Positions 1-64,000 of a stretch of 64,000 nt of DNA are shown here, piece after piece. This DNA is from a virus (Duplodnaviria; Caudoviricetes), in IMG/VR virus record IMGVR_UViG_3300033067_002106, positions 1-64,000 of that record. One strand, written 5' to 3'. Numbering within the stretch: the stretch's first letter is position 1; each line of letters starts with the position of its first letter. Both the position numbers and the translations under genes were made by a program. The notes beneath the pieces were generated by a model. That model made no database searches, had not been told where the DNA came from, and saw only the letters and a program-made list of their open reading frames with translations.

Positions 1-1
1 C

Positions 2-3000
2 GATAAAATTGGTTCAGGAAATTTATATACGTATTTAAGTGGAAATAACCTTACCAGTGGAATTTTTATTTGTGGGTCTGATGGTATAACAGATTGCAAT
101 TCATTTAATCTTTATGATTTAAACGCTAGTGGCCACACAATTAATTGTGGTGTTCCGGTGACACAACTTTTACAAGGATTATATGGTGAGTCTGGATTAC
201 CTGTTACCGGTATGACAGAGTTTAAACAAGTTGTAACAGAAAACGCCTTCGGACCAAATTGGAGACACTTTACCACAGAAATTACTGATACAAGTATCAT
301 AAATACTATCACAAATAAAAAATTAAAGTTAACGGTTAGACTTAGTGGTATTTGTGTAGATATGTGTTTTTTAATAGATAACATAAAGCTAAATAAAAAT
401 TGTACTAGTGTAGAGAGAAGTGATATATTTGTCACAACATCTCCCGGATTTGCACTTGATAAGATTAGAGATAACAAAAAATCATGGGTTGCAACAGAAG
501 AGACAACACACAGAACATTCTTTATCGGTAAATCAGATGACTCTCAACAAATCAGAAACACAGATTATTATCTAGATAATGAAAATCAAGTTCTAAATAC
601 GAAGGAAATTGATTTAGATATCAATATAGCTTCTGCTGTTGAAACAGATGTTTGGTGTTATATTTCAGATAATCCTTGTATTTTGACTGGTACAACAGTC
701 GGGACAACATCTTGTGTAAAAAATGTTTATAATATAAACACAGAAACATGTGAACCTAAAACATATTGTTGTAGTGAATATTGTGGTGACGCTAATATTG
801 ATATAGAAGGACTATTAACACAGCCATTGAGTGGTGTTACAACAATTGAAGATTTTGAATATTATTTAACATCTGAATTAATTGATGTTAAAAATAGAAA
901 AATTATACCATCTTATGCGACATTGAGATTACTTTATGATAGATACATGAATTCACTTGGTTTTTGTGGTACGAATAGTTCTAAATTTGATTATTTTAGC
1001 ATGACCAAATTCGCTAATTTAATTGGAAACTATTGGGTTGATTTAATAGAACAGGTTATTCCTGCAACAACAATTTGGGGGGCAACAAGAATATATACAA
1101 ATACTTTATTTGATACCGAAAAATTCAAATACAAGGGATATTCCACATTGTTTGGTGATAACACCTTTACCAATATTAAAGTGTTGAGCCCAGCAACTGG
1201 AAATAGTTGTAGTGCAAGTGCAACAACAACAGTAATCATGGGCTCTGCAACCGGTACAACACAATTTTTTAATAATGGAAATTCTCAAATACATGATAAA
1301 TTGTATGTTGTTCAAATGAATAGTGGTTCCGAATTTGTTGGTAACGTAACCATCTTAGGTAGAAATGGTGGCGGTGGTGGTGGCGTATCAGAATGTGGTA
1401 TAAGGGTTAGAATAGCAAGTACACAACCATCGCTTGGACAATCAAATGGTTCAGCAACAGCTATTGTTAGCGGTTCATTTGGTCCTGTAAGATATTCATG
1501 GAGTCATGATTCAGGCCTTAACTCAACCCCAACAATAACTAATTTAAGCGGTGGAACATACACTGTAACAGTATACGATACAAGTGTTCCGGGATGTTAT
1601 GCTAGGGCTAGTGTTGTAATAACTGAAAGTGATTGTAATTTAACAGCAAGTGCTACAACAACAAGTGCGACAGGTAATACAAATAACGGTACAGCTACAG
1701 CTATAACAACTGGTGGTTTTGCACCATTAACATATAGTTGGAATACAACACCAATAAGAACAACACAAACAATCACAGGATTAAGTGCTGCAACATATAC
1801 TGTAACAGTAACTGACGTTTCTGGTTGTACCGCAACAGCTAACGCTAGTGTTAGCTTGGTTCCATGTAATTTAAGCATTGTGACCAATTCAACAGGTACA
1901 ACAGGTAGTGATGGGGCGGTAAGTGTAACAGTATTAACTGGTTTCCCACCATATAACTATAATTGGGTATTTGTTGATGGACCATCATATATCGGTGGAC
2001 TTAGCGCTGGTACATATACTGTTACTGTTACAGATAACTTTGGATGTCAACAAATAGGGTATGCGGTTGTTAATGATATAGGTTGTACATTAACAGCATC
2101 GACTTCAACAACAAGTTCAACTGGTAATACAGCTAATGGTACAGCAACAGTAAGTATAACTGGTGGTACAGCGCCATACACATATAGCTGGAATACAACT
2201 CCTGTTCAAACAGGTACAACAGCAACCGGATTAACAGCTGGTACATATGTTATAACAGTAAATGATATTAGTGGTTGTACTCAGGTTAAAACAGCCGTTG
2301 TCTCCAATATTGGTTGTTTATTAACTGGTAATGTTACAACGACAAGTGCTAGCACAAACTCATCAAATGGTACTGCAACAGTAAATATAACAAATGGTTA
2401 TCCGCCATACACATATAGTTGGAATACAACTCCTGTTCAAACAGGTACAACAATTAGTGGATTAAGTGCTGGTACATATGTGGTAACGGTAACAGATAAA
2501 TATTTGTGTAGTAGGTCACTTACCGGTATAGTAACAACATTGACATGTACACTTACAGGTCTTGTGTCAACAACAACTGTAAGCTATAACAAGGTAAATG
2601 GTACAGCGACAGCTAATATATCAGGTGGCACGGCCCCATATACATATAGCTGGAATACAACTCCTGTTCAAACGGGTTCTACAATTACAGGATTGACAGC
2701 TGGTACATATGTGGTAACGGTAAATGACAATAGTGGTTGTACCATAACAATTTCAGGTACCGTGGCTCAAAATGGTGCCCATATAACTGTAGACACAAAC
2801 GATTCGACTGATTTGGCAATTACGGGTGTGACGGTCAATAGTATACCAACAACACATATTACCGGTACAATGCCTAATGTTCCGGGAACCAGTGCACTTC
2901 TTGGTACAACTCAAGTTGGTACATATACGGTTGAGATTGGGTATTCAAGTACAACGGTTGACCAACATATTACAATGACGGATAGTAATGGTGTGATTTA

Positions 3001-3106
3001 TTGTGGTAATAATAGTCCATTAAACGGTATTTTGACATTTACAACCGTTGATGTTGCGTCGGTTCCAAGAATAATAATTGTTGCTTCTGATGGACTTTGC
3101 CCATAA
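2..3106 (+). CDS. Large virion/tail protein with six SprB-like repeats (5'-partial)
   Basis: Frame is open from position 2, upstream of the track's GTG at 158. T/G/S-rich; six copies of Y(S/N)W...(G/N)L(S/T)(A/G)(G/A)TY(T/V)(V/I)TVxD, like SprB repeats. Confidence 0.7.
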   Translation, partial: DKIGSGNLYTYLSGNNLTSGIFICGSDGITDCNSFNLYDLNASGHTINCGVPVTQLLQGLYGESGLPVTGMTEFKQVVTENAFGPNWRHFTTEITDTSIINTITNKKLKLTVRLSGICVDMCFLIDNIKLNKNCTSVERSDIFVTTSPGFALDKIRDNKKSWVATEETTHRTFFIGKSDDSQQIRNTDYYLDNENQVLNTKEIDLDINIASAVETDVWCYISDNPCILTGTTVGTTSCVKNVYNINTETCEPKTYCCSEYCGDANIDIEGLLTQPLSGVTTIEDFEYYLTSELIDVKNRKIIPSYATLRLLYDRYMNSLGFCGTNSSKFDYFSMTKFANLIGNYWVDLIEQVIPATTIWGATRIYTNTLFDTEKFKYKGYSTLFGDNTFTNIKVLSPATGNSCSASATTTVIMGSATGTTQFFNNGNSQIHDKLYVVQMNSGSEFVGNVTILGRNGGGGGGVSECGIRVRIASTQPSLGQSNGSATAIVSGSFGPVRYSWSHDSGLNSTPTITNLSGGTYTVTVYDTSVPGCYARASVVITESDCNLTASATTTSATGNTNNGTATAITTGGFAPLTYSWNTTPIRTTQTITGLSAATYTVTVTDVSGCTATANASVSLVPCNLSIVTNSTGTTGSDGAVSVTVLTGFPPYNYNWVFVDGPSYIGGLSAGTYTVTVTDNFGCQQIGYAVVNDIGCTLTASTSTTSSTGNTANGTATVSITGGTAPYTYSWNTTPVQTGTTATGLTAGTYVITVNDISGCTQVKTAVVSNIGCLLTGNVTTTSASTNSSNGTATVNITNGYPPYTYSWNTTPVQTGTTISGLSAGTYVVTVTDKYLCSRSLTGIVTTLTCTLTGLVSTTTVSYNKVNGTATANISGGTAPYTYSWNTTPVQTGSTITGLTAGTYVVTVNDNSGCTITISGTVAQNGAHITVDTNDSTDLAITGVTVNSIPTTHITGTMPNVPGTSALLGTTQVGTYTVEIGYSSTTVDQHITMTDSNGVIYCGNNSPLNGILTFTTVDVASVPRIIIVASDGLCP

Positions 3107-3135
3107 AATAATAAAAAATCAAAGTATTTATAGGT

Positions 3136-3381
3136 ATGCCAATATTAATAACAGAAATTAGAGCGGAAATCTTAGACACCTTTACAGGTGACCTATATTT
3201 TTTTAGCAATTTATCTGGACAAGTTCAGGGAGAAGACTATATTGAACTAGGGGCGTTTATTGCATATTTACAAAACTTGACAAAGGTTGAGGATGAGGTC
3301 GAAACGCTATCAAAACCATTAAATTTTGGACTTAAGAATCAATATAATGTAACAGAAGTAACACTAGAAATTTCGTACTAA
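3136..3381 (+). CDS. Hypothetical late protein
   Basis: ORF with ATG, TATTTAT motif at 3125-3131, TAATG overlap with next gene. Confidence 0.7.
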   Translation: MPILITEIRAEILDTFTGDLYFFSNLSGQVQGEDYIELGAFIAYLQNLTKVEDEVETLSKPLNFGLKNQYNVTEVTLEISY

Positions 3382-6083
3382 TGAGATATCAAGAGAGAAT
3401 ATATATACAAAATGAAAATCGTGCCGTTAGAAATAAGGACATGTTAAATGTTAACATGAGTTCTGATTTTTGCGTATTCGAATCACCTCAATTTGATGTC
3501 AGCGGAGCAACAAAGGTTCAATGTGGCACACTTGTTACATGTGAGCTTAGTGGTGTTTCATTAAGTAACATGTTAACAGCTGCAACGGCAACATGTCTTT
3601 CTGGGTTATCCTCAACTACTTGTTTAACAGCAACAACTTGGGAAGCAAAGATTTATGAAAACGATGAGTTAGCATATAGCGGTACTTTTTATACAACAAC
3701 AATAACTGGTGATACACCATTAGATAGTTATTTTATAAACGGTGTTGAGCTTGGATTAACAACACTTGGTTATACGTATACACAAACAGGGTCAACATTT
3801 ACCATAGATAAAAAGGGTAATGTTGGTAACTTTGAAATCGATGCGTGTTTATCATTCAAGACATCACCGTCAAGATTCTCGTGTCCAATTGGCTTTACAG
3901 CAACACCAGCAAACGATGCATGTGTTCAAATAACAACAACAGCGGCAACATTTAACGGGAGTGGTTCAACGATTGTGGCAGGTAATGCAGCTGTTGACTA
4001 TGCAAGCTCTGGAACAAGATTTTTCACAAATATTCAAAATAATGGTGCCCTACCAGTTTATTATGATGGTCTTTGGGCGTTAAGAGACCAAACAGGTGGT
4101 ACAATAACAGTTGCTAATGTAAATACAACAAATAATTTCTGGTTTAACTCTGGAAACACAACAGATGGGCGACTTAACCATGTTGGTTTAAGTGCTGATA
4201 CTGGTCAGTGGCTTGGTTTTTCATCTTGTATCAATATTCCGGTTGGTAAAACATATTATATCGGATTAGCAGCCGATAATTTTTCAAGATTTACTGTTAA
4301 TGGCGAATTGATAGTAGATTTTAGTGCTGTTACAGGGGCAAACTTTAAATTTTGGACAGTATTCCCAGTTTATTTAAATTCTGGTAAAAACATTATTGAA
4401 CTTTACGGTAGAAACGACGCATCACTAAGCTCATTCGGCGCTGAAATTTATGACCCAATAGATTATGCAACCTTAACAGGTGCAACGAGCACTGCATCGA
4501 CACAAGCAAACACAATTTTTTCTACTGCTGACTATATTGGTCAATATTGGGAACTTGGTTCATCTGTTGGGTATACTTGTCCTCCGGGATATTCATTAGA
4601 TACATGTTCTGGGTATACATGTACAAAAATTGTAACCAGTGGAATAACTGGTACACCATGTACTGGTATATCATGTACAGCATCATGCGCAACAGCTTGT
4701 GCTGACACTTTTCCATATATTAATAACTCAAGTCAGGGTGTTTATATTGTTAATTCGACAACCGGAACAATTTCAATGTCATTTAATTTTACTGCTAATA
4801 CGGGTGAGTTTTTATCATATAACACATCATTTAAGTATGAAATTTATAAGTATGATACAACTTTGGGTATATTTACAGTACCGCCAGTATATAAAAGCGA
4901 AACAATTGCATATTCAGCATTTAGTGGGACAAATATATTAAACGTATCAATACCTGTTAGCGGATTAACACTAGATGGGGATTATCTTATTAAAGGATAT
5001 TACGAGGCAGATGCTTGTACGGATTTTCTTTATAGGTTGGGTAAAAAAATTGACACGGTTGTATATTCAAATGGGTCAGAGTATCAACTTTATAACCCAA
5101 AATTGGATTTCTACTTTGTTGCAACAAGCGAAGCCGATTCTCCAATATTTACACAAAGTCAGGTAGCCGGATTAAGCTCATATGATACCTTACCGTTATA
5201 CCAACAGGTCATTTTTGTTGACGATAATAGTGATTTTGTGGTGGATGAAAATAGTGATTCAGATATAGTGGTAACTGGAAATACATACACAAGAAGTGGT
5301 TCTACAATTAGTTTAAATAGTGAATATATTGGTGATATTATTGTAACATTAAACGGTTTAAGTTTAGCCAAAGATTTGGATTATACGCTTTCTGGTACGA
5401 TTCTAACCTTCTTAGGTTCAATTGTTAATACAGATGTGATTACAATTATTTATACGAGAACGTCGTCATTGACAATTGTTTCTGAAACAATTCAGGTAAA
5501 TTCTTCTATTCCTAATGGGGCAACTGGTAATCAGGGGGATAATAAATATTATTATAACACCACAACAGGAAAATATGAGATTTATACCAATAATGAACCG
5601 TTGGACAATTCCAAGATTATTGTCATGTTAAATGGTGCAACACTTGTCAGTGGGGTTGATTTTTATCAGTCAACATCCAATAAAAATAGAATTATATTGA
5701 CTGGTACCCTTTTGGTAAACGATATTTTAACCGTGGTATATTATCCAAAAGCTAATATAATCAATGGAATAACAGAAACAGATAACACTATTTGGTGGTA
5801 CATTCCGACAACCCCACAAAGCAGTAATGGAGTGTTTTCTCTGGAATATAGTACAGGAAATACCTTTACAACGACAATCGTAAGTGATTTGGTTAGTTAC
5901 GAAGCTGGGGTAACAAATTATAGCGGAAACCTAAGTTTAAGTGGTGAAGTGGGTACCAAATTGTATTATAGGGTCAAAAACACCAAAAATTACGAGTCGA
6001 TTTGTGGAGATTTGATTGAAAGTGTGGCATATAGCGAAACAGTACCTGTTGTCATCCAAAGCAATGCGATTAATTCTTACTAA
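3381..6083 (+). CDS. Virion structural protein, probable PA14-like beta-sandwich insert
   Basis: 900 aa, T/S/G/N-rich; YYIGLAADNFSRFTVNGELIVD resembles PA14-type domains; Cys-rich CPxG repeats. Confidence 0.6.
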   Translation: MRYQERIYIQNENRAVRNKDMLNVNMSSDFCVFESPQFDVSGATKVQCGTLVTCELSGVSLSNMLTAATATCLSGLSSTTCLTATTWEAKIYENDELAYSGTFYTTTITGDTPLDSYFINGVELGLTTLGYTYTQTGSTFTIDKKGNVGNFEIDACLSFKTSPSRFSCPIGFTATPANDACVQITTTAATFNGSGSTIVAGNAAVDYASSGTRFFTNIQNNGALPVYYDGLWALRDQTGGTITVANVNTTNNFWFNSGNTTDGRLNHVGLSADTGQWLGFSSCINIPVGKTYYIGLAADNFSRFTVNGELIVDFSAVTGANFKFWTVFPVYLNSGKNIIELYGRNDASLSSFGAEIYDPIDYATLTGATSTASTQANTIFSTADYIGQYWELGSSVGYTCPPGYSLDTCSGYTCTKIVTSGITGTPCTGISCTASCATACADTFPYINNSSQGVYIVNSTTGTISMSFNFTANTGEFLSYNTSFKYEIYKYDTTLGIFTVPPVYKSETIAYSAFSGTNILNVSIPVSGLTLDGDYLIKGYYEADACTDFLYRLGKKIDTVVYSNGSEYQLYNPKLDFYFVATSEADSPIFTQSQVAGLSSYDTLPLYQQVIFVDDNSDFVVDENSDSDIVVTGNTYTRSGSTISLNSEYIGDIIVTLNGLSLAKDLDYTLSGTILTFLGSIVNTDVITIIYTRTSSLTIVSETIQVNSSIPNGATGNQGDNKYYYNTTTGKYEIYTNNEPLDNSKIIVMLNGATLVSGVDFYQSTSNKNRIILTGTLLVNDILTVVYYPKANIINGITETDNTIWWYIPTTPQSSNGVFSLEYSTGNTFTTTIVSDLVSYEAGVTNYSGNLSLSGEVGTKLYYRVKNTKNYESICGDLIESVAYSETVPVVIQSNAINSY

Positions 6084-6143
6084 ATATTGACAATTGACTA
6101 TTTATAAGTAAAATAAAACGAAAAATAAACATATTTATTGAAT

Positions 6144-8291
6144 ATGAGTTACATAATCAAGAGTACTAGTCCATTTGTAAGTATAAAACTAACGGAGTTA
6201 GGTCGTCAAAATTTGGCTAAAGGACAGCTAAATTTCTCATCATGGGCGATAGGTGATTCAGAAATCAACTATGACAGGGAAGCAATTGTCGATGCCAACC
6301 CAACCAGTCCAGTTTTGTCTGGTTCTAGTAAGGTTATGCGACCATTTGACAGACAACCAAATCTTAAAACCTTCATTACAACAACTGATGGTACTCATTT
6401 AACAGCTGTAGACGCATCGAATATCAACGTAATTAAAGCGGTGGTAAATAATGAAGCAACCGAAAGAGGATTCTTTACAGGGTCTAGCATGACATATACG
6501 ACATTAAGCGCTTCAACATATTCGGTTGGAAATTCAAACCCTTTAAACACAACAATTACTGGTGGAACAGTATTATATTTATCAACAGGATTAACATTAA
6601 ATGTTGGCGATTTTATTCGTTTGAAACTAACAAACAGTAAGGTTGGAACAACCCCACTTGAAAATACTATCCCATTAGCAAATCTTTGGTATAAGATTCA
6701 AGCAACGGCTTCAACAGGTACTGGTAGTATAAGAGTAACTGTCGATAGAACACTTCCAAACGTTTCAAGTCAAACAAACAACTCATATGTTTTTATTTAT
6801 AAGGGTGGTGAAGTGGCCGAATCTTTCGGTTATGATACCTCAACAGCATATTGGGATAGTGGCACACTTTCATTTGATTCGGCGACAAACATAACATGTG
6901 ATGATGTTAAGGTTTGGAATATGAACAATGTTTGGTGTGAAAATTTGGCTGGGATAACAGGGTTAACAACAACCAATCTTTATGAGGATTATACAAAATT
7001 TGGGTCATATAGTTATTTAGGTTCAAAAAATCCATATTTTGAATATGCTTGCGCTACAACTGATACAGAACTTGCGGTTGATTGTAATGGTGTCGGATTT
7101 AGTTACGACGATACGGTAAGCAAATCAATCTCAATCTTACATTATACAAATAATACTATTTCAAACCTGTATGGAGAATTTTTTCATATAGATACGGCTA
7201 ATAATAAATTGGTTAGAATAACATTACCAGATTTAATGTACCATAGAAGAGATTTTGCGACAGGTAGCGGTACATCTATGGGTATGTCATTTGTATCAAG
7301 TGGTGGAACATTTACATTAGGTGACAGTGATATCGAATATGTTAACCTATATGAAGACCCAACACTTATTCCAGATTCAACACCATTGATAGTAGGGCGA
7401 GTGTTCCCACAACTTAAGACTATTGTTATTCACGATGATGAAATCGTTGCGGCAATGTCATATAAATCAAATAGAAACTGGACACTCCCTAAATTGTCTG
7501 CGTTTTTATCAGCGCCAACAGGCGGGACATCAACCGGAGTACTTGAGGTTAACAAAACAATATATTTGACATATGCGTTGGATAACACATCAGCAACGGG
7601 TCTTACCACAACATTACCTTGTCAAAAGTATATAAAGATAACCAACAATACTTCAGGTACAAAAGATGTATCATTTAAAATAAGTGATGTTGATTTATTA
7701 CCATACATGAGAAAAGTTGAATCAGCTAGTTATGATGGGTATGGATTTTATGCAACTAATTTTAAATTACTTTATCAGATAGTTGATGGGATTAATGATA
7801 GGCCAGATGCTGGTAGTTGGAAAGTTTATGATTTTACAACAACATCCCTGACATCAGTTGCCAACCAAACAATAAATCCAACATCTTTGGAGAATCAAAC
7901 TCCAACGGCCAATGGTTTTGTCTTAACAAATGCAATTGGTTCGGCATCAACAACGTTTGATATTACAGTTCCATTATCAATGGCACCAAACACAAATTCA
8001 GATTTGTTACAGTTTGGTGATGAAAGATTCTTTTATGGTAACTTTAATACATTTATTGGTGCAACAATTTATAAAACATTGTTCGATATAAGAATAAATT
8101 CATCTCAATTCACAAAGACAACCAACCCAACAAGAAGTCAACAAGCATCAACAAATCCACCAGATATTAAGGTGTCCGAAGTCGGTGTTTATGATTCAAA
8201 TAGTAATTTGGTTGTAATTGGTAAATTGAGTGAGCCAGTTCGTTTATTAGCTGGCAATACAATAATGCTTGAGCTATCTTTAGATTTTTAA
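6144..8291 (+). CDS. Baseplate/tail-associated structural protein
   Basis: N-terminal LTELGR...IGDSEINY and C-terminal SEVGVYD...LVVIGK motifs, shared with the next gene. Confidence 0.6.
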   Translation: MSYIIKSTSPFVSIKLTELGRQNLAKGQLNFSSWAIGDSEINYDREAIVDANPTSPVLSGSSKVMRPFDRQPNLKTFITTTDGTHLTAVDASNINVIKAVVNNEATERGFFTGSSMTYTTLSASTYSVGNSNPLNTTITGGTVLYLSTGLTLNVGDFIRLKLTNSKVGTTPLENTIPLANLWYKIQATASTGTGSIRVTVDRTLPNVSSQTNNSYVFIYKGGEVAESFGYDTSTAYWDSGTLSFDSATNITCDDVKVWNMNNVWCENLAGITGLTTTNLYEDYTKFGSYSYLGSKNPYFEYACATTDTELAVDCNGVGFSYDDTVSKSISILHYTNNTISNLYGEFFHIDTANNKLVRITLPDLMYHRRDFATGSGTSMGMSFVSSGGTFTLGDSDIEYVNLYEDPTLIPDSTPLIVGRVFPQLKTIVIHDDEIVAAMSYKSNRNWTLPKLSAFLSAPTGGTSTGVLEVNKTIYLTYALDNTSATGLTTTLPCQKYIKITNNTSGTKDVSFKISDVDLLPYMRKVESASYDGYGFYATNFKLLYQIVDGINDRPDAGSWKVYDFTTTSLTSVANQTINPTSLENQTPTANGFVLTNAIGSASTTFDITVPLSMAPNTNSDLLQFGDERFFYGNFNTFIGATIYKTLFDIRINSSQFTKTTNPTRSQQASTNPPDIKVSEVGVYDSNSNLVVIGKLSEPVRLLAGNTIMLELSLDF

Positions 8292-8292
8292 T

Positions 8293-9492
8293 ATGGGATA
8301 TATTACTACTGCAACCACGACAACACTCAGAGCTAAACTAACCCCAATTGGTAGGAAGAAGCTTATAATGACAAATAATAATTTAGTCACATCTTTTAGC
8401 CTTGGCGATTCAGATGCGAATTACTATGCTGCATTGCCATTGACTACTGGGGAGGTTCCATCTAATAGTGGTGATATTGGACCATATTCATCAGTAAGTA
8501 ATAGTGTCGCACCAAATGTTGGAATTAAAAGCTTTTTATTGGTTAATAGTACTGGTACATTAAAAAAGGCTGTTGAACCAGAATCAAATCAGGTGACAAC
8601 AGAATATGTTGCTGTTGGTTCAACAGTAATAAGTGGTAGCTATTTAACACAAAGTATTATTAATAGAAACAATCAGAATACAGACCCATTAGTTAACCTG
8701 TATTATTCGTTTAATCTTCCATTAAATTCGTCTGGTGATTATAACTTTACCGGTTTAACATCAACATATGGTGGTTTTTCGGACACAGCATTAAGTGGAA
8801 TTGCACAAACAAAAATATTGGTCATTGCATTGGATAATACAAAGTATGGCGACCTTATTGACGGGAAAACGGTTAAAATAGAGTTAACAACAACAGCATC
8901 TACATTTACAATTTACAGCACTTTTCAAAACACTGGAGTAGCTAATTCTGTTCAAGATGCTAATTATACTGATTCAGCAACAAATACCTCAAATTTTGGG
9001 GGTAATGTTGCCTTCTTGGTATCAGATGGGATTATGAAACCAAATGGTGGAGATGCAACACTTAGTTGGGCAACTGGTTACGGGACAATAAAACCATTTA
9101 GTGTAAACGCTAAACAGTATTATAATTTAGTAACAAACACAAATCTTTCTGAAACAGCCGACACAGTTGTTGGTATAGCATATCTTGATAAGGGGTTATT
9201 GGTTATTACACATCCGACTATTGTTAATAATTTTGATGTTAGCTCAGTAGCAACTGTGGTAACATGTGATAGTGTATCTACCATGGTCTCTCAGAACATC
9301 ACCTGTCTTTCAAACAGAGGAGAATTTGGAGTATCTACTAACCCAACATTCTCACCTAGTGATACGCCTAGAATCAGTGAGATTGGGTTATATGATACGG
9401 ACGGTGATTTAATTGCCATTGCAAAGATGGATAGACATTTGGTTAAGAATGTAAATGAATTTTTTGCCTTGGGTATTAAAATATCTCTTTAA
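8293..9492 (+). CDS. Baseplate/tail-associated structural protein (paralog of upstream gene)
   Basis: LTPIGR...LGDSDANY and SEIGLYD...LIAIAK motifs. Confidence 0.6.
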   Translation: MGYITTATTTTLRAKLTPIGRKKLIMTNNNLVTSFSLGDSDANYYAALPLTTGEVPSNSGDIGPYSSVSNSVAPNVGIKSFLLVNSTGTLKKAVEPESNQVTTEYVAVGSTVISGSYLTQSIINRNNQNTDPLVNLYYSFNLPLNSSGDYNFTGLTSTYGGFSDTALSGIAQTKILVIALDNTKYGDLIDGKTVKIELTTTASTFTIYSTFQNTGVANSVQDANYTDSATNTSNFGGNVAFLVSDGIMKPNGGDATLSWATGYGTIKPFSVNAKQYYNLVTNTNLSETADTVVGIAYLDKGLLVITHPTIVNNFDVSSVATVVTCDSVSTMVSQNITCLSNRGEFGVSTNPTFSPSDTPRISEIGLYDTDGDLIAIAKMDRHLVKNVNEFFALGIKISL

Positions 9493-9537
9493 ACTATTTA
9501 GTTTTAAATGTTCTGAATTATATTCAGAAAAACTTCT

Positions 9538-10185
9538 ATGGAAAAACCAAATGATAATTTAATTCTTGGTCTTGATGTAAGTACCAAAACAATTGGTATT
9601 GCGTTATTTGAAGACAATAATGGTGTTGGTAATCTTAAATTATTGCACCATGTTAGTCCAAAGGTAAAGCCAGAACCAGAAAGTAAAATGGAAGAGCTTT
9701 TTGAAAAGGCTAGAATTTTTGAAAAGGATTTTTTAAACGCCTATGCTGACATGGGGATTACCAGAGTAATAATCGAGGAACCACTTCTCCAATCAAACAA
9801 TGCTAACACTATTGGTGTTCTTTTAAGATTCAATGGAATGATAGCTAGGTCAGTTTATGAGACGCTTAATGTTGTACCAGATTTTATATCATCATATGAT
9901 GCTAGAATGTATGCATTTCCAGAATTAATGCAAGTAAGGAAGAATAAAAAAAACGGAGAAGAAAGAACAGATAAAGAAATAACCAAGAGTAAACCTGTTC
10001 TTTTTGGTGGGCATGATTTTGATGTTGATAAAAAGATGGTAATCTGGGAATTAGTAGCCGACCTAGTACCACAAATTAATTGGTTTTACGATAAAAAGAA
10101 TAAATTAACAAAAGAAAATTTTGATATGGCCGATGCATTTACCTGCGTAAGAGGATATATGCGAAAAAACGGTTTTTGGGCATAA
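9538..10185 (+). CDS. ruvC: RuvC-like Holliday junction resolvase
   Basis: ILGLDVSTKTIG, VIIEEP and FDMADA acidic catalytic motifs. Confidence 0.8.
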   Translation: MEKPNDNLILGLDVSTKTIGIALFEDNNGVGNLKLLHHVSPKVKPEPESKMEELFEKARIFEKDFLNAYADMGITRVIIEEPLLQSNNANTIGVLLRFNGMIARSVYETLNVVPDFISSYDARMYAFPELMQVRKNKKNGEERTDKEITKSKPVLFGGHDFDVDKKMVIWELVADLVPQINWFYDKKNKLTKENFDMADAFTCVRGYMRKNGFWA

Positions 10186-10254
10186 AAATCAATAAAATCT
10201 GGGGTTATGCTTCAGATTTTTGCTTTTAAGGACTTTTTTTCGTAGATTTGGTCC

Positions 10255-11205
10255 GTGGCGTATATTACAAGCATTTTAGAAAGCTTTTTAGGTGGTCATA
10301 GAAGACACAATGAGGATTCTGGACAAATTAGTTTTGATTGTCCAGAGTGTTCAGCTGAGAAAGGTATGCCAGAAGGTGATGGAAAAGGAAATCTTGAGGT
10401 CAACTACAAAAAAGACGCATTCAAATGCTGGGTTTGTAAGGACACCAACGACATGCATGGGTCGATTACAAGATTAATTAAACGTTACGGTACACCTAAA
10501 AATCTAAAGGATTATCGTTTATTCAAACCAGATATATCACACGTCAAAATTAAACGAGATGTTGTGGTAACTCTCCCAGAGGGCTTTAAATTACTTAAAG
10601 ATTGCACACCTAAAGACTTTAAATACAACACAGCAATACATTACTTAGAAAAAAGAGGGATTACCTCGGATATCATTGAGAAATTTGATATTGGATACAC
10701 AACCAGAGGTAAGTTTTTTAATAGGATAATTATTCCATCGTACAATGAAGATGGAAAATTAAATTATTTTGTTGCAAGATGGTTCGACACACATTATATC
10801 AAGATGAAATACCTCAACCCAGAGGTTGAGAAGCAGGACATAATCTTTAATGAGGGTCGAATTAATTGGGATGCAACTATTTATTTAGTAGAAGGTCCAA
10901 CTGACCATATTGTTGTACCAAATTCAATACCAATGTTAGGAAAATATATTTCAGAAGTGTTACTTGATAAAATATATGAAAAGGCGAATGCAAATATTGT
11001 CATACTTTTGGACGGTGATGCATTTAAAGATGCTGAAATTCTTTATCAAAAACTTAATTTTGGGAAACTAACAGGTAGAATTTGGCTTTGTCATCCGCCA
11101 GAAAAATACGACCCATCAAAAATTTACGAAAAATGGGGTAAAAGAGGGATTATCAAGCTTTTACGTAGAACAAAAAGCTTAGCTGAGTGGCAAAAACTAA
11201 TATAA
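10255..11205 (+). CDS. dnaG: DNA primase (Zn finger + TOPRIM)
   Basis: FDCPEC/FKCWVC Zn ribbon, YLVEGPTD and LDGDA TOPRIM motifs; GTG start. Confidence 0.85.
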   Translation: MAYITSILESFLGGHRRHNEDSGQISFDCPECSAEKGMPEGDGKGNLEVNYKKDAFKCWVCKDTNDMHGSITRLIKRYGTPKNLKDYRLFKPDISHVKIKRDVVVTLPEGFKLLKDCTPKDFKYNTAIHYLEKRGITSDIIEKFDIGYTTRGKFFNRIIIPSYNEDGKLNYFVARWFDTHYIKMKYLNPEVEKQDIIFNEGRINWDATIYLVEGPTDHIVVPNSIPMLGKYISEVLLDKIYEKANANIVILLDGDAFKDAEILYQKLNFGKLTGRIWLCHPPEKYDPSKIYEKWGKRGIIKLLRRTKSLAEWQKLI

Positions 11206-11250
11206 TTTTGGAAAATTAGAATAATAATGTATATTCGCAAATATTGATTG

Positions 11251-12009
11251 ATGATTAAAGAATTTGTTGGCCCAGTATATTTAGAACCAGTAGAACACGT
11301 TTATATTCACCGGGAAACGGGAATCAAATATAGTTCAGTTACAAAGGCGATTGCTAGTATTGAACCACATTTTGATGCCGAAGCTGTGTCTCAAGCGATT
11401 GTTCATCAACCAAATAACGTCAAACAAGAACGTTATATCGGTATGTCTCAGATTCAAATCTTAGACTATTGGCAAATGTTGAATGATGAGGCGAATACGT
11501 ATGGAACCTATGTTCACGATACGATTGAAAAATATTTAAAGGCAAATAAATGGTGGTTTCCAGAGGATGAGTTGGCGCAAAAAGTAATAGTTGGGTATGA
11601 GAATTTGAAAATTGATGAAGGTTCGTGTATGTATCCAGAACGAATAATGTTTGCCGAAGAATATAGGTTAGCAGGTATGTCAGATTTAATTATCGATATT
11701 GATGACATGTTTTTTGACGTGGGTGACTGGAAAACAAATAGATTGTTTAATTATTGGAATCCATATGGGAATGAAACGTTGCTTAAACCATTTGACCATT
11801 TACAAAATTGCCAATGGTCGATTTATACAATACAATTAAGTACCTATGCTCGTATGTATGAGTTGGAAACCGGTAAAAAATGTAGGCACATTTGGATTGG
11901 ATATTGGGACAAGACAGTGGAATCATTTACCAAGATTCCGATAATGTATTTAAAGGGTGAAGCAATGAAATTATTAGAACTTCATAAGTATAACACTCAA
12001 TATAATTAG
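11251..12009 (+). CDS. PD-(D/E)XK exonuclease (Cas4/lambda-exo-like)
   Basis: GMSDL, GDWKT and YTIQLSTY motifs. Confidence 0.8.
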   Translation: MIKEFVGPVYLEPVEHVYIHRETGIKYSSVTKAIASIEPHFDAEAVSQAIVHQPNNVKQERYIGMSQIQILDYWQMLNDEANTYGTYVHDTIEKYLKANKWWFPEDELAQKVIVGYENLKIDEGSCMYPERIMFAEEYRLAGMSDLIIDIDDMFFDVGDWKTNRLFNYWNPYGNETLLKPFDHLQNCQWSIYTIQLSTYARMYELETGKKCRHIWIGYWDKTVESFTKIPIMYLKGEAMKLLELHKYNTQYN

Positions 12010-12010
12010 T

Positions 12011-12166
12011 ATGCGTTATTTATTGTTATTTGCGATACTTTTAGTCTCTTGCGGAGCACCAAAGCATGTTAAAAAGCACATAAATAACAATGACTCAATC
12101 AGGGTTGAAAGAGCCATTGATAGGACACTTGAAAAATATTTTGAAGGTCATTTAACCTCAAAGTGA
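12011..12166 (+). CDS. Small lipoprotein, 51 aa (not in ORF track)
   Basis: MRYLLLFAILLVSC-GAPK...: hydrophobic core plus LVSC lipobox; starts 1 nt after the upstream stop. Confidence 0.6.
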   Translation: MRYLLLFAILLVSCGAPKHVKKHINNNDSIRVERAIDRTLEKYFEGHLTSK

Positions 12167-13110
12167 CTGACAATATAGTCAATGTTATCTTTGGTTAACT
12201 TTTTATGTGTAATGTTTTGGTTCCACCATTGCCATGGAATAATGTACGATTTCAGGTAGGCACCCTTATCATTTTTGTTACCACTTATAGGTGTTTCAGG
12301 TTTTACAATCTTAAATAGTAGATTTTGATAACCAGTATTTTTATTACCAGCATCTTTGATATCACTTGTTTCTCTACTTGGAACGAACACCATCCCAAAT
12401 AATTTATTATTGAAATATATTCCTTCACCGATATCAGCATAGGCGGCAAATTGGTCATATTCAGCCTCTTTTTTGTTAACAATTCTAACATTTGCATATA
12501 CATATTGGTCTTTGGTATATGACTGGTCAGAAGCCTTTTTTTGTACACCAGTATTTGCGTCACTACTCGGCCATGGCACATCACCAATTAATATTTTTGG
12601 TGGTAATACAAAGTTTACCTTTCCGGTAAAAACACCATCTTTTTTAAGCTCTTCGATAAAATTAGCTAAGATAAATCTAGCTGTTTCAGCTCTTTTTTGT
12701 GCTAATTCTCCGGGTTCTAACCTATGTTTATATGTTTGTGAACTTGGTTCCATATCATAGTTCGGAACTCTAGATTCAGATGAAACCAATTCAATTGTAA
12801 AATCAGATGTTTGGTTTTTTAATAGGTGGGCACCAAGTTTTCTTAGCTCACCTTTAAGTGTTTCGCTCTCATCTTGTGTAAAGATATATTTTCCACTATG
12901 AAAGACCTTACCAAAATCTAGTTTGATTGAATCATTCTTAACTTGTTGGTTTACACTAATATTTGTATCCGCTGGAATTTTATTCTGTGCTTTAAGATTA
13001 CCAAAAATCCCGGCAACACTAATAACAGTCGCTAACACATTCTCTTTCCAACCTTCTTCAATTGGCTGTTTTGGTTCAAAATCTTCCTTTATAATATCCC
13101 AAATTTTCAT
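12148..13110 (-). CDS. Hypothetical protein with hydrophobic segment and possible OmpA-C-like domain
   Basis: Likely start MKIWDIIKE; IELVSSESRVPN...LAQKRAETA resembles the OmpA C-terminal pattern. Confidence 0.55.
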   Translation of the reverse strand: MKIWDIIKEDFEPKQPIEEGWKENVLATVISVAGIFGNLKAQNKIPADTNISVNQQVKNDSIKLDFGKVFHSGKYIFTQDESETLKGELRKLGAHLLKNQTSDFTIELVSSESRVPNYDMEPSSQTYKHRLEPGELAQKRAETARFILANFIEELKKDGVFTGKVNFVLPPKILIGDVPWPSSDANTGVQKKASDQSYTKDQYVYANVRIVNKKEAEYDQFAAYADIGEGIYFNNKLFGMVFVPSRETSDIKDAGNKNTGYQNLLFKIVKPETPISGNKNDKGAYLKSYIIPWQWWNQNITHKKLTKDNIDYIVSHFEVK

Positions 13111-13174
13111 ATAATATAAATACTCAATTATTTGCAAATGAGCGGACTAATTGGTATATTTGTATCAAAAAATT

Positions 13175-13990
13175 ATGCCGATTCGTAAAATAATACACTT
13201 AGCTGATATACACATCAGGACATATAGGCTCCACGATGAGTATAAAGACGTTTTTAAGACGTTTTTAGCCCAGTTAACAGATTTGGTAAAGGAATACCAG
13301 AGAGAAGAGTTAAGGGTTGTATTGGCCGGAGATTTGGTCCACCAAAAAATTGTTATTTCTAATGAACAATTAATATTGGGTACATGGTTTATCAGAAAAC
13401 TGGAGGAAATAGCTCCAGTGATAATAATAGCCGGGAATCATGATTTGTTGGAAAACAATAGAGACAGGGTTGACAGTATAACACCAATGGTTCAATTTCT
13501 ACCAGATGCGAATGTGAATTATTTTACTGAGTCTAAGTGTTATTTAGACGATAATATTGTCTGGTGTGTATATTCAATATTTGAAGGTAATACACGTCCA
13601 AATATTGAATCAGCCAGAGCGCAATTTGGCAACGATAAAACATATATTGGCTTGTATCACGCTCCACTACTTAATGCTAAAACAGATATTGGTTATGTAA
13701 TAGACCATGGTGCTGGATTGGATATTTTTGAAGGGTGTGACATGGTAATGCTTGGCGATATCCATAAACGTCAATCCTTTAACCATAAAGGAATTCAAAT
13801 AGCGTATCCAAGCTCGTTGATTCAACAAAATTTTGGTGAAAATGTGTCTAAGCATGGTTTTTTATTTTGGGATATTGAGACCAAGACGTTTACAGAACAT
13901 GATGTTGACAACAAATATCAAATGTATAATTTTAAGATAAAGTCACTAGAAGACTTAGAAAATAACGCTGAAATAATAACCAACTTATGA
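13175..13990 (+). CDS. sbcD: SbcD/Mre11-like metallophosphoesterase nuclease
   Basis: HLADIH, AGDLVH, AGNHD and LGDIH motifs. Confidence 0.85.
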   Translation: MPIRKIIHLADIHIRTYRLHDEYKDVFKTFLAQLTDLVKEYQREELRVVLAGDLVHQKIVISNEQLILGTWFIRKLEEIAPVIIIAGNHDLLENNRDRVDSITPMVQFLPDANVNYFTESKCYLDDNIVWCVYSIFEGNTRPNIESARAQFGNDKTYIGLYHAPLLNAKTDIGYVIDHGAGLDIFEGCDMVMLGDIHKRQSFNHKGIQIAYPSSLIQQNFGENVSKHGFLFWDIETKTFTEHDVDNKYQMYNFKIKSLEDLENNAEIITNL

Positions 13991-14238
13991 CATACAAAGA
14001 TTTAAAAAATTTCATAGCACAAATATCCGATGAATATGATGAATATGAAATAGTAAACGGGGAAGTCGGATACCTAGACCCAAGTGATGAAAATAGTCTT
14101 TCATATAGACTAGATAAACCAATAATTGCACTATACGTTGATGAACAATCAAAAGAACTCTGCTTTCTTCATCAAACCAGAGAAGATGTGTTAAGTACAC
14201 TTAACAAAGGAAGTAATGACCCTACCGAAACAACTTAA
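13987..14238 (+). CDS. Hypothetical protein
   Basis: ATGA-coupled ORF within operon. Confidence 0.65.
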   Translation: MTYKDLKNFIAQISDEYDEYEIVNGEVGYLDPSDENSLSYRLDKPIIALYVDEQSKELCFLHQTREDVLSTLNKGSNDPTETT

Positions 14239-14515
14239 TGATGAAATTTGGGACTATTGCAGGGTCAATAGCATAACAAATATTGACGACTTTATTATTA
14301 AATTGGTAAAGCAGGGATTTACCGTTGAAAAATTTGGGGCAACACCACAAGTCAACGAACGAATCGTTGAGAAAATTGTTGAGGTACCAGTTGAAAAAGA
14401 AGTTTATGTCTCCAACGATGATGAGGTGAATAAATTAACGGATAAGATAAATCAACTTATAATAGAGCTTGATTTAGAAAGAAAAAAGAAAAAAGATATC
14501 TATGGCGAAGGCTAA
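14216..14515 (+). CDS. Hypothetical protein
   Basis: Overlapping operon ORF, coiled-coil-like C-terminus. Confidence 0.65.
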   Translation: MTLPKQLNDEIWDYCRVNSITNIDDFIIKLVKQGFTVEKFGATPQVNERIVEKIVEVPVEKEVYVSNDDEVNKLTDKINQLIIELDLERKKKKDIYGEG

Positions 14516-16868
14516 TATAAACGAACAAATAATTTTATCCCCCTATTCCAAGGTTAAGGTTTATTGGGATGACCGTCCAGAAAATTATAGCAAAGAAGCT
14601 AAAAATAAAATCAAAAATCATATTGCAAAAAAGTATGGTGTTAATAAAAATAACATAGATGTTATTTATCGGCCTGTTAAATTTGCTGATAATGGTGATG
14701 TTATTGAGATAACAGGTGCCAATATAGAAAATCTAATGGACATCAACTATCAACGTGGTTTGATGAAGGAATGGGTGAAGAGAGAGGGAAAAATGATTGG
14801 TGTTGAAAAAATTCTTACACTTGACGATAAAGTTAACACTGAGTTAAAACTAAACAACGAAACAACTCAACATACTAGTTGGACAATCAAATGGTTAAAG
14901 GTAGATAATTTTCTTTGTTTTGGTGAAGAAAATTATTTACCCTTTTCTAGAATCAAGGGGTTAACAGTGGTGAACTCGTTACCAGCCAATACTGGTGGTA
15001 AAACAACACTTACAATCGATACGATTAAGTTTTTACTTCACGGAAACACAACCAAAACAGATAAGAACGAAGAAATATTTAACACTTTTAGCAATAAAAA
15101 TGAGTTGGTTGTCAGGGGGATGATTGAAATTGGTGGCGAGGAGATAATAATTGAAAGAAGAATGAAACGTTCGGCTAAGAAAGGTGGTGGTTGGACAGTA
15201 ACAAATAAAGTTAATTATTTTGAAATCTTACCAGATGGAGAAGAAAAGACCCTCAATGAAGATGATGCAACAAAAACAACAATCAAAATAAACACAACAA
15301 TTGGGAGTGAAAAAGATTTTGAGATGTTGGTATTAGCCACCGAAAAAAATCTGGATGACTTAATTGGATTAACAACAACAGAAAGCGGAAAGGTTCTTAC
15401 TCGATTGATTGGTCTCGAAGTTATTGAGAAAAAAGAAGAGGCGGTGAGAGTAATGTATAATAATTTCAATAAGATTAAGAAATCAAACAATTACGATGTT
15501 ATTACATTAACCAGTGAAATCACTACCCATAATGATAACATTGAGATGGGTAAAACAATTGAAGGAAATTTGAATAACAAACTAAACGAAATCAAAGAAG
15601 AAATTGTTAAGTTAAATGATGAGAACGATAGGTTACTTAATAGTAAAATAACCATCGATGTTACAATAAGCACTCTCAATCCTTCAAAACTTGAGAGTGA
15701 AATATCTGAAATAACCAAAACTGGGCTTAAGTTAAAGGGTAATGTTGAAACACTACAAGTTAGAATAAACGAAATAGGCGTTGTTGAGTTTGACGAGGAT
15801 AAACATTATATAACGACTAGTAATTATAATACAGCTGTTTCAGACAGAAGAATAAAACAAGCTGAAATATCCAGATTAAAGGAAAATATCCAGAATCTTA
15901 TTGATGGGGGTATTTGTAAGGCTTGTAATCGTAAACTTGATAATATTGATAACTCAGAACATATCAACAACCACAATATTTTAATTGGAGAACTTGAAAA
16001 AGAAATAACAATCTTAGACGAGGATATTAATCAATATACAACAATTTTGAACGACCTTAATTTGGTTAAAAAGCTCGTGGATGAGAAGAACAAACTTGAA
16101 TTGGATAAGGATAGAACTGAGGTAGAAATGGGTGCATTAAGGAACCAAATCGTTTCTATGAAAAACGACCTTAAAAAGTATAAAATGAATCAAGAGGCGA
16201 TTGAGCTTAACAAAAAAATTGACGGTGAGGTTGCCATGGTAAAAACAAAACTTAATGTGGCACATTATAGTAAAGAAGACACTTTATCAAAGATTCAAAA
16301 AATAAAACAAGACATTGAATCAAATATAAACCAAATTAGTTCAAAAAATAGCTTAATAGAAGAGCTTAAAAAGGAAGAGGAAATCGAAAGAGTTTATAAG
16401 ATTTATATCGATATTGTCGGTAAAAAGGGTATTAGCAAGTTAGTCCTTAGGTCGGTTCTTCCAATAATAAATTCTGAGGTTCAAAGACTTTTGGAGGAAG
16501 TTTGTGATTTTGAAATCGAGATATTTATTGATGATAAGAACAACGTTCAGTTTTTGATAAATGAAGATGGTGTTTCAAAATTATTGAAATCCGGTAGTGG
16601 ATTCGAAAAAACAGCGTCTAGTTTGGCATTAAGAGGAGTTTTGGGGAAGATTTCGACACTTCCTATGCCTAATTTTATTACATTTGATGAGGTATTGGGT
16701 AAGGTTGCGAATGAAAATCTTGAAAAGTTAAAACCATTGTTCGATAAAATAAAAAATATGTATGAAATTGTTTTCTTGATAACCCATAATGATTTGGTGA
16801 AAGACTGGGGGGATAATATAATAACCGTTGAGAAGGAAAATCACATATCAAAAATCACAATAAAATAA
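14502..16868 (+). CDS. sbcC: SbcC/Rad50-like SMC ATPase
   Basis: Walker A NTGGKTT, CKAC zinc hook, SGSGFE signature, FITFDE Walker B, long coiled coil. Confidence 0.9.
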   Translation: MAKANINEQIILSPYSKVKVYWDDRPENYSKEAKNKIKNHIAKKYGVNKNNIDVIYRPVKFADNGDVIEITGANIENLMDINYQRGLMKEWVKREGKMIGVEKILTLDDKVNTELKLNNETTQHTSWTIKWLKVDNFLCFGEENYLPFSRIKGLTVVNSLPANTGGKTTLTIDTIKFLLHGNTTKTDKNEEIFNTFSNKNELVVRGMIEIGGEEIIIERRMKRSAKKGGGWTVTNKVNYFEILPDGEEKTLNEDDATKTTIKINTTIGSEKDFEMLVLATEKNLDDLIGLTTTESGKVLTRLIGLEVIEKKEEAVRVMYNNFNKIKKSNNYDVITLTSEITTHNDNIEMGKTIEGNLNNKLNEIKEEIVKLNDENDRLLNSKITIDVTISTLNPSKLESEISEITKTGLKLKGNVETLQVRINEIGVVEFDEDKHYITTSNYNTAVSDRRIKQAEISRLKENIQNLIDGGICKACNRKLDNIDNSEHINNHNILIGELEKEITILDEDINQYTTILNDLNLVKKLVDEKNKLELDKDRTEVEMGALRNQIVSMKNDLKKYKMNQEAIELNKKIDGEVAMVKTKLNVAHYSKEDTLSKIQKIKQDIESNINQISSKNSLIEELKKEEEIERVYKIYIDIVGKKGISKLVLRSVLPIINSEVQRLLEEVCDFEIEIFIDDKNNVQFLINEDGVSKLLKSGSGFEKTASSLALRGVLGKISTLPMPNFITFDEVLGKVANENLEKLKPLFDKIKNMYEIVFLITHNDLVKDWGDNIITVEKENHISKITIK

Positions 16869-16873
16869 AGAAC

Positions 16874-17395
16874 ATGAAATTTAGGAACTATTGTTTGGTA
16901 GTAATGGGTAACACTAAAAATATTTTACCTGAGATTATTAAAATTTCAGAAACGAAGCCAAATATGTTAGATGCGAAGGGTATTATTATATCCACATTTA
17001 CTTCTAATATTGAACCTAGGGAATTAAGCGACTATTTTAAATTAAATAAACGAAATTTTTTATTGTTTGATTTGAATGAAAATAATTCTGGGTTTCATAT
17101 TGGAAAAGAAGAAATCAACGAAGGTCTTTTTGGTTTTTTGAAAGATATGGGTGAAACAGAACTAAGACAAAAAACCGATGATTTAATACATGAGATTAGT
17201 TCGACTACTGTAACCAATAAGATAACGAAGTATTCTAGCAAAACAAATAAGACTGAGCCAGACATCTCAATTGAAGATATTGACAAAATGTCATCAGAAG
17301 CTAAGAATGATTTAATGAATAAATTAATAGATAAAGCGTTAAAAAATAATTTGTCAGAACATGATAAAAAAATGCTTGAGAAACTAAGTGATTAA
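16874..17395 (+). CDS. Hypothetical protein
   Basis: 173-aa ORF in operon. Confidence 0.65.
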   Translation: MKFRNYCLVVMGNTKNILPEIIKISETKPNMLDAKGIIISTFTSNIEPRELSDYFKLNKRNFLLFDLNENNSGFHIGKEEINEGLFGFLKDMGETELRQKTDDLIHEISSTTVTNKITKYSSKTNKTEPDISIEDIDKMSSEAKNDLMNKLIDKALKNNLSEHDKKMLEKLSD

Positions 17396-17478
17396 GGGTT
17401 AATAACTTGACTTTTAGCCTTTTTTACGTATATTTATACGTTTATACACGATAACAATTTTTTGAAATTAACAATTAA

Positions 17479-18306
17479 ATGAGTAAAAAATATGTAAACT
17501 TTGACATTGACAACAGCTTAACCCAGTATTTTAAAGATGTTAGAAAATCAACATTATTAACCCCTAATGAAGAGATTGATTTAGCGATAAGGATTCAAAA
17601 CGGTGACAAAATGGCAATTGAAAAATTGGTAAATTCCAATTTAAAATTTGTAATATCAATTGCAAAAGAATATCAAAACCAAGGGCTATCACTAGCTGAC
17701 TTAATAAGCGAAGGTAACTATGGTTTAGTAAAAGCGGCAACTAGATTTGACCACGCTCGTGGTTTTAGATTTATTTCATACGCTGTTTGGTGGATAAAAC
17801 AATCTATCATTCAAAGTTTAAATGAAAACGCAAGAATAGTCAGGCTCCCAGCCAATGTAATAAATAAACTTTCACGACAAAAGAAGGAAATTGAAAAATT
17901 TGAGTTTCAAAATGAACGTGAACCGATTTATGGTGAAATTTTAGACGAAAACGATGAAGCGGTTGAAATTATTTCATACCCTAAGTGTTCATCTCTTAAT
18001 GATGTAATAAATGAAGATGGTGATGAAATGATTGATTTATTATCATCAGATGAAGATGAAAGTTCAATTATCGTTGATGACAGAATAAAAAATCAATTAC
18101 AAAAAACTCTTTCAATTCTTGACGAAAGAGAAAGAAACATTGTTGAGTGTTATTATGGTATCAATATTGATTGTGAGCCAATGACACTTGAAGCAATAGG
18201 TGAAAAATATGATTTAACCAAAGAAAGAATCAGACAAATAAAAGAAAAGGCAATCAGAAAACTAAGACATAATGCCCATGATTTGTATAGTTTGATGAAT
18301 GAATAA
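17479..18306 (+). CDS. rpoD: Sigma-70 family sigma factor (Bacteroidota RpoD-like, no region 1.1)
   Basis: NLKFVISIAKEYQNQGLSLADLISEGNYGL, RGFRFISYAVWWIKQ, region 4 TLEAIG...TKERIRQI. Confidence 0.9.
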   Translation: MSKKYVNFDIDNSLTQYFKDVRKSTLLTPNEEIDLAIRIQNGDKMAIEKLVNSNLKFVISIAKEYQNQGLSLADLISEGNYGLVKAATRFDHARGFRFISYAVWWIKQSIIQSLNENARIVRLPANVINKLSRQKKEIEKFEFQNEREPIYGEILDENDEAVEIISYPKCSSLNDVINEDGDEMIDLLSSDEDESSIIVDDRIKNQLQKTLSILDERERNIVECYYGINIDCEPMTLEAIGEKYDLTKERIRQIKEKAIRKLRHNAHDLYSLMNE

Positions 18307-18325
18307 TATTTATAAATAAAATATT

Positions 18326-19522
18326 ATGAAATTTAGATTTAGTTTTCTAGTAGCTTTAGCAGCTGCATTGGTCGCAGGATGTGCCGCATATTATTCGGTT
18401 TTTGGGTTAAGTCAGTTATTTGCAGGTGCGAGTATTTCCGTTATTATAATGGCATCAAGCTTAGAGTTCGGTAAGATAGTAAGCGTCAGCTTACTCCAAA
18501 GATATTGGAGTAGAATATCAAAGGCGTTAAAGATTTATTTGGTTACAGGTGTTTTCATTCTTGTTTGTATAACATCTGGTGGTATTTATGGGTTCCTATC
18601 AAATGCATATCAACAGACCGCATCAAAATATGAAATTGGTGAGGGTCAGTTAATGGTTTTAAACAATAAGAAAGACCTATTTGATAAAAACATTGAGGAT
18701 AACAAAATAATAATCGAAACAAAATCAAAGAGGGTTCAACAACTTAATGACCTTAGAACAAATCAAGAAGCAAGATTAGACGGAGCAACAAGCAATGCAA
18801 ATAGAAGCAAAGCTAGGGCAGACATAAATTCAGCTACCGTTGAAATTCAAAAGTTAAATACCGAAATCGACAATTTAAACATAAAGAACTCAACATTACT
18901 TGATTCCTCAAATGTATACGCAAATAAAGCGATTGAAGCCAAGGCCGGAAACGGAGCTTCAGCCGAATTAGGTCCATTAAAGTATTTATCTCAACTTACA
19001 GGACAACCGATGGATAAGGTTGTTAACTGGTTTATATTGTTACTTATTTTTGTGTTTGACCCTCTTGCCGTTGCATTGGTAATAGCAACAAATAGGGTTC
19101 TAGAATTAGAGAGTAAACATGGTGATGAACCAGTTAAAAAGAACCCAATATTAAAAACACTTGAAAGTCTAAGAAAAAAACGAGAAGAAATAACACAAGA
19201 CCCGATTGAAGATTTCGAACCCGAACCTGACCCTGAACCAGAACCCGAACCTGAGCCAGAACCTGAGCCAGAACCTGAGCCAGAACCAGAACCTGAACCA
19301 GAACCTGAACCTGAGCCAGCGCCACAAATACACAAAAAAGAACCTGTCATACCAACTGGTAGTGTAAAGCTTGAAGATATAAAAGAAATAAAAGAAAACT
19401 CAAATAGGGGTTTCTCAATGCCCATACCAAAACCGTCTAATAACACAATTGAAAGAATTGGAACCAATAAGTTTTTAAGGAAAGATGACCGTGAAAGTCT
19501 TATTTTTAAAAGAAAACAATAA
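18326..19522 (+). CDS. Membrane protein with coiled coil and (Glu-Pro)n linker
   Basis: Three N-terminal hydrophobic segments, coiled coil, a further TM, EP run. Confidence 0.7.
   Translation: MKFRFSFLVALAAALVAGCAAYYSVFGLSQLFAGASISVIIMASSLEFGKIVSVSLLQRYWSRISKALKIYLVTGVFILVCITSGGIYGFLSNAYQQTASKYEIGEGQLMVLNNKKDLFDKNIEDNKIIIETKSKRVQQLNDLRTNQEARLDGATSNANRSKARADINSATVEIQKLNTEIDNLNIKNSTLLDSSNVYANKAIEAKAGNGASAELGPLKYLSQLTGQPMDKVVNWFILLLIFVFDPLAVALVIATNRVLELESKHGDEPVKKNPILKTLESLRKKREEITQDPIEDFEPEPDPEPEPEPEPEPEPEPEPEPEPEPEPEPEPAPQIHKKEPVIPTGSVKLEDIKEIKENSNRGFSMPIPKPSNNTIERIGTNKFLRKDDRESLIFKRKQ
19219..19320 (+). repeat. GARCCW hexamer tandem repeat encoding (EP)n
   Basis: About 17 consecutive EP/DP dipeptides. 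Confidence 0.9.
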
Positions 19523-20133
19523 TGTTAATAGATGAGACAACATATATTTTACCAGATGCAAATTATGTAAAGGCAGAAACAATTAAAAAACAAATAGTTA
19601 TCGCCCATACTGGTAGTATAGATATGAGACATATACCCAAGTGGAAACACAGATTAAATGGTAGATATAATAAAACAGCCGCATTTTCAATTGATGTGGC
19701 TGGTAATGTTTATAGACATTTCGACCCAATTTATTTTTCAAAATTTATAGGTGACCTTGAACTTGATAAAAAAAGTATTATAATTTTACTTGAAAACGAG
19801 GGTTGGTTATCTAAAAATACCGAAAATGGTGAATTTATTAACTGGATTGGCCATATTTATAGTAAACCAGAAAGTGTGTATGAGAAACGTTGGAGGGGTC
19901 ATGAACATTGGGCACCTTACGGAGTGGAACAATTTGAATCTACATTGGAATTGGTTAAAAAACTATGTGATGAGTTTTTCATCCCAAAGACATCAGTTCC
20001 ACATAACACTAAGTTGGATAATATTAACAACCTAGAAGGTGTTTTATATAGAAGCAATCTAGAAAAATATTACACAGATTTAAGCCCAGCTTGGAACTGT
20101 GAGAAATTCAAATATAAACTTGAAAACGAATGA
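19522..20133 (+). CDS. Amidase_2-like protein, catalytic Zn ligands apparently lost
   Basis: IVIAHT, AAFSIDVAGNVY, SIIILLENEG and TDLSP follow the amidase_2 pattern. Confidence 0.65.
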   Translation: MLIDETTYILPDANYVKAETIKKQIVIAHTGSIDMRHIPKWKHRLNGRYNKTAAFSIDVAGNVYRHFDPIYFSKFIGDLELDKKSIIILLENEGWLSKNTENGEFINWIGHIYSKPESVYEKRWRGHEHWAPYGVEQFESTLELVKKLCDEFFIPKTSVPHNTKLDNINNLEGVLYRSNLEKYYTDLSPAWNCEKFKYKLENE

Positions 20134-20561
20134 AAAATAGAGAAATGATAAACGAACATGACCTAACTAAAAAAATGATTGAAACCTTGAGAGGTGGAAT
20201 GCTATTAGAAGGTGATGAAAATTCGGACGTAATATCACCTACATCAACTGATGCGGTATATAGTGAAGAAGTTAAAAAAATTAGTGATACTGTTGACCCT
20301 AGGGTTCAAATTACAAAGTTCAAAATTTATCCTAGAGACAGGAATGTTGAATTCGAGGGTAGATTGGATTCCGGTATCAACTTCTTTATGTCAACCAAAG
20401 CGATGAAATTGAGTATTTCGATTACCGACGACCAAGGTCAGGCTACTAGGATTTATATGGATAAAGAATTGCTAGCAACAATTCAAAAACTAAACGGTTT
20501 TTATGAAAACTGGACCAGAGAATGGGCACAGAAATTAAACACCGAATATAGAGCAAAATAA
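20130..20561 (+). CDS. Hypothetical protein
   Basis: ATGA-coupled ORF. Confidence 0.65.
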   Translation: MKNREMINEHDLTKKMIETLRGGMLLEGDENSDVISPTSTDAVYSEEVKKISDTVDPRVQITKFKIYPRDRNVEFEGRLDSGINFFMSTKAMKLSISITDDQGQATRIYMDKELLATIQKLNGFYENWTREWAQKLNTEYRAK

Positions 20562-20566
20562 TTTTT

Positions 20567-21016
20567 ATGAATAATAATGAACAAACCCCATCTACCAGTA
20601 TTAAAGATTCTGGAATTTTGTGTTGGATTAAAAAACAAATATCAAAAATAAAGGGTAGAACACTTATTGATATCATCATCATTGCGATTCCGGTGTTATT
20701 GATATATGTTTATTTCAATCTAGACCCAACAGAAATCAAACAAACGCTTAAAGATAACAAAAAAATTGAGAGCAAGATTGATAGCCTAAAAACGGATAAC
20801 CAATTTATTGTTGAACGAATGTATGAACTAGAAAAAAAACAAACGATGTTTTTTGAGCTTATCAATCAAAACAATGATTTGATTAAGGAAAATAATAAAG
20901 AATTGCAGAAATTAAAAAGAATATACAATGAAAAAATTAATTCTATTAATGGGTATAATGTTAGTCAGCTTGATAGCTTCTTCGCAAACAGGTACAAAGA
21001 ATACTACAACAAATAA
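20567..21016 (+). CDS. Membrane-anchored coiled-coil protein (spanin-like?)
   Basis: Single TM followed by coiled coil. Confidence 0.55.
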   Translation: MNNNEQTPSTSIKDSGILCWIKKQISKIKGRTLIDIIIIAIPVLLIYVYFNLDPTEIKQTLKDNKKIESKIDSLKTDNQFIVERMYELEKKQTMFFELINQNNDLIKENNKELQKLKRIYNEKINSINGYNVSQLDSFFANRYKEYYNK

Positions 21017-21377
21017 TATTGATAGTATTGTTCCGTTACCAAAAAATGTTGCAAAAGCCGTTGCTAAAGATTTGATTAAAGGTGATTCACTCTTGGCAGA
21101 GGTTAACGTATTAAAGAAAAATGAAAAATTATTGCAAGATAATTTAAAATTAAAGGATAATGTTATTGAAAATAAAGACAATATCATTACACTTTATAAG
21201 ACTAAAGAGGATAACTACAATACAATGTTAACCCTTAAGGATATTGAGAAAAAGAATCTAGAGACCCTAGCCAATACACTTAAGAAAGACCTTAAAAAAA
21301 CAAAACGAGAGTTAAAACTAACAAAAATCGGAGGCACCGCTATTATTGGTGTGCTAGCATATTTAATTTTAAAATAA
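20928..21377 (+). CDS. Signal peptide + coiled coil + C-terminal TM protein (spanin-like?)
   Basis: MKKLILL...ASS-Q signal, C-terminal IGGTAIIGVLAYLILK; overlaps upstream gene by 89 nt. Confidence 0.55.
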   Translation: MKKLILLMGIMLVSLIASSQTGTKNTTTNNIDSIVPLPKNVAKAVAKDLIKGDSLLAEVNVLKKNEKLLQDNLKLKDNVIENKDNIITLYKTKEDNYNTMLTLKDIEKKNLETLANTLKKDLKKTKRELKLTKIGGTAIIGVLAYLILK

Positions 21378-21859
21378 TGATAGACTTAAATAATTTACAA
21401 CCACCATATGAACCAAAGGTTAAAAACCGTTTTGTTGTTACGCTACCCGAAGAACTCGGATTACCAAGTTGGTTGATTCATTCGACAGAACGACCAAGAT
21501 TCGGAACAAACGGATATCACCTCATACCAGAACCATTGAAGTTTGTTTTACGTGACCCAATTACTCCATCTACAACGCAAGCTGTTTGGGAATTGTTATC
21601 AGGACTTACAGATATTGAAGCCGGAACAGAAATCAACCCAGAATTAAAGATTGAACTTCAGAAGAAATATCAGAAATTCCAACAAGGATTTGATTATACA
21701 TTGGAATTATTGGACCCACTAGGTGTTGTTGTTGAAAAATGGACAATAACAGGGTGTAAATTGATACGAATCGATTTTGGTAACCTTGATTATTCAAATT
21801 CGGAGATGGTTGACATTACGCTAATATTCCGGCCAGTGAGAGCTTATCTTGAATTTTAA
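21377..21859 (+). CDS. Tail tube-like protein (T4 gp19 family)
   Basis: YEPKVKNRF, LRDPITPS, LLDPLGVVVEKW and DFGNLDYS motifs. Confidence 0.8.
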   Translation: MIDLNNLQPPYEPKVKNRFVVTLPEELGLPSWLIHSTERPRFGTNGYHLIPEPLKFVLRDPITPSTTQAVWELLSGLTDIEAGTEINPELKIELQKKYQKFQQGFDYTLELLDPLGVVVEKWTITGCKLIRIDFGNLDYSNSEMVDITLIFRPVRAYLEF

Positions 21860-21862
21860 TAG

Positions 21863-21887
21863 AAGAGACTGAAAAGTCTCTTTTTTT
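21863..21887 (+). terminator. Rho-independent terminator
   Basis: AAGAGAC/GTCTCTT stem followed by T run. Confidence 0.75.
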
Positions 21888-21933
21888 GTTTGTTTTTGTA
21901 TATTTATATTATATTAAAAGACCCTTAATTCAT

Positions 21934-22170
21934 ATGAAAATCAATGAAGAATTGACAAAAGCCGATGTTAACAAAGGTGTAGAAACCTATATGGGAACAG
22001 CCGAATTTAAGGCAAAGATTGAAAAAATTGTCAAAGATAGGATAAAGAACGACAAAGAACTTGAAGACAAAGTGGTTGAAATAACCAAAAACGTCTTAAC
22101 TCAGCTTTATAAAACGCTTTGGGTTAAGAGAAGCTTTTGGAAGAGTAGTTTATCAAATAGCGGTAACTAA
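21934..22170 (+). CDS. Hypothetical late protein
   Basis: MKINEE start downstream of TATTTAT at 21901. Confidence 0.6.
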   Translation: MKINEELTKADVNKGVETYMGTAEFKAKIEKIVKDRIKNDKELEDKVVEITKNVLTQLYKTLWVKRSFWKSSLSNSGN

Positions 22171-22171
22171 C

Positions 22172-23698
22172 ATGAAAAAAATTAAACTTACCAAGGAACA
22201 ATATGACAGGCTAGTCACCAAAAATATATTTGAATCATCAGATGTTAAAGGTGGGGTTAATAGGGTTAATACTACATTTAAGAAAGCATTTAACAAAGCT
22301 GACGTTCAAAATCTTGGTGAAGATGAATTTAATATTACCAGACCAATTGCTGGGCTTCCAAATACAAAAATGAACAAGACAAAGGAAATCCCAACACCTG
22401 AAGCGATTACTGAAGATATTTTTAGTCCCGATGTTCATAAAGCGGTACATGATGTTATTCAAAACATCTGGCTTAATCCATCACAACAGGGGTTGGATAA
22501 ATTTTTTGTTGAAAACGGAATTACATGGGGTGATATAATTAGTTATCTTACTAGTGTAGGAGTTGTTGCGGCTGTTGGAAACGGAATATATAAAGTAACA
22601 AATTACTTTAAAAGAAAATTTAGTGGTAATAAGCAAAAAGATATGCAGATGAAGATGGCCGATATTGAAAAGATGGCCAAGATGGTTGAAAAAGACCCAG
22701 AATCTCCATGGCAAAAAAAGGTTAGATTACAAAGCAAACCAGAAACAGGGTTTGAACCCAAGCCAAAATCATTTAATCCAAATGGTCGTAAGCCTATATC
22801 TAGTTATCCTAATCCAGCTTTACAAAACAAAGAAATGGAAGAAGCTAGTAATTATCCACCCGGAACTGAAGATGACCAATCAGCACCTTGGAATCAGGAT
22901 AGTTCAAACGTTGAGATTTCAAGTGCCAAAAGGATTTACAAACCTATTGTCATGAATTATGATATAGCGGTTCTAAATGGGCCAGATGGTGTGTATATTT
23001 TTTACTATGATGATATCGATAGAAGTGAAATACCAAACGCTGATTATGAGTTAACGATTGACGATTTGGTTGATTACGTAAATGAACATTCTGAAACAAT
23101 TAAAAAAGGTATAGGAATGGAGGGGTGGAATTCAGGTGCCGAACTAATTAAACTGGATGAACCACTCAGGGAAGAGCTTATTAAGCTTTATTCTAAGGAT
23201 AAAGAGTTAATGAAGGCCTTACAAAGACTTGAAGAGATGACCAGCGCAGCAAGCTCTGGTTCGTTTACAGGGCCATTCGGCGGAACACCAGACAAAAACC
23301 GTACAATGGGGTATAGTCCAGCTGAACAAATAGATGAAATGACAGCCGCAGGTGGTGGCGGAGCACCAGAAGTCGGTTCAAGTTCAACAGGCCAATATGT
23401 TCAACCAGCTATTTGGGCCAATGGTAAAAAAAATTGGAAAGCGGCTAAGAAAACACAATATCCGGGTGGAGAAATGGTAGATTTAGATTCTTGTACCAAA
23501 TTAAACAATAATAAATCCGCCCAAAATGGTAAATGTAGTACTGGAGCCGCTGATGGTGTTGTAAAAACACATAAAACCAATCAATCTGTTATTTCTAAGT
23601 CTGTTTATGAAGAAGTGGCTAAAAGAACGGGAAAAACAATAGAAGAAGTAGAGAAAATTATTAAAACAAAACAGGTTAAGGATAAATCTTTAAGATAA
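22172..23698 (+). CDS. Hypothetical low-complexity protein (possible internal head protein)
   Basis: 508 aa, repeated EM(T/E) modules, G/A/S-rich tracts. Confidence 0.6.
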   Translation: MKKIKLTKEQYDRLVTKNIFESSDVKGGVNRVNTTFKKAFNKADVQNLGEDEFNITRPIAGLPNTKMNKTKEIPTPEAITEDIFSPDVHKAVHDVIQNIWLNPSQQGLDKFFVENGITWGDIISYLTSVGVVAAVGNGIYKVTNYFKRKFSGNKQKDMQMKMADIEKMAKMVEKDPESPWQKKVRLQSKPETGFEPKPKSFNPNGRKPISSYPNPALQNKEMEEASNYPPGTEDDQSAPWNQDSSNVEISSAKRIYKPIVMNYDIAVLNGPDGVYIFYYDDIDRSEIPNADYELTIDDLVDYVNEHSETIKKGIGMEGWNSGAELIKLDEPLREELIKLYSKDKELMKALQRLEEMTSAASSGSFTGPFGGTPDKNRTMGYSPAEQIDEMTAAGGGGAPEVGSSSTGQYVQPAIWANGKKNWKAAKKTQYPGGEMVDLDSCTKLNNNKSAQNGKCSTGAADGVVKTHKTNQSVISKSVYEEVAKRTGKTIEEVEKIIKTKQVKDKSLR

Positions 23699-23728
23699 AC
23701 TGGGATATTTATATTAAAATACGACGAC

Positions 23729-25432
23729 ATGGATAAGAACATAATTAAAAAATACTTAAACGAGACCTTTGTATCTGAAGCATCAAAGTCAGAGGCCAAC
23801 GGGACACCTGCTATTAAGCTTGCTGGGAAACTAGCCAAGGATAATAAGAAGGTAAACAAGGATGGTGTTGAAGAAATTGGAAAGGATATGACAAAATATG
23901 AAAAATCCTTAACAAAATCTGATGCTAACGCTAAAACAATGGGTCAGAATAAATTTAATTATGCGGATGATGAGGAAAAGAAGTATCATGATGAAATGGA
24001 AATCATGAATGGGCAGGAGATGATTCAATACGACAGAACAGATGAAAAATTTAGAGAAAGAGCATTAGAAGCAATTGAAGGAAGCTCAAACATGGGAAAC
24101 AATTCAGAGTGGGCGAATGTTGTTGCTAAAGGCCAAGGTGGAGACCCAAAGTTTGGTAAAAACCTAGCAAAAAAGATAAAATCTTCAATTAAGAAAAGAG
24201 CAGAACAAACACCAACAACAAAAATGTTTGGTGATGACTGGGAAGTTACAAAAGGCGAGGGGCATAAAAAATATGCGCTTGAAAATGAAAATAAAAACAA
24301 ACCGAAAATAAAAGAATCTATGAAAAGACTCAAATTTAAAAAAGAATTTAAAGGTGTTGGAAACGCCCTTAAAATGATACCTGAATCATACAAGGTAGAC
24401 AACAAGGTATTTGAAATGACTGACGGAAACGAATCATACAAAGTACGTTGGGAAGGCAATCTTACCGAAGGTAAAGCAGTTATATTAATGGCAGCTGATA
24501 AAACAATGGTAAACGAAGACATTAAAAAAATGAAACACCTTATGGGTTACAAGTCTGAAGATACTCTTGGAACCGTCAAAGGTAAATCAAGAATTGATGA
24601 AGACAAAGCATTTGCTGATGTTTGGGCTAAGACCAAAAAAATCATGGAAAGCGAAGATATCGAAGACCAAGATGCCGAAAAGGAAGCACCATTCGATGAA
24701 GCAGACATCAAACAAGCACCAGAAGCTAAGAAGCACGTTCAAGGTTCTGTTTCAACAGAAAAAGGAACCAAAGCCCCTAAGCCAAAAGAAGGAGCATGGG
24801 AAGAAGCTGATGTAACTCAAGCACCAGAAGCTAAGAAGCACGTTCAAGGTTCTGTTTCAACAGAAAAAGGAACCAAAGCCCCTGCACCAAAAAATGGTGA
24901 ATGGGAAAAAGCAAAGAAAGGTGCCGCACCTGAAGCTACAAAAGATGTTAAAAAAAAAAGTCTAAGTGAGTCTGAATTAGACGATGATGACATAGATTCT
25001 GATGTTCCGGTTAAAAAAAGAGCTGATGCGTATGATGCAAGCCTAGATGTGGCAGACCCAGAAGACATGGCGCAATCAGTATCACCATCAGATATAGCTA
25101 AATCCACCAACGCACCAAAATTCGTAAATAAAGATGTTGATGGTGATGACGATATAGATATTGTTGATGTTGATGAACCAGCACAGCCCAACACTGAAAC
25201 AAAATTAGTTTCAAGTAAGACTAGACCGGGAGTGTTTGGTATCATGACAAAGGTCGGTGGTAAGGTTGTGGGTGTTGAAGATGTTCCCCCACAATATCTT
25301 GAATTAGCTAAAACATCACCAAACGCTGCCTTGGCTAAGATTAAGGCTGAAAAAAGAATGGCTAGTGTTACTGATGATGAAAGTTTAATGGAGGAAATTG
25401 ATAAACATTTTGGAATAACAAGAAAAAAATAA
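23729..25432 (+). CDS. Hypothetical K/E-rich protein with internal repeats (possible internal head protein)
   Basis: 567 aa; QAPEAKKHVQGSVSTEKGTKAP occurs twice; TATTTAT at 23706. Confidence 0.65.
   Translation: MDKNIIKKYLNETFVSEASKSEANGTPAIKLAGKLAKDNKKVNKDGVEEIGKDMTKYEKSLTKSDANAKTMGQNKFNYADDEEKKYHDEMEIMNGQEMIQYDRTDEKFRERALEAIEGSSNMGNNSEWANVVAKGQGGDPKFGKNLAKKIKSSIKKRAEQTPTTKMFGDDWEVTKGEGHKKYALENENKNKPKIKESMKRLKFKKEFKGVGNALKMIPESYKVDNKVFEMTDGNESYKVRWEGNLTEGKAVILMAADKTMVNEDIKKMKHLMGYKSEDTLGTVKGKSRIDEDKAFADVWAKTKKIMESEDIEDQDAEKEAPFDEADIKQAPEAKKHVQGSVSTEKGTKAPKPKEGAWEEADVTQAPEAKKHVQGSVSTEKGTKAPAPKNGEWEKAKKGAAPEATKDVKKKSLSESELDDDDIDSDVPVKKRADAYDASLDVADPEDMAQSVSPSDIAKSTNAPKFVNKDVDGDDDIDIVDVDEPAQPNTETKLVSSKTRPGVFGIMTKVGGKVVGVEDVPPQYLELAKTSPNAALAKIKAEKRMASVTDDESLMEEIDKHFGITRKK
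24713..24883 (+). repeat. Perfect 66-bp direct repeat, 105-bp period
   Basis: 24713-24778 is identical to 24818-24883. Confidence 0.9.
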
Positions 25433-25439
25433 CATTAAG

Positions 25440-25463
25440 AAAGCCCCACTTTGTGGGGTTTTT
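25440..25463 (+). terminator. Rho-independent terminator
   Basis: GCCCCAC-TTT-GTGGGGT stem followed by T run. Confidence 0.7.
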
Positions 25464-25511
25464 CATTTATTAAAATATTTATTTTTAATGGATTAGCCTT
25501 ATAATAATTGA

Positions 25512-25985
25512 ATGCTACAAAATAAAAAACATTTAGAGTTGTTAAGCTATATTAATACACCGATGAGTAGAGAAAGCATTCTATTACTGTTCACAAGTCA
25601 TAATATCAAATATGAAAAATGTGAACTTTACAATGATTTTATCCAATCACTTATTGTACTTATTTTCGATACATATATGGGTGATGATATAACCAATTCA
25701 GTGGAACAAAAAAATCACTTTAAATGGTGCTGGGAGAAGAATGTTAGCAATTTTAAAACAGAAGGTATCTATATTGATGGACAAAAGTTATACAAACATT
25801 TTCTAAGTTTTATGGTTGAACTCTATTACTCAGCCAGTAATAAGGTGGAAAATAGAATTATTCATGACAATATGTTTAGATATTGGGATTACATTTTTGA
25901 TTACAACAATACCAAAAGTAAGTCAGATATGGATAAACTTATTGAAATCTACAAACTCTTCGAAGCCTCAAATATGTCAAAATAA
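25512..25985 (+). CDS. Hypothetical protein
   Basis: 157-aa ORF. Confidence 0.65.
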   Translation: MLQNKKHLELLSYINTPMSRESILLLFTSHNIKYEKCELYNDFIQSLIVLIFDTYMGDDITNSVEQKNHFKWCWEKNVSNFKTEGIYIDGQKLYKHFLSFMVELYYSASNKVENRIIHDNMFRYWDYIFDYNNTKSKSDMDKLIEIYKLFEASNMSK

Positions 25986-26040
25986 TGCCTTTTAGGCTTG
26001 ATTTTTTCATTTCATTTATTATCTTACTGAAAATTCACTT

Positions 26041-26283
26041 ATGGATATTAACAGATTTATCAATGTGGTTATGTCAGACCTCTCACTTGAAAACCTAAAG
26101 CTTCAGGATAATCTTGAGGTTCAGATTAATAGTCAAGAACAGATTGAAACCAAAGTACTTAGGATTAAAACCCTACTAGAAAAAATAGTTATAAACGACC
26201 TTATGATATCAAAATTTAAATCATTGGTTGCGCCTATTATAGATAACAAAAACGAAAATACAGAAGACAATGGAAAAATTTAA
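26041..26283 (+). CDS. Hypothetical protein
   Basis: 80-aa ORF. Confidence 0.6.
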   Translation: MDINRFINVVMSDLSLENLKLQDNLEVQINSQEQIETKVLRIKTLLEKIVINDLMISKFKSLVAPIIDNKNENTEDNGKI

Positions 26284-26461
26284 TCAATTAAAAACCATCC
26301 TAACAGATATGACTGAGGACATGGAAAAATTCTACTCAAAGGGAAACAAATCAGCTGGTGTTAGAATCAGACAACAACTGCAAGACGTTAAAGCACTCGC
26401 ACAGGAAATCAGAAAGGAAATTTCTGAAAAGAAGAAAGAGAAAAAAGATAAAAACGACTAA
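26270..26461 (+). CDS. Small basic histone H1/Hc1-like DNA-binding protein
   Basis: KFYSKGNKSAGVRIR matches the GNK(A/S)AGxR motif of Bacteroidota Hc1-like proteins. Confidence 0.6.
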   Translation: MEKFNQLKTILTDMTEDMEKFYSKGNKSAGVRIRQQLQDVKALAQEIRKEISEKKKEKKDKND

Positions 26462-26462
26462 T

Positions 26463-26675
26463 ATGTTAATTGACATACTTAATAAGTTTCTCATGGTTTT
26501 GTTTTTTGTATCATGTTTAAATACAATAAGACATACCTATTACTTCATTCAAGCATGGTTTACATCAACAGATGATGAACCAGTTAAATATACCATTTCA
26601 AATAAATCATTATTTTTATTAGGAGTATCAATAGCGTATATTATAACCTCTATATTTACAGGAATAAAAATATAA
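26463..26675 (+). CDS. Small two-TM membrane protein
   Basis: Two hydrophobic segments. Confidence 0.6.
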   Translation: MLIDILNKFLMVLFFVSCLNTIRHTYYFIQAWFTSTDDEPVKYTISNKSLFLLGVSIAYIITSIFTGIKI

Positions 26676-26683
26676 ATTCAAAT

Positions 26684-27382
26684 ATGGCCAATTTACAACA
26701 AACACTAGATGCGTTACAACCTTATGTTGTTGGTATAAGATATTTAGAAAAACGACCAATCATCGACGTTGTGTTTAAGGACGGTTGGACAGTACTTGAG
26801 TCAGACTTAATTACAAAAGAAAAGGGTAGCCAAGAACTTAATTACTATATGGTATACAGTAACAAAGAAGGTATTGGACTCGATGAACTCTTATTATATA
26901 TTGAGGCGACAATCAAATTAAATATTGAACGAGAAAAGAAGCACGAACTACTTAAAGATAAGGTAAATGAATTAAAAATTCTTTTTAAAAAGACACCATT
27001 GGCAACATTGAAAAGATTAAAGTTCACATTCAATGAAGAAGAGCTGTTACCAGAAATAAATGAGTTTGATTTGGAAGAAAACAAAGACGAACCCGTTGCT
27101 GAAACTCAAACACAGGTAATTGAAGAAGACCAACCAGTCAACGAACCAGTAATTGTGCAAGAATTGGATGCGGAAGAACGTGAACTATTAGAAGAAGAAC
27201 AAAGGGCAGAAAACTTTAGATTATTGCAACAAAAAACTAAAAGTAACGGACAAATCAAGAAAATAAGCTCAACAGTCGAACTTCCCCCAAAAAGAACGAT
27301 AGAAGAAGTTGTATCACAACCAGATTGTGATTGTGCGCCAGATGAATTTTGTGATAAATGTATGGGGTATAAAGGCCTGTAA
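26684..27382 (+). CDS. Hypothetical protein with C-terminal Cys cluster
   Basis: CDC...FCDKC at the C-terminus. Confidence 0.65.
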   Translation: MANLQQTLDALQPYVVGIRYLEKRPIIDVVFKDGWTVLESDLITKEKGSQELNYYMVYSNKEGIGLDELLLYIEATIKLNIEREKKHELLKDKVNELKILFKKTPLATLKRLKFTFNEEELLPEINEFDLEENKDEPVAETQTQVIEEDQPVNEPVIVQELDAEERELLEEEQRAENFRLLQQKTKSNGQIKKISSTVELPPKRTIEEVVSQPDCDCAPDEFCDKCMGYKGL

Positions 27383-27706
27383 TTATTTATCAAATGCTCG
27401 TTCAAATGCTTCCTGAATAGTATGTGTTAACCAAACACCACCACTAGCAAATAATCCATGTAAGAATACTGATAATACCTTATTATCAACAGTAAGTGGT
27501 GTTGGAACATTTGATAAAATAAGAATGGTTGTTATGGCGAAGCCCATCCATGTACCAAGACACATGAAGCAAGTAAATAGTTTATGAAGGCTATACCCTC
27601 CCGTACCAAATTTAGCTAAATAATTTCTAAATCCCTCAAAGATTGACCCGAAAATAATGTTGTTACATGCTCCATAGCAAATCAGAATAAAAATAACTGG
27701 ATTCAT
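27383..27706 (-). CDS. Membrane protein with CxxC (DUF1360-like)
   Basis: Three hydrophobic segments, KLFTCFMCLGTW. Confidence 0.6.
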   Translation of the reverse strand: MNPVIFILICYGACNNIIFGSIFEGFRNYLAKFGTGGYSLHKLFTCFMCLGTWMGFAITTILILSNVPTPLTVDNKVLSVFLHGLFASGGVWLTHTIQEAFERAFDK

Positions 27707-27773
27707 ATGTTTTATTGTAATGATATTGATTTTTTTTAAAAAATCAATATCTTTAAACATATTTATTAATATT

Positions 27774-28001
27774 ATGGAAACACCAATACAAACCAATATT
27801 GAAAAAGAGCTGGAAAAAAATAAGCAATTGGAACATATTGAGAAATATAAAACGGCACTTAAAAAGGCTCAGTTTATAAATGAAATCAAGAATGGGTTGG
27901 GTAATGAAATCAAGGTAAATCCAAGTAAAATAAGATTTATAAAAAAACCTTGGCATAAAAGGCTTGGTCTGTTTCTTAAAAAAATATTTACAAAGTTTTA
28001 G
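27774..28001 (+). CDS. Hypothetical protein
   Basis: ATG at 27774 following a TATTTAT motif. Confidence 0.55.
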   Translation: METPIQTNIEKELEKNKQLEHIEKYKTALKKAQFINEIKNGLGNEIKVNPSKIRFIKKPWHKRLGLFLKKIFTKF

Positions 28002-28002
28002 T

Positions 28003-28254
28003 ATGAGTTACGATGATTTAATAACAACAATTACAGAAATTGTTAATAACGATTTGATTAAAAAAGAGGGTCTAACGCTTCAATATGAAGTAGGTGAAAA
28101 GACATTCAAACGGTTGAATGAATACTTTTTTTATAAATCAAATCCTCCTGATGCTGAACCAATTAGCGGCGAAATCTTTGAAATAGAAATCGATGGTTTG
28201 ATTGTCAGATTTGTCAAAAAATCGACTATTTTTAAAAAAATAGAAAAAAGTTAA
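28003..28254 (+). CDS. Hypothetical protein
   Basis: ATG 1 nt after upstream stop. Confidence 0.55.
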   Translation: MSYDDLITTITEIVNNDLIKKEGLTLQYEVGEKTFKRLNEYFFYKSNPPDAEPISGEIFEIEIDGLIVRFVKKSTIFKKIEKS

Positions 28255-28329
28255 GAAAAAATTTGCAAAATATCGTTTGGTGTCGTATATTTGTGGTCTC
28301 TATTCGTTTTTTCAACTAAAACATTTTCT

Positions 28330-29766
28330 ATGTCAACATTATTATCTGCTTTGCAGACCAAAGACCGTTTAACTGAAAACGGAATGTCAACCAATTCTTC
28401 ATCTCTGAACAATTGTGTTAATTTATTTTTCCAAATTGGTGCTATGAGAGGTAAAGATAAGCAATTGCTTATCAATGCTTTCGTTAAAGCATATAATGAA
28501 GATGCCTTGACAGCTATAAAGTTGTTATTTTGGGCTCGTGATATCAGAGGTGGTGCCGGAGAAAGAGAAATCTTCAGGAACATAATTAGATATCTTGCAA
28601 ATACACAGCCAGACTCTTTGGCTAAGAATCTATCATTAATACCTGAATATGGTAGATGGGATGACCTATTACAATTAGCTGGTACAAGGCTTGAAAAACA
28701 AGCGTTTGAAATCATTAAGAAAGGTCTTAATGATAACCATGGATTGTGTGCTAAATGGATGCCACGCCCTAACGTTGGTAACCGAGAAAGAAAAAGACTA
28801 GCAAACTCTTTAAGGAAATTCTTAGGTCTTACACCTAAAGAATACAGAAAACTATTGGTTGAAAAATCCAATACTGTTGAACAATTAATGTGTTCTAAGA
28901 ATTGGGGCGCAATTGAGTATTCTAAATTGCCATCTAAGGCTATGTCTGATTATATGAAGGCGTTTAGCAAGAATGACTTGGCCAGATTCCAAGCGTATTT
29001 GACTTCACTTGAAAAGGGTGAAACTAAAATCAATGCCGGTGCAATATACCCATATGATGTAACCAAGAACCTTAAGCATGGTGAGGCAAGAGGTGCTGAT
29101 GCACAGTGGAATGCGTTACCAAATTATATGGTTGGTAATACCGAAAGGTTATTACCAGTGGTTGACGTATCAGGTTCTATGAGTAGCAATTCAGCTGGTG
29201 GAAGCAAGTCAGTTACATGCATGGATGTATCAATATCATTAGGCCTCTATATTTCCGAAAGAAACGAGGGTCCATTTAAGGATGCGTTTGTAACATTTTC
29301 AGATTTTCCAGAACTTCAGTATTTGAAGGGTAAGTTGAGCGAAAGATATGTGCAATTATCCTGTGCAAGCTGGTCCATGTCAACCAATCTTGAATCAGTG
29401 TTTAAACTTATTCTTAGTAAGGGTAAGAGTGAAAATGTTCCACAGGAACAAATGCCAACAATGATTTTGATTCTATCAGATATGGAGTTTAATTCAGCCA
29501 CTAGAAGTAATTGGAATCCAACAGCACAAGAAATGATAGAAAGCATGTATTTAGAAGCTGGATACAAGATGCCTAAGATTGTTTATTGGAACCTTAATTC
29601 TAGAAACCAAAATGTTCCGGTTAAGTTTGATAAGCAAGATACCGCATTGGTATCAGGGTTTAGCCCATCATTGCTTAAGAGCCTGTTGAGTGGTAAAGAC
29701 CTCACACCATTGAGCATGATGTATGAAGTTATAAATAGTGAGCGATACGCTGCTATTACAGTATAA
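28330..29766 (+). CDS. TROVE/Ro60-like helical repeat + vWA protein (DUF2828 family)
   Basis: FWARDIRGGAGERE, YGRWDDL, MIDAS VVDVSGSM, ILSDMEF, IVYWNL. Confidence 0.85.
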   Translation: MSTLLSALQTKDRLTENGMSTNSSSLNNCVNLFFQIGAMRGKDKQLLINAFVKAYNEDALTAIKLLFWARDIRGGAGEREIFRNIIRYLANTQPDSLAKNLSLIPEYGRWDDLLQLAGTRLEKQAFEIIKKGLNDNHGLCAKWMPRPNVGNRERKRLANSLRKFLGLTPKEYRKLLVEKSNTVEQLMCSKNWGAIEYSKLPSKAMSDYMKAFSKNDLARFQAYLTSLEKGETKINAGAIYPYDVTKNLKHGEARGADAQWNALPNYMVGNTERLLPVVDVSGSMSSNSAGGSKSVTCMDVSISLGLYISERNEGPFKDAFVTFSDFPELQYLKGKLSERYVQLSCASWSMSTNLESVFKLILSKGKSENVPQEQMPTMILILSDMEFNSATRSNWNPTAQEMIESMYLEAGYKMPKIVYWNLNSRNQNVPVKFDKQDTALVSGFSPSLLKSLLSGKDLTPLSMMYEVINSERYAAITV

Positions 29767-29837
29767 AGATACTCTCCTTTGCTGAATTTGCTACTCAGCT
29801 GCCTTAAGGAGAATAATTTTGAGTAGCTTGTTTGTTA

Positions 29838-30010
29838 AAGATGTTTTCTGCAACCAAAAAAAAATCTAGATATCAATTGCAAACAACGTAGGTCTTTTAG
29901 TATTGTTTCTGCCTTTATCGCATTCTGGGGCCAGTTAATAGGATACCCAATTTGTACCTTACAGAAACAACCTTCATCACTGAGTTCGAAGTAAAAGCTC
30001 CCACATCTTG
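29838..30010 (+). ncRNA. Candidate structured RNA (closing stem + YCTGCAA motif)
   Basis: AAGATGT/ACATCTT closing stem, TTGTTTCTG/CAGAAACAA inner stem, followed by a terminator. Confidence 0.45.
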
Positions 30011-30028
30011 TAAATAAGCGAAAGAATT

Positions 30029-30055
30029 AAGGTCCGTAGAAATACGGACCTTTTT
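30029..30055 (+). terminator. Rho-independent terminator
   Basis: AAGGTCCGTA-GAAA-TACGGACCTT plus T run. Confidence 0.85.
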
Positions 30056-30113
30056 ATTTAAACTATTTACACTATCAAAAAAAACCAGTAGACTTACATA
30101 CTAAATCGAATAT

Positions 30114-30317
30114 ATGTATATATCAGTTAAGACTATTGACACACTTAAAAGCACAGTGCATAAGGGGCGACTAATTTCCGAATACATCATTTATGTGATG
30201 ATTGGAGACGTTGCAATTAAAGCCTATACAGAATATGGGTCAAAAGCCTGTGTTGATAGAATTGATGAATTAAAGAAAGAGTATAACATAAATGATGCCT
30301 TTTACGAAATAAACTAA
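30114..30317 (+). CDS. Hypothetical protein
   Basis: 67-aa ORF. Confidence 0.55.
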   Translation: MYISVKTIDTLKSTVHKGRLISEYIIYVMIGDVAIKAYTEYGSKACVDRIDELKKEYNINDAFYEIN

Positions 30318-30319
30318 TT

Positions 30320-30619
30320 ATGAACAACAAAACTGAACACCCACTTGTATTGGTCTTTTATTTGGACCGTTTACTCATGCAAAACACCGAAATAATCAAA
30401 ACCTTTGGTGAATCAATTAATCATATGATTAATGTTAAACAATTAAATGCTTTAGCTCTATTTATGCCAACAGACGATGAAGAAAGGGTTGAATGTATTA
30501 ACCCTGTTATTGCCACAGATGAACAAATGTCTGAAATAACAAAACTTATAAGCGATATTAAAAAACAATTCAGTGTCGGAGACGATACATCAAACATTCA
30601 ATCACCAACCCATGACTAA
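30320..30619 (+). CDS. Hypothetical protein
   Basis: 99-aa ORF. Confidence 0.6.
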   Translation: MNNKTEHPLVLVFYLDRLLMQNTEIIKTFGESINHMINVKQLNALALFMPTDDEERVECINPVIATDEQMSEITKLISDIKKQFSVGDDTSNIQSPTHD

Positions 30620-30800
30620 CGAACAAAAAGCAATTTATTACGATGAATTACTACGTGAAAGCGATAAGTTACAACGAATTAATTCTAAACTTAAGTCTGA
30701 ATATGTAACAGATATTCCCCCACATGTTCAGAAAATAATAGATGAAAACAATGGTAAGATTGCGTTATTGGTAACTAAATTAGAAAACCTATTACGTTAA
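30612..30800 (+). CDS. Hypothetical coiled-coil protein
   Basis: ATG at 30612 overlapping upstream gene end. Confidence 0.55.
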   Translation: MTNEQKAIYYDELLRESDKLQRINSKLKSEYVTDIPPHVQKIIDENNGKIALLVTKLENLLR

Positions 30801-31456
30801 GGTCTGGTTGACCGTCTTCTTATTTTGGTCATCGGCCATTTGGTGTGTTCATGAATAATTTCATACATTCTACTAACCGTTGCTGGCGTAGCTGTGCCCA
30901 TAAACATCAGACTTTTTATCTTCTGCTTTTTGGCAATCTTATTCAACACATGGTGTAAACGTTGAGCGTCTTCTTTACATTTACACACGACCATATCAAA
31001 TTGGTCTTCGTTATAAATGACGAGTTTATTATGTACAACAATGACTTGTTTTACCATTTTAGCTTTATATGCCCCGGAAACAAGACGCTTAACAACCTCA
31101 TTTATTGTTGGTCTATTGGCTTTTGAATTTAAACCAAATATCCAAAATGTCTCCTCTAATTGGTAATCACTTGAAGCCAAAATTGTCCAATCCCCAATAG
31201 GTTTTTCAACATATGTCTTCCCATAATCATCCCTTATTGTTCTAAATGTATCGGTTGGTTCTGTTGGTTTTATCACACAAATTTTATATTTTACTGGTTT
31301 GATTTTCAATGTGTTAACAAATTTTTTTGGAAATTTGATTTGTTTATTTTTTTCAATAAGATTGTGGTAATTAATAAATGATGTTTCCTTTGTTTTACAG
31401 GTGTGTAAGGTTTTTTTATATTTCCCGTTATATGTTAAAATTACTCTATAAATCAT
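30797..31456 (-). CDS. Hypothetical basic protein
   Basis: 219-aa ORF. Confidence 0.65.
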   Translation of the reverse strand: MIYRVILTYNGKYKKTLHTCKTKETSFINYHNLIEKNKQIKFPKKFVNTLKIKPVKYKICVIKPTEPTDTFRTIRDDYGKTYVEKPIGDWTILASSDYQLEETFWIFGLNSKANRPTINEVVKRLVSGAYKAKMVKQVIVVHNKLVIYNEDQFDMVVCKCKEDAQRLHHVLNKIAKKQKIKSLMFMGTATPATVSRMYEIIHEHTKWPMTKIRRRSTRP

Positions 31457-31506
31457 TTTTGGTTTTGTTTAATAATTTACGTATATTTGTAGCAAAATAA
31501 AGTGAA

Positions 31507-32550
31507 ATGAGTAAAAGAGATTTCTATGATGTTCTCGGTGTAGCCAAAACCGCAACTCAAGCTGAAATAAAAAAAGCTTACAGGTCATTGGTTAAAACAC
31601 ATCATCCAGATAAGGGAGGTGATGAAACCGCTTTTAAAGAAATAGCCGAAGCATATGAGGTGTTGTCTGATGAAAAAAAACGCAAAGATTATGATACCTT
31701 TGGTCATACCAAACCTTCTCAATTTGGCGGTGGATATGACCCGATGGATGATTTTTTACGAAAAGCGGGTTTTGATACATTTAGAACAGCAAAGCAGCCA
31801 GAAATTAAAAAGGGACCAAACCTTCATATGACGGTTAAACTTACCCTTGAAGAAATATTCAATGGAACAACTAAAAAAATCAAATACAGAAGGAATGTTA
31901 TGTGCGCAACGTGTTTAGGTAAGGGTGGAACCGGTGTCAAAGATTGTGGCACATGTTCAGGCCATGGATTTGTCACACAAGTAAGACAAACAAATTTTGG
32001 ACAGTTCAGACATACAATTAATTGTCCTACTTGTAACGGTGAAGGTTCATCATATGAAACAGAGTGTAATACATGTAAGGGCCATGGTGTTAATCTGGAA
32101 GAAGACATCAATGAAATTAGCATTCCACATGGTGTTCTTGATAATATGACAATGTTTTTAGAAGGAAAGGGCCATGCGATTAAAAACGGTATCTCTGGGG
32201 ATATGCTTATTACAATAATGGAGCTTCCACATGATTTATATGTAAGAAACGGTAATGACCTTCGATTTAATCTTAAGCTGACATACCCTCAATTAATTCT
32301 TGGTGATAAAGTCGAGATACCAACAATTGAAGGAACAAAAATAAGAGTAAATATTGCTGAATATACAAAGGTTGGGGAGACATTAAGAGTTTTGGGAAAG
32401 GGAATGAAGGTAATGGAAACAGAAAGTAGGGGTGACTTGTTATTGGTTACAGATTTAAAGGTCCCTGAGAAATTAACAGCCAATGAATTGAACCTTATCA
32501 AAGAATTAAAAAAACTTGAGACCAAAGTTGCAACTCAAGAAAGTAATTAG
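31507..32550 (+). CDS. dnaJ: DnaJ chaperone
   Basis: J domain with HPD, four CxxCxGxG repeats, C-terminal domain. Confidence 0.95.
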
Positions 32551-32578
32551 TATATTTGCAGTATAAAAATCCGTAACC

Positions 32579-33004
32579 ATGGCAAAATTCGAAGAAGTTT
32601 TTGAGGACACACAGGCCTTATTCACAAATTTTATCTCAGACATAGACAATTTAAGAGAGGTAAATATTAAAATCCTTGCAAGTAAAAATCTTAAAGAAAT
32701 AGGCAAGGTGGTCAAAGCAAATGATTTGCTTAAATTTATGACCAAAGAAGATATCATCATCCTTTTAAATGAAACAATTTTTGAACAACTTGATGATGAA
32801 CAAAAAATGATGGTTGTTGAAGAATTACTTGCTGCAATATACTTTGATGCTGAAAAAAGCAAGGTTAGTATCATTAAGCCAGACATCAATACATTCTCAT
32901 TATTGCTTCGCAAATATGGGTATGAAAAGTATGAAACCTTACACGAATCAGTTAAGGCACTTTTTGCACAAGCAGATGAAGAAGCAGCTGAAAACAATCT
33001 GTAA
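32579..33004 (+). CDS. Putative phage metallopeptidase-like protein
   Basis: 141-aa ORF; resemblance to phage metallopeptidase-domain proteins is by eye only. Confidence 0.45.
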   Translation: MAKFEEVFEDTQALFTNFISDIDNLREVNIKILASKNLKEIGKVVKANDLLKFMTKEDIIILLNETIFEQLDDEQKMMVVEELLAAIYFDAEKSKVSIIKPDINTFSLLLRKYGYEKYETLHESVKALFAQADEEAAENNL

Positions 33005-33255
33005 TGACACCAAGTGAAGTAGCAGAGTTTAATCCAGAAGCGTATATATGCGATGGATTTGATGAAGCTTTGATAGGAATTGCCGAACGAATAAATCTCG
33101 GCCCAGTTGCGGCATATTCCGTTGAAAAAATTATTGATATTCTTGTTTTGAGAGATGGAATGTCATACGATGATGCAAGAGAATATTTTGAGTTTAATAT
33201 TCTAGATGCTTGGGTTGGAGAAAACACACCAGTATTTATTACAATGACAACATAG
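33004..33255 (+). CDS. Conserved phage hypothetical protein
   Basis: DGFDEALIG...AYS...EYFEFNI pattern common in phages. Confidence 0.6.
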   Translation: MTPSEVAEFNPEAYICDGFDEALIGIAERINLGPVAAYSVEKIIDILVLRDGMSYDDAREYFEFNILDAWVGENTPVFITMTT

Positions 33256-33258
33256 TGT

Positions 33259-33471
33259 ATGTTAAGATTATTTAACTTCTTTAAGAAGAAGAAACAACCA
33301 AAAAATGAACCAATAATTCATGTTATTGGCGGAAAAGAATGTCCGATTTGCGGAGAATATGGACTTTTTAGTTATCACACAAAAGAAAAGGGCAAATATT
33401 ATTTTTGTGAAGACTGTTTTAGAGAAATATCCAACGCACAGTTTGAAAAATTAAAAAAAGAAAAGAAGTAA
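33259..33471 (+). CDS. Small Zn-ribbon protein
   Basis: CPICG...FCEDC. Confidence 0.6.
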   Translation: MLRLFNFFKKKKQPKNEPIIHVIGGKECPICGEYGLFSYHTKEKGKYYFCEDCFREISNAQFEKLKKEKK

Positions 33472-33472
33472 T

Positions 33473-34183
33473 ATGGACCAGTACAACGAATTTAAAGATT
33501 ATGCTGTAAAACACATGGGAATTTCATCATTAAATTTTCATTATTGGGAACAAACTCAAAACAGACTTTATGGACCAAGTTCATCATTAACACCATATAT
33601 TCTTGAAGAAAGAGAAATGCGTGTTACTCAAATGGATATCTTTTCAAGAATGATGATGGACCGTATCATTTGGTTGGCTGGCCCAGTTAATGATATGATG
33701 AGTACTGTTGTTCAAGCTCAGCTTATGTTCTTGGATAACTTAGAGGTTAAAGATATTACAATGCATGTTGATACACCGGGAGGTTCTGTTAAATCTGGTC
33801 TTTCAATGGTTGATGTAATGGATTATATTTCTTCAGATGTTATGACAATCAATACCGGTATGGCGGCTTCAATGGGTTCCATTCTTTTAGGTGCTGGTAC
33901 AAAGGGAAAACGTTATAGCCTTCGCTTTAGTAAAGTGATGTTACATCAGGTTAGCAGTGGTGCAGAAGGCAATATTCAAGATATCAGAATTACACTTCAA
34001 GAAAGTGAAAAATATAACGAAATTCTTTTCGGGTTGTTGGGGAAATACACCAACAAAGACCCAAAACAAGTTCTAGACGATGCCAAACGTGATATGTGGT
34101 TAACAGCTGAAGAAGCAGTTAATTACGGAATTATTGATGGTATTGTACATAATAAAGTAAAAGTAAAACCAAAAATTCTATGA
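33473..34183 (+). CDS. clpP: ATP-dependent Clp protease proteolytic subunit
   Basis: MDIFSRMMMDRII, TPGGSV, GMAASMGS (catalytic Ser), MLHQ (His), RDMW (Asp). Confidence 0.95.
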   Translation: MDQYNEFKDYAVKHMGISSLNFHYWEQTQNRLYGPSSSLTPYILEEREMRVTQMDIFSRMMMDRIIWLAGPVNDMMSTVVQAQLMFLDNLEVKDITMHVDTPGGSVKSGLSMVDVMDYISSDVMTINTGMAASMGSILLGAGTKGKRYSLRFSKVMLHQVSSGAEGNIQDIRITLQESEKYNEILFGLLGKYTNKDPKQVLDDAKRDMWLTAEEAVNYGIIDGIVHNKVKVKPKIL

Positions 34184-34494
34184 ATTATTCAGAAAATGTA
34201 GGAAGACCTGTCTATTTGGGTGAAGAAAAAGCACCAAGTGGATTAGGAGTACCTAGAAACGATGAGGCCAGATTAGCAGACCAAACGCCAATTGCGACAG
34301 CAGAGATTAATTTACGACCAGTTAATATTGAACCATTAAATTCTGGTTATGTGGTAAGGGTTGGGTGCCAAACAATAGCAGTTGAAACAACCGAAAAACT
34401 ATTGGTATATCTCGGTGAGTACCTTAAAGACCCAGTCAAATTTCAAGCAAAATGGTTTTCTATCACGGATAGAAATAAATTGAATTTTATGTAA
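34180..34494 (+). CDS. Hypothetical protein
   Basis: ATGA-type overlap with clpP. Confidence 0.6.
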   Translation: MNYSENVGRPVYLGEEKAPSGLGVPRNDEARLADQTPIATAEINLRPVNIEPLNSGYVVRVGCQTIAVETTEKLLVYLGEYLKDPVKFQAKWFSITDRNKLNFM

Positions 34495-34582
34495 TGTTTT
34501 TTATTAAAAATTGTATATTTATTCGAAATGTAGTATATTTGTGCTACATTTCGGATACTTATATTAATAGTTCTTTTTTTAT

Positions 34583-34936
34583 GGGGGATTTACGGTATTG
34601 ACTAGGTATAGTCGTAAATTGTAAGCATGTGGTGCTAAATGGATGCACCATAATCTGTCTATTAAAACACAAACGACAACGATTTTATCGTTTCAGAAAA
34701 TTTCCTTGATGAAGCTGTTTACAGCTTCGCTGGAGAGCTTGCTGTAGCCTAATATAGCGATGGTGGTAAACCACCAAAAACATCTTTTTAGAGTGAGGAT
34801 GTAAAAGAAACTCTGGGTTCATTTGGTTTCCAACATTAAAACCAAAATATTTAGAAGGATTAGAAAATCCTGTTCTAAACATGTAGAAAGCTTTTGAAGA
34901 ATACTTAACACAGCGGTTCGATTCCGCTATCCTCCA
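34583..34936 (+). ncRNA. ssrA: tmRNA
   Basis: 5' GGGGGAT...TTGAC and 3' GCGG-TTCGATT-CCGC-TATCCTCC-A with G3:U70; tag ORF 34669-34752 TNDNDFIVSENFLDEAVYSFAGELAVA*; CCA not encoded. Confidence 0.9.
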
Positions 34937-34983
34937 CGTTACTTTTTTGTACCTAGCACATATTTATATAGAAATGTATAGAT

Positions 34984-35598
34984 ATGCCTAGAAAACAAAA
35001 AACAATTCACTACCTTTATAAAACCACATGCTTGGTCACTGGTAGATATTATATCGGAATGCATAGTACATCTAACCTTGAAGATGGTTATTTAGGGAGT
35101 GGAAAAGTAATAAGACGTTCAATTCGGAAATATGGACCGGAAAACCATAAAAAAGAGATATTAGAGTTCTTTGAGAGTAGAGAGTTATTAATTGAGGCTG
35201 AGAAGATGGTAATAACACCGGAGATGGTAGTTGATAAAATGTGTATGAATTTGATACATGGAGGTATTGGTTGGATGTTATCCCATAACAAAGCCTTTAG
35301 CGAAAAACTTAAATTGGATGAAGAATTCAGATTAGATTTTTCAAATAAAATATCAAATGCTCGGAAACGAGAATTAAAATTTAATCTTCGCCCAAACTTT
35401 AATTGTGATTGGACGGGTAAGAAACATTTAGAATCAACAATTATAAAGATGCGTGAAAAAAAACTTGGTACTGGAGTAAAAGAAGCAAATTCAAAATATG
35501 GAACTTGTTGGATTACGAATGGTGTTGAAAATAAAAAAATCAACTTAGTCGACCTTGATAACTATTCTAATTCAGAATGGTTTAGAGGTAGAACATAA
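34984..35598 (+). CDS. GIY-YIG (Seg-like) homing endonuclease with NUMOD-like tail
   Basis: YLYKTT...YYIGMH...YLGSG; GKKHLEST. Confidence 0.8.
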   Translation: MPRKQKTIHYLYKTTCLVTGRYYIGMHSTSNLEDGYLGSGKVIRRSIRKYGPENHKKEILEFFESRELLIEAEKMVITPEMVVDKMCMNLIHGGIGWMLSHNKAFSEKLKLDEEFRLDFSNKISNARKRELKFNLRPNFNCDWTGKKHLESTIIKMREKKLGTGVKEANSKYGTCWITNGVENKKINLVDLDNYSNSEWFRGRT

Positions 35599-35733
35599 AC
35601 TCTCTTATCAAGATTCCAACCATTAACCACCTTAGGATTGGAACTAACGGCCCTCAGCAAATCGCTTTGTTGGGGGCTTAACTTTTTAAAAAAAAACGGA
35701 GCCGTGGCCCCGTTGATAATTTGTATAACTAAT

Positions 35734-35856
35734 TTACTTACTTGGTCTTACTGTTGGTATAGTAACAGTTGTTTGAGTTGTTTGAGTAGTGTTAGTATTG
35801 GTAGTGGTAGTAGCGGGTGTTGCCGCTGTTGTACCCTTTTTGCATCCGCACCCCAT
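35734..35856 (-). CDS. 40-aa MGCGCK-start Thr-rich peptide (not in ORF track)
   Basis: MGCGCKKGTTAATPATTTTNTNTTQTTQTTVTIPTVRPSK*, followed on the minus strand by a hairpin + T run (about 35685-35715). Confidence 0.6.
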   Translation of the reverse strand: MGCGCKKGTTAATPATTTTNTNTTQTTQTTVTIPTVRPSK

Positions 35857-35953
35857 AGGTTAAATTTTAATTTGATGTTATTATACTAATAAATATATCT
35901 GGAATCTTTATCTTTATCATAATTTTGATATATTGTAAGAAATTTACAATAAG

Positions 35954-36178
35954 ATGTTCAAAAGAAAATATTCAATAACAATTCTTGATGATAAATGGGA
36001 AAAATTAGTTCTTAATTATAATTTCACCCATATACCAAGACGTGATGAGTTGATATTTTTGGATTCAATCGGGAAATATTATAAGGTTTTAAACGTTATT
36101 CATTATCTCACCAAAAAACAAGGTATTTTCATCATTGTCAAGGAGTTCGAACATGAATTTCATCTAAACCCAAAATAA
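35954..36178 (+). CDS. Hypothetical protein
   Basis: 74-aa ORF. Confidence 0.6.
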   Translation: MFKRKYSITILDDKWEKLVLNYNFTHIPRRDELIFLDSIGKYYKVLNVIHYLTKKQGIFIIVKEFEHEFHLNPK

Positions 36179-36225
36179 TTTTGAAAAAAAAATCAAAAAA
36201 ACTTGACACGAGCCAATTCTTTTCG

Positions 36226-36233
36226 TATCTTTG
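36226..36233 (+). promoter_or_regulatory. Bacteroidota-type -7 promoter element TAnnTTTG (representative)
   Basis: Same motif upstream of genes at 13155, 28286, 31482, 34534, 37547, 38480, 41612, 46323, 47085, 56165, 59751, 62239. Confidence 0.75.
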
Positions 36234-36274
36234 CATATATTTACTAAAAAGCTCTTAATTTACTGATACCCAAA

Positions 36275-36441
36275 AAAGTGGTTACGGCAACGTAAACAAA
36301 AACAATAAATGCTAAAGTAGGTATACCATCCTACTTGCTAGCCTTTTGCTAGTAAACAAAAAATGGTACTGTTATGGTGGCAGTATAAAATCAGCCCTTG
36401 TATCTGTTAGTCAAGTAAAATAAAGGCAAACCATCACTTTG
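36275..36441 (+). ncRNA. Candidate structured RNA (closing stem + TACGGCAA)
   Basis: AAAGT-GGTT pairs with AACC-(ATC)-ACTTT; several internal hairpins. Confidence 0.4.
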
Positions 36442-36456
36442 GGGTAACTTTTTAAA

Positions 36457-36516
36457 GGAATCATTACAGCAAATAAAATATTCTTGACTCAAAATTAAGA
36501 CCAAAAAATGATTCCG
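36457..36516 (+). ncRNA. Candidate small RNA with anticodon-arm mimic
   Basis: GGAATCAT/ATGATTCC stem, TACAGCAA, inner TCTTGA-CTCAAAA-TTAAGA hairpin. Confidence 0.5.
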
Positions 36517-36521
36517 TATTT

Positions 36522-36587
36522 GCGTCCTTGGTGTAAGATAACACGGCTCCGCTGAGGAGTTAATCCAGTATCGAGTCTGGGGACGCA
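36522..36587 (+). tRNA. Short atypical tRNA-like gene (possibly CTG anticodon)
   Basis: GCGTCCT/GGGACGC acceptor and GTGT/ACAC D stem, but non-canonical anticodon and T loops. Confidence 0.35.
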
Positions 36588-36594
36588 CAAATAT

Positions 36595-36666
36595 TGCGAG
36601 GTAGAGCAGTAGTAGCTCGTGTGGCTCATAACCATAAGGTCGGGGGTGCAAATCCCTCCCTCGCAA
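36595..36666 (+). tRNA. tRNA-Met(CAT)
   Basis: Full cloverleaf; loop CTCATAA; T loop TGCAAAT; paired 1:72. Confidence 0.8.
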
Positions 36667-36721
36667 CATCATCAAAATAACGTCAGCGGAATTGGACTGC
36701 TGTTTATTATTGATAAAAAAT

Positions 36722-36805
36722 CGTGGGATGGTGTAACGGCAACATGCTAGGCTCATAACCTAGAGACATCAAATGCAAGTGTAGGTTCGAGTCCTACTCC
36801 CGCAA
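36722..36805 (+). tRNA. Initiator-like tRNA(CAT) with long variable region
   Basis: C1xA72 mismatch, CTAGG-CTCATAA-CCTAG arm, 17-nt variable region. Confidence 0.7.
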
Positions 36806-36851
36806 CAAAGCAAAGGCCCTTAGGGGCCGTTTGCATTTAAAAAAGAAATAT

Positions 36852-37532
36852 ATGAAAAAGAACATTACCCTAGAAATCAGAGATGCTGAAGGTGGCTCTG
36901 ATGCAAAACTTCTGGTCTGTGATATGAGAGACATCTATATCAGAGCAGCAAAGAATAACGACTTCAACTGAAGGGTTCTCGAAGAACGAGATGGGTTTGT
37001 CAATATCTGACTCTCAGGCCCAAATGTCGAAAAATTTTATCAAAACGAAATAGGTTCTCACAGGTGGCAAAGAGTTCCACCAACCGAAAAACGTGGTAGG
37101 GTTCATACCAGTACCATTACCGTTGCATTGCTTGAACTTACCAATTATCAAAATATTGAGGTACCACAAAATGAACTTAAGGTTGAAACAACCAGAGGTA
37201 CAGGTAATGGTGGACAACATAAAAATTCTACTGATTCGTGTGTTGTAATGACCCATATACCAACAGGTATAAAGGTTGTGAGAGATGGTAGAAGTCAACT
37301 TACAAATAGGGAAGATGCATATAAAGAGATAAATCGTAGAGTAAATGAATATTATCGTACTGGTCAAATGTGTGAAGAATCTGAAATTCGAAAAGAACAA
37401 ATCGGTGACGGTGCTAGAAGTGATAAACGAAGAACCTATCGTGTTAGGGATGGAATAGTCGTAGACCACATTACAAATAAAATTGCAACAATAAAAGAAA
37501 TTTTAAAGGGTAAGATTAATTTATTGTCATAA
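36852..37532 (+). CDS. RF1-like peptide chain release factor (lacks domain 1) with two in-frame TGA codons
   Basis: Continuous frame MKKNITLEIRDAEGG...FN*RV...NI*LSG...QRVPPTEKRGRVHTST...GGQH; TGA at 36969-36971 and 37008-37010. Confidence 0.85.
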
Positions 37533-37567
37533 TCAAAAATTTTTCGTATCTTTGTTTAAAATATTTT

Positions 37568-38074
37568 ATGCAAAATGAGATTCGTCTTCTTATAATCGGA
37601 CCAGCCAGACATGGTAAAGACACATTGGCGGAAACAATGCGTGATAATTTTGGACTTAACTTTAAATCATCATCACAAGCTTGTTCAGATATCTTTATTT
37701 TTAATGAATTAAAAGATAAGTATGGTTATACAACACCAGAAGAATGTTTTGAAGATAGATTGAATCATAGAGCTGAGTGGTATCAATTGATTTGTGGTTA
37801 TAACGTAGATGATAAAGCCAGATTAGCCAAAGAAATATTGAAAGATAACAACACATATGTTGGTATGAGAGATAAGGATGAAATCAAAGAATGTATGAAT
37901 CAGAAATTATTTGATTTGATTATCTGGGTAGATGCCGAAGGAAGACTTCCAAACGAATCCTCGGAGTCATTTAATATCACCAAGGACCTTGCCGATATTA
38001 TTATTGAAAATAATGGTACACCAGAAGAGTTTAATAAAAAAATTATCAGATTGGGTAAATTTTTAAAAAAATAA
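37568..38074 (+). CDS. P-loop nucleotide monophosphate kinase-like protein
   Basis: IIGPARHGKDT Walker A. Confidence 0.7.
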   Translation: MQNEIRLLIIGPARHGKDTLAETMRDNFGLNFKSSSQACSDIFIFNELKDKYGYTTPEECFEDRLNHRAEWYQLICGYNVDDKARLAKEILKDNNTYVGMRDKDEIKECMNQKLFDLIIWVDAEGRLPNESSESFNITKDLADIIIENNGTPEEFNKKIIRLGKFLKK

Positions 38075-38109
38075 TTGACTTTTTTAGAAAATCTTAGTAT
38101 ATTTGTTCC

Positions 38110-38454
38110 ATGGAAAAATCGGTAATTGAAATATTAAAAAGAACCAATATCGTTGAAAATGACGAAATTGAAATTCAAAATCTGAAGAACATTGTGGTCA
38201 ATTGGCCAACCGTTGAAATAAGGGACTCATTTGATGATGAAGAAATTGAAGAAGAGGAAGTTGACCTTGAAAACTGGGAAATTATATCGATTTCGGATGA
38301 AAAACTAACAATGTGTGCTGGGGGTGATTGGCAGGAACCAACAATCTTTAGCTTGGTTCCTTATGACGAAAACTATTTGATGGCCACTAATATTCGTGAT
38401 GGATATGAGGATGGAATGCATTATGATGACGTTTTGAAAATTTTAACAAATTAA
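38110..38454 (+). CDS. Hypothetical acidic protein
   Basis: 114-aa ORF with AGGDWQEP. Confidence 0.6.
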   Translation: MEKSVIEILKRTNIVENDEIEIQNLKNIVVNWPTVEIRDSFDDEEIEEEEVDLENWEIISISDEKLTMCAGGDWQEPTIFSLVPYDENYLMATNIRDGYEDGMHYDDVLKILTN

Positions 38455-38497
38455 ATTTGGTTGTTCCAAAAATTCGCCATATCTTTGTTCTCTAATT

Positions 38498-38568
38498 GGC
38501 TCGGTGGTGTAACGACAACATTTAGGACTCTAAATCCGAAAGATAAGGGTTTGAATCCCTTTCGAGTC
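38498..38568 (+). tRNA. Amber suppressor tRNA(CTA), Gln-like body
   Basis: Cloverleaf; loop CT-CTA-AA (anticodon 38530-38532); own TATCTTTG promoter at 38480; one mismatch in anticodon stem. Confidence 0.75.
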
Positions 38569-38582
38569 TCAAAACCTTGAAA

Positions 38583-38774
38583 ATGAATATAAAAGAAGCG
38601 AAAAGTAAACTTTGGGAAGAATTAAAGGTGAGTGATTTTGTTGTTGGAATATCCTGCGATGAGACAAAAATCGTGGTACATCTTTTAAACGGCAAATCAA
38701 AAAAATTGATACCCAAAGATTATGAGGGGCATAAGGTTACGACTAAAGTAACAGGTAGGATAACGCTTCAATAA
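38583..38774 (+). CDS. Hypothetical protein
   Basis: Short ORF. Confidence 0.55.
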   Translation: MNIKEAKSKLWEELKVSDFVVGISCDETKIVVHLLNGKSKKLIPKDYEGHKVTTKVTGRITLQ

Positions 38775-38824
38775 ATTGATTTTTTTTAAACTTGTAATAT
38801 ATTTATTATTATAAAACAACACAG

Positions 38825-38911
38825 ATGACACACTAGATTTCTAACAACGAAAAGTTACGTATTGTAACAAGAAGGGATATCCCCCTACAGTATGCGGCAG
38901 TACAAGCTGGC
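38825..38911 (+). pseudogene. 5' fragment of a PTH2 gene (MTH*ISNNEKLRIVTRRDIPLQYAAVQAG)
   Basis: Clearly homologous to the start of the intact copy at 39630, including TAG at codon 4. Confidence 0.8.
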
Positions 38912-38941
38912 CTTTTCGATTTCTCTCCATATTTATATTAT

Positions 38942-39625
38942 ATGAAAAGACCAAATGTTAGAAAAACAACCGAGAAGTTTATTCAAGAATGTCAAAAAAT
39001 TCACAAAAAATACGACTATTCATTAGTTGAGTACGTTACAAATAAAACTCCTGTCAAAATTATTTGTAACATACATGGTGTATTTAGCCAAATTCCATCC
39101 CATCATTTAAAAGGTTCTGGGTGTCCAAAGTGTGCCAATGACGTTAAATCAATAGAGTTCTTCATTGAGAAATCAAAATTGATTCATGGTAATTATTACG
39201 ATTATTCAAAAGTAGAATTTAAAAACACGAATAATAAAGTAATTATTGTCTGCCCCAAACACGGTGATTTTAGTCAACAACCAAAACATCATTATAATGG
39301 TGCTGGGTGCCCATATTGTAAGCAATCTAAAGGTGAAAGGGACATAATAAAATATCTTAAGGAAAACAATATAAAATTTATTTCACAAAAGAGATTTAAT
39401 GATTGTAGAGATAAAAAACCATTACCGTTTGATTTTTATCTACCAGAATTAAATATTTGTATTGAATTTGATGGTGAACAACATTTTAAAAGTAAATCAG
39501 TTTTTGGTGGTGACAAAGAATTTGAGAATAGGGTCAGACGTGATGTAATAAAAACCAATTATTGTGATAAAACTGGAATTAAATTAATAAGAATTAAAAA
39601 TAACGAAACAATTAATCTAAAATAA
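38942..39625 (+). CDS. Putative homing endonuclease (DUF723-like Zn repeats + Vsr/DUF559-like nuclease)
   Basis: Two YDYS...IICxxHG...HxxGxGCPxC repeats; FDFYLP...IEFDGEQH. Confidence 0.8.
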   Translation: MKRPNVRKTTEKFIQECQKIHKKYDYSLVEYVTNKTPVKIICNIHGVFSQIPSHHLKGSGCPKCANDVKSIEFFIEKSKLIHGNYYDYSKVEFKNTNNKVIIVCPKHGDFSQQPKHHYNGAGCPYCKQSKGERDIIKYLKENNIKFISQKRFNDCRDKKPLPFDFYLPELNICIEFDGEQHFKSKSVFGGDKEFENRVRRDVIKTNYCDKTGIKLIRIKNNETINLK

Positions 39626-39629
39626 AACT

Positions 39630-39986
39630 ATGACACATTAGGTATCAACAACAGAAAAACTAAGGGTGGTTACCAGACGTGACCTATCATTTGGTGCGCA
39701 ATCAATTCAATGCGGTCATGCCGCCATCGATTTTCAACACCAGCATCCAGAATTAGCCAAACTTTGGCACTCCCATTCAAATTATTTAGCGTATTTAACC
39801 GTCAAGGACGAACAAGAGCTTATTGACTTAATCGTCAAAGCAACCTTGCGTGGTATCAAATACACAATCTTCAGGGAGCCTGATATCAATAATCAAATTA
39901 CAGCGGTGGCCTTTGAGCCAACAAGTGCTAGTCGTAAGTTAACTAGTTCATTACCACTTCTGGGAAAGGAGGTAAGCTATGCTTAA
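39630..39986 (+). CDS. pth2: Peptidyl-tRNA hydrolase 2 family protein with in-frame TAG at codon 4
   Basis: ATG ACA CAT TAG GTA...KLRVVTRRDL...IQCGHAA...FREPDINNQITAVA. Confidence 0.8.
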
Positions 39987-40239
39987 CATCAACGAAAGAA
40001 CTGAGATAATCTTCCATTTCAATAAGAAGTATTTGGAAGATAATACCATCCCCATGTGGATTATCAAAGCCAAGGGTGAGACATACTATGTTCACCACGT
40101 GGATATGGAAAGCGGTGTTGGATTTTCAACCAAAGAAACACCAGATAATCCCCATACCAAGGGTTCAATCAAATTTAAGGGTAAATTAAGTATTCATCCA
40201 AATGAACATGGAGAATTGATAGCAACAATTTCACCTTAA
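39979..40239 (+). CDS. Hypothetical protein
   Basis: 86-aa ORF overlapping PTH2 end. Confidence 0.65.
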   Translation: MLNINERTEIIFHFNKKYLEDNTIPMWIIKAKGETYYVHHVDMESGVGFSTKETPDNPHTKGSIKFKGKLSIHPNEHGELIATISP

Positions 40240-40245
40240 TGAGAA

Positions 40246-40316
40246 GGTCAAGTGGCCGAGTGATAAGGCATGGTTCCGCAAGGACCAGTACGGTGGTTTG
40301 AATCCATCCTTGACCT
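40246..40316 (+). tRNA. tRNA-Cys(GCA), atypical C33
   Basis: GGTCAAG/CTTGACC acceptor, U73, loop CCGCAAG. Confidence 0.6.
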
Positions 40317-40321
40317 CACTA

Positions 40322-40348
40322 GATGCATTAGCTCAGCGGCAGAGCAAT
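40322..40348 (+). pseudogene. 5' half of an interrupted tRNA gene
   Basis: GATGCAT-TA-GCTC-AGCGGCA-GAGC-A then abrupt loss of tRNA structure. Confidence 0.65.
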
Positions 40349-40385
40349 AATTTGACGTTTTATCATTTTCATGATATTTATTAAT

Positions 40386-40970
40386 ATGGAAAAAGAATTA
40401 TTAAAAAAATATATTGATGAGGGTCTCTCAATAAGAAAAATTGCTGAAAAATTAAGTTGTTCAGCAACAACAATTAGGTATTATTTAAACAAATTTGATT
40501 TGGTAAGCAAATGGCATCAGCCAAATAAATTTAATGTTGAAGTAATTAGAAAATTATGTGAAGAAAAAATTAGTATTTCTGAAATTTTACGTGAATTAAA
40601 TTTACATGTTAGCAACACTAATTTTTTATCTATAAAGAGATTTGCAAAAAAAAATAATATTATATTGCCTAAAAATGGAAATAAAAGCGGAAATAAACGA
40701 TTTCCAAAAAGAACGAATAGTGAAATTTTTTGTGTAAATAGTCCCGTTAGTAGGGGGGTGGTAAGAAAACGATTATTAGAAGAAGGTCGAGGTGAAAAAT
40801 GTGAATTATGTACACAAGGTATTGAATGGAACGGAAGAAAAATATCTATGATATTAGACCATATTAATGGGGTTCCAGACGATAATAGACGTGAAAATTT
40901 AAGATTTATATGCCCAAATTGCGACTCAACATTAGACACATTTTGTGGGCGAAATAAAAGATATAAATAA
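40386..40970 (+). CDS. HNH homing endonuclease with N-terminal HTH
   Basis: CELC...LDHING...NRRENLRFICPNCDS. Confidence 0.85.
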   Translation: MEKELLKKYIDEGLSIRKIAEKLSCSATTIRYYLNKFDLVSKWHQPNKFNVEVIRKLCEEKISISEILRELNLHVSNTNFLSIKRFAKKNNIILPKNGNKSGNKRFPKRTNSEIFCVNSPVSRGVVRKRLLEEGRGEKCELCTQGIEWNGRKISMILDHINGVPDDNRRENLRFICPNCDSTLDTFCGRNKRYK

Positions 40971-40971
40971 T

Positions 40972-41042
40972 GTGGGTGTAGCTTAAAGGTAAAGCGATGG
41001 TCTCTAAAACCATTGTTGACAGTTCGATTCTGTTCATCCATA
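40972..41042 (+). tRNA. Amber suppressor tRNA(CTA), Trp-like body
   Basis: ATGGT-CTCTAAA-ACCAT anticodon arm, canonical D and T arms. Confidence 0.8.
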
Positions 41043-41050
41043 CAGATACT

Positions 41051-41074
41051 GTGGGTTCGAATCCCGTATATCCA
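41051..41074 (+). pseudogene. 3' remnant of tRNA (T arm + degenerate acceptor)
   Basis: GTGGG-TTCGAAT-CCCGT-ATATCCA. Confidence 0.5.
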
Positions 41075-41235
41075 ACTAACAATAATGTTAATTAAAAATT
41101 TAAAGCTATGATGTAGATTATTAGGGGACCAACTTAAGTTTTAATCTGGACACTAACTTGGACAAAGTGTCCAGATAATCATCCAAGTCCAAAAAAAAAA
41201 AATAACACAATAAAAAACAAATTAAAACTTAAGTT

Positions 41236-41550
41236 ATGAAACAGAATCCCACAACCGCAATCAAATGTAAATTTTCAAATGCTGTACACAAAATGTTAGA
41301 ACCTAATACGGATATCAAACAACGTGATAGGTGGCGACACAGAGATAAGTATAAGCTCACCGACAAACAAAAGCTTGAAATGTTTGAAGAAATCTTAAAG
41401 CTTCATGCTGAATGTTCAAAAGAGTTAACAACTTATCAGTATGACAGACGAGAAAAGAAAAGAGTTCAAAAAGCACGTATTGCACGTGGTTATGTACCTA
41501 AGAAAAAGACCAAAAAAGATGATTATTTAAAGGCTGTTAAATCAGCATAA
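41236..41550 (+). CDS. Hypothetical basic protein
   Basis: 104-aa ORF followed by a GC hairpin (41551-41579). Confidence 0.6.
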   Translation: MKQNPTTAIKCKFSNAVHKMLEPNTDIKQRDRWRHRDKYKLTDKQKLEMFEEILKLHAECSKELTTYQYDRREKKRVQKARIARGYVPKKKTKKDDYLKAVKSA

Positions 41551-41632
41551 AAATGGGGGCATATGCCCCCATTTCTTTTAAGATATATTTGGTGTTTTCC
41601 GAAAAATTTCCTATGTTTGTAGTATAAAACAA

Positions 41633-43597
41633 ATGATAATGAAAAAAATCATCACATTTCTAGCAATTCTGATTGGTTTTCAGGGACTTACACAAGATAC
41701 CCTAAAGATTATAACCCTTGAAAGGGCCTTGGTAACTAGTGTTAGGGCGGATAAAAAAACCCCTATAACACAGAAAACAATCGGGGATACATCCATACAG
41801 GAAACATATCAGGGTCAGGAGATTCCGATGCTTTTAGGCTCTCAGCCATCAATAAATTCAAATAGTGATGGTGGTCATCCATTCGGTTATAGTTATTTTA
41901 GTCTTAGAGGGGCTAGTCAAAGCAGAATCAATATGACGCTTAATGGTGTACCACTTAATGAACCGGAAGACCATGGTGTATATACATCAAACTATCCAAG
42001 CTTTATTAATTCAATTCAATCGATTCAAATACAAAGAGGTGTTGGAACATCCTCTAACGGTGCTGCATCGTTTATTGGGTCTATTAATTTTCAAACAAAA
42101 AATGGTCTTAAAAAAGCGACAGATATTCAGTTGGGTGCCGGTGCTTTCAATACGCTACGGTTTAATGCTTCAACAGCATCTGGATTAAATAAAAACAACA
42201 TTGCATATGTGGTAAATATTGGTGGAATCAGAACCGATGGTTTCCGTGAAAACTCTGGAAGTGTTGGTGGTTCAGTATTTACAAGTCTTGGTTATTTTGG
42301 AAATAAAAGAATCACCAAGGTAGTATTTTTTTCTGGTCAGAGTAAAAACAAAATGGCGTGGGATGGCTCAGATGAAAGTGTTTTGAAAACAAACTTTAGG
42401 GACAATCCAAGAGGTTTGGATAATACGGATTTGTTCACCCAATCCCATATTCAATTACACAATGTAAACATGTTCAGTAAGAAATTTAAACTTACAACAA
42501 CTGTTTTTTATAATCATTTAAGGGGCCATTACGATGTTTATAGCATGAAGGATATTTCAGCCATTGGTTATTATGCCGCCGAAAAACAATCATCTAATTG
42601 GTTTGGCTATATCAATCAATTCGATTATAAATCACGTACAACCAATCTTAGCGTTGGTGTGTCATTAAACACATATAAACGGAACCACAATGGTGTTAAA
42701 TATTATGATAGCACAACAAGCTTAGAATATAGCAACCATGGAGTAAAGAATGAGGCTAGTGGGTTTGTTAAGGTAAACTTTGGTGATGATGTGGTCAGAT
42801 TTTATGCTGACCTCCAAGGCCGTTACATTGATTTTAAATATCTGGGTGATGTTCCAATGAATAAACAATCATGGTTCTTTATAAATCCAAAGATTGGTCT
42901 AAAGATATTCTTCAACAAGGATATCGATGTTTATTCCAGTTTAGCAATATCCCACAGGGAACCAACAAGGTCAGTTTTATTTGGTGGTGGATTTTATTTA
43001 ACAACATTAAATTTGATTAAACCTGAAGAGGTTATCGATTTCGAACTTGGAACAAACTATAAAACGGACAGGCTCAGACTTCAATCCAATATTTTTTACA
43101 TGGCGTTTAGGAATGAAATTATTCCAGCTGGTCCAATAGGTTCAAATAGCCTACCAACAATGATTAATGTTGATAAAAGCAAAAGATATGGACTTGAAGT
43201 TGACGCTCAATATGCTTTATCAGACAGGGTTTCATATGATGGTAATCTTACTCTTTCACGGAGCCAATTCGGGGACCAAAAAAATGAACAACTGTTTTCA
43301 CCAAGAGTAATGTTTAATCAATCTATAACGCTTGAATATCGAGAACTATCACTTGGGGTAAACCAAACTGTTTTTTCTAAATCATACATTGATATTACAA
43401 ACACAAACTCAATGGCTGGTTATTTTGTGTATGGGGTTAATGTGTCTTATGAAAAAAATAATTATAGGGTCAGCATACAAGCCAATAACATAACAGATAA
43501 AAAATATTATTCGAATGGTTATGTTGCAAATGGTGTGAGATATCTTTATCCAAATGCTCTAGCCAGCTATTATGTGACGGTTAAAATTAGGTTATGA
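41633..43597 (+). CDS. TonB-dependent outer-membrane receptor
   Basis: Signal peptide with Q+1, plug motifs FSLRG...NGVPLN and IQIQRG...GSINF, beta-barrel pattern. Confidence 0.9.
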   Translation: MIMKKIITFLAILIGFQGLTQDTLKIITLERALVTSVRADKKTPITQKTIGDTSIQETYQGQEIPMLLGSQPSINSNSDGGHPFGYSYFSLRGASQSRINMTLNGVPLNEPEDHGVYTSNYPSFINSIQSIQIQRGVGTSSNGAASFIGSINFQTKNGLKKATDIQLGAGAFNTLRFNASTASGLNKNNIAYVVNIGGIRTDGFRENSGSVGGSVFTSLGYFGNKRITKVVFFSGQSKNKMAWDGSDESVLKTNFRDNPRGLDNTDLFTQSHIQLHNVNMFSKKFKLTTTVFYNHLRGHYDVYSMKDISAIGYYAAEKQSSNWFGYINQFDYKSRTTNLSVGVSLNTYKRNHNGVKYYDSTTSLEYSNHGVKNEASGFVKVNFGDDVVRFYADLQGRYIDFKYLGDVPMNKQSWFFINPKIGLKIFFNKDIDVYSSLAISHREPTRSVLFGGGFYLTTLNLIKPEEVIDFELGTNYKTDRLRLQSNIFYMAFRNEIIPAGPIGSNSLPTMINVDKSKRYGLEVDAQYALSDRVSYDGNLTLSRSQFGDQKNEQLFSPRVMFNQSITLEYRELSLGVNQTVFSKSYIDITNTNSMAGYFVYGVNVSYEKNNYRVSIQANNITDKKYYSNGYVANGVRYLYPNALASYYVTVKIRL

Positions 43598-44136
43598 TAG
43601 AGATAATTGCAGTTGTGTTTTCTTTATTATCGGTTTATCTTACAATAAAGATGAAGGTCGTTAATTGGCCAATTGGGATAATCGGAATCATCGCATATCT
43701 TATATTATTTTGTCAACAACATCTTTATGGACAAGCTGTCCTTCAGTTAATCTTTATTATTCAATCAATTTATGGTTGGATTGTTTGGAAGAAATATAAT
43801 GAGCGTGAACTTTGTTTTATTCCGATGAACACATTTCTGAGGCATTTAATGGCTACAATTGTTTTGATTTGTGTAATGACCTTTGTTCTCGGTAAATATA
43901 CAGACAACCCACAACCAGCGTTTGATTCAATTACGACATTATTCAGTTTATTGGCAACATGGTACATGGCAAAAAAGATTATTTACAATTGGTTGGTCTG
44001 GCTGATGGCTGACATATATTTTGTTTTGATGTTTCTTGAACAAAAAATGTATTGGTCTGTTGGACTATATTTTATACTTATATTTTTAGTAATTAAAGGT
44101 TTAATAGAATGGGGAAGAAATTCAACGACGGCTTAG
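43594..44136 (+). CDS. pnuC: PnuC-family nicotinamide riboside transporter
   Basis: NWPIGI, LQ...SIYGW..W, DSITT..S..A.W..A.K, WLVW. Confidence 0.9.
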   Translation: MIEIIAVVFSLLSVYLTIKMKVVNWPIGIIGIIAYLILFCQQHLYGQAVLQLIFIIQSIYGWIVWKKYNERELCFIPMNTFLRHLMATIVLICVMTFVLGKYTDNPQPAFDSITTLFSLLATWYMAKKIIYNWLVWLMADIYFVLMFLEQKMYWSVGLYFILIFLVIKGLIEWGRNSTTA

Positions 44137-45119
44137 TTCTTGGTAAGTTCATGCCGCCACAAAATGGTCACCTGTATCTCATTGATACAGCTGCATCACA
44201 ATGCAACACACTTCATGTAATGGTATGCTCAGACGAAACCCAACCAATTCCGGGTGAGTTACGTTATAAATGGTTTCGTGAGATATATAAAAATCAACCA
44301 AACATAAGAATCATTTGGTGTCAGGACCCAAATCCACAATACCCGAATGAGTGTGAATCGGTTGATATCTTTTATAACAAATATTGGGTACCCAGCGTAT
44401 ACAAACACATCAAAAAATTGGATGTTGTATTTACATCTGAAGAATATGGCGATGAGTTTGGTAGATATTTAGGTGTACCTCACGTACAAGTTGACCAACC
44501 AAGAAGTCACTATGCAGTTTCTGGAACAGCTGTCAGAACAGACCCATATACCAATTGGAAGTATATCCCAAGACCCGTAAGGCCTTATTACACAAAAAAA
44601 GTTGTTGTAATGGGACCAGAATCGGTTGGTAAGTCAACACTGATGAAAAAGTTAGCGGTACATTATGATACGTATTATGTTGAAGAGTATGGACGAACAT
44701 ATACTGAACTTAGCGGAACACATAGTATTTCTAATCAGGACTTCATTAATATTGCCGAAGGTCAGGTTGAATTGATTGAAAAAACAATTAATAAGGGAGA
44801 AAAGGTTATATTTGTGGATACTGAGGCCATGACAACAAAAATTTTTGGTGAGATGTATCTGGGGAATGAATTCGACCCAACAAATATTAATAAAATCATC
44901 AAAAACCAAAAATTTGACCTGTATTTACTCTTGGATATTGATGTACCATGGGTTGATGATGGTACTCGTGAATTTCCACATGCAAGGGTTGAACATTTTG
45001 AGCGAATCAAGAAAGAATTGACCGATAATAACATATCTTACGTTTTGATTAGTGGGGATTATAATGAAAGATTTGAAAAAGCCGTAAAAGAAGTGGATAA
45101 ACTGGGATATTTATATTGA
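44109..45119 (+). CDS. nadR: NadR-like NMN adenylyltransferase / nicotinamide riboside kinase
   Basis: LGKFMPPQNGH, SGTAVR, GPESVGKSTL, EEYGR, WVDDGTR; no HTH. Confidence 0.9.
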   Translation: MGKKFNDGLVLGKFMPPQNGHLYLIDTAASQCNTLHVMVCSDETQPIPGELRYKWFREIYKNQPNIRIIWCQDPNPQYPNECESVDIFYNKYWVPSVYKHIKKLDVVFTSEEYGDEFGRYLGVPHVQVDQPRSHYAVSGTAVRTDPYTNWKYIPRPVRPYYTKKVVVMGPESVGKSTLMKKLAVHYDTYYVEEYGRTYTELSGTHSISNQDFINIAEGQVELIEKTINKGEKVIFVDTEAMTTKIFGEMYLGNEFDPTNINKIIKNQKFDLYLLLDIDVPWVDDGTREFPHARVEHFERIKKELTDNNISYVLISGDYNERFEKAVKEVDKLGYLY

Positions 45120-45132
45120 AACGCTAAAAGCG

Positions 45133-46296
45133 ATGAAAACGTTTATTAAAGAACAACTAAGAAGATTTATTTTAATGGAACAAAGGATTAAATATGATAT
45201 GCATATTCCTGATGATATCTTAGCAATCAAAGACGTTTTTAAAAAGAACGGCTATAAGCTATATGTTGTTGGTGGAGCGGTTCGTGATGCTATCCTAGGC
45301 AAAACACCAAAAGACTTTGACCTAGCAACCGATGCTGTTCCAGACAAGGTTGAAGAAATAATGAAAAATGCTGGATTGAAAACCCTTCCAACCGGAAAAG
45401 CTTTTGGTGTAATAAATGTTTTTACAAATAAAGGTGAATATGAGATAGCTACCTTCCGTGAGGATAGCTCTACTGGTGATGGCCGTAGACCAGACTCAGT
45501 TAGCTTTACAAACATCGAGGGTGACGTTAAACGACGAGATTTGACCATCAACGCCCTTTTCTATGATATAGATACACATGAGGTGGTTGACTTGGTTGGG
45601 GGCGTAAATGACCTTAAAAACGGTGTGGTGAGAACCGTGGGAAGTCCAGAAGAAAGGTTCAACGAAGATAAGCTTAGGATTCTTAGGGCCATCAGATTTG
45701 CTGGTCGGTTTGGTTCTGGTTTGGACCCTGCTGTGGATGCCGCATTAATGAAAGATGCTAGCCTTCAAGGAATATCTGGTGAAAGAATCAGAGATGAATT
45801 CCTTAAGGGTATCAAATCATCCAAATCAGTTGTTCAATTTTTAAGACTTATCGATAAATACAACCTGTTTGACTGGATATTTAGGGGGTTAAAGGTTAAT
45901 AAAGAATTTGTGGAAGACAAGGACCCAATCCTTGTAATAGCTAACCTATTGAAATTCAATGAATCTTCAGTACTCAACAAACAATTAAATGTTTATAAGT
46001 ATACCATTGAAGAAATACGAGCTATTACATTCTTAATCAATCTTTTAAAATTGAGTCCAGAAACAGCTGTTGCACTGAAGAGAGCCCAAAAGATTTCTGG
46101 TGTATCAGATGAACAAATTAGAAAGTTTGGCCATCAGGAAGGGTTGAATTCTAAGCTTTTAGAAGCTTTTTTGAAGTTTAGATTAACTGTAAATGGTGAA
46201 CAACTCATGCAACAGCTTAATATGAAGCCGGGAAAGGAACTTGGTGATGCAATAAATAAGGCTGAATACGATAATTTTAAAAAATTGTTGGGGTAA
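45133..46296 (+). CDS. cca: CCA tRNA nucleotidyltransferase (class II)
   Basis: YVVGGAVRD, DFD, RRDLTINAL, EDKLRILRAIRF. Confidence 0.9.
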   Translation: MKTFIKEQLRRFILMEQRIKYDMHIPDDILAIKDVFKKNGYKLYVVGGAVRDAILGKTPKDFDLATDAVPDKVEEIMKNAGLKTLPTGKAFGVINVFTNKGEYEIATFREDSSTGDGRRPDSVSFTNIEGDVKRRDLTINALFYDIDTHEVVDLVGGVNDLKNGVVRTVGSPEERFNEDKLRILRAIRFAGRFGSGLDPAVDAALMKDASLQGISGERIRDEFLKGIKSSKSVVQFLRLIDKYNLFDWIFRGLKVNKEFVEDKDPILVIANLLKFNESSVLNKQLNVYKYTIEEIRAITFLINLLKLSPETAVALKRAQKISGVSDEQIRKFGHQEGLNSKLLEAFLKFRLTVNGEQLMQQLNMKPGKELGDAINKAEYDNFKKLLG

Positions 46297-46370
46297 AATT
46301 TGCACGAACTGATTTTTTGTCGTATCTTTGTGTTCTTAATTGTATAATAAATTATTAAATCAAAGTACAC

Positions 46371-46613
46371 ATGTCTAAAACACAAACACAAAAAACCAGA
46401 ACGCAAGTTTCCGTTGAAAACGGTATCAAAGTTTTAAAACTTGCAATCAGAGGAAAACTTTCCTTGTCTGAAGCCTCAAGAAGAAATTCTTTTGGAAGAA
46501 ACTACGTTTCTGATGTAAAAGCAAGAATTGCTGATAACTACAGAAACAAGAATGTTGATAAAGAAACTTATCAAACATTCAAAACACTTTTGAAAACCTA
46601 CGCAACTCTTTAA
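46371..46613 (+). CDS. Small basic, possible HTH protein
   Basis: LSLSEASRR pattern; TATCTTTG promoter upstream. Confidence 0.55.
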   Translation: MSKTQTQKTRTQVSVENGIKVLKLAIRGKLSLSEASRRNSFGRNYVSDVKARIADNYRNKNVDKETYQTFKTLLKTYATL

Positions 46614-46687
46614 GGTTACAAAGGACATCAATTCAAAGAAATAATTATGGCGCTATTCAAAGTAGCGCCATATTTATTTAAAAAAAT

Positions 46688-47032
46688 ATGGCAAGGTATA
46701 TAGCAATCTTCACGGATAATCATAATGAAGAATTTGATGTTAACGGATTCAAAACAATGACAGAACGTGAAGTTGAGAATTTTGAGAATTTAGCAATGAG
46801 TATTACATGGGAATTTAGTTATCGTGCAAATGACGAAGCCCTAACCTATGTGAGTGGTGAGGATTTACTATCAAGAATAGAATTCAAAGAGATATCCAAG
46901 GCTGAATATGACTCGTTGGAGAAAGTGTTTGGTGGTGAATTTGGCACCTTTATCAGTGAAGAATATCTTGAAACAATCATTGATGATGAGGAAGGCCCAG
47001 ATACTGAAGATTGGGATGAAGAGGACCAATAA
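46688..47032 (+). CDS. Hypothetical acidic protein
   Basis: 114-aa ORF after TATTTAT. Confidence 0.6.
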   Translation: MARYIAIFTDNHNEEFDVNGFKTMTEREVENFENLAMSITWEFSYRANDEALTYVSGEDLLSRIEFKEISKAEYDSLEKVFGGEFGTFISEEYLETIIDDEEGPDTEDWDEEDQ

Positions 47033-47265
47033 AAAAATATTTAAAAAAAAGTCAGAAAAAACTTGTTTATTTGGAAAAGTTTTGTATATTTGCATTCTAA
47101 TTGATAACAATCCACGCAGTAACTGAGACCAATGGATTGGGTGTTAAGCCTGAATAAGAAGCTGGTAAAACCGATAAATTTGTTTCTCAGCAAGTGCTTC
47201 TAAAAGAAACTGACACAAATATCAATTAGATTTTTGATTTTTTTGCTTTTTTTAATTTTGTAACA

Positions 47266-47272
47266 TATTTAT
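47266..47272 (+). promoter_or_regulatory. TATTTAT putative late promoter motif (representative)
   Basis: Recurs shortly upstream of starts at 3125, 6099, 18307, 21901, 23706, 34961, 38800, 38930, 40375, 45108, 50192, 53028. Confidence 0.65.
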
Positions 47273-47303
47273 TACTTAACGGGTAACCCATAAACATAAA
47301 ACA

Positions 47304-47402
47304 ATGAGAACTATTAACATACATATGAATTCGATTAATTGGAGACGCAATAGTCATTCAAATCGACAGGTCATGCTTAATAGTGACGATACTTGGGGAT
47401 AA
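47304..47402 (+). CDS. Leader peptide, 32 aa: MRTINIHMNSINWRRNSHSNRQVMLNSDDTWG
   Basis: ATG 47304, TAA 47400-47402, 20 nt before a strong terminator. Confidence 0.75.
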   Translation: MRTINIHMNSINWRRNSHSNRQVMLNSDDTWG

Positions 47403-47422
47403 CCCAGCAATCAAAATACTTT

Positions 47423-47457
47423 AAAGCCTCTGACCCAGAAATCAGAGGCTTTTTTTT
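47423..47457 (+). terminator. Attenuator-type terminator upstream of tRNA array
   Basis: AAAGCCTCTGA/TCAGAGGCTTT 11-bp stem plus 8-T run. Confidence 0.85.
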
Positions 47458-47460
47458 ATT

Positions 47461-47631
47461 ATGTTAGATGAAAGATACAAGAAACTAGGTAGTGAAACAC
47501 AAAAAAATCTAAATACTGATTTTGACAGAATATATGAGAAGTACAAAGAGAAAGCATTGGAGCTGGGGTTTATGGGTGAATTGAAGTTTGTGAAGGAACG
47601 TGGAAGAGTGTTGATTTATGTAGTTATTTGA
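47461..47631 (+). CDS. 56-aa hypothetical protein (not in ORF track)
   Basis: MLDERYKKLG...GRVLIYVVI*, first gene after the attenuator. Confidence 0.6.
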   Translation: MLDERYKKLGSETQKNLNTDFDRIYEKYKEKALELGFMGELKFVKERGRVLIYVVI

Positions 47632-47647
47632 AATAGATTTTATATAC

Positions 47648-47718
47648 ACAGGTATGGTGCAATGGTAGCATACGAGTCTCCAAAACTTTTGATGTGGGTT
47701 CGAATCCTACTACCTGTG
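47648..47718 (+). tRNA. tRNA-Trp(CCA)
   Basis: Canonical cloverleaf, loop CTCCAAA, G73. Confidence 0.85.
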
Positions 47719-47815
47719 CATTGTGCATCGCCTAGCCTCTTATTGGCTCTCTAAACCAATTACGAAGCGATTCCCTAACGCAAGGGAGATACGTTAATAA
47801 TAAGAATGTATCACA

Positions 47816-47899
47816 CACCTCGGCTCATTGGCGTGACCAGTCGGTTCCAACCCGATAATGCGTAAGCGTGGTTAAGAGTTCGAATCTCTTCCTTGGTGC
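47816..47899 (+). tRNA. Atypical tRNA(CCA) with long variable arm
   Basis: GTCGG-TTCCAAC-CCGAT arm, AAGAG/CTCTT T arm, mismatched acceptor. Confidence 0.45.
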
Positions 47900-47903
47900 A
47901 AAT

Positions 47904-48073
47904 TGATGAGTGTTGAAAATTAAGGGCCAGAAGGCCCAACGGCAGACATGCCCCTTTGTCTCAGGGGTGGTGATAACGAGATAGATAAACAGTAACGGGT
48001 TGACCACAAGCTTGCAAGCACACATGCTGTTTACCGAATCGCACCGTGGATGGTTCGAATCCTCCCTCATCAG
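47904..48073 (+). tRNA. Expanded 170-nt tRNA-Asp(GTC)-like gene
   Basis: TGATGAG/CTCATCA-G73, CCCCT-TTGTCTC-AGGGG arm, TTCGAAT T loop; hairpin insertions in D and variable regions. Confidence 0.6.
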
Positions 48074-48215
48074 CAAAGTTTGAATGACGTAAACGTGGGA
48101 AAATTTCATTAACTGGGTTCGAATCCTAGGTCTGGGTCTAACCCAGACATTGATAACATATCAAACGATATTTAGTTTACTTGGACAACGTTCTATAAAA
48201 ATCGGAGTCCGTTAT

Positions 48216-48304
48216 GGAGAGGTCGCATAATGGTAGTGCAGCAGTCTTGAAAACTGCCGTGTCGATGATGAGTCGGCTTTAGGGTTCGAGTCCCTATCTC
48301 TCCG
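48216..48304 (+). tRNA. tRNA-Ser(TGA)
   Basis: Type II cloverleaf, loop CTTGAAA, G73. Confidence 0.9.
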
Positions 48305-48350
48305 CAAAGTAATCGAAAGAACAGTACTTAACGATTAGATTACTAGACAG

Positions 48351-48437
48351 ACCCTATTGGTCGAGAGGCTTAAGACATCTTGCGAGAAGCAGGAGGCCCC
48401 GTGAAATGGTCCGTGGGTTCGAATCCCACATAGGGTT
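48351..48437 (+). tRNA. Ser-like type II tRNA with atypical anticodon loop
   Basis: Good acceptor, T and variable arms; loop CGAGAAG lacks U33, so the anticodon is ambiguous. Confidence 0.5.
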
Positions 48438-48446
48438 TGTCAACTT

Positions 48447-48532
48447 GGAGAGTTAAGGAAGGGAAGGTCCCTCGCTTGCTTGGAAAGCAAGAACCCATTA
48501 AGTTGGGCGGTTTTCGAATAGCCAGCTCTCCT
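48447..48532 (+). tRNA. tRNA-Ser(GGA)
   Basis: CTTGC-TTGGAAA-GCAAG, long variable arm, weak T stem. Confidence 0.7.
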
Positions 48533-48544
48533 CCTTGACTTTAC

Positions 48545-48619
48545 GGTGGCGTTAGCTCAGTTGGTTAGAGCATCAGATTGTGATTCTGAGGGTCGTGGGT
48601 TCGAACCCCATACGCCACC
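48545..48619 (+). tRNA. tRNA-His(GTG)
   Basis: Canonical, G-1:C73. Confidence 0.9.
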
Positions 48620-48628
48620 CCCTGATAT

Positions 48629-48704
48629 TGTTAAGTGGTGTAATTGTAGATAGCATGACTCTAGCGCAGGGGTAGGAAGTTGGTGCAACTCCAATACTTA
48701 ACAG
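48629..48704 (+). tRNA. Degenerate tRNA-like gene, anticodon unclear
   Basis: TGTTAAG/CTTAACA acceptor, D arm and TGCAACT T loop; irregular anticodon arm. Confidence 0.35.
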
Positions 48705-48710
48705 CAACAT

Positions 48711-48801
48711 GGTGTGTGTGGTCCGAGTGGTCGAAGGAATCTGCCTGTGAAGCAGAATGAGATTATATCAAACGTCGTGGGTTCAAATCCCATCATGCAC
48801 C
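48711..48801 (+). tRNA. Type II (long variable arm) tRNA-His(GTG)
   Basis: TCTGC-CTGTGAA-GCAGA, G-1:C73, Tyr/Ser-like D arm, 20-nt variable region. Confidence 0.7.
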
Positions 48802-48846
48802 CTTTAAGATGGTTGTGAGTATACTGTAATCAGAAACTCTCAAATC

Positions 48847-48924
48847 GGTGTCGTAACCCCCCTGTCTGATACACAGGACAAAGGTAATTGGTGGGAGATA
48901 TGGGTTCGAGCCCCATCGACACCA
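48847..48924 (+). tRNA. Rearranged (D-arm-displaced) tRNA-Ile(GAT)-like gene
   Basis: Perfect acceptor, anticodon and T arms; only 7 nt between acceptor and anticodon stem; GTAATTGG follows the anticodon arm. Confidence 0.7.
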
Positions 48925-48931
48925 CAGACAA

Positions 48932-49014
48932 CCTGACGAGGCAGACTGGTTGATGCACCACCCTGATAAGGTGGGTTCGCAAGAACAAGGTGGGTTCGAT
49001 TCTCACCGTCAGGA
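48932..49014 (+). tRNA. Type II tRNA-Ile(GAT)
   Basis: CCACC-CTGATAA-GGTGG, variable hairpin GTTC-GCAA-GAAC. Confidence 0.7.
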
Positions 49015-49016
49015 CA

Positions 49017-49214
49017 ATGAAAATTGAAAAAGCAATTGAGGTATTACATGATGTTGGTGTTGCTAAAAGTACAACATTAGAGATTATGTATGAATTATTA
49101 GAAAATGCAAATAAATATGCCAATAATTCAGAAGCAATCGAAAAGCTTTTAAAAGAAAAGCTTTCAATTGAAGAATTCATCTCGGTTAAAAATCAATTTA
49201 TTTTGGACGCTTAG
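49017..49214 (+). CDS. Hypothetical protein within tRNA array
   Basis: MKIEKAIEV... 65 aa. Confidence 0.55.
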   Translation: MKIEKAIEVLHDVGVAKSTTLEIMYELLENANKYANNSEAIEKLLKEKLSIEEFISVKNQFILDA

Positions 49215-49278
49215 CTCAGTTGGTTAGAGCAGCTGACTCATAATCAGCGGGTCACTGGTTCGAACCCAGTAGTGTCCA
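49205..49278 (+). tRNA. tRNA(CAT), probably Ile2 (lysidine type)
   Basis: Canonical; GCTGA-CTCATAA-TCAGC; sits among Ile tRNAs. Confidence 0.8.
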
Positions 49279-49481
49279 CGGGGATGGGGAGGTTAAATCT
49301 CGCTCGGACAAAACTGAGTAACCCTTAATCGGGGTTCGATTTTATCAAAGACCATCAAAGAGACCTGAAAAAAGAGTAACTAACACAACGGGATGTTGTT
49401 GTAGAAGAAAATTTTCTAACATTGGAGATGAAAACTGGATAAATAGAATAAGCGGGTGAAATTCCCGTCGTCGCCAAACCT

Positions 49482-49572
49482 TGGGTAGTAGCAGCGGTGC
49501 CTTATACGCATCACACTTGTAACTGGCATCTTGAGATAACTTCAAATGTGGGTTCGAACCCCATCTACCCAA
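49482..49572 (+). tRNA. Rearranged tRNA-Ile(TAT)-like gene
   Basis: TGGGTAG/CTACCCA, GGTGC-CTTATAC-GCATC, GTAACTGG after the anticodon arm. Confidence 0.7.
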
Positions 49573-49638
49573 CAATTGGAATCATATTCTTGTTGCCCCG
49601 TTTGGGATATGATATTGAAATTGAGTTACGGGGCCCTT

Positions 49639-49723
49639 GGATGGGTTGCTTTAGAGGCCGAAAAGTCTAGATTGTTAATCTAGTGTCGCAAGACCACCGT
49701 GGGTTCGACTCCCACCCCATCCT
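49639..49723 (+). tRNA. Type II tRNA-Asn(GTT)
   Basis: CTAGA-TTGTTAA-TCTAG, variable hairpin GTC-GCAA-GAC. Confidence 0.75.
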
Positions 49724-49730
49724 CAAATAT

Positions 49731-49804
49731 TCTGATGTAGCTCAGTTGGTTAGAGCATCTGACTGTTAATCAGAGGGTCGTAGGTTCGAGTCCCACCATC
49801 AGAG
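49731..49804 (+). tRNA. tRNA-Asn(GTT)
   Basis: Canonical, G73. Confidence 0.9.
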
Positions 49805-49818
49805 CAAATAAATGTGTT

Positions 49819-50055
49819 ATGGAACTTAAAAGCATTTCAAAAGAGGTTATCGATGAGTACAAAGAATTTATTCTTGAGCGATTAACTATCCGTCCAACTG
49901 ATACTCCAACAGCTATTGCTAGCAGAGCATGGTATCGTGGGTTTAAGGATTTCAGGTTTGATGATGCTAGGGCTTTGGCTGAGAAGGTTAAACAGATTTA
50001 TTTGACACATATCAACAAGAAAACTATTTCTGAAGTTAGAGATATGATTTTTTAA
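49819..50055 (+). CDS. Hypothetical protein within tRNA array
   Basis: 78-aa ORF. Confidence 0.55.
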   Translation: MELKSISKEVIDEYKEFILERLTIRPTDTPTAIASRAWYRGFKDFRFDDARALAEKVKQIYLTHINKKTISEVRDMIF

Positions 50056-50056
50056 C

Positions 50057-50131
50057 GGACAATTAGCTATTAATTGGTAGAGCGAGTGGTTGTTAGCCAC
50101 AGGGTTGTGGGTTCGAATCCTACATTGTCCG
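50057..50131 (+). tRNA. tRNA-Asn(GTT), divergent copy
   Basis: GTGG-TTGTTAG-CCAC arm, G73. Confidence 0.75.
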
Positions 50132-50222
50132 CTTTTTTAGTTCTTTGAAATTATTTTTGTTTTAAAGTTTAAACTTTGGGTATAGTTTCGGTATTTATTA
50201 AATGATAACTTTCGTTTAATAA

Positions 50223-51296
50223 ATGCAACAAACAATGCCACACAACACCAAGGTACTTTTTATCCTAAAAAGAAGACAAGATTATAATGGAGACAAACAT
50301 TCACATGCTAATTTAAGCACTGGGTTATATAATTCAGCGGCTTTTATGAATGATATGTTAAATGAACAAGGTATTCGTTCTAAGATTGCTGTTGTTAGAG
50401 ATAACAATGATATCGATAGACAAGTCACCAAGTTCAAACCAAAATATGTTATTATTGAAGCACTTTGGGTTGTTCCAAGTAAATTCAGTGTTTTATGTAA
50501 GCTACACCCTAATGTAAAATGGATTATTCGTTTACATAGTGAAATTCCATTCTTAGCAAATGAGGGAATAGCAATGGATTGGTTGGGTGATTATCCAGCT
50601 TTTCATAATCTTATTATAGCAGCAAACGCTCCGAGAGCATTAAAAGACCTTAGATTTTATTTAAAGACAAAGTATCATTGGAACGATGAAAAACTTGAGA
50701 AGAAAGTCATCTATCTTCCAAATTATTATCCAGATACTTACAAACGTAAGGAATTTGATGATACCAAATGTCACATTGACATTGGTTGTTTTGGTGCAAT
50801 CAGACCAATGAAAAATCATTTAACTCAAGCAATTGCGGCAATAAAGTTTGCTGAATCTATTGGTAAAAAATTAAGATTTCATATCAATGCTGGAAGGATT
50901 GAACAAAAGGGTGATAGTGTATTGAATAATCTTAAAGCTTTATTTACACAATTAAAGTCTTCTGGTCATCAGTTGATTGACCATGGTTGGATGCCTAGGG
51001 AAGAATTCTTAAAGGTGTGTGGAAAAATGGATATTGGAATGCAAGTTTCAATGTCAGAAACCTTTAATATTGTTGGTGCTGATTTGATGGGCCAAGGTGT
51101 TCCTCTTGTCGGTTCAAATGAAATTCCTTGGATGTGTAAGTTTTTTACTGCTAAACCAACAGATACTGAAAGCATTTATAGAAAACTAAGATTAACTCAT
51201 TGTTTTTCTAAAGTGAATGTTTTCTTAAATCAATTATTCCTGAGAAAATATACAAATAAAACAAGGAAGATATGGGTTAAATACTTCGAAGATTAA
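50223..51296 (+). CDS. Glycosyltransferase (GT-B/GT4-like)
   Basis: IGCFGAIRPMKNH, QVSMSETFNIVGAD. Confidence 0.75.
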   Translation: MQQTMPHNTKVLFILKRRQDYNGDKHSHANLSTGLYNSAAFMNDMLNEQGIRSKIAVVRDNNDIDRQVTKFKPKYVIIEALWVVPSKFSVLCKLHPNVKWIIRLHSEIPFLANEGIAMDWLGDYPAFHNLIIAANAPRALKDLRFYLKTKYHWNDEKLEKKVIYLPNYYPDTYKRKEFDDTKCHIDIGCFGAIRPMKNHLTQAIAAIKFAESIGKKLRFHINAGRIEQKGDSVLNNLKALFTQLKSSGHQLIDHGWMPREEFLKVCGKMDIGMQVSMSETFNIVGADLMGQGVPLVGSNEIPWMCKFFTAKPTDTESIYRKLRLTHCFSKVNVFLNQLFLRKYTNKTRKIWVKYFED

Positions 51297-51313
51297 ATTA
51301 AAACAAAGGTAAC

Positions 51314-51592
51314 ATGAAAAAAAGAAACAAATTAACTATTAATATTACACAATGGAAAAATGGTGTGCTAGACGTATCTGATATTGAATGTGATTCACTA
51401 GATGAAGCAAAAGGATTTATCAGGGGTCTTAAGGGTAAAATGAAGGTTAAGGTTTATGATGGAAATAAAAGAGTTCAACATTCAGAGGACATAGATAATG
51501 AAGATAAACATGAACACCACGAACACCACGAACATCATGGACATCATGAACACCATGGTCATCATGAGCATGATAACGATTCATATTGTTAA
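51314..51592 (+). CDS. Small protein with His-rich C-terminal tail
   Basis: HEHHEHHEHHGHHEHHGHHEHD. Confidence 0.65.
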   Translation: MKKRNKLTINITQWKNGVLDVSDIECDSLDEAKGFIRGLKGKMKVKVYDGNKRVQHSEDIDNEDKHEHHEHHEHHGHHEHHGHHEHDNDSYC

Positions 51593-51704
51593 TATTAGCT
51601 TTCTATTTTTCATTTAAATGCCGATGTATCCAAGTGGCCAAAGCTATATTTGGATAAAATTGGAGTGTATTTCCCTGTGACAATTAGCACAAACTAAAAT
51701 ACAT

Positions 51705-51774
51705 TGCATGAGTTATTGGAATACAGCCATCTCTCATAAGGAAGGCCAAGGCGGTTCGACTCCGCTTCATGCAA
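51705..51774 (+). tRNA. Atypical tRNA(CAT) with reduced D arm
   Basis: TGCATGA/TCATGCA acceptor, GGCGG/CCGCT T arm, CTCATAA loop. Confidence 0.5.
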
Positions 51775-51780
51775 CAACAA

Positions 51781-51859
51781 GCCGATGTAACCAGTTCTGT
51801 CTTCGAAACAGTTATCTGTAATGGAGTTGCAAATGTGGGTTCGAATCCCTCCATCGGTT
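51781..51859 (+). tRNA. Rearranged tRNA-Arg(TCG)-like gene
   Basis: GCCGATG/CATCGGT, CTGT-CTTCGAA-ACAG, GTAATGG after the anticodon arm. Confidence 0.65.
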
Positions 51860-51912
51860 CAACAACACTTATAGAGCCTCTCAATGATGCGCAACTTCTA
51901 TAGGTTTTATTT

Positions 51913-51988
51913 GGCTTTATAGTTTAACTGGATAAAACACCTGATTGCGAATCAGGAGACGTGATGGGTTCGAATCCCTCTAAGGTCA
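51913..51988 (+). tRNA. tRNA-Arg(GCG)
   Basis: CCTGA-TTGCGAA-TCAGG. Confidence 0.8.
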
Positions 51989-52043
51989 CAAATTGTATTA
52001 TGATTGTATTTTTAAAATATGAATGTGTTTATGTTGACCGACT

Positions 52044-52274
52044 ATGTGGGTCAACATCATACAACTTCGTGTAAACGAAAAGCAATCAAAAAAAATTGAT
52101 AGAAGCAAGGTTGAGAAACATAGAAAACACCTTGAAATGGGCGGTGACATGTTTCCAATCGACGTTGTAAAAATCAATGAAGAAGAACACTGTATTTGCG
52201 GCAATGGCAGACACCGTTACTATGGTGCGTTGGAAGCCGGTGTTCAATTTATTGATGTCAATGTACTGAATTAA
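52044..52274 (+). CDS. Small ParB/sulfiredoxin-like domain protein
   Basis: PIDV...GNGRHRY.GA. Confidence 0.6.
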   Translation: MWVNIIQLRVNEKQSKKIDRSKVEKHRKHLEMGGDMFPIDVVKINEEEHCICGNGRHRYYGALEAGVQFIDVNVLN

Positions 52275-52275
52275 T

Positions 52276-52353
52276 GGTCTCGTAGTGTAACAGGATAACA
52301 TAGACGTTTCCTAAACGGCCAGAGTAAGGGTTCGAATCCCTTCGAGACTACCA
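52276..52353 (+). tRNA. tRNA-Arg(CCT)
   Basis: Loop TTCCTAA, encoded CCA. Confidence 0.8.
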
Positions 52354-52358
52354 AATAT

Positions 52359-52447
52359 GCCCCAGTAACCGAGTCGGCCTTCTAAGCTGTTAATCGTAAT
52401 TGGAGTTGAGATTGTATCAAACGCAGGTTCGAATCCTGTCTGGGGTT
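52359..52447 (+). tRNA. Rearranged tRNA-Arg(TCT)-like gene
   Basis: GCCCCAG/CTGGGGT, CGGC-CTTCTAA-GCTG, GTAATTGG after the anticodon arm. Confidence 0.65.
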
Positions 52448-52453
52448 CAAGAT

Positions 52454-52529
52454 GGTTCCATAAGCTAACTGGATAAACTGGCCGCCTTCTAAGCGGCACT
52501 TATGGGTTCGAATCCCGTTGGAACTACCA
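52454..52529 (+). tRNA. tRNA-Arg(TCT)
   Basis: Canonical, encoded CCA. Confidence 0.9.
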
Positions 52530-52597
52530 AATATTTCGTATGAATGTACCATACAGTATGGCATCCAGTACTAGGCAAAAACCCCTAGTCGGTAGCC

Positions 52598-52885
52598 ATG
52601 AACAAGAAAAGAAGACAAGAGCTTAAACAGCTTAAATTTATTAATCGTATTAAACGATTTATTGCAAATGGTAAATATTATTTTACCAAGGATAGAGAAC
52701 GGATTGATTCGCCAACCGTTCAAGATATAATCAACGATGGTGGGTTTTTATGTTATAAAACAACATCAACACCATGTTCCTGTTATACGTGCTCTGGGGA
52801 ATATAAATACCGTAGACATGAGCATAAAATAATAGAAAGAAAGTTGGTTCAAGAAGGATTGGAAGATTATTACAACCTAGATTAG
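52598..52885 (+). CDS. Hypothetical basic protein
   Basis: TPCSCYTC motif. Confidence 0.6.
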   Translation: MNKKRRQELKQLKFINRIKRFIANGKYYFTKDRERIDSPTVQDIINDGGFLCYKTTSTPCSCYTCSGEYKYRRHEHKIIERKLVQEGLEDYYNLD

Positions 52886-52897
52886 TCTAGGTATTTT

Positions 52898-52986
52898 GGA
52901 GGATAGGCAGATACGGTTTGCTGCGTTAGTTTGCTAAACTAATCTACCCCACAAGGGTAGTGAGGGTTCGAATCCCTTGTCCTCCG
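52898..52986 (+). tRNA. tRNA-Ser(GCT)
   Basis: Type II cloverleaf, G73; terminator follows (about 52990-53016). Confidence 0.9.
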
Positions 52987-53044
52987 CTAAAGGCCACACA
53001 TGTGTGGTCTTTTTTTGTTTTATACCATATTTATTACTAAAAGT

Positions 53045-53434
53045 ATGGCATTCATTCCCAATCACTTACATTTGATAGTTAAGGGTAAAATCAACAACCC
53101 ACCTAAAGAAGAAATCGACTTAAATAATTGGTTTATAGAGCTGGTAAAGGGTGTCCGAATGGTAGTAGTGGCGGGTCCGACATCAGTTTACGTAAAAGAT
53201 GAAGGGAATGAGGGGTTAACCGGAACGGTGACACTTGCCACATCTCATGCTTCAATTCATATTTGGGACAATACAATCCCATCTCTTTTTCAATTTGATA
53301 TTTATTCGTGTTCATGTTTTACCGTTGAGGAGGTATTACAACATTTAAACAAATTTGACCTAAGTGAATATGAGTACATATTTATTGATAGAAATAATGA
53401 AATAAAGATTATAGATACTGGGAAAAATCAGTGA
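53045..53434 (+). CDS. speD: S-adenosylmethionine decarboxylase proenzyme-like
   Basis: HLHLIV, GLTGTVTLATSHASIHIW, FDIYSC. Confidence 0.8.
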   Translation: MAFIPNHLHLIVKGKINNPPKEEIDLNNWFIELVKGVRMVVVAGPTSVYVKDEGNEGLTGTVTLATSHASIHIWDNTIPSLFQFDIYSCSCFTVEEVLQHLNKFDLSEYEYIFIDRNNEIKIIDTGKNQ

Positions 53435-54000
53435 AAATTGGTGAAATATATAATGAGATTTTTGAAGAAAGCGGTGAAAGGGTTTTTTACCATGGTTCTC
53501 CATATCAGTTTGACAAATTTGATTTTGATAGAATAGGTAGTGGTGATGGGTTGGCTAAGTTTGGTTATGGGTTGTATTTTACTGATAATCCAGATTTAGC
53601 GATTTATTACGCAAAAGAGCTTTCAAAGGGTGAACTAAAAAAAACAGGATTTAACTTATATACGGTTAAGCTTTACAATTTGGATGAATTTTATGTTTGG
53701 GAGGAAGAAACCCCGGAATTTGTTGCTCAGTGTGTTGTAAGAAAACTTTTAAAACTTGGTAAAACAAGTGATGCTGAATTGATAACTACAGAATATGAAG
53801 AGTATGGTAAATACTGGGAACTAAAAAACATGTATTCAGTCTTAACTGATATTTTAGGAACTCAAAAAGAAACATCTGAATGGTTAACTATTTGTGGTGT
53901 TGGTGGGGTCATAAGTGATGCAATAACACATAGTGGTAAGATATATACCGTTTATGATGATTCATTAATAAAGATTGTCAACGTAGAAAATTTAAGATGA
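53431..54000 (+). CDS. ADP-ribosyltransferase-like fold protein
   Basis: FYHGS...FDKF...GYGLYFT...AIYYA. Confidence 0.6.
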   Translation: MKIGEIYNEIFEESGERVFYHGSPYQFDKFDFDRIGSGDGLAKFGYGLYFTDNPDLAIYYAKELSKGELKKTGFNLYTVKLYNLDEFYVWEEETPEFVAQCVVRKLLKLGKTSDAELITTEYEEYGKYWELKNMYSVLTDILGTQKETSEWLTICGVGGVISDAITHSGKIYTVYDDSLIKIVNVENLR

Positions 54001-54632
54001 AAATAGGAAAACTATATGATGAGGTATTGGGTGAAGAGTATCCAAGTTCTTGGAACATAGAAGAATTTGCAAATTTAAAATCATTTAATCAAAGAAAAAA
54101 CTATTGTGAACAAAATCTTCGACGTATTTCTTCTGGTAGTGGTCGAATTGTTTATCAAGTAGATAATGAAAAGGTATTAAAGTTAGCCAAGAATAAAAAA
54201 GGTGTTGCACAGAATGAAGTGGAAATTCAATATGGAAACGAGAGGTATTTTTCAAGCATTATTGGGCAAACTTATAACTCTGATGACAATGCTTTATGGG
54301 TTGAAATGGAATTGGCAAAAAGGGTAAGTCCAAAACAATTTAAAAATATTGTTGGTGTTGATATCGACACATTTGGAGGATATATTCGAAATCAAGTGGC
54401 CGTCAATCGAGGAAGGCCAAGTTATTTTAGAATTGACCCAGACATCAAGGAGCAATTAGATAATAATGAAATAGCCAATGATACAATTGATTTCGTTATG
54501 AATACCGATAGCGAAGCTGGTGATATAGGAAGATTAAGTACATGGGGATTGGTACATAGGGAAGGAAGTGATTCATTGGTAATTATTGATTATGGATTGA
54601 CACAAGGTGTTTATACAACATATTATAGATAA
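53997..54632 (+). CDS. Protein kinase-like fold protein
   Basis: SGSGRIVY, VLKLA, QNEVE, VIIDYG. Confidence 0.65.
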   Translation: MKIGKLYDEVLGEEYPSSWNIEEFANLKSFNQRKNYCEQNLRRISSGSGRIVYQVDNEKVLKLAKNKKGVAQNEVEIQYGNERYFSSIIGQTYNSDDNALWVEMELAKRVSPKQFKNIVGVDIDTFGGYIRNQVAVNRGRPSYFRIDPDIKEQLDNNEIANDTIDFVMNTDSEAGDIGRLSTWGLVHREGSDSLVIIDYGLTQGVYTTYYR

Positions 54633-54678
54633 TAAATAAACATGAAACATTCGTGTTTATAATAAAAAACAAAAAAAA

Positions 54679-55167
54679 ATGGACAACGTTACACAACAAA
54701 GAATTCAATTGTTACACCCAAGTCTAAGAGATGAAGTAACAAATTTAATTAATCAAGCTGATGCAAGCTTAACAAAGCATTCCCAAGTAAGAATTGTACA
54801 AGGGCTAAGAACAATCGCTGAGCAAGATGCGTTATACGCACAGGGAAGAACAGCACCCGGCCCTAAGGTCACCAAAGCCAAGGGTGGTCAATCATTCCAT
54901 AATTATGGTGTTGCAATTGACTTTGCACTTCTTATTGATGGTAAGGAAATATCTTGGGACACCAAAAAAGATTGGGATGGCGATAAGATAGCCGATTGGA
55001 TGGAAGTAGTAAGCATTTTCCGTAAAGCTGGTTGGGCTTGGGGTGGTTCATTCACGTTCAAAGATAACCCACATTTTGAGAAACCATTTGGAAACACATG
55101 GCAACAACTTTTAGCCAAATATAAAGCGGGTAATTTTGTTCCCGGAACAAAATATGTGAATCTTTAA
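54679..55167 (+). CDS. M15 family peptidase endolysin (L-Ala-D-Glu type)
   Basis: GLRT..EQ..LYAQGR, SFHNYGVAID, WGG...D.PHFE. Confidence 0.9.
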   Translation: MDNVTQQRIQLLHPSLRDEVTNLINQADASLTKHSQVRIVQGLRTIAEQDALYAQGRTAPGPKVTKAKGGQSFHNYGVAIDFALLIDGKEISWDTKKDWDGDKIADWMEVVSIFRKAGWAWGGSFTFKDNPHFEKPFGNTWQQLLAKYKAGNFVPGTKYVNL

Positions 55168-55206
55168 AATAAATTTGGTTATATAAAGTTTTTAACTTAC
55201 CTTTGC

Positions 55207-56139
55207 ATGAAGAACTATATTAGAAAACTATTAAAAGAGAATCTGATGGTAAATGCATTGGGTATTAAGGTTTCACGTCCAAACCAAGTATTGGTTATTA
55301 TGAGGGGTATATCCGGTAGCGGTAAGTCCACAAAGGCTAAATCCATTGTGGGTGAAGGTGTTATACACTCAACAGATGCTTTGATTGAAGCAACTGGTGA
55401 TTACAATGGTTTTTTTGCTGAGATGAACAAAACAAAAAACTTCATTGGGTTAAGCCGTATGCACTCAAAGAACTTAGCCAACGCAAAGAAATCAATGAAT
55501 GAGGGTGTTTCACCTGTTGTTATTGATAACACAAATTTGAAGGCAAATGAAGCTAAGGCTTATGTTAAATATGCTTTGGAATTGGGTTATGCTGATGACA
55601 ATATCAAGATTATTGATGTTGGTACTGGTGGTTTAACAGCTGAAGGGTTGGCTGCAAGAAACCAACATGGTGTTCCATTGGAAAAAATAGAACAAATGGT
55701 TAAGTCACATAAGAGTGTCGGACCACTCACACTTAAAAGGATATTGGAGTCCAAGGATATGTATCCAAACTCTGATATCCTTTATTCAGCGGTTGTTTTG
55801 GATGAAAAATCAAGAAGCAAACTACTTGCAGCGTATGGTAAAAATATTCCTTCCGGTTGGGATGTAATTGCTCATCACATGACAATTGCTTTTGGCAAAC
55901 CAGTAAAGAATGAAGAAGACTTGGGCAAAACCGTATGTCTTAGAGTTACAAAGGTTGGCGCTAGCGATATGGCATATGCTGTTCAGGTTGAAGGATATCC
56001 ATCAAACAACGCTATTCCACATATTACCTTGGCCATCAATCCAGATGGTGGAAAAGCGATGATGTCTAACGACATAACTAATTGGATGTCAACGAAGGGT
56101 ATTGAAGTTTGTGGTGTTGTGACAAATATCAAGAAATAA
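55207..56139 (+). CDS. Polynucleotide kinase (AAA_33) fused to 2H cyclic phosphodiesterase
   Basis: RGISGSGKST, VIDNTN, RNQHGVP; HHMT and PHIT 2H motifs. Confidence 0.85.
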   Translation: MKNYIRKLLKENLMVNALGIKVSRPNQVLVIMRGISGSGKSTKAKSIVGEGVIHSTDALIEATGDYNGFFAEMNKTKNFIGLSRMHSKNLANAKKSMNEGVSPVVIDNTNLKANEAKAYVKYALELGYADDNIKIIDVGTGGLTAEGLAARNQHGVPLEKIEQMVKSHKSVGPLTLKRILESKDMYPNSDILYSAVVLDEKSRSKLLAAYGKNIPSGWDVIAHHMTIAFGKPVKNEEDLGKTVCLRVTKVGASDMAYAVQVEGYPSNNAIPHITLAINPDGGKAMMSNDITNWMSTKGIEVCGVVTNIKK

Positions 56140-56185
56140 ATTTGTAAGGGGCGATTCTTTTACGTATATTTGCTAAAATTACTCT

Positions 56186-56554
56186 ATGAATAATGAAGCA
56201 AGAAGAATCGATTTAAGTACCAAACTTCGTCAGATGGGGGACTCCCTAATGAACGAATCCAATGTTTCTGGTGATGAAAATCTCTTGATAACTGGAAATC
56301 TTATGGGCTTTATAAGTACTCTTATCCTTTTTGATGAGGATATAAGAAGTTTTAGTTTATTAAGTGAAATGTTTTCAGCAAAAAGGGTTTTGGATTCAAT
56401 GTTACATGGGATTCCTGATAATATATCTCCGGCAGTAGCTGCGCATATACAAGAATCTGCTGATAAACTTGAAGAAAAACTTGGTGTTAAAAAGAAAAGA
56501 GCCCCTAGGAAAAAAAAGAATGACAATTCTAAGGGTGAAGAACCAACACCTTAA
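56186..56554 (+). CDS. Hypothetical protein
   Basis: 122-aa ORF after TATATTTG. Confidence 0.6.
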   Translation: MNNEARRIDLSTKLRQMGDSLMNESNVSGDENLLITGNLMGFISTLILFDEDIRSFSLLSEMFSAKRVLDSMLHGIPDNISPAVAAHIQESADKLEEKLGVKKKRAPRKKKNDNSKGEEPTP

Positions 56555-56580
56555 AATTTTTGTGGTTTAAAACCACAAAT

Positions 56581-56609
56581 GCATCAGTAGCTCAGTTGGA
56601 TAGAGCACA
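56581..56609 (+). pseudogene. 5' half of split tRNA-Arg(TCT)
   Basis: GCATCAG-TA-GCTC...GAGC-A; acceptor strand pairs with CTGGTGT at 57156-57162. Confidence 0.8.
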
Positions 56610-56642
56610 TAATTAGTTCTTTGATATATTGGAAAGATTTAG

Positions 56643-56716
56643 GGTCTTGTAGCATAATTGGATAATTCAACTGCCTTCTAAGCAGTAGACTACAGGTTCG
56701 AATCCTGTCGGGACTA
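56643..56716 (+). tRNA. tRNA-Arg(TCT)
   Basis: ACTGC-CTTCTAA-GCAGT, full cloverleaf. Confidence 0.85.
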
Positions 56717-57073
56717 CATTAAATGATGTCTAATTCTGTGGCAATTTGAGCACAGTAAAACACATTTATCTAACTCTTTTGTAATTTGATTCCACGGTCT
56801 TAAACGTAATCTATTCCAGTCAAAATCTTTCTCGGATGGAGTAATATGATGAAAATCAAATATTACATAAGGCATTTCTGGGTAAGTTACCTGACAATCT
56901 ACGCATGAACAACCCTTATATTCAATAGCTTTAATTTTTTGGTTAATCCATCGTTGAATACAATATTTATTGTGACATTTCTTACATTTTGAAGCACCAC
57001 TTTTTCTATCTTTTTGATGATAAAACTCAGATATTGATTTAGTTAAATTACAAACAGTACATATTTTCTCCAT
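56714..57073 (-). CDS. HNH homing endonuclease
   Basis: CTVC...CKKC...CVDC...FDFHH...LLCSNCHRIRH; likely start MEKIC. Confidence 0.85.
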   Translation of the reverse strand: MEKICTVCNLTKSISEFYHQKDRKSGASKCKKCHNKYCIQRWINQKIKAIEYKGCSCVDCQVTYPEMPYVIFDFHHITPSEKDFDWNRLRLRPWNQITKELDKCVLLCSNCHRIRHHLM

Positions 57074-57122
57074 ATTAATAAATATATGGAAAGAAGCCAA
57101 AAATCTATCCAATATATTAAAA

Positions 57123-57166
57123 TTCTAAGTTTGGGGTCATAGGTTCGAATCCTATCTGGTGTACCA
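57123..57166 (+). pseudogene. 3' half of split tRNA-Arg(TCT)
   Basis: T-TCT-AA-GTTTG-GGGTC-ATAGG-TTCGAAT-CCTAT-CTGGTGT-A-CCA. Confidence 0.8.
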
Positions 57167-57176
57167 AACCTATTTT

Positions 57177-57419
57177 ATGAAAACATTCATCGAATGGTTG
57201 GTAGATAAAACCAACGAAGATGACCTACCGTTTGACATGTCAAAAGATGATGTTATAACTTGGGTTAAGAACATTCAAGAGATACTTATCTCTGATGAAA
57301 AGAAGCCTTATATGGGACGGCATTACGGTGATTGTACGAAACAAAATATTCCTTGCCAACTTTGTTTATATTTGAATTGGTTGGTAGACTATAAAGAATA
57401 TTGTATATCGATTATATAA
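57177..57419 (+). CDS. Hypothetical protein
   Basis: HYGDCT...CQLC. Confidence 0.6.
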   Translation: MKTFIEWLVDKTNEDDLPFDMSKDDVITWVKNIQEILISDEKKPYMGRHYGDCTKQNIPCQLCLYLNWLVDYKEYCISII

Positions 57420-57431
57420 ATAATTAAACAC

Positions 57432-57767
57432 ATGTTGGACCCACGAACATTTGGCGGCTCAAGAGCGGCTGAAGTTTTGGTTGAAAGATTGAAAGCTCAC
57501 GACTCAAAAATGATTAATAAGGTTGGTCATATTTGGGTTTCTTATAGTCAAACTTTTAACGAAATAAAAAAGTTAGACAGCAGGATTTCAATCGGGTTAG
57601 CCAAATTGGTATATCATAATGCAATAGGAAAGGCTGATACCTTTCCTGATGATATTAAAACTTATTTTAAAAACATAATCAGTGCTCGTTATAGGGTTTT
57701 TCTAATTGAAAGGGACGCACACAAACCTTATAAACATAGGGCGGATTATCCGGCAAAACAAAAATAA
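57432..57767 (+). CDS. Hypothetical protein
   Basis: 111-aa ORF. Confidence 0.55.
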   Translation: MLDPRTFGGSRAAEVLVERLKAHDSKMINKVGHIWVSYSQTFNEIKKLDSRISIGLAKLVYHNAIGKADTFPDDIKTYFKNIISARYRVFLIERDAHKPYKHRADYPAKQK

Positions 57768-57768
57768 C

Positions 57769-58875
57769 ATGTTAGCAATAATCAGATACATAAAGACACA
57801 TGGCCTAGCTAAGGCTATTGAAACTTTCAAACTCAAGACTAGAGTCTATGAGAAGAAAATTCTATTGAACTATGACCAAATAGAATCCAATATGTCCTTC
57901 GAGGAAGTTCAAGACTGTCGTGGTCTTATTCTTGAAAGAGATACATGGAAGGTTATGTCCATGTCATTCAGAAAGTTCTTCAACCATGGTGAAGGAAATG
58001 CTGCAACAATTGATTGGAATACCGCACGTGTACTTGAAAAGGTAGACGGAACGATGATTCAACTTTATTGGGATTGGCATAAGAACGAATGGTTTGCGGC
58101 AACAACTGGTATGGCTGAGGCAGAGGGAGAGGTCAATAATATCGAGAAAACTACTTTTAGTTTATTGTTTTGGAACACAGTTAAACTAGACAAAAATAAG
58201 TTGGATAAAGATTTAACCTATGTCTTCGAGCTATGCACACCAGAAAATATTGTTGTAACACCACACACTGAATATAAGGCTATTTTATTAGCGGTTAGAA
58301 ATAAAATTTCACTAAAGGAAATGTCATATTCAGAACTTGAATCCGTTAGTCAAGTATTGTCAATTCCATTGGTCAAGTCAATCGAGATGACATTTACTTC
58401 TGTTGAGGATATAAAGAAGACATTTGAAAATATGCCATTTAGCGAAGAAGGTTATATCATTATTGATGCTAATTTTAATCGTATCAAGATTAAGAATCCA
58501 GCATATGTTGCCGCACATATATTAAAAGGAAAGTCTGGATTTCATCACATCATGGATATTATTAAAACAAATGAAGTTGAGGAATATGTCGCAACATTTC
58601 CAAACAGAAAGGATGAAATCTTGAAACTTAAAGTAAATTACGACAACTTAATAAATCGGTTAACCAATTTGTGGAGTATACTGATAAAAGAAACACCTAA
58701 GAATGATGGTAAAACACAAAAAGGTTACGCTGAATCAGTATTTAAACTTACAAGTGAGCATGGGCTAAAATGTTTTTCGGGTTTGTTCTTTAATTTGGCA
58801 AACGATAAAGTATCAAACATTGATGAGTTTGTCTCTAACTTTGATAATAAGATTCTATATGAACTACTTCGGTAG
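57769..58875 (+). CDS. T4 Rnl1-like RNA ligase
   Basis: DCRGL, FRKFFN, EKVDGT (motif I), FELCTP, EGYII, KIKN. Confidence 0.85.
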   Translation: MLAIIRYIKTHGLAKAIETFKLKTRVYEKKILLNYDQIESNMSFEEVQDCRGLILERDTWKVMSMSFRKFFNHGEGNAATIDWNTARVLEKVDGTMIQLYWDWHKNEWFAATTGMAEAEGEVNNIEKTTFSLLFWNTVKLDKNKLDKDLTYVFELCTPENIVVTPHTEYKAILLAVRNKISLKEMSYSELESVSQVLSIPLVKSIEMTFTSVEDIKKTFENMPFSEEGYIIIDANFNRIKIKNPAYVAAHILKGKSGFHHIMDIIKTNEVEEYVATFPNRKDEILKLKVNYDNLINRLTNLWSILIKETPKNDGKTQKGYAESVFKLTSEHGLKCFSGLFFNLANDKVSNIDEFVSNFDNKILYELLR

Positions 58876-59298
58876 TTCATTTTTTTTGATAACCCTATTA
58901 ATATAACTACATAGTGGTTGGAGATTAGTATAATGGTTTAATCGGATTATATCCTCTTCTGTTTTTGCAGAGGATAATGGTATTATATGGTCAAGGTCCC
59001 ATCCATAGCCCTCAGTACCATTATATAGTCCATGGTTTCCCCAGTTCATCCAAGGCTCAAATTTGGATTCAATCCGTTTTTTAAGTTCTTCAAAAGAACA
59101 TCCTATAATACTTAATGTTTTCGAAGTTTTTGATAAGGAATTTTGTTTAAAAGCTTTAATTATTGATAATCTAATTTTATTTTTTAATTTGAATAAGGCA
59201 TCAGTTTTAATCTTTTTTCTGTAATGCTCTCGTCTTTTTTTATTTATTGCGTCTTTATTATTTTTATCATACGTTATATTCTGAGAGTCGAAAAACAT
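58864..59298 (-). CDS. HNH-family endonuclease, probably 5'-truncated
   Basis: IGCSFEEL...WDLDHIIP...NHYTNLQPL; N-terminus overlaps the antisense methyltransferase. Confidence 0.7.
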   Translation of the reverse strand: MFFDSQNITYDKNNKDAINKKRREHYRKKIKTDALFKLKNKIRLSIIKAFKQNSLSKTSKTLSIIGCSFEELKKRIESKFEPWMNWGNHGLYNGTEGYGWDLDHIIPLSSAKTEEDIIRLNHYTNLQPLCSYINRVIKKNELPK

Positions 59299-59726
59299 GG
59301 CCTGAGATACCGTATCTTGAAATGGCTAAGAAGTTAGAGAAAAGACCTGATTGGATTGTCGGTGACTTTGGTTGTGGTGAGAATCTGATGGCCAAAGAAA
59401 TAAAGAATAAGGTTTATGCTTTTGACCACATTGCGATTGATGATTCGGTTACCGCTTGTGATATCGCTAGGGTACCGCTTCAGGACGCATCCTTGGACGT
59501 TGCAGTATTTTCCTTATCGCTTATGGGTAGCAATTATTTGGACTACTTAAAAGAGGCGTATAGGGTTCTGAGACCATATGGAAAAATATTTGTATGTGAA
59601 CCAGCAAACAAGTGGGGTGAAAACGGTGAGGAATTGAAAGAAGTACTTGAAAGTGTTGGTTTTAAGTGTTTTGGTGCGGTTAAAAATACGGATAAGTTCG
59701 TATATGTTTACGGGGATAAAAATTAA
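59247..59726 (+). CDS. Rrp8-like class I SAM-dependent methyltransferase (start uncertain; ATG at 59322)
   Basis: VGDFGCG, AFDH, CDIARVP, DVAVFSLSLMGSN, EAYRVL. Confidence 0.7.
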   Translation: MRLYYFYHTLYSESRKTWPEIPYLEMAKKLEKRPDWIVGDFGCGENLMAKEIKNKVYAFDHIAIDDSVTACDIARVPLQDASLDVAVFSLSLMGSNYLDYLKEAYRVLRPYGKIFVCEPANKWGENGEELKEVLESVGFKCFGAVKNTDKFVYVYGDKN

Positions 59727-59776
59727 TTTTGAATTGATTGATATTTTACGTATATTTGCATTTCTCAACATAAATA

Positions 59777-60040
59777 ATGGATAAAAATAATCTAAATTTT
59801 TTAAGGAATAGCCGACCACATAATTTGGTTTTGGGTGAAGATTACATTGTTTGGTATGGGCAAAAACCGGAACTCTGCAAGTTCATTCAACCAACCGAAA
59901 AGGGGTTTAATTTCCTTAATTTAGATACATCAAAATGCATTCTTAAAAGACATCTCTATCCTTCAAAAAAAATCGGTACCGGAAGTACATTTTTTATTCA
60001 TTCTTTCATTTCAATTCTCAAACATCAAAAAGTAGCATAA
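59777..60040 (+). CDS. Hypothetical protein
   Basis: 87-aa ORF after TATATTTG. Confidence 0.6.
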   Translation: MDKNNLNFLRNSRPHNLVLGEDYIVWYGQKPELCKFIQPTEKGFNFLNLDTSKCILKRHLYPSKKIGTGSTFFIHSFISILKHQKVA

Positions 60041-60831
60041 TGAAGTTCAAAAACACATTATCTGAAAATAATCTTTATGGTAATATAGCCGTCTATTCGC
60101 CGGATATGGATTTTATGTTTTATTGTAATCAGAGGAAACTTAATTTTTATATCAAGAACAATTTAATCAAAGAGATTGGTGAAGATAAGTTTCAACTTAC
60201 CTTCAAACCAAGTGGTTTAGGACATTCCGATACAGATAGTCTTTGTGGATTTGGTATCAAAAGCAAACGTGAAAATATGTGTGTTGTAACGGGGAAAACA
60301 AATAACCTAACAAAGCACCATATTGTTCCCACTTTTTTCAGAAAACATCTTCCGACCAAATACAAATGTTCTTATTTATTGGTCGTTTTGATAGAAGCAA
60401 ATGAGCATCGTCGGTATACAATTGAAGAACAAAAATTCTATAACGTATTGGCCGAAAAATATGGTGTTGAAAAATGGGAAATTGAAAGGAACGCTCAAAA
60501 TAGACGACCAAACAATATTGCATATGCTCTGCTTAGCTATGCTTCGGCAATACCTGAAGAAACACAAGCAAACTTAAGGGTTGAGTTCAAAGAATTAACA
60601 GGCTTAGAAGCGACTGAAGAAAACTTAACCGAATATAACACAAAAAAAGCCAAGAAGGGTTCCAATGATTTATTTGGGGCTAAGCTTGTTGCCAAGATAA
60701 CAGATTTTGAAGAATTTGAAAAGATTTGGTTGAATCATTTTATTGAAACAACCAAACCAAACTTTTTACCTGAAGATATTATTCTAAAATATAAACCAAA
60801 ACAATACAATGACTATCAAACAAATTTTTGA
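60040..60831 (+). CDS. HNH-like protein resembling the C-terminal domain of EXD2
   Basis: YGNI..YSPD...C..RK...Y, L.FKP.G, CVVTG...HHIVP..FRKH.P..YK. Confidence 0.65.
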   Translation: MKFKNTLSENNLYGNIAVYSPDMDFMFYCNQRKLNFYIKNNLIKEIGEDKFQLTFKPSGLGHSDTDSLCGFGIKSKRENMCVVTGKTNNLTKHHIVPTFFRKHLPTKYKCSYLLVVLIEANEHRRYTIEEQKFYNVLAEKYGVEKWEIERNAQNRRPNNIAYALLSYASAIPEETQANLRVEFKELTGLEATEENLTEYNTKKAKKGSNDLFGAKLVAKITDFEEFEKIWLNHFIETTKPNFLPEDIILKYKPKQYNDYQTNF

Positions 60832-62191
60832 TGAAATAGCAAATGAATCTTCAACCAATAAAAAGATGGAGATTCTTGGTAAGTATAAAGATAATGACCA
60901 GCTCAAACGGGTCTTATATCTGGCAAACTCAAAACGGGTAAAGTTCTATATCAAACAAATACCAAGCTATACCAAAGCCATGCTTACACATGACTTAAGT
61001 GATGCGTTGGATGCCCTTTCACAGTTAAGTGAAAGAACGCTTACTGGTAATGCCGCTAACACACACTTAGCCGCTGTTCTATCCCTTTGTGAACCTGATG
61101 ATGCTTATATCATTGAGCGTATCATCGAAAAGGATTGTAAGATTGGTATGGGCACATCCAATATGAACAAGGTATTCCCTAAGCTCATTGAAGATACCCC
61201 TTATATGGGTGCAAAATCCTTCAGCGAAGACCTTGCAAAGAAAATTTTTAAGGATGGGCCCGCTTATAGCCAAATCAAAATGGATGGCCGTTATTGCAAT
61301 GCAATTATCCGTTCTGGAGAGGTTGATTTGGAAAGCCGTCAAGGTGAGCCAACAATCCTTACAGGTGCCAAATTTTTGGAAGAACTATCAAGAGTAAATG
61401 ATTGTGTGCTTAATGGTGAGTTAACGATGAACAACATTTCACGTTATGAAAGCAATGGTATTATCGCCTCATTAATTAGTATTGGTAAAAAACGAGCGGA
61501 TGGCGAAGATGTAACTAAAGAAATCGCCAAGTTTGAAGAAAAACATATGGGTTATCAAAAAGCGCTTGATAAGATTGTCTTCACAATCTGGGATAGAATT
61601 ACCGTCGACGAATATTTTGAAGTTAAATCAACAGTCCCATATAATGTTAGATTTGATGCAGTTGTTGAATTGGTAACATATGTTGCTGAGCCATTCACAA
61701 ACCTAGCATTCGTTGAAACATATAGGGTTGATACATATGAGGACGCAATTGCACATTTCCAAGATGCATTGGCGAGAGGTGAAGAAGGAACAATCTTAAA
61801 ATCACGCAAGGGTATGTGGAAGGATGGTAAGCCCAACTGGCAGGTTAAGATGAAACTCGAAATGGATGTGGACCTTAAGATTGTTGGGTTCAATTACGGT
61901 ACAGGTAAAAACGCAAATGTAATTTCAAGTGTAAATGCTGTATCATCCGATGGTAAAGTTTTTACCCGACCAACGGGTATTGATGAGGAAACAATGCAAT
62001 ACATTACCGACAATCAGGATAAATTGCGTGATACTATTCTTGAGGTTAAATGTTGTGGATTATCTAGCGATTCTGATGGAAATTATTCACTCTTACATCC
62101 TGTATTTAAGAAGCTCAGGGATGATAAAAACACTTGCGATAGTCTTGAGTCAATCAAGGATATTGAAGCAATGGCCAAGGGGTTAAAATAG
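60809..62191 (+). CDS. ATP-dependent DNA ligase
   Basis: QIKMDGRY, LNGEL, EGTILK, KMK, OB-fold end. Confidence 0.9.
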   Translation: MTIKQIFDEIANESSTNKKMEILGKYKDNDQLKRVLYLANSKRVKFYIKQIPSYTKAMLTHDLSDALDALSQLSERTLTGNAANTHLAAVLSLCEPDDAYIIERIIEKDCKIGMGTSNMNKVFPKLIEDTPYMGAKSFSEDLAKKIFKDGPAYSQIKMDGRYCNAIIRSGEVDLESRQGEPTILTGAKFLEELSRVNDCVLNGELTMNNISRYESNGIIASLISIGKKRADGEDVTKEIAKFEEKHMGYQKALDKIVFTIWDRITVDEYFEVKSTVPYNVRFDAVVELVTYVAEPFTNLAFVETYRVDTYEDAIAHFQDALARGEEGTILKSRKGMWKDGKPNWQVKMKLEMDVDLKIVGFNYGTGKNANVISSVNAVSSDGKVFTRPTGIDEETMQYITDNQDKLRDTILEVKCCGLSSDSDGNYSLLHPVFKKLRDDKNTCDSLESIKDIEAMAKGLK

Positions 62192-62280
62192 TCCTTTTTT
62201 TAGTTAAAAATAAATTTGGATAGAAATCAAATTCTTCGTATATTTGTCTTTCAATATTACATAATTAAACACAAAAAACA

Positions 62281-62844
62281 ATGAAAATCGGAAATTTCCA
62301 AGTACCAAATTTTTTAAAATGGTTAGTCCTTATTGGTCTGCCCCTTCTCTTCATTATTTCGACATATGCTTCGTTTAATAACCGTGAGGTTGATTTACGA
62401 ACCACGTTTGAAATGCAAATGAAGAATCGTACCGCCCTGTTTGATAAGATGTGGAAAGTAATTTCCCAAAAGGCTCAGATTACCAAAGCGTATGACTCAT
62501 CATTTCTTCGTATCGTACAGGCTGCGATGGACCCTCGTAAAGACGGTGCCGGAATCATGATGAAATGGGTTAAGGAAAGCAACCCAACCTTACAAGCCAA
62601 CACAGTACAAGAGCTTTATAAAGACCTTGGACGTACAATTGAGAGTGAGCGTAACGGCTTTTTCGAACGTGAAGAAACACTCGCATCTATTCAGCAACAA
62701 CACTCTAAGTTTTTAAGAAGTTTTCCAAACAACCTGTATAATGTTTTTATGGGTCGGAAAGAATTGAATTACAATCCGATTTCATCCGATAAGACCGACG
62801 ATGTTATGCGAACTGGTAAGGACAACGATACAAAAGTTTTTTAA
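62281..62844 (+). CDS. Membrane-anchored hypothetical protein
   Basis: N-terminal TM, helical periplasmic region. Confidence 0.65.
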   Translation: MKIGNFQVPNFLKWLVLIGLPLLFIISTYASFNNREVDLRTTFEMQMKNRTALFDKMWKVISQKAQITKAYDSSFLRIVQAAMDPRKDGAGIMMKWVKESNPTLQANTVQELYKDLGRTIESERNGFFEREETLASIQQQHSKFLRSFPNNLYNVFMGRKELNYNPISSDKTDDVMRTGKDNDTKVF

Positions 62845-62880
62845 TCAAAAGGGGCCTAGCCCCTTTTAAAATTTACCTTC

Positions 62881-64000
62881 ATGATAATTTGGTTTGCAAT
62901 GTTACTCCCATTTATTGGGTGTGCAATAGCATATAAGCTTTGGAGAAACAAATTTGTTTGGTGGGAATTAACCTTACCTACGATTTTGTCATTTCTTTTT
63001 ATATTGATTACAAAGTTCAGTGTTGAAAGTTCAATGCTTTCCGATACTCAATATAAGGGTGGAATGATAGTTGAGGCCAGATATTACGAATACTGGTCAA
63101 CATGGGTACATAAAATATGTTCAGAACAATATGCTTGTGGAACGTATACAACTGGTACTGGTAACAATAGAACAACACATACCAGATATTGCACAAGATA
63201 TTATGATTGCTCATATTGTGATAGAAATGACCCATATTGGGTTGTTTTGGATGACCAAGGCCACACATGGAGAATAAGTGAAAACGAATACAATCGCCTT
63301 AGAATTCAGTGGAAAGCAGCACCACAATTTGTTGAACTTAATCGAAATATCAATTACCATGGTACTTGTGGTCAAGATGGTAACATGTATTCTATTAAAT
63401 GGGATGGGGGAATGTTAACATCAGAATCATCAACATGGGAATCAACATATGAAAACCATGTTCAGGTTTCAAAATCAAATTTTGACCTCAGAGATGTTTC
63501 TAAATCGGAAGCTAAAAAATATGGACTATACGACTATCCAAATGTCAACACATATTATCAAACAAGCATATTAGGTATTGATAGTCTTACGTTTTTACAA
63601 CCTAGTTATAAACTTGGTGCTGTTAAAATGTTTGATTATTTTAACGGTGTATATGGGCCTAAACGAAAAATAAGGGTATTTGTTCTTCTGTTTAATGATA
63701 AACCGTTCGATGTTGCCATCAAACAAAAAAATTATTGGGATGGTGGAAATAAGAATGAGGTTGTTATTTGTATTGACGTTAATAAAACCACTGGTAAATT
63801 AAATTGGGTTTATCCATTTACGTGGGGGGAGAATAAACGTATATCGATTGATTTACGAGAAGATATAATGAATCTTAATACGTTGAATTTTACCCAGATG
63901 TATCACATTGTTGATTCGGCCACGGTTAATTTTACATACAGAGATTTTAAACAATTCAATTATCTCTCAGTGGACCCGCCAACATGGGAAGTGTGGTTGG
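62881..64000 (+). CDS. Membrane protein, 3'-partial (absent from ORF track)
   Basis: ATG 62881; frame open to window end; two N-terminal TMs, Cys-rich periplasmic region. Confidence 0.7.
   Translation, partial: MIIWFAMLLPFIGCAIAYKLWRNKFVWWELTLPTILSFLFILITKFSVESSMLSDTQYKGGMIVEARYYEYWSTWVHKICSEQYACGTYTTGTGNNRTTHTRYCTRYYDCSYCDRNDPYWVVLDDQGHTWRISENEYNRLRIQWKAAPQFVELNRNINYHGTCGQDGNMYSIKWDGGMLTSESSTWESTYENHVQVSKSNFDLRDVSKSEAKKYGLYDYPNVNTYYQTSILGIDSLTFLQPSYKLGAVKMFDYFNGVYGPKRKIRVFVLLFNDKPFDVAIKQKNYWDGGNKNEVVICIDVNKTTGKLNWVYPFTWGENKRISIDLREDIMNLNTLNFTQMYHIVDSATVNFTYRDFKQFNYLSVDPPTWEVWL

What the first reader, a model, noticed from the sequence alone, without database searches (positions are those of the whole stretch)
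48847..52447. Four tRNA genes with a rearranged architecture: D-loop-like element placed after the anticodon arm
Seen: Ile-GAT (48847), Ile-TAT (49482), Arg-TCG (51781) and Arg-TCT (52359) share the layout acceptor, TA, 5-6 nt (ACC.. or GCA..), anticodon arm, 5-6 nt, GTAA(N)TGG, variable segment, canonical T arm, acceptor. Acceptor, anticodon and T arms are intact, there is no D arm at the normal position, and GTAA(N)TGG resembles D loops of canonical neighbours (e.g. ATAATTGG in Arg at 56643). In three of four, CC at positions 11-12 could pair with the displaced GG. Four diverged copies with different anticodons argue against decay. Inference: a distinct tRNA or tRNA-mimic fold that could evade shape-reading nucleases or act as a decoy.
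Basis: partly seen in the sequence, partly recalled or inferred. Interest (0 to 1): 0.85.

Follow-up and report, generated by a model that had tools for sequence, protein, structure and literature searches.

The report
Phage tRNAs with a re-threaded D-arm
Four genes in this giant-phage fragment are very probably working isoleucine and arginine tRNAs in which half of the D-arm has moved to the far side of the anticodon arm, a non-cloverleaf layout that many phages share, that gene finders miss and that I found in no paper.

Summary
At 48847-48924 (Ile GAU), 49482-49572 (Ile UAU), 51781-51859 (Arg UCG) and 52359-52447 (Arg UCU) lie four tRNA-like genes. Each has an intact acceptor, anticodon and T arm, no D hairpin at the usual place, and a UAA(N)UGG D-loop-like block after the anticodon arm. 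ARAGORN calls none of them, and Rfam's tRNA model reaches its threshold for only one.

They are not decay. I collected 116 distinct relatives, mostly from IMG/VR phage tRNA arrays, and all their stems covary. The D arm is re-threaded, not lost. Two base pairs form in 116 of 116 relatives, one of them with four pair types. These pairs join the nucleotides 4 and 3 before the anticodon stem to the two nucleotides before the U-A-A of the displaced block, which is the spacing of canonical pairs 23:12 and 24:11.

All 91 arginine members have A after the GG (the A20 position). All 19 Ile/Met members have discriminator A. Of 82 members, 54 encode CCA. In large arrays they fill an anticodon slot that is otherwise empty.

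Best reading: real decoding tRNAs with a permuted D domain. Charging, the L shape and any advantage, including nuclease evasion, are untested. This scan has found the same class before on other DNA, and one earlier check reported that part of that claim fell; I could not see which part.

The parts
48847..48924 (+). Rewired tRNA-Ile(GAU), 78 nt, subclass B (5-nt 5' segment). Acceptor 48847-48853 / 48917-48923. U8 A9 48854-48855. 5' segment ACCCC 48856-48860 (plays positions 22-26). Anticodon arm 48861-48877, anticodon 48868-48870. Linker 48878-48882. GG 48883-48884 (plays 11-12). U 48885 (13). AAUUGG 48886-48891 (14-19). U 48892 (position 20). Connector 48893-48899. T arm 48900-48916. Discriminator A 48924. 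No encoded CCA.
   Evidence: Sequence. R2 81.2 bits, R1 51.2 bits. Not called by ARAGORN or Rfam. Relatives L094:6221-6298 (82% identical) and L072:537-613 (81%) have compensatory acceptor-stem changes. Lies 7 nt upstream of a cloverleaf tRNA-Ile(GAU).
49482..49572 (+). Rewired tRNA-Ile(UAU), 91 nt, subclass B. 5' segment GCAGC 49491-49495. Anticodon arm 49496-49512, anticodon 49503-49505. UG-U-AACUGG-C 49518-49527. Connector of 20 nt with an extra hairpin UUGA-GAUAACU-UCAA at 49531-49545. T arm 49548-49564. Discriminator A 49572. It is the only UAU-anticodon gene called in the window.
   Evidence: R2 54.2 bits, R1 30.0 bits. Its rebuilt helix reads C:G, A:U, G.U where most relatives read C:G, C:G, a compensatory change. 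Relative L044:4368-4457 reads C:G, G:C, U:A. Hairpin found by constrained fold. AUA is 30% of Ile codons in the window's ORFs.
51781..51859 (+). Rewired tRNA-Arg(UCG), 79 nt, subclass A (6-nt 5' segment ACCAGU). Anticodon arm 51796-51812, anticodon 51803-51805. Bulge UA 51813-51814. UCUG 51815-51818. U-AAUGG-A 51819-51825. Connector GUUGCAAAU 51826-51834. T arm 51835-51851. Discriminator U 51859.
   Evidence: Rfam tRNA 30.7 bits with the D arm deleted. R1 89.8 bits. Rebuilt helix C12:G38, A13:U37, G14:C36. Relatives L094:6919-6996 (94%) and L069:5612-5690 (90%); the latter has a compensatory anticodon-stem change.
52359..52447 (+). Rewired tRNA-Arg(UCU), 89 nt, subclass A (ACCGAG). Anticodon arm 52374-52390, anticodon 52381-52383. 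Bulge UA. AUCG-U-AAUUGG-A 52393-52404. Connector of 18 nt with an extra hairpin UUGA-GAUUGUA-UCAA at 52406-52420. T arm 52423-52439. Discriminator U 52447. It sits 5 nt after cloverleaf tRNA-Arg(CCU) and 6 nt before cloverleaf tRNA-Arg(UCU).
   Evidence: Rfam tRNA 28.5 bits. R1 75.6 bits. Rebuilt helix C12:G38, G13:C37, A14:U36. Spacers. AGA is 54% of Arg codons in the window's ORFs.

Best explanation
The four genes encode working elongator tRNAs, two for isoleucine (GAU, UAU) and two for arginine (UCG, UCU). They belong to a conserved, mainly phage-borne class in which the inner part of the tRNA is permuted.

In a cloverleaf the chain runs 8-9, D-stem 5' strand (10-13), D loop (14-21), D-stem 3' strand (22-25), 26, anticodon arm (27-43), variable region, T arm. 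Here it runs 8-9, then a strand that plays 22-26, then the anticodon arm, a 2-4 nt linker, a strand that plays 10-13, a D loop (A14 A15 U U G18 G19 and position 20), a connector that plays the variable region, and the T arm.

Shown here:
- The D-type helix re-forms around the base of the anticodon arm.
- It lies at the canonical distance from that arm and from the D loop.

Inferred:
- The molecule can still stack ten layers from D stem to anticodon loop.
- It can present G18 G19 to the T loop and fold into an L.
- It is cut out of the tRNA operon transcript like its neighbours and given CCA, in this phage probably by the phage's own CCA-adding enzyme.
- It is charged by the host ArgRS and IleRS and used on the ribosome. 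AGA and AUA are frequent codons in this phage.

The layout is what a duplication of block 10-43 followed by two deletions would give (inference). Why it persists is unknown. It may be neutral once it has arisen, or it may give an advantage against enzymes that read the tRNA core.
For: 1. The genes are real and under selection.
- A pattern scan of IMG/VR gave 93 loci with 82 distinct elements that have at least 6 of 7 acceptor pairs and at least 4 of 5 T-stem pairs. In 54 of the 82, CCA follows the discriminator.
- A covariance model then found 127 members (113 distinct) in those loci. Of the distinct ones, 31 do not fit the search pattern.
- Acceptor, anticodon and T stems are 90-100% paired, with hundreds of double changes. 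No shuffle out of 500 reaches the observed score, and partners slid by one to three columns fall to about 40% paired.

2. The D helix is rebuilt.
- I counted positions from the anticodon stem on one side and from the U before A-A/G on the other, in 116 distinct members.
- Pair 23':12' forms in 116 of 116 (CG 113, GC 1, UA 1, AU 1).
- Pair 24':11' forms in 116 of 116 (CG 51, GC 49, AU 14, UA 2). The shuffle mean is 51.7, and 0 of 5000 shuffles reach the observed count. This is the highest mutual information among the 406 pairs of 29 chosen core, connector and junction positions (1.52 bits).
- Pair 25':10' forms in 55 of 116, against 27.8 for shuffles.
- All four window genes form at least three such pairs.

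3. Tertiary marks are kept.
- Among the columns the first search did not fix, G18 G19 are in 116 of the 117 distinct sequences parsed, and the 31 members outside the search pattern all keep U8 A9 and the U-A after the rebuilt helix; the TTCGA T loop was fixed by that search.
- The position-15 and position-48 equivalents read A/U in 108 members, G/C in 4, G/G in 2, A/A in 1 and A/C in 1 (the UCU gene, 52359-52447). There is no G/U. This follows the rule of the canonical 15:48 pair.

4. Identity marks match the anticodon.
- A follows the GG in 91 of 91 Arg members. U or C follows it in 19 of 19 Ile/Met members.
- The discriminator is A in 19 of 19 Ile/Met members.
- From my own knowledge, A20 is the hallmark ArgRS determinant and A73 the usual Ile/Met discriminator.

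5. They are used as the tRNA.
- Only 10 of 127 members have a cloverleaf tRNA with the same anticodon in the locus.
- In loci with 15 or more cloverleaf tRNAs, none of 18 does.
- 61 of 124 lie within 20 nt of a neighbouring tRNA. In the window the spacers are 5-7 nt.

6. Context in this phage.
- AGA is 54% of Arg codons and AUA 30% of Ile codons in the window's ORFs.
- A CCA-adding enzyme lies at 45133-46296.
Against: - There is no experimental evidence for transcription, processing, CCA addition, charging or decoding, here or in any paper I could find.
- The rebuilt helix is short. It has two firm pairs, a third that forms in about half of the members, and a 22':13' position that is not a consistent pair.
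- Part of the invariance in the first alignments was imposed by my own search pattern (TAACC, GTAA, TGG, GGTTCGA).
- Free-energy folding alone does not recover the proposed fold. The z-scores are only -0.9 to -2.0.
- The UCU gene breaks the 15:48 rule (A/C), and the UCG gene has a U.U in its T stem.
- In this window two of the four (GAU, UCU) have cloverleaf twins next door, so they are not strictly needed for decoding.
- An earlier check of the same claim on other DNA reported that part of it fell. I could not see which part.
Confidence: 0.8

Rival explanations
1. These are truly D-armless tRNAs of the mitochondrial kind. A floppy connector replaces the D arm, the long segment after the anticodon arm is just an enlarged variable loop, and there is no rebuilt helix and no elbow contact.
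For: Rfam aligns two of them this way, with the D arm deleted and a large insert in the variable region. Bacterial translation can use a D-armless tRNA (PMC11551756).
Against: Two positions of the 5' connector pair with two positions of the 3' segment in 116 of 116 members, with four pair types at one of them. The invariant UAA(N)UGG is identical to the D loop of cloverleaf tRNA-Arg genes in the same phage. A20-type and 15:48-type regularities are kept. Mitochondrial D-armless tRNAs have none of these.
Confidence: 0.06
2. These are tRNA mimics or decoys that are not used in translation. They would soak up a host anticodon nuclease, a toxin or a modification enzyme, or serve some other RNA role.
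For: In this window the GAU and UCU genes sit next to cloverleaf tRNAs with the same anticodons. The phage also carries an RNA repair kit: a kinase, a T4 Rnl1-type ligase and a CCA-adding enzyme. That suggests pressure on its tRNAs.
Against: Across the family the rewired gene is normally the only one for its anticodon (117 of 127). In large arrays it fills the missing Arg(ACG), Arg(UCU) or Ile(GAU) slot. Acceptor stems, the discriminator, the A20 position and the encoded CCA (54 of 82) are kept as in chargeable tRNAs.
Confidence: 0.08
3. These are decaying tRNA pseudogenes or chance look-alikes.
For: Gene finders reject them. The window holds other broken tRNA-like pieces.
Against: There are four intact copies here and more than a hundred distinct relatives with compensatory changes in every stem. 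The motif is found only at these four places in the record.
Confidence: 0.01

Closest known systems
Canonical class I bacterial and phage tRNA-Arg and tRNA-Ile (Rfam RF00005), for example this window's tRNA-Arg(UCU) at 52454-52529 and 56643-56717 and tRNA-Ile(GAU) at 48932-49015
   Same: 7-bp acceptor stem, U8 A9, a 5-bp anticodon stem with a U33 and A37 loop, the D-loop string U-AAUUGG-A, a GTTCGA T loop with a 5-bp stem, A at the position-20 equivalent for Arg, discriminator A for Ile, and a place inside tightly packed tRNA operons.
   Different: Chain order. The block made of the D-stem 5' strand plus the D loop lies 3' of the anticodon arm instead of 5' of it. There is therefore no D hairpin, and the secondary structure is not a cloverleaf. 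The rebuilt D helix has 2-3 firm pairs. The variable region is replaced by a 7-9 nt connector (18-20 nt in two of the four genes here).
Mitochondrial D-armless tRNAs, such as animal mt tRNA-Ser(AGY) and nematode or Enoplea minimal tRNAs (reviewed in PMC7609411)
   Same: No D hairpin between position 9 and the anticodon stem. Standard finders miss them.
   Different: The mitochondrial forms have lost the D stem, the D loop and the G18 G19 elbow contacts, and they are shortened. The phage class keeps all of these elements, relocated, and is full-length or longer (76-91 nt).
Circularly permuted tRNA genes of Cyanidioschyzon merolae and other algae (PMC3978253)
   Same: tRNA parts appear in a non-standard order in the gene. 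A duplication-then-deletion origin is plausible for both.
   Different: In the algae the 3' half precedes the 5' half, and processing through a circular intermediate restores a normal cloverleaf. Here the outer ends are normal and only the inner block 10-43 is permuted. No known processing could restore the standard order, so the mature RNA itself must be permuted.
allo-tRNAs and other tRNAs with 8/4 or 9/3 acceptor-T branches (PMC5389517)
   Same: Natural non-standard tRNA designs found by mining genomes and metagenomes, some of them in phages.
   Different: Those are still cloverleaves with shifted stem lengths. The present class changes the order of the elements along the chain.
Class II tRNAs with a long variable arm (Leu, Ser, Tyr)
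   Same: The UAU and UCU genes carry an extra hairpin just before the T arm, where a long variable arm would sit.
   Different: The hairpin is a sequence-conserved module (UUGA, a 7-nt loop starting GAU, UCAA). It occurs on Ile, Arg and His tRNAs, which are normally class I.

Membership tests
tRNA (Rfam RF00005, cloverleaf) | 7-bp acceptor stem closed by the two ends of the molecule, plus a discriminator | tested here: met
   All four have 7 of 7 standard pairs, counting G.U. Across the family, 97-100% of cells pair, with covariation at all seven pairs.
tRNA (Rfam RF00005, cloverleaf) | Anticodon arm: 5-bp stem and a 7-nt loop with U33 and a purine at 37 | tested here: met
   The loops are CUGAUAC, CUUAUAC, CUUCGAA and CUUCUAA. 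The Ile genes have 5 of 5 stem pairs. The Arg genes have 4 of 5, with a U.U at the first pair, as in about a third of subclass A.
tRNA (Rfam RF00005, cloverleaf) | T arm: 5-bp stem and a GTTCRANNC loop | tested here: met
   GGTTCGA is present in all four. The T stems have 5, 5, 4 and 5 of 5 pairs.
tRNA (Rfam RF00005, cloverleaf) | D arm as a hairpin between positions 9 and 26 | tested here: not met
   Only 5-6 nt lie between A9 and the anticodon stem. Rfam deletes the 15 D-arm positions.
tRNA (Rfam RF00005, cloverleaf) | Score at or above Rfam's gathering threshold (29 bits) | tested here: inconclusive
   30.7 bits for the UCG gene and 28.5 for the UCU gene. The two Ile genes give no match at E up to 10.
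tRNA (functional definition) | Aminoacylated and used in decoding | not testable with these tools
   Indirect evidence only: identity marks, encoded CCA in 54 of 82 relatives, and slot-filling in arrays.
Rewired-D-domain phage tRNA class (defined here by models R1 and R2) | Pairs between the nucleotides 4 and 3 before the anticodon stem and the two nucleotides before U-A-A/G | tested here: met
   116 of 116 members for both pairs. All four window genes form them.
Rewired-D-domain phage tRNA class (defined here by models R1 and R2) | U-A-R-(0-3 nt)-G-G block after the anticodon arm, followed by A (Arg) or a pyrimidine (Ile, Met) | tested here: met
   The four genes read UAAUUGG-U, UAACUGG-C, UAAUGG-A and UAAUUGG-A.
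Mitochondrial-type D-armless tRNA | D stem, D loop and G18 G19 lost, with an unpaired replacement connector | tested here: not met
   The helix and the GG block are present and conserved.
Circularly permuted tRNA gene (C. merolae type) | The 3' half is encoded upstream of the 5' half, and the acceptor strands are adjacent in the middle of the gene | tested here: not met
   The acceptor strands are at the two ends of each gene.

The most novel reading that the evidence does not exclude
The permuted core is an adaptive scaffold, not a neutral oddity. It keeps every surface that ArgRS, IleRS, MetRS, EF-Tu and the ribosome need, but changes the chain threading of the D domain. Phage tRNAs would thereby escape host defence nucleases or toxins that read the tRNA core, or a phage enzyme that destroys host tRNAs. 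This giant phage hedges by offering the same anticodon on several scaffolds. A corollary is that nature already has a second, non-cloverleaf solution to the L-shaped adaptor, one that radiated among the identities set mainly by the anticodon (Arg, Ile, Met).
Probability: 0.2. Interest if true: 0.95.

Novelty: new variant of a known kind. Interest (0 to 1): 0.85.

Why it matters
[quoted passage not shown] If these RNAs are charged and decode, they are a natural adaptor for bacterial ribosomes in which the chain passes through the tRNA core in a different order. That would have several consequences.

- The cloverleaf would not be the only way to build the L shape, which bears on how tRNA evolved.
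- Phage tRNA counts and codon-supply analyses would be biased, because ARAGORN and Rfam miss the class. Cultured phages such as XacN1 carry unannotated copies.
- It would offer a ready-made candidate for orthogonal tRNA scaffolds.
- It would give a concrete test of whether phage tRNA diversity is shaped by tRNA-targeting defence.

For this window in particular, four such genes sit beside cloverleaf twins and an RNA repair kit, which makes it a good natural experiment.

Tried and rejected
- **Free-energy folding.** The minimum-energy structures do not give a tRNA-like fold, and the z-scores are weak. It is not informative for short, tertiary-structured RNAs.
Rejected. The covarying partners are the two nucleotides before U-A-A.
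- **A fourth pair, 22':13'.** Not supported. The pairs seen are C/U 54, A/U 42, U/U 17 and G/U 3.
- **Pair 15:35 in subclass A.** Weak, with 15 of 43 paired.
- **BLAST of the GAU gene against cultured phages.** No match. BLAST of the UCG gene gave only three matches. BLAST is too insensitive for 80-nt RNAs, and the covariance models were needed.
- **Second IMG/VR scan with GTAA(0-2)TGGT(5-24)GGTTCGA.** It gave 114 matches, but my structural filter passed only 9 and only about 3-4 of those are new members (L235, L285, L323). The rest are chance hits or lie at locus edges.
- **Scan of bacterial genomes.** Most of the first 120 hits are chance: a conserved Nostoc region, and D loops of neighbouring tRNAs. 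About 13 are true members, and most of them lie inside arrays of 10-20 tRNAs per 8 kb. So the class is mainly, but not strictly, phage-borne. I did not test whether those arrays are prophages.
- **Phage-encoded ArgRS or IleRS.** None in the 82.8-kb record. The record is only about 23% complete, so this says little.
- **More members in the window.** None. The CAU-loop element at 51706-51776 scores only 14-16 bits.
- **Literature.** Six full-text searches and two papers read turned up no description of this layout. Subscription journals are not covered.

Full report
**Setting.** The window is the first 64 kb of an 82,835-base IMG/VR virus record that CheckV rates about 23% complete, so it is a fragment of a very large phage. 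Its GC content is 34%. No close relative exists among 50,697 GenBank phage records. Between 34.5 and 57 kb lies a tRNA region where ARAGORN tRNAs and a tmRNA. The T-arm motif GGTTCGANNCC occurs 49 times in the window, against 4.8 expected by chance.

**The observation.**
- Each has a 7-bp acceptor stem, U8 A9 and then only 5-6 nt.
- A normal anticodon arm follows, with anticodons GAU, UAU, UCG and UCU.
- Then come 5-7 nt, the block G-UAA(N)UGG, a connector, a normal T arm and the 3' acceptor strand.
- ARAGORN calls none of them.
- Rfam's tRNA model matches two, at 30.7 and 28.5 bits against a threshold of 29. It does so by deleting the whole D arm and inserting 19 or 29 nt before the T arm. 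It does not match the two Ile genes.
- The motif occurs nowhere else in the record.

**Are they real?** I scanned IMG/VR with a pattern taken from three of the four genes: TAACC, 25 nt, GTAA, 0-2 nt, TGG, 6-36 nt, GGTTCGA.
- The scan returned 93 loci.
- About 90 of 100 matches have a perfect or near-perfect acceptor stem and T stem around them, neither of which the pattern specified. That gives 82 distinct elements, and 54 of them have CCA right after the discriminator.
- Their anticodons are ACG, UCU, UCG, GCG and CCU (Arg) and GAU (Ile).
- Two covariance models were built from these. Model R2, run over the same loci, found 127 members, 113 of them distinct. Of the distinct ones, 31 do not fit the pattern. 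They add UAU, CAU and CCG anticodons.
- On MAFFT alignments of the two subclasses, acceptor, anticodon and T stems are 90-100% paired with abundant double changes. No shuffle out of 500 reaches the observed covariation. Sliding the partners by one to three columns drops pairing to about 40%.
- The closest relatives of the window's own genes in other contigs (76-94% identical) show compensatory changes in acceptor and anticodon stems.

Decay and chance are excluded.

**The D arm is re-threaded, not lost.** The family splits into two subclasses. Subclass A has a 6-nt 5' segment and includes the two Arg genes here. Subclass B has a 5-nt segment and includes the two Ile genes here.

To compare them I counted positions from fixed landmarks: backwards from the first pair of the anticodon stem, and backwards from the U that precedes the A-A/G of the displaced block. 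In 116 distinct members:
- The nucleotide 4 before the stem pairs with the nucleotide 1 before that U in 116 of 116. The pairs are CG 113, GC 1, UA 1 and AU 1.
- The nucleotide 3 before the stem pairs with the nucleotide 2 before the U in 116 of 116. The pairs are CG 51, GC 49, AU 14 and UA 2. The shuffle mean is 51.7, and 0 of 5000 shuffles reach 116.
- The next pair inward forms in 55 of 116, against 27.8 for shuffles.
- Neighbouring registers pair in only 2-59% of members.

The second pair has the highest mutual information among the 406 pairs of 29 chosen core, connector and junction positions I scored, 1.52 bits.

In a cloverleaf, positions 23 and 24 lie 4 and 3 nt before position 27, and positions 12 and 11 lie 2 and 3 nt before A14. 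The spacing on both strands is therefore exactly canonical. The 5' segment plays positions 22-26. The segment after the anticodon arm plays 10-13. It is followed by A14, A15, U, U, G18, G19 and a position-20 nucleotide.

The cloverleaf tRNA-Arg genes of this same phage read U-AAUUGG-A or U-AACUGG-A at 13-20, the same strings.

With this mapping the stack from the top of the D-type helix to the anticodon loop has ten layers, as in a cloverleaf (4 + 1 + 5). This follows from the counts and was not measured.

**Tertiary and identity marks.** The first search pattern fixed U8 A9, the G-U-A-A start of the displaced block, the first G of the GG and the GGTTCGA T loop, so their invariance in that set says little. 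The 31 members found outside the pattern, and the UAU gene here, keep them as well, and the GG is present in 116 of the 117 distinct sequences parsed.
- The equivalents of positions 15 and 48 (the second nucleotide after the U, and the last nucleotide before the T stem) read A/U in 108 members, G/C in 4, G/G in 2, A/A in 1 and A/C in 1. They never read G/U. This is the known rule for the 15:48 pair. The UCU gene in the window is the A/C exception.
- The nucleotide after the GG is A in all 91 Arg members and U or C in all 19 Ile/Met members. The discriminator is A in all 19 Ile/Met members and A, G or U in Arg.

From my own knowledge, A20 is the main ArgRS determinant outside the anticodon, and A73 is the usual Ile and Met discriminator. 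I also recall that all ACG members keeping the loop CUACGAA matches the loop that the A34 deaminase TadA needs.

These regularities are what one expects if the displaced block acts as a real D loop and the RNAs are charged by the cognate enzymes.

**Used as the tRNA.**
- In the 93 loci, ARAGORN overlaps only 7 of the 127 members.
- Only 10 members have a cloverleaf tRNA with the same anticodon in the locus.
- In loci with 15 or more cloverleaf tRNAs, none of 18 members has such a twin.
- Half of the members lie within 20 nt of a neighbouring tRNA.
- The true members found in bacterial assemblies mostly lie in arrays of 10-20 tRNAs that lack the corresponding cloverleaf gene.
- Cultured phages of Xanthomonas (XacN1, Xoo-sp13, BUDD), Stenotrophomonas, Rhizobium, Microbacterium, Maribacter and Pseudomonas gave BLAST matches, in unannotated DNA or under a 'hypothetical protein'. 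In XacN1 the gene scores 85.6 bits and sits in an unannotated gap. The other cultured-phage matches are BLAST hits that I did not confirm with the models.

**This phage.**
- The GAU gene lies 7 nt before a cloverleaf tRNA-Ile(GAU). The UCU gene lies 5 nt after tRNA-Arg(CCU) and 6 nt before tRNA-Arg(UCU). These two are therefore redundant with cloverleaf genes.
- The UAU and UCG genes are the only genes for their anticodons in the window.
- AGA is 54% of Arg codons and AUA 30% of Ile codons in the window's ORFs.
- None of the four encodes CCA. A CCA-adding enzyme lies at 45133-46296.
- A kinase with a weak phosphodiesterase match (55207-56139) and a T4 Rnl1-type RNA ligase (57706-58875) are also present. 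From my own knowledge this pair repairs anticodon-nuclease damage in T4.
- The UAU and UCU genes carry an extra hairpin in the connector: UUGA, a 7-nt loop starting GAU, then UCAA. That is where a variable arm would sit, which fits the mapping of the connector to the variable region.
- The same module is in two related Ile(UAU) genes elsewhere and in the long arm of the cloverleaf tRNA-His at 48712-48802.

**How it most likely works.**
- Shown: conserved genes, standard stems, a rebuilt D-type helix at canonical spacing, and D-loop and identity regularities.
- Inferred: an L-shaped fold. The three new chain joins (9 to 22, 43 through a 2-4 nt linker to 10, and 20/21 through the connector to 49) link nucleotides that are neighbours in the known tRNA core. 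From my own knowledge of yeast tRNA-Phe, 9 contacts the 12:23 pair, 44-45 contact 26 and the 10:25 pair, and 21 and 46-48 contact the 8:14, 13:22 and 15 positions.
- Inferred: processing with the neighbouring tRNAs, CCA addition, charging by the host ArgRS and IleRS, and decoding.
- Inferred origin: duplication of block 10-43 followed by loss of the first 10-21 and the second 22-43.
- Speculative: the restriction to Arg, Ile and Met/Ile2 anticodons may reflect identities that are set mostly by the anticodon. One rare scaffold could then have spread by anticodon change plus the A20 and A73 marks.

**Comparison with what is known, and novelty.** The class works like an ordinary elongator tRNA but fails one defining feature of the cloverleaf, the D hairpin.
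- It is not a mitochondrial-type D-armless tRNA, because the D elements are kept.
- It is not a circularly permuted gene of the algal kind, because its outer ends are normal.
- Six full-text searches and two papers found no description of it. A 2020 review of non-canonical tRNAs does not mention phages, and a 2024 paper states that all known bacterial tRNAs are cloverleaves.

I rate it a new variant of a known kind.

**Earlier notes of this scan.** They describe the same class on many other genomes and reach the same reading. I had reached the strand-swap idea before reading them and tested it independently here. One note says that a later check of the same claim on other DNA made part of it fall, without saying which part. 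My firm claims are therefore limited to what the counts above show.

**Open points.** The selective advantage, if any, is unknown. A covariation inside the connector, U/A against G/G at positions -7 and -3 from the T stem, is unexplained, and so is the role of the extra hairpin.

Noticed in passing
45133-46296, 55207-56139, 57706-58875: A CCA-adding enzyme (PolyA_pol head domain, E 6e-40), a P-loop kinase with a weak tRNA-ligase phosphodiesterase match, and a T4 Rnl1-type RNA ligase flank the tRNA region. Together they look like a tRNA end-repair and anticodon-loop repair kit.
   Followed up: partly
36722-36806, 48712-48802, 48932-49015, 49639-49724: Cloverleaf tRNAs for Met, His, Ile(GAU) and Asn are 84-91 nt long because they carry an extra arm before the T arm, although these are normally short-variable-loop tRNAs. 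Two hairpin types occur: a GCAA tetraloop (Ile, Asn), and the UGA-GAUUAUA-UCA module (His) also seen in the rewired UAU and UCU genes.
   Followed up: partly
L010:8243-8337, L027:10774-10865, L018:4443-4535, L035:1891-1984, L049:3568-3658, L061:761-851 and others: Many phage arrays carry a 91-95 nt tRNA-Ile(UAU) that ARAGORN calls. Most of those I looked at have an ordinary D arm, and all have a long variable arm whose loop reads NAGAUWR. This is a recurrent, sequence-conserved feature that I did not find explained.
   Followed up: no
51706-51776: A tRNA-like element with a 7-bp acceptor stem, a T arm and a CUCAUAA loop. Its D region (UAUUGGAAUA) cannot form a workable stem and its anticodon stem has a mismatch. 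No tool calls it, and R1 and R2 give only 14-16 bits.
   Followed up: partly
47827-47898, 47903-48075, 48080-48140: Further uncalled pieces with T-arm motifs. One is an element of about 170 nt whose ends pair like an acceptor stem (UGAUGAG / CUCAUCA) around a long insert. Another is a lone T arm followed by a terminator-like hairpin.
   Followed up: no
56581-57166: Sequences that look like the 5' part (56581-56609) and the 3' part ending in CCA (57120-57166) of a tRNA lie on either side of an intact tRNA-Arg(UCU) (56643-56717) and a minus-strand ORF (56714-57112). I did not check that ORF myself.
   Followed up: no
38498-38570, 40972-41043, 34583-34937: Two CUA-anticodon (amber suppressor type) tRNAs and a tmRNA gene are encoded by the phage.
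   Followed up: no
family alignment A5 (connector before the T stem); in the window e.g. 51828 and 51832: Inside the connector, the nucleotides 7 and 3 before the T stem covary as U/A (82 members) or G/G (18 members), with mutual information 0.92 bits. The i, i+4 spacing recalls the reverse-Hoogsteen pair of T-loop motifs. This is untested.
   Followed up: partly
L218:1196-1272 (Xanthomonas phage XacN1, AP018399.1 about 47,790-47,866): A cultured jumbo phage carries a rewired tRNA-Arg(ACG) (85.6 bits with R2) in a gap with no annotation, between two predicted ORFs. The records of several other cultured phages also leave their BLAST matches unannotated.
   Followed up: yes
53431-54000; 51868-51905: An ORF with an ADP-ribosyltransferase (ART-PolyVal) match lies next to the tRNA region. 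There is also a weak abiF-RNA-like match (18.5 bits, E = 2, below threshold) between the UCG gene and tRNA-Arg(GCG).
   Followed up: no
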